Source: Promethearchaeota archaeon (GTDB lineage: Archaea; Asgardarchaeota; Lokiarchaeia; Sigyniarchaeales; SOKP01). From it: a DNA stretch of 64,000 nt. A program made the position numbers and the translations under genes. The stretch is taken from contig JAUVXW010000001.1 in the NCBI GenBank assembly GCA_030603385.1, forward strand, positions 1 through 64,000. The letters run 5' to 3'. The notes beneath the pieces were generated by a model, which made no database searches, was not told the DNA's origin, and saw nothing but the letters and a program-made list of their open reading frames with translations. Positions 1-64,000 of this stretch are shown one piece after another. Every line of letters begins with the position of its first letter. Positions within the stretch are counted from its first letter, which is position 1.

Positions 1-28542: not shown

Positions 28543-29295
28543 ATGATGACTGAATTTGGTTCGGGATTTAAAGTTTATAGAAATAATACTTATTCTCAAC
28601 TCATTTCAAGTGGAGATAGTACTCTTGATAAGTTGCTCTCTGGGGGATTTCACCGGGACTTAGTCTATTTACTTTATGGAGATAAGAAACTAACAACTAA
28701 TATTTTACTAACGACTTCCGTTATTGTTCAAAAAGCATTTATCAATGGAGGGCTTGGTGAGGGTATTAGAATTGCCTTCATTGATGGAAATAATCGCTTT
28801 AATCCTTATAATGTAAGCAAGTTTGCGGTGTCACAAAACCTATCCCCCCAGAAAGTATTAAAAAACATTCTTATTTCACGAGCGTTTACATGGGATCAAA
28901 TGGTTGAAATTTTGGAGAATAGGCTTTCCATTCTTGAAGATGTGAAAGTTGTGTTAATCTCTGGGATTACAACTCTGTTTGAGGGCTATGAAAAACAGGT
29001 TTTTGAAGATCTGCTAAGAACAATAGATGGAATTAAACAAATGCTCTGGAAAACAAAACCCCTCATTGTTATAACGGCACCTTTACATGAAAATTCTCTT
29101 TTCAGGCCAAAAGGGGGAAAAATTCTCTCGCATTTTGGGAGTGTACTAGTGATGATAAATGATGATGAAAGATACGATGAATATACTCTCGTTCAACATC
29201 CTTATTTGCCTGAAAATCGATTGTTAAAATGGAAGCCACGTACTCCTAAGAAGAAAATTCCTTTAAAAAACGCTACAATAGACTGTTGGTTTTAA
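28543..29295 (+). CDS. Inactivated RadA/RecA-fold protein (PolB2-associated)
   Basis: ISSGDSTLDKLLSGG, AFIDG.N.FNP and NILISRAFT are RadA hallmarks, but the Walker A position reads YGDKKLTT. Confidence 0.85.
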   Translation: MMTEFGSGFKVYRNNTYSQLISSGDSTLDKLLSGGFHRDLVYLLYGDKKLTTNILLTTSVIVQKAFINGGLGEGIRIAFIDGNNRFNPYNVSKFAVSQNLSPQKVLKNILISRAFTWDQMVEILENRLSILEDVKVVLISGITTLFEGYEKQVFEDLLRTIDGIKQMLWKTKPLIVITAPLHENSLFRPKGGKILSHFGSVLVMINDDERYDEYTLVQHPYLPENRLLKWKPRTPKKKIPLKNATIDCWF

Positions 29296-29300
29296 TTATT

Positions 29301-29720
29301 TTATTGTTGCTTTTCTTTCTTTTTGTACATATTAGGGTCCTTTTCTTCCAAAGTTAATTTATCTCCACCATACTGGCTTTTGCGACCTTTATAATAGAGA
29401 GTAGATTCTTCCTCGCAGATTTTATCCCATCCCTCTAATCCTAATTTTTGTATCATTACTGAATTGTAGACTTTAGAATTATGTGGAGCAAAAATCTCAA
29501 AGTTCACAATAGGTTGCAGCATTTCGCAAGGAAAATCACTACATTCATAGCAAAATTCGTGCCCTTTACTTGTAACACATTCATAAGTTTTACATACAGG
29601 GAACTTAAGGATTTGCCCTTTTTTCTCTCGGCATCCCGTACATCCAAAAGATTGCACACCTGGGCATCTCTTACAATAAATTCCACATGGCGCATGCCAA
29701 GTTTTTAAATCTTCTGACAT
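29301..29720 (-). CDS. DUF3795-like Cys-rich protein
   Basis: APCGIYCKRC, CTGCR, C..YEC...KG.EFCYEC.DFPC motifs. Confidence 0.8.
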   Translation of the reverse strand: MSEDLKTWHAPCGIYCKRCPGVQSFGCTGCREKKGQILKFPVCKTYECVTSKGHEFCYECSDFPCEMLQPIVNFEIFAPHNSKVYNSVMIQKLGLEGWDKICEEESTLYYKGRKSQYGGDKLTLEEKDPNMYKKKEKQQ

Positions 29721-29899
29721 ATTCAAAACCAATAATTTGTTTAGTAAGTTTAGATATATACTAAAAATAAAGTTTGTTCTTATTATTTTCTTGTCAATGG
29801 TTTTATGATCAAAAATCAGAAAATTTGTTATGTATTTTCTTTTTAATCAACTGAAACACTTCTTTTCTGGGATTTTACCAAAGATTAGATGTGCAGAAA

Positions 29900-30172
29900 A
29901 TGGGAAGAACAGTTCCTTCTTTTAGACCTGCGTTGGAGCACGAGATTGAAAGTTGGAAAAACTTTAAAAGAGCTCTAAGGCCTGAAGAACAAAAGATATT
30001 TAACACGCTAATGAATTACGCTCGAATTCATGCAGATGCTGGCAGCATGAGCGCACGTCCAATGTTATCAGAAGTATTATTCATCTCCTTTGCAGTTGAA
30101 CAAGAAAAGAGAATTGAAATGCTGGAAGAGAGGGTAAAAGAATTAGAAGAAACGATAAGAGGAAAAGATTAG
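29900..30172 (+). CDS. Small helical PolB2 partner protein (arCOG07300-like)
   Basis: MGRTVPSFR....E...W..FKRALR.E....F..L start; ends 3 nt before polB. Confidence 0.8.
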   Translation: MGRTVPSFRPALEHEIESWKNFKRALRPEEQKIFNTLMNYARIHADAGSMSARPMLSEVLFISFAVEQEKRIEMLEERVKELEETIRGKD

Positions 30173-30175
30173 AGA

Positions 30176-32584
30176 TTGAATTTTCAAGAACAATTTGATG
30201 GGTGGCTTTTAGATGTTTCCACCTATGGTGATGGAGTTATTCTTTGGGTAAAGACAGTAAAAGAACAAAAGGTTGTGAAAATATATCATGACTTCTGCCC
30301 TGAATTTTTTGCTGTACCACGACGGCATGCTGGTAAGGATTTTAAGAGATTAAAACAAATTCTCAAATCTCATCACAATATAAAAGACGTACGAATCTGC
30401 GAAAAATATGTAAAGCTGGAGGAACATGAAAAAACCAAAATATTTGGAGTTTCTGTGGTAAAGCCTTCGGTATTTAAGAAGACAATTAAAGAAATCAATG
30501 AAATTGATCTTTTTACACTATATAACACAGATCTTCCAATCTCTCAGATGTATTTCTATGTAAATGACTTATTTCCCATGTCTTTATGTGGATTCAAGGT
30601 TAAGCTTGAAAAGAAGAAAAAAGCTGATGGACACATTATGCGTTTAATATCGTTAGAATTAAAAGATGACAACGAAGAATTGTTTTATGATTTACCTCCT
30701 CTAAAAGCTGTCTGGTTGGATATTAAAATACAGCAGCATGGAATAAGATCATATTACAACGACCCACTGGCATACGCCGAAGTCAGCATTGTTGAAAAAG
30801 ATGAAAAAGCCAACATTCCAAGGGCAGATGGACAGAGAAAAAGGAAAATTCTGATCGATGAAGCTGATGAGGCGGAAACTATCAAGATGATTAGTAAGGT
30901 GATTGAGAGATTGGATCCCGATATTATTCTCACACATGGAGGAGATGAGTTTGTATTTCCTTACTTGGTTGCACGAGCATCAGTGAATCATGTATCAAAA
31001 GATTTATACTTTTCTCGTACCAGAACGCCACTTAAAAACTGCATTTTTCACCTTTCAGGAAACTCTGATCATTATATGACCTACGGGATAATAATGCGTC
31101 GTTCCAAAACTCAAGTATACCTTACTGGTCGTTTACATTTAGACACTACTACTTATGGGAGTTTGCACTTTAGCGAGGGAAATATACCTGGAGTTATCGA
31201 AGTCGCGAGAATCTCTCGGGTACCTCTACAAAGATTATGTAGGATAACTATTGGTGGTGCTCTTCAATCAATACAATACTATAATGCATATAAACTAGAT
31301 TATCTTATCCCACCTTTTAAGAAGAGTCCAGAAGACTTTCGAAATGGAATGGATCTCATTATCAATGATCGTGGAGGTCATATTTTTGAGCCTATGATCG
31401 GTGTTTTTGATCAGGTGGCAGAACTGGACTTTTCTTCAATGTATCCGTCTCTAATGGCTAAATTTAATATTTCCTCAGAGACGATTAACTGTAAATGTTG
31501 TAAAGATGATGGTACAGGAATTAAGGTCCCTGGCACAAGTTTCCATATCTGTTCTAAGCGAGAAGGAATCATCTCCAAATCCATTAGCTTGCCACTAAGA
31601 AAACGGCTCTATTACAAGGAATACAACAAGACTCATGATGATCTACGGTACAAATTCACTGATATTGCTCTAAAATGGGTACTCGTTGTAAGCTTCGGGT
31701 ATTTAGGCTTCAAAAATGCTCGTTTTGGAAAGATTGAGGCACACCAAACAGTTTGTGCTTTCGCTCGAGAATTCCTCATGCGATCTGCTGAAGTTGCTAA
31801 AAAATATGGATGTAGGGTAGTTCATGGAATTGTTGATTCGATTTATCTACAGGACACAAAAGGAAGAACTCCAGAAGAATTCGAAGTATTAACAAAAAAA
31901 ATTGCCAAAGAAATATCTGAAAGCACTAGCATTCCTATGAGCTGGGATGGGCTTTTCGATATCATTGTATTCCTTCCTTCTCGAGCTGAACCAGATGTTC
32001 CAGCACTCAGTCATTATTGGGGGATAAAAAACGATGGAGAGATTAAGGTGAGGGGTATTGAGGTAAGACGCAGAGACATACCAAAAATTGTAAAGGATGC
32101 TCAGTATGCATTTATTGATATTTTTCAAGGTGCAAAGACTGTTGATGAGTTCGCGAAAAGGATTCCTGAAGCAAAGAAAAAACTCTATGAATACGTAGAA
32201 AGAGTGTATTCCGGTACAGTTACCCGTGAGGATCTTACAATCCGACAGAAGATCTCTCGTAGACCTTCGCAATATAAGGTTAACTCCTATCAAGCTGTTG
32301 CCGCAAGACAATTAGAACGATCTGGTGTTATTGCATCTGCTGGAAAAAACGTTCGATATATAATTCTTAACGCCGATGCAGACCCAGATTTCCCTGAAAA
32401 GAAGGTTATCCTTTCAGATCTATATGATGAAAAAAAGCACAAATACGACAGGAGAAAATATGTTGAATTGTTAAAAAGATCTTTTGAAAACATCCTTCCC
32501 TTCAAATTTCCTGAACTCGAAGAATTATTAAAGTCTGATTATAATAAAAAATCGATTCAAAAAGATCTTTCATGTTTTATATAG
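30176..32584 (+). CDS. polB2: Family B DNA polymerase, PolB2 group
   Basis: Motif A LDFSSMYPS, motif B KWVLVVSFGYLG, variant motif C HGIVDS, KVRGIE.RRRD; exonuclease motifs degenerate (WLDIK, GDEFVFPYL). Confidence 0.9.
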   Translation: MNFQEQFDGWLLDVSTYGDGVILWVKTVKEQKVVKIYHDFCPEFFAVPRRHAGKDFKRLKQILKSHHNIKDVRICEKYVKLEEHEKTKIFGVSVVKPSVFKKTIKEINEIDLFTLYNTDLPISQMYFYVNDLFPMSLCGFKVKLEKKKKADGHIMRLISLELKDDNEELFYDLPPLKAVWLDIKIQQHGIRSYYNDPLAYAEVSIVEKDEKANIPRADGQRKRKILIDEADEAETIKMISKVIERLDPDIILTHGGDEFVFPYLVARASVNHVSKDLYFSRTRTPLKNCIFHLSGNSDHYMTYGIIMRRSKTQVYLTGRLHLDTTTYGSLHFSEGNIPGVIEVARISRVPLQRLCRITIGGALQSIQYYNAYKLDYLIPPFKKSPEDFRNGMDLIINDRGGHIFEPMIGVFDQVAELDFSSMYPSLMAKFNISSETINCKCCKDDGTGIKVPGTSFHICSKREGIISKSISLPLRKRLYYKEYNKTHDDLRYKFTDIALKWVLVVSFGYLGFKNARFGKIEAHQTVCAFAREFLMRSAEVAKKYGCRVVHGIVDSIYLQDTKGRTPEEFEVLTKKIAKEISESTSIPMSWDGLFDIIVFLPSRAEPDVPALSHYWGIKNDGEIKVRGIEVRRRDIPKIVKDAQYAFIDIFQGAKTVDEFAKRIPEAKKKLYEYVERVYSGTVTREDLTIRQKISRRPSQYKVNSYQAVAARQLERSGVIASAGKNVRYIILNADADPDFPEKKVILSDLYDEKKHKYDRRKYVELLKRSFENILPFKFPELEELLKSDYNKKSIQKDLSCFI

Positions 32585-32663
32585 GAGATTGGGAGTTCCG
32601 ACTTAAATAATAGATTTTTTAATGCTACCGACAAAAAAGTATAATAACCCTTTAATAGTTTCA

Positions 32664-32674
32664 TTTAAATATAA
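32664..32674 (+). promoter_or_regulatory. Archaeal TATA box for the putative ncRNA
   Basis: TTTAAATATAA begins about 27 nt upstream of the first helix. Confidence 0.55.
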
Positions 32675-32690
32675 TTCACTCAAATCATAT

Positions 32691-32982
32691 ATTGTTCGCA
32701 TCTAACGGTGTGAAGCAATTCGCATCTCATGTGAATGTCGAGAAGTAGTATTAGCATCTCAATGTGTTGTGCCAATTGAATTACTTTCGAGTAAGACAAA
32801 TTGGAAAAATTGTACTTCCCTCACAGGAAGAAAAATTATATCTTCGGGTATAGAATTGAATAATAGGTTTTCGGATCTGTTATTCAAAACGATTTAATAC
32901 ATTGAAAAACCTATACGAAAGTATGGATTGCTTATACATTGCCGATGAAAACCTTCGGGTTTCATAAGCAGCTTCTCGTCCC
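32691..32982 (+). ncRNA. Large structured non-coding RNA of unknown class
   Basis: At least 11 helices, four UUCG loops, one GAAA and one UAAC loop, many G-U pairs fixing the + strand, nested long-range stems, no ORF of 60 aa or more. Confidence 0.8.
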
Positions 32983-33004
32983 TTTATTCTTTTTACTATT
33001 TTTC
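32983..33004 (+). terminator. U-rich terminator-like tract
   Basis: tttattctttttactatttttc immediately after the closing helix. Confidence 0.45.
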
Positions 33005-33073
33005 TAAAACTTAAGACAAATTATGGTCTATTGGATCGTTTTAATATATTAATAATAAAGAAAAAAAAAGAAT

Positions 33074-33616
33074 TTAGGGAAGTGTAATTACTTCAAAAAA
33101 GTCAAATGTAATTATTATTAAGCAGATTAATTCTATGAAAATCCATAGGTTACGTTTTAGACTTCTAATCGCTCCTAGAGGTTTACCGAAATAGTTTATG
33201 AGATTGTATATGAAGATAACTATCCAAGCAGTCCCCAAAAACGCAATAGGAAGAATTAATGTAACAATTTCACGACCCTCATATTTCAGCAAATATTCAT
33301 AGCCAAGAATTGAAAATCCAATAATCACAAGAGTGAAACCAAGGCCAAATGAATATTCTGCGAAAGTTACAAAACGTTTAATTCGCTCATCATTAACATC
33401 TTCTGAATTGGCTTCAAAACTTGCTTTTGAATTAGCAGATACGGAATTAACAAAGAAGATAAATGAAAGCATTAGTAAGAATGTTGAAGTAACAATACCG
33501 TTATCGGGAGGTAATTGCCAAATTAACGCAAGAATTGTTAATACCGCACCAATCATTACAGTGCTTAATGTTATCCAGTCTTTAACATTTATTTTCTGAC
33601 TTTCTTCACGACTCAT
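33074..33616 (-). CDS. Uncharacterised multi-pass membrane protein
   Basis: About five hydrophobic segments; likely start MSREESQK at 33616. Confidence 0.75.
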   Translation of the reverse strand: MSREESQKINVKDWITLSTVMIGAVLTILALIWQLPPDNGIVTSTFLLMLSFIFFVNSVSANSKASFEANSEDVNDERIKRFVTFAEYSFGLGFTLVIIGFSILGYEYLLKYEGREIVTLILPIAFLGTAWIVIFIYNLINYFGKPLGAIRSLKRNLWIFIELICLIIITFDFFEVITLP

Positions 33617-33723
33617 TTTTATTACCTGAAAACCAAAATGAATTAAACTTACTAAAATCTCAGTATTTAAAAATGTTAATATTGCTTTGGACAAAAAAGA
33701 ATTAAAAAAATTAGATCTACTAA

Positions 33724-34344
33724 TTAAAATGGTTGTCTAATAACAGTTTTCATAGTTGCGAGATTAGCTTTTCTTGGATCACTAAGATAGATTTCATGAT
33801 GTTTAGTTTTAAGACCATCAAATTTACCACCCTCTTTCTGAATGAAATCATGTACCTTTTGAATAGTCGGACCTTCCTCAGAGTATGGTCCTATATGCAT
33901 AATCTGAGCTGCTTTCCCTTCTTTATACTTTTCCAATCGGAGTTTTGGTAGTAATTCCGAAAGTTTGGGCTTTTTCTCTTTAGTAATAGCTATCGCTTCA
34001 TTAATCATATCCTGAGTAATCCAATCAGGTTGCCTTATCATCATCGTCCATTTCCATTTATCTCTATTTCCTTCTGTAAAATCATTCATATCATCTGCAA
34101 ACCAAAGTCCCTCCAAAGGAGGCACTACATAGTCTTTACCCTTAGCTTTACTAAGGAATTTGGTTCTAAACGACACCGGGTAAAGAACCGCGAGAGCATC
34201 CTGGTATTCTTTAGAATCTCCTGGAGAACCCATCCCATCTATCATTAGAAATTGCATTTCTGGAACTTCAATTATTACTGGTTTTTGAGCACTTGGTTGA
34301 TAAAGCTCTTTTTGTGACTTTTTAAAATCAATTTTTACTGGCAT
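33724..34344 (-). CDS. GyrI-like small-molecule-binding domain protein
   Basis: FLMIDG.G.P, VPPLEGLW, MHIGPYSEE and HHEIYLSDP motifs. Confidence 0.88.
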   Translation of the reverse strand: MPVKIDFKKSQKELYQPSAQKPVIIEVPEMQFLMIDGMGSPGDSKEYQDALAVLYPVSFRTKFLSKAKGKDYVVPPLEGLWFADDMNDFTEGNRDKWKWTMMIRQPDWITQDMINEAIAITKEKKPKLSELLPKLRLEKYKEGKAAQIMHIGPYSEEGPTIQKVHDFIQKEGGKFDGLKTKHHEIYLSDPRKANLATMKTVIRQPF

Positions 34345-34459
34345 TTACACCTACACTCTCTTTCAATTTCTTAAGAATCTCTTGGTTGAAATGATTTTGC
34401 AGGACAATTGTTTACATCCAGAGTTGCTGGAACTTCATGACCAAAGCAATCTCCTTTTG

Positions 34460-34696
34460 TTAAATCCCATCTGTATGCTCAATTACATAATCAAGATTTT
34501 TTTTCATAGCAGCTATGGAATCTACTTCTTCACCATCCATAGATCGGTCTGAATGAGAGATCGTACCAAGGCCACCAGCTTCTGTGACCGCTATAGCCAA
34601 TTCTGTTGTTCTATAAGGTCTCATAGGAGCACTTGCGAGGGGGTGCTTAATTCCAAACATTTCAGTAATATTCGTTATTATTGTCAGATATAACAC
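34460..34696 (-). pseudogene. Truncated nitronate monooxygenase / FabK-like flavoenzyme (N-terminal fragment)
   Basis: ITEMFGIKHPLASAPM...ELAIAVTEAGGLGTI is the family N-terminus; stops after 78 codons versus over 300 expected. Confidence 0.8.
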
Positions 34697-34839
34697 CTTC
34701 GATTCTAATTGAATTTGTAACTAAAAAATTTCCTTTTTATTTGTAGTTTTTCTTAATTTAAAAAGTAGCAACTCAAGAAGGAAACGGAAATATGTTCTCT
34801 TTTCCTATAATTACTTCTGTCAAGACAAGACGGTTTATT

Positions 34840-35238
34840 TTAGGGTTTCTCATAGTTTATTTGCAAAAACTCTATAATGTGACCGAAGATGTCAGTTGTA
34901 TCGAAGTAAACAAATTTTGCGGGAGAAATGATCCCTCCTAGAACTTGTTTAAAACCTTTTGAATCCCACTCTTTGATTTTCTCATCAATATTTTCAACTA
35001 GAAATCCTATATGATGAAGGCCCACATTGCCATCCTCTAAAAACTTATAAAATATTGAGTTTCTATCTTGAGGCTCAATCAAATCTATCTGTAGCTTTCC
35101 AATCATGGATCTTGCTACTTTTACTACACCCATATCAATCCGATTAAATTTTTCTATACCAAAAAGATTCTTGAATTGTTTAACTGCTTCTTCACCATTT
35201 TTATACACAAATCCAATATGATGGATCTCACCAAACAT
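34840..35238 (-). CDS. VOC family protein (methylmalonyl-CoA epimerase-like)
   Basis: IHHIGFV, GLHHIGFLV and IIEF motifs. Confidence 0.85.
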   Translation of the reverse strand: MFGEIHHIGFVYKNGEEAVKQFKNLFGIEKFNRIDMGVVKVARSMIGKLQIDLIEPQDRNSIFYKFLEDGNVGLHHIGFLVENIDEKIKEWDSKGFKQVLGGIISPAKFVYFDTTDIFGHIIEFLQINYEKP

Positions 35239-35329
35239 TGATTAAAATCACCCTTTTTACATTTTTTATTAAAAAATAATATATTATTAAAAAATTCTTT
35301 CTTTAGACTTGAAAATTCTCTTTTTATTA

Positions 35330-36541
35330 CTAGAACTGAAAGTCCACTTTTTTTTCAGTTTCTTCCCCAATTGGTTTATTAAATCCTTTATAAATGTCCT
35401 TTTGAATTATGTATTTCATAATTTCATCAGTACCACCACCTATTCGGTGGAGTCTTATATCCCTTAGTAACCGTTCTACTGGATATTTGTTTGTGTAACC
35501 AATACCACCCATAATTTGCAATGCTTCATCACAAATCTTATGTGTACTTGTGACAACAAACAGTTTGCACATAGCACAAAGTGCGGGGTTCTGTGAGTTT
35601 TGGGCTGCTTTTCCGTATAATGCCTTGCCTGCTTCAAAGTTTGCAACCATTTCAGCAATTTTAAAACTTATTCCTTCAAATTCACTTATGGGTTTTTTAA
35701 ACTGTACCCTTTCCTGAGAATATTTAACTGCGATTTCGATTGCTCGTTTAGCTACCGCCAGGGCTTGTAGTGACATAGCCACCCTTTCTGGACCAAGGAA
35801 TTGTTGCATACTTGAAATTGCAGATGTTCTCTTTCGCTGAGATCCTTCGGTTGCGGGTTTTAATTCCCTGTAAAATAAGAGGTTTTCTTTCGGAACTTTT
35901 ACATCTGTAAACTTCAGATGCCCCAGGTTTAAACCGTGAAGTCCCATTAATTTATATTCTTCAAGCATCTCAAATCCCTTAAAATCGGATTCAACAATAA
36001 ATGCTCCGTTTCGCCCGTAAACAACCATTACATCGGCTACAGTACCGTTAGTTATAAATCTTTTTTCACCGTTAAGTATAAAATCACCATCTTCGTCCTT
36101 TCTATAAATAGTTTTCATCCTTGAAAGATCAGATCCTGCATCAGGTTCGGTAAAACAAAAACATCCTTTTTTTTCCCCAGTGATTATAGGTTTAACGTAT
36201 TTCCCGAGAGCCTCTTCTTTTCTAAAAGCTCTTATCAAGCCTGCGGGATAGACGGATGAACCTCGTACCATATCATAAACCAAACTCTCATATGATAATG
36301 CCTCTGATAGTAACATTTCTTGGAAATAAGAACCACCCCTACCTCCCAATTCTTTAGGATACATTAATCCAAGCAAGCCCTTTTTTCCTAAAGGTTCCAA
36401 AACATCCCAAACACTAATTTTACCATCTTCCATATCTTGCGTTTTAGGAGCAACTTCTGATGCAATTAGTCCATCAATCTCATTTTTAAACTCAATATCT
36501 TTTTCACTGAGGAGTTCGAGATCAATTACAATTTTTTTCAT
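35330..36541 (-). CDS. Acyl-CoA dehydrogenase
   Basis: FTEPDAGSD, NGEKRFITNG, RVQFKKPI, QIMGGIGY and GGTDEI motifs. Confidence 0.95.
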   Translation of the reverse strand: MKKIVIDLELLSEKDIEFKNEIDGLIASEVAPKTQDMEDGKISVWDVLEPLGKKGLLGLMYPKELGGRGGSYFQEMLLSEALSYESLVYDMVRGSSVYPAGLIRAFRKEEALGKYVKPIITGEKKGCFCFTEPDAGSDLSRMKTIYRKDEDGDFILNGEKRFITNGTVADVMVVYGRNGAFIVESDFKGFEMLEEYKLMGLHGLNLGHLKFTDVKVPKENLLFYRELKPATEGSQRKRTSAISSMQQFLGPERVAMSLQALAVAKRAIEIAVKYSQERVQFKKPISEFEGISFKIAEMVANFEAGKALYGKAAQNSQNPALCAMCKLFVVTSTHKICDEALQIMGGIGYTNKYPVERLLRDIRLHRIGGGTDEIMKYIIQKDIYKGFNKPIGEETEKKVDFQF

Positions 36542-36556
36542 TTTTCATCAATTTGC

Positions 36557-36814
36557 TTAATTTTCTATAAATAATTTGAATAAACCAAATTTTATAATCT
36601 TTCTCCCATCCACCCACTGAAACATGAATTCACCGGGTTCTAAAATACATTTCTCCTCATTATTTATCAAAGCCATTGTCTTGGTGTTATTGTAAACGAA
36701 ATTTTTTTCTTTTTTCGCTTTTTGAGATTGATTTTTTTTATACCTTGAAGTTTCGATGAGATTTTTGTCGGCAAAAATCCTTCTAAATTGTTCCAGATTT
36801 TTTGTCGGCATCAA
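36557..36814 (-). CDS. Hypothetical small protein (start uncertain, possibly ATG 36676)
   Basis: ORF only; ends 15 nt before the acyl-CoA dehydrogenase start. Confidence 0.35.
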   Translation of the reverse strand: MMPTKNLEQFRRIFADKNLIETSRYKKNQSQKAKKEKNFVYNNTKTMALINNEEKCILEPGEFMFQWVDGRKIIKFGLFKLFIEN

Positions 36815-36960
36815 CTTACAAAACTGTTAATTACGTTCCTTCAGTACGTAATTTTGACAAAATATTCAAAACTAAATATTTAGATTTTTATTAGGTTCTT
36901 GGATATTAGAAAATTATTACACTGTATTGATTTATTTGAATAAACTATCATCTTAAAATT

Positions 36961-37125
36961 ATGTCAAAAGCAGTATCGTATTACGATTGGAAATTATCAT
37001 TTCAAAGAAAAATTGATACCAAAGAGGATGAATTAAATGATAATAAACCGGTTAATACATTAGGTATTTCTGAAAACAATTTTAAAGATTTTATAAAAAA
37101 TTGGAAAGAGAAAAATCTTAATTAA
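36961..37125 (+). CDS. Small hypothetical protein (54 aa), below the ORF-track cut-off
   Basis: ATG-to-TAA frame MSKAVSYYDWKLSFQRKIDTKEDELNDNKPVNTLGISENNFKDFIKNWKEKNLN filling an intergenic gap. Confidence 0.45.
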   Translation: MSKAVSYYDWKLSFQRKIDTKEDELNDNKPVNTLGISENNFKDFIKNWKEKNLN

Positions 37126-37189
37126 ATTGTTAACTTCTTATTTTCTGTTTTTTAGATTTTGATTCACTTATATTATTTCTAAATTATAA

Positions 37190-64000: not shown

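Follow-up and report, generated by a model that had tools for sequence, protein, structure and literature searches.

The question raised by this locus is which kind of gene occupies a spacer of 490 nt between two protein genes in the genome of an Asgard archaeon. The window, i.e. the whole stretch of 64,000 nucleotides analysed here (contig JAUVXW010000001.1, positions 1 to 64,000), carries at this place a gene for an 802-aa family-B DNA polymerase (PolB; 30176-32584), which matches Pfam DNA_pol_B with only 89 bits, and the spacer extends from its stop codon to a convergent ORF of 206 aa on the minus strand (33074-33694). Asgard archaea represent the archaeal lineage nearest to eukaryotes. To our knowledge, new large RNA folds supported by covariation are rare and almost all of them are bacterial. 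A preliminary description made from the DNA letters had proposed that the spacer harbours an independent, strand-specific gene of a large structured non-coding RNA (ncRNA); the sequence and the hairpins it relied on were found where it had placed them.

Folding of the plus strand from 32694 to 32992 affords a minimum free energy of -89.4 kcal/mol compared to -60.1 ± 4.5 kcal/mol in 100 dinucleotide shuffles (z -6.55), none of which (0/100) folds as well. The reverse complement, in contrast, is unremarkable (z -0.99), and many conserved G-U pairs fit the plus strand only (columns 131/146, 134/143 and 136/141 of alignment A7, see below). Hence, the strand that had originally been assigned from G-U pairs is confirmed. 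A TATA box (TTTAAATA) was read directly at 32664-32671 (+), and transcription is predicted to start near G32694, where the first helix begins. With at most one mismatch, this octamer is present in fixed register upstream of the RNA in 43 of 46 homologous loci, in most of them 52 nt before the model start. The distance amounts to 73-74 nt where the 5' domain carries a 21-nt insertion and to 30-31 nt in loci lacking the 5' hairpin. As the spacing varies with the state of the 5' domain, the predicted start tracks the first structural element in these 43 of 46 loci. A similar TATA box belongs to the RNase P RNA gene of the same genome. At the other end, the pyrimidine tail UCCCUUU is followed by a T run (together 32979-32994, +), a likely archaeal terminator from which the 3' end was deduced. 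The tail, CC(C/U)UU(C/U)UU, lies directly 3' of the closing helix strand P1' in nearly all homologues, and the register of the T tract at 32983-32994 is likewise conserved across homologues. Thus, the TATA box before and the U tract after the RNA, both already pointed out previously, are shared features of the homologous loci, from which start site and 3' end can be predicted. Positions 32694 to ~32992 (+) would accordingly represent the gene of a stable, highly structured and presumably trans-acting ncRNA of ~300 nt.

Two other readings of the spacer were rejected. The reading frames of two 42-aa ORFs overlapping the RNA (32769-32897, +, and 32759-32887, -) are not conserved, with indels of 1 and 2 nt in G002, G069 and other genomes, and substitutions across these ORFs follow base-pairing instead of codons. 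These indels, which are not multiples of three, together with the pairing-driven substitutions rule out a protein-coding small ORF. A cis-regulatory leader or riboswitch was discarded because the next gene (33074-33694) runs in the opposite direction and lies beyond a T-rich terminator at the 3' end of the RNA. Given the fixed TATA register, the conserved pyrimidine/T tail, the convergent downstream gene and the fact that flanking genes are unrelated between loci, we regard it as highly probable that a real, independently transcribed family of structured-RNA genes is at hand. The gene proposed in the preliminary description thereby gains sequence-level support from promoter register, tail, covariation and frame-breaking indels.

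The fold was examined in A7, a MAFFT alignment of 15 sequences of the window's type (short type) from three genera, onto which the twelve helices proposed originally were mapped. In this alignment, 88.1% of cells are paired, compared to 35-44% if the partners are slid by 1-3 columns. A covariation analysis of homologues had been suggested as a check; homologues were indeed found, and compensatory changes occur in 35 of 78 pairs, a value matched by none of 500 shuffles. Eleven of the twelve helices are retained (81-99% paired, with compensatory changes). The twelfth, tgcttat (32929-32935) with ataagca (32964-32970), is paired in only 63.8% of cells, shows practically no covariation and was replaced by a family-wide helix P2 and a longer 3' hairpin (32940-32970), upon which every measure rises. 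The revised short-type structure reaches 89.5% paired cells and compensatory changes in 41 of 85 pairs across the 15 sequences. RNAalifold predicts 108 pairs for the short form, 11 of them compensatory.

The order of parts from 5' to 3' is 5' hairpin, P1, P2, P3, central domain, H14 (between P3' and P2'), H15 (between P2' and P1') and tail. The 5' domain (32694-32736, +) consists of an outer helix (32694-32701/32729-32736) around a GCAA-loop hairpin (32707-32714/32719-32726). The two related 5' hairpins described initially are present in the sequence, but are better read as this single nested domain than as separate elements. In the outer helix, a compensatory change from C-G to U-A is found in two of six sequences (RNAalifold, alignment A2). 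The GCAA-loop hairpin at 32707-32726 arises from the 21-nt insertion mentioned above, a feature of this genome's subclade, and is absent from most relatives, which carry a single 5' hairpin GUUCAnnCC-UAAC-GGnGUGAAC; a few relatives have none or another one. P1 is formed by CGAGAAGU (32739-32746, +) and GCUUCUCG (32971-32978, +); it is 95.8% paired in A7, its 3' strand pairs in short- and long-type alignments alike, and its sequence (CGAGAAG/CUUCUCG) is nearly invariant across all types. In P2, GUAU.AGC (32748-32755, +) pairs with GCU.AUAC (32930-32937, +), specifically 32748-32751 with 32934-32937 and 32753-32755 with 32930-32932 (88.8% paired, 4 of 7 pairs compensatory in A7). Its long-type counterpart is GGUAUUG/CAAUACC, with covariation from G-C to A-U. 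P3 joins UCAAUGUGUUG (32759-32769, +) to 32895-32905 (+), with compensatory changes in 7 of 11 pairs in A7.

P3 opens into the exchangeable central domain, which in the short type spans 32772-32894 (+) and whose helices are 81-99% paired with compensatory changes. It contains a UUCG-apex hairpin (32772-32804) and a four-way junction closed by 32808-32813/32889-32894, from which three hairpins emanate (32815-32830, 32836-32853 and 32858-32885). A pseudoknot between CUCACA in the loop of the first of these hairpins and UGUGA of the 5' domain, as contemplated in the preliminary description, finds no comparative support, the loop not being conserved in the second genus. On the 3' side, hairpin H14 (CUAUAC-GAAA-GUAUGG; 32911-32926, +) is 94.7% paired; its closing pair varies between C-G, U-A, U-G and G-C, and a hairpin occupies this position in all types. 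Hairpin H15 (UGC.GAUGAA.ACC-UUCG-GGU.UUCAU.GCA; 32940-32970, +) is 82.4% paired, carries compensatory changes in 5 of its 12 pairs and constitutes the best conserved block of the family (GCAAUGAA.ACC-UUCG-GGU.UUCAUUGC), on which search model R2 is based. Taken as a model, the RNA may be pictured as P1, P2 and P3 stacked into a rod, with H14 and H15 attached to the 3' strand at two three-way junctions.

Comparison with relatives by BLAST revealed full-length copies of 83-99% identity, as well as many genomes matching at the two ends only. In line with this, alignment of short and long forms displays common ends around a different middle. Judged from these comparisons, the window RNA belongs to a previously undescribed, modular RNA family supported by covariation, with a mini form, the short form of the window (~300 nt), a long form (~360 nt) and a three-unit form (750 nt). 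They share a core of 5' hairpin, P1-P2-P3 stack, the two 3' side hairpins and the pyrimidine tail, the termini being the most conserved parts, and P3 opens into different modules in the long, mini and three-unit relatives. In the long type, other hairpins radiate from a central five- or six-way junction; the mini version was found in one genome (G077). A trimmed covariance model of the long form (R1) retrieved 32 diverse long-type sequences, in whose alignment 93.7% of cells are paired versus 35-44% after sliding and 47 of 100 pairs are compensatory, values not reached by any of 500 shuffles. RNAalifold predicts 109 pairs for the long form, of which 26 are compensatory. The three-unit form is present in seven genomes of the sister genus as a predicted transcript unit of 750 nt comprising three divergent units behind one promoter and before one terminator. 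At locus L161:2016-2766 (G119:C38), and likewise at L162-L166 and L085, it lies downstream of PolB with one TTTAAATA box and one T-run, and its fold gives a z of -6.84. According to the predicted consensus fold (8 sequences, 84% identity), units 2 and 3 would be nested in H15 of unit 1.

Two motif assignments made within the family were withdrawn. A K-turn seen by eye in a long-type internal loop (GCG-AUA-UGAA/UUCA-CGA-CGC) was dropped since the flanking UGAA/UUCA pair in Watson-Crick fashion and covary. Similarly, a T-loop reading of GGUGUUCGAUC was abandoned, as its GUUC pairs with GAAC, with covariation.

Within the searches made, the family appears to be restricted to one family-level clade of Promethearchaeia (Lokiarchaeia-type Asgard), in which the RNA was found in about two thirds of the genomes of two genera and once in a third genus. 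R1 retrieved the RNA from 37 of the 54 genomes searched in the window's genus and, in the same family, from 15 of 40 genomes of the second and 1 of 6 of the third genus, and nothing from six other families of the class. R2, a sequence-only profile of the 3' module (H14 is mis-registered in the MAFFT alignment), matched 65 of 131 genomes of the family and elsewhere in the order yielded two chance-level matches only. Applied to a phylum-wide Asgard sample, it detected the RNA in 12 of the 25 genomes that represented the family and in none of 125 genomes belonging to 26 other families; since scoring was limited to part of the first-look candidates, such absences are provisional. In the two genera, no credible copy exists in five genomes with a completeness of 97-100%, where the weak matches are coding sequence. 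Hence, the RNA is either dispensable or diverged beyond the R1 and R2 models in these genomes. Searches by synteny for remote homologues, downstream of PolB (g18, g19, G085) and downstream of a 146-aa ORF (g20, g21, g22), yielded nothing. Scanning with an 18-mer pattern followed by an R2 filter recovered three true members from metagenomes and none from viral contigs. A number of IMG/VR contigs (L286, L298, L305, L310, L320, L330, L332 and others) do give a match of 22-24 bits to R2 positions 33-89; this sequence of ~50% GC looks like a conserved, unrelated phage coding segment that contains the 18-mer by chance.

Usually, one copy per genome is present. G026:C76 carries two short-type genes in tandem (L006:988-1290 and 1500-1802), ~210 nt apart, each 83-88% identical to the window RNA and each preceded by an in-register TATA box of its own. 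The window's genome (G000) holds a second copy, of long type, on contig C48 (14787-15109, -; locus L067:1501-1823), which scores 158 bits versus 245-375 bits for other members of the genus and is degraded both in the P1 3' strand (AUUCUAU instead of CUUCUCG) and in the 5' hairpin. This copy represents either a decaying paralogue or a contig of a contaminating relative (contamination estimate 7%). In G019, whose short-type RNA is 99% identical to that of the window, a three-unit array (L077; G019:C86:1828-5056) differs hardly at all from the one in G119, a genome of the other genus, and the flank examined contains no PolB; this suggests bin contamination or recent transfer.

With the family thus delineated, its function can be approached by weighing the available readings. 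Our best guess, offered tentatively and with low confidence, is that the RNA acts in trans as the scaffold of a ribonucleoprotein (RNP). The near-invariant core (P1, 5' hairpin, H15 and tail) would then form the binding platform for one or more proteins, and the variable centre would serve as a peripheral or specificity module that could be swapped, shrunk, enlarged or multiplied in evolution. Based on the patchy distribution, the role of such an RNP would be accessory rather than one of essential housekeeping. A scaffold is favoured over a catalyst because invariance in the long type resides mainly in helices (37 of 200 paired versus 7 of 125 unpaired columns) and because the sequence of P1 is nearly constant although it is a plain helix. 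Sequence-invariant helices are typical of protein recognition, but this invariance may also just reflect the shallow depth of the clade. From the gene neighbourhoods examined, no candidate protein partner emerges. In a wider formulation, which we consider possible but rather doubtful, the RNA would be the founding member of a new, Asgard lineage-specific class of large functional RNA, either the subunit of an unknown RNP machine or a new ribozyme, with activity residing in the core and specificity in the centre.

Taken on its own, catalysis would mean that the multi-junction fold builds an active site for RNA processing or self-processing, e.g. for the release of units from the three-unit precursor. 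The size of the RNA, its multi-way junctions and its many GNRA and UUCG loops indeed recall large ribozymes, and the 750-nt form with one promoter and one terminator in seven genomes could well need processing. We nevertheless hold a ribozyme to be unlikely. With only 7 of 125 unpaired long-type columns invariant, no conserved single-stranded core is evident, and conservation is lowest in the central domain, the place where one would look for a catalytic core. Moreover, similarity to Rfam ribozymes is lacking, and the consensus fold of the three-unit form nests units 2 and 3 in H15 of unit 1 instead of presenting three separable units.

Fast remodelling of the centre, tandem duplication and the decaying second copy would be in keeping, too, with an accessory role, conflict-related or other, for instance that of a guide or decoy RNA or of an RNA regulating a defence or mobile system. 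This interpretation, to which we assign a small probability, draws on the detection of the RNA in about two thirds of the species of two genera and its non-detection in several complete genomes, on the fast turnover indicated by domain swaps, the G026 tandem duplication, the degenerate G000:C48 copy and varied sites, and on the finding that, 3' of PolB, the gene is either present or missing as one clean piece before the next gene. Yet the gene is usually single-copy and syntenic within subclades, the viral contigs contain no true match, and no gene for a transposase, reverse transcriptase, Cas protein, TnpB or IscB adjoins it in the loci examined, whose neighbours include PolB, GyrI-like and GNAT genes and a membrane-like ORF. 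A variable, guide-like end is missing as well, both termini being the most conserved parts. A transposon guide RNA (TnpB/IscB omega-RNA) in particular was rejected on account of the lack of such neighbour genes, the usual number of one or two copies and the conservation of both ends.

A further proposal, made by analogy, is an RNA-only architectural molecule that might self-assemble into multimers in the manner of ROOL, GOLLD and OLE, for which a preprint reports patchy distributions and no known protein partners (bioRxiv 10.1101/2024.12.08.627333). The large ornate fold of the window RNA offers many tetraloops able to make inter-molecular contacts, and fused multi-unit versions exist. At 300 nt, however, it has half or less of the size of these RNAs, conserves no palindromic kissing loop and shares neither sequence nor covariance-model similarity with them, which renders such multimers quite improbable.

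The position of the RNA directly behind PolB2 invites the idea that it is an RNA cofactor, i.e. a primer, template, tether or regulator, of PolB2 or of the cassette formed by PolB2 and an inactive RadA. The RNA is oriented as PolB and starts ~110 nt past its stop codon, and all short-type and three-unit loci as well as one long-type locus, in two genera and ~22 genomes, lie directly after PolB. Against such a cofactor, the PolB-adjacent block also keeps the flanking gene orf206a and a GyrI-like gene, so that adjacency can be inherited synteny. Additionally, ~28 long-type loci are found elsewhere, most of them between a 146-aa ORF and a Zn-ribbon ORF and the remaining ones next to GNAT, gelsolin, methyltransferase or radical-SAM genes. 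In G003 and G006, orf206a comes immediately after PolB, the RNA being encoded at another locus. No such RNA is present downstream of PolB in genera g18 and g19 or in G085, the latter being without a detectable copy anywhere, and in the 100% complete genome G083, which contains the RNA, no orthologue of PolB2 turned up at E ≤ 1e-50. As the RNA also possesses its own predicted promoter, a PolB2 cofactor appears highly improbable. The location directly downstream of polB2 emphasised in the preliminary description is therefore correct for the window, but does not define the family, most long-type homologues lying elsewhere; with RNA at other loci, PolB without RNA and RNA without a PolB2 orthologue, the linkage is best read as inherited synteny and not as obligate.

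Two observations on the neighbouring genes may be added. In the window, a same-strand cassette upstream of the RNA (28531-32584) comprises a Rad51/RadA-like ORF, small ORFs and the family-B polymerase; the Rad51/RadA-like ORF encodes 254 aa, with Pfam Rad51 covering the first half only, and a RadA-like/PolB cassette recurs on metagenome contig L275. Besides, a conserved ORF of 128-146 aa without Pfam family (L009:2021-2458, -, with homologues in 17 loci) precedes most long-type RNA genes by ~150 nt, in the same orientation. Since it also occurs in G085 and G096, both without detectable RNA, no link with the RNA is indicated.

Known RNA families were assessed with the 4227 models of Rfam 15, including group I/II introns, snRNAs, snoRNAs, Y RNA, vault RNA, OLE, ROOL, GOLLD, HEARO and riboswitches. 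At gathering thresholds, neither the window nor seven homologous loci gave a match. At E ≤ 10, four variants produced only chance-level miRNA, sRNA or snoRNA matches of 10-21 bits versus thresholds of 46-100, those of the window RNA being confined to miRNA models; the long-type, three-unit and second-genus variants retrieved nothing in Rfam. The earlier statement that no known family is recognisable, and specifically no RNase P RNA, SRP RNA or tRNA, was thereby upheld. RNase P RNA (RF00373) was rejected since the genome's own copy is located at G000:C26:124759-125079 (129.4 bits) and the window has no covariance-model match. The P4 pseudoknot of RNase P is formed by the conserved CR-I (GNAANNUC) and CR-V (ACNNNANNNNGNNUA) strands flanking P2 and P3; in the window RNA, only 3-4 nt separate P2 and P3 on the 5' strand, and the consensus contains no CR-I/CR-V strands. 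SRP RNA (RF01857) was likewise dismissed, as it has no match in the window and 27 relatives hold their SRP RNA away from the window-RNA homologue (202687 versus 1972641 in G006, C21 versus C35 in G019, C10 versus C14 in G002). SRP helix-8 motifs are not visible in the window RNA either. In the 94%-complete assembly of G000, RF01857 did not find an SRP RNA, whose gene is probably missing from this assembly. The SRP RNAs detected in 27 of 40 relatives score 46-84 bits, all below the Rfam gathering score of 96.5, and hence the archaeal SRP model of Rfam under-scores this clade. ARAGORN found no tRNA or tmRNA in the whole window. A likeness of CUUCUCGGCCUUU and GUAGUA to the 5' part of U2 snRNA was set aside as coincidence: the long type does not conserve GUAGUA, and a U2 model match did not appear. 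A full-text search of published literature returned no description of the window RNA. Altogether, a very divergent version of a universal RNA (RNase P/MRP, SRP or snRNA-like) missed by the covariance models is largely refuted and hardly credible, for although ~300 nt, a closing helix and a multi-domain layout recall RNase P and SRP RNAs and the G000 assembly is without detectable SRP RNA, a bona fide RNase P RNA of 129 bits sits on contig C26, SRP RNAs of relatives occupy other contigs or positions than the window-RNA homologues, P4-type pseudoknot strands, CR-I/CR-V and SRP helix-8 motifs are not visible, and four variants find nothing in Rfam at E ≤ 10.

An RNA of 300-750 nt with ~15 helices, its own predicted promoter, a modular build and no Rfam match is thus added to the inventory of an Asgard lineage. 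If it proves to be an RNP component or a ribozyme, a new molecular machine would be added to Asgard biology. The mini, short, long and fused triple forms on one core provide a natural experiment in RNA domain swapping, and the shared core with varied centres makes the family attractive for structure determination and partner pull-down, the generality of any lesson being limited by the narrow and patchy distribution.

Among known systems, the archaeal RNase P RNA (type A/M/T, RF00373) resembles the window RNA in its length of ~300 nt, its stand-alone gene with strong TATA promoter, a terminal helix P1 that closes a multi-domain, multi-junction fold, and a conserved core with peripheral domains gained or lost by lineage. 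In contrast to RNase P RNA, which is universal, the window RNA is patchy within one family and has neither P4 pseudoknot nor CR-I to CR-V nor a covariance-model match. Archaeal SRP (7S) RNA (RF01857) is similar in length and stand-alone gene organisation, but folds into a long rod that bears helices 6 and 8 at the tip, is encoded at separate loci in the relatives and yields no model match for the window RNA. Y RNAs and vault RNAs share with it the pairing of 5' and 3' ends in a conserved stem, a variable interior, a pyrimidine- or U-rich 3' tail and paralogous variants. The window RNA is, however, at least three times larger, far more branched and without match to the Rfam Y_RNA or vault models, and, unlike in the Y RNA/Ro RNP, no Ro60/TROVE gene (PF05731) was found in the 94%-complete genome G000. 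OLE, ROOL, GOLLD, raiA and HEARO likewise combine an ornate, covariation-supported fold with orphan function and narrow or patchy spread and were also found by comparative genomics. These RNAs are bacterial or from phages, mostly 200-800 nt long and covered by Rfam models of their own, none of which matches the window RNA. Compared to these large orphan bacterial ncRNAs, the window RNA is distinguished by its archaeal (Promethearchaeia) origin, its exchangeable central module and its fused three-unit form.
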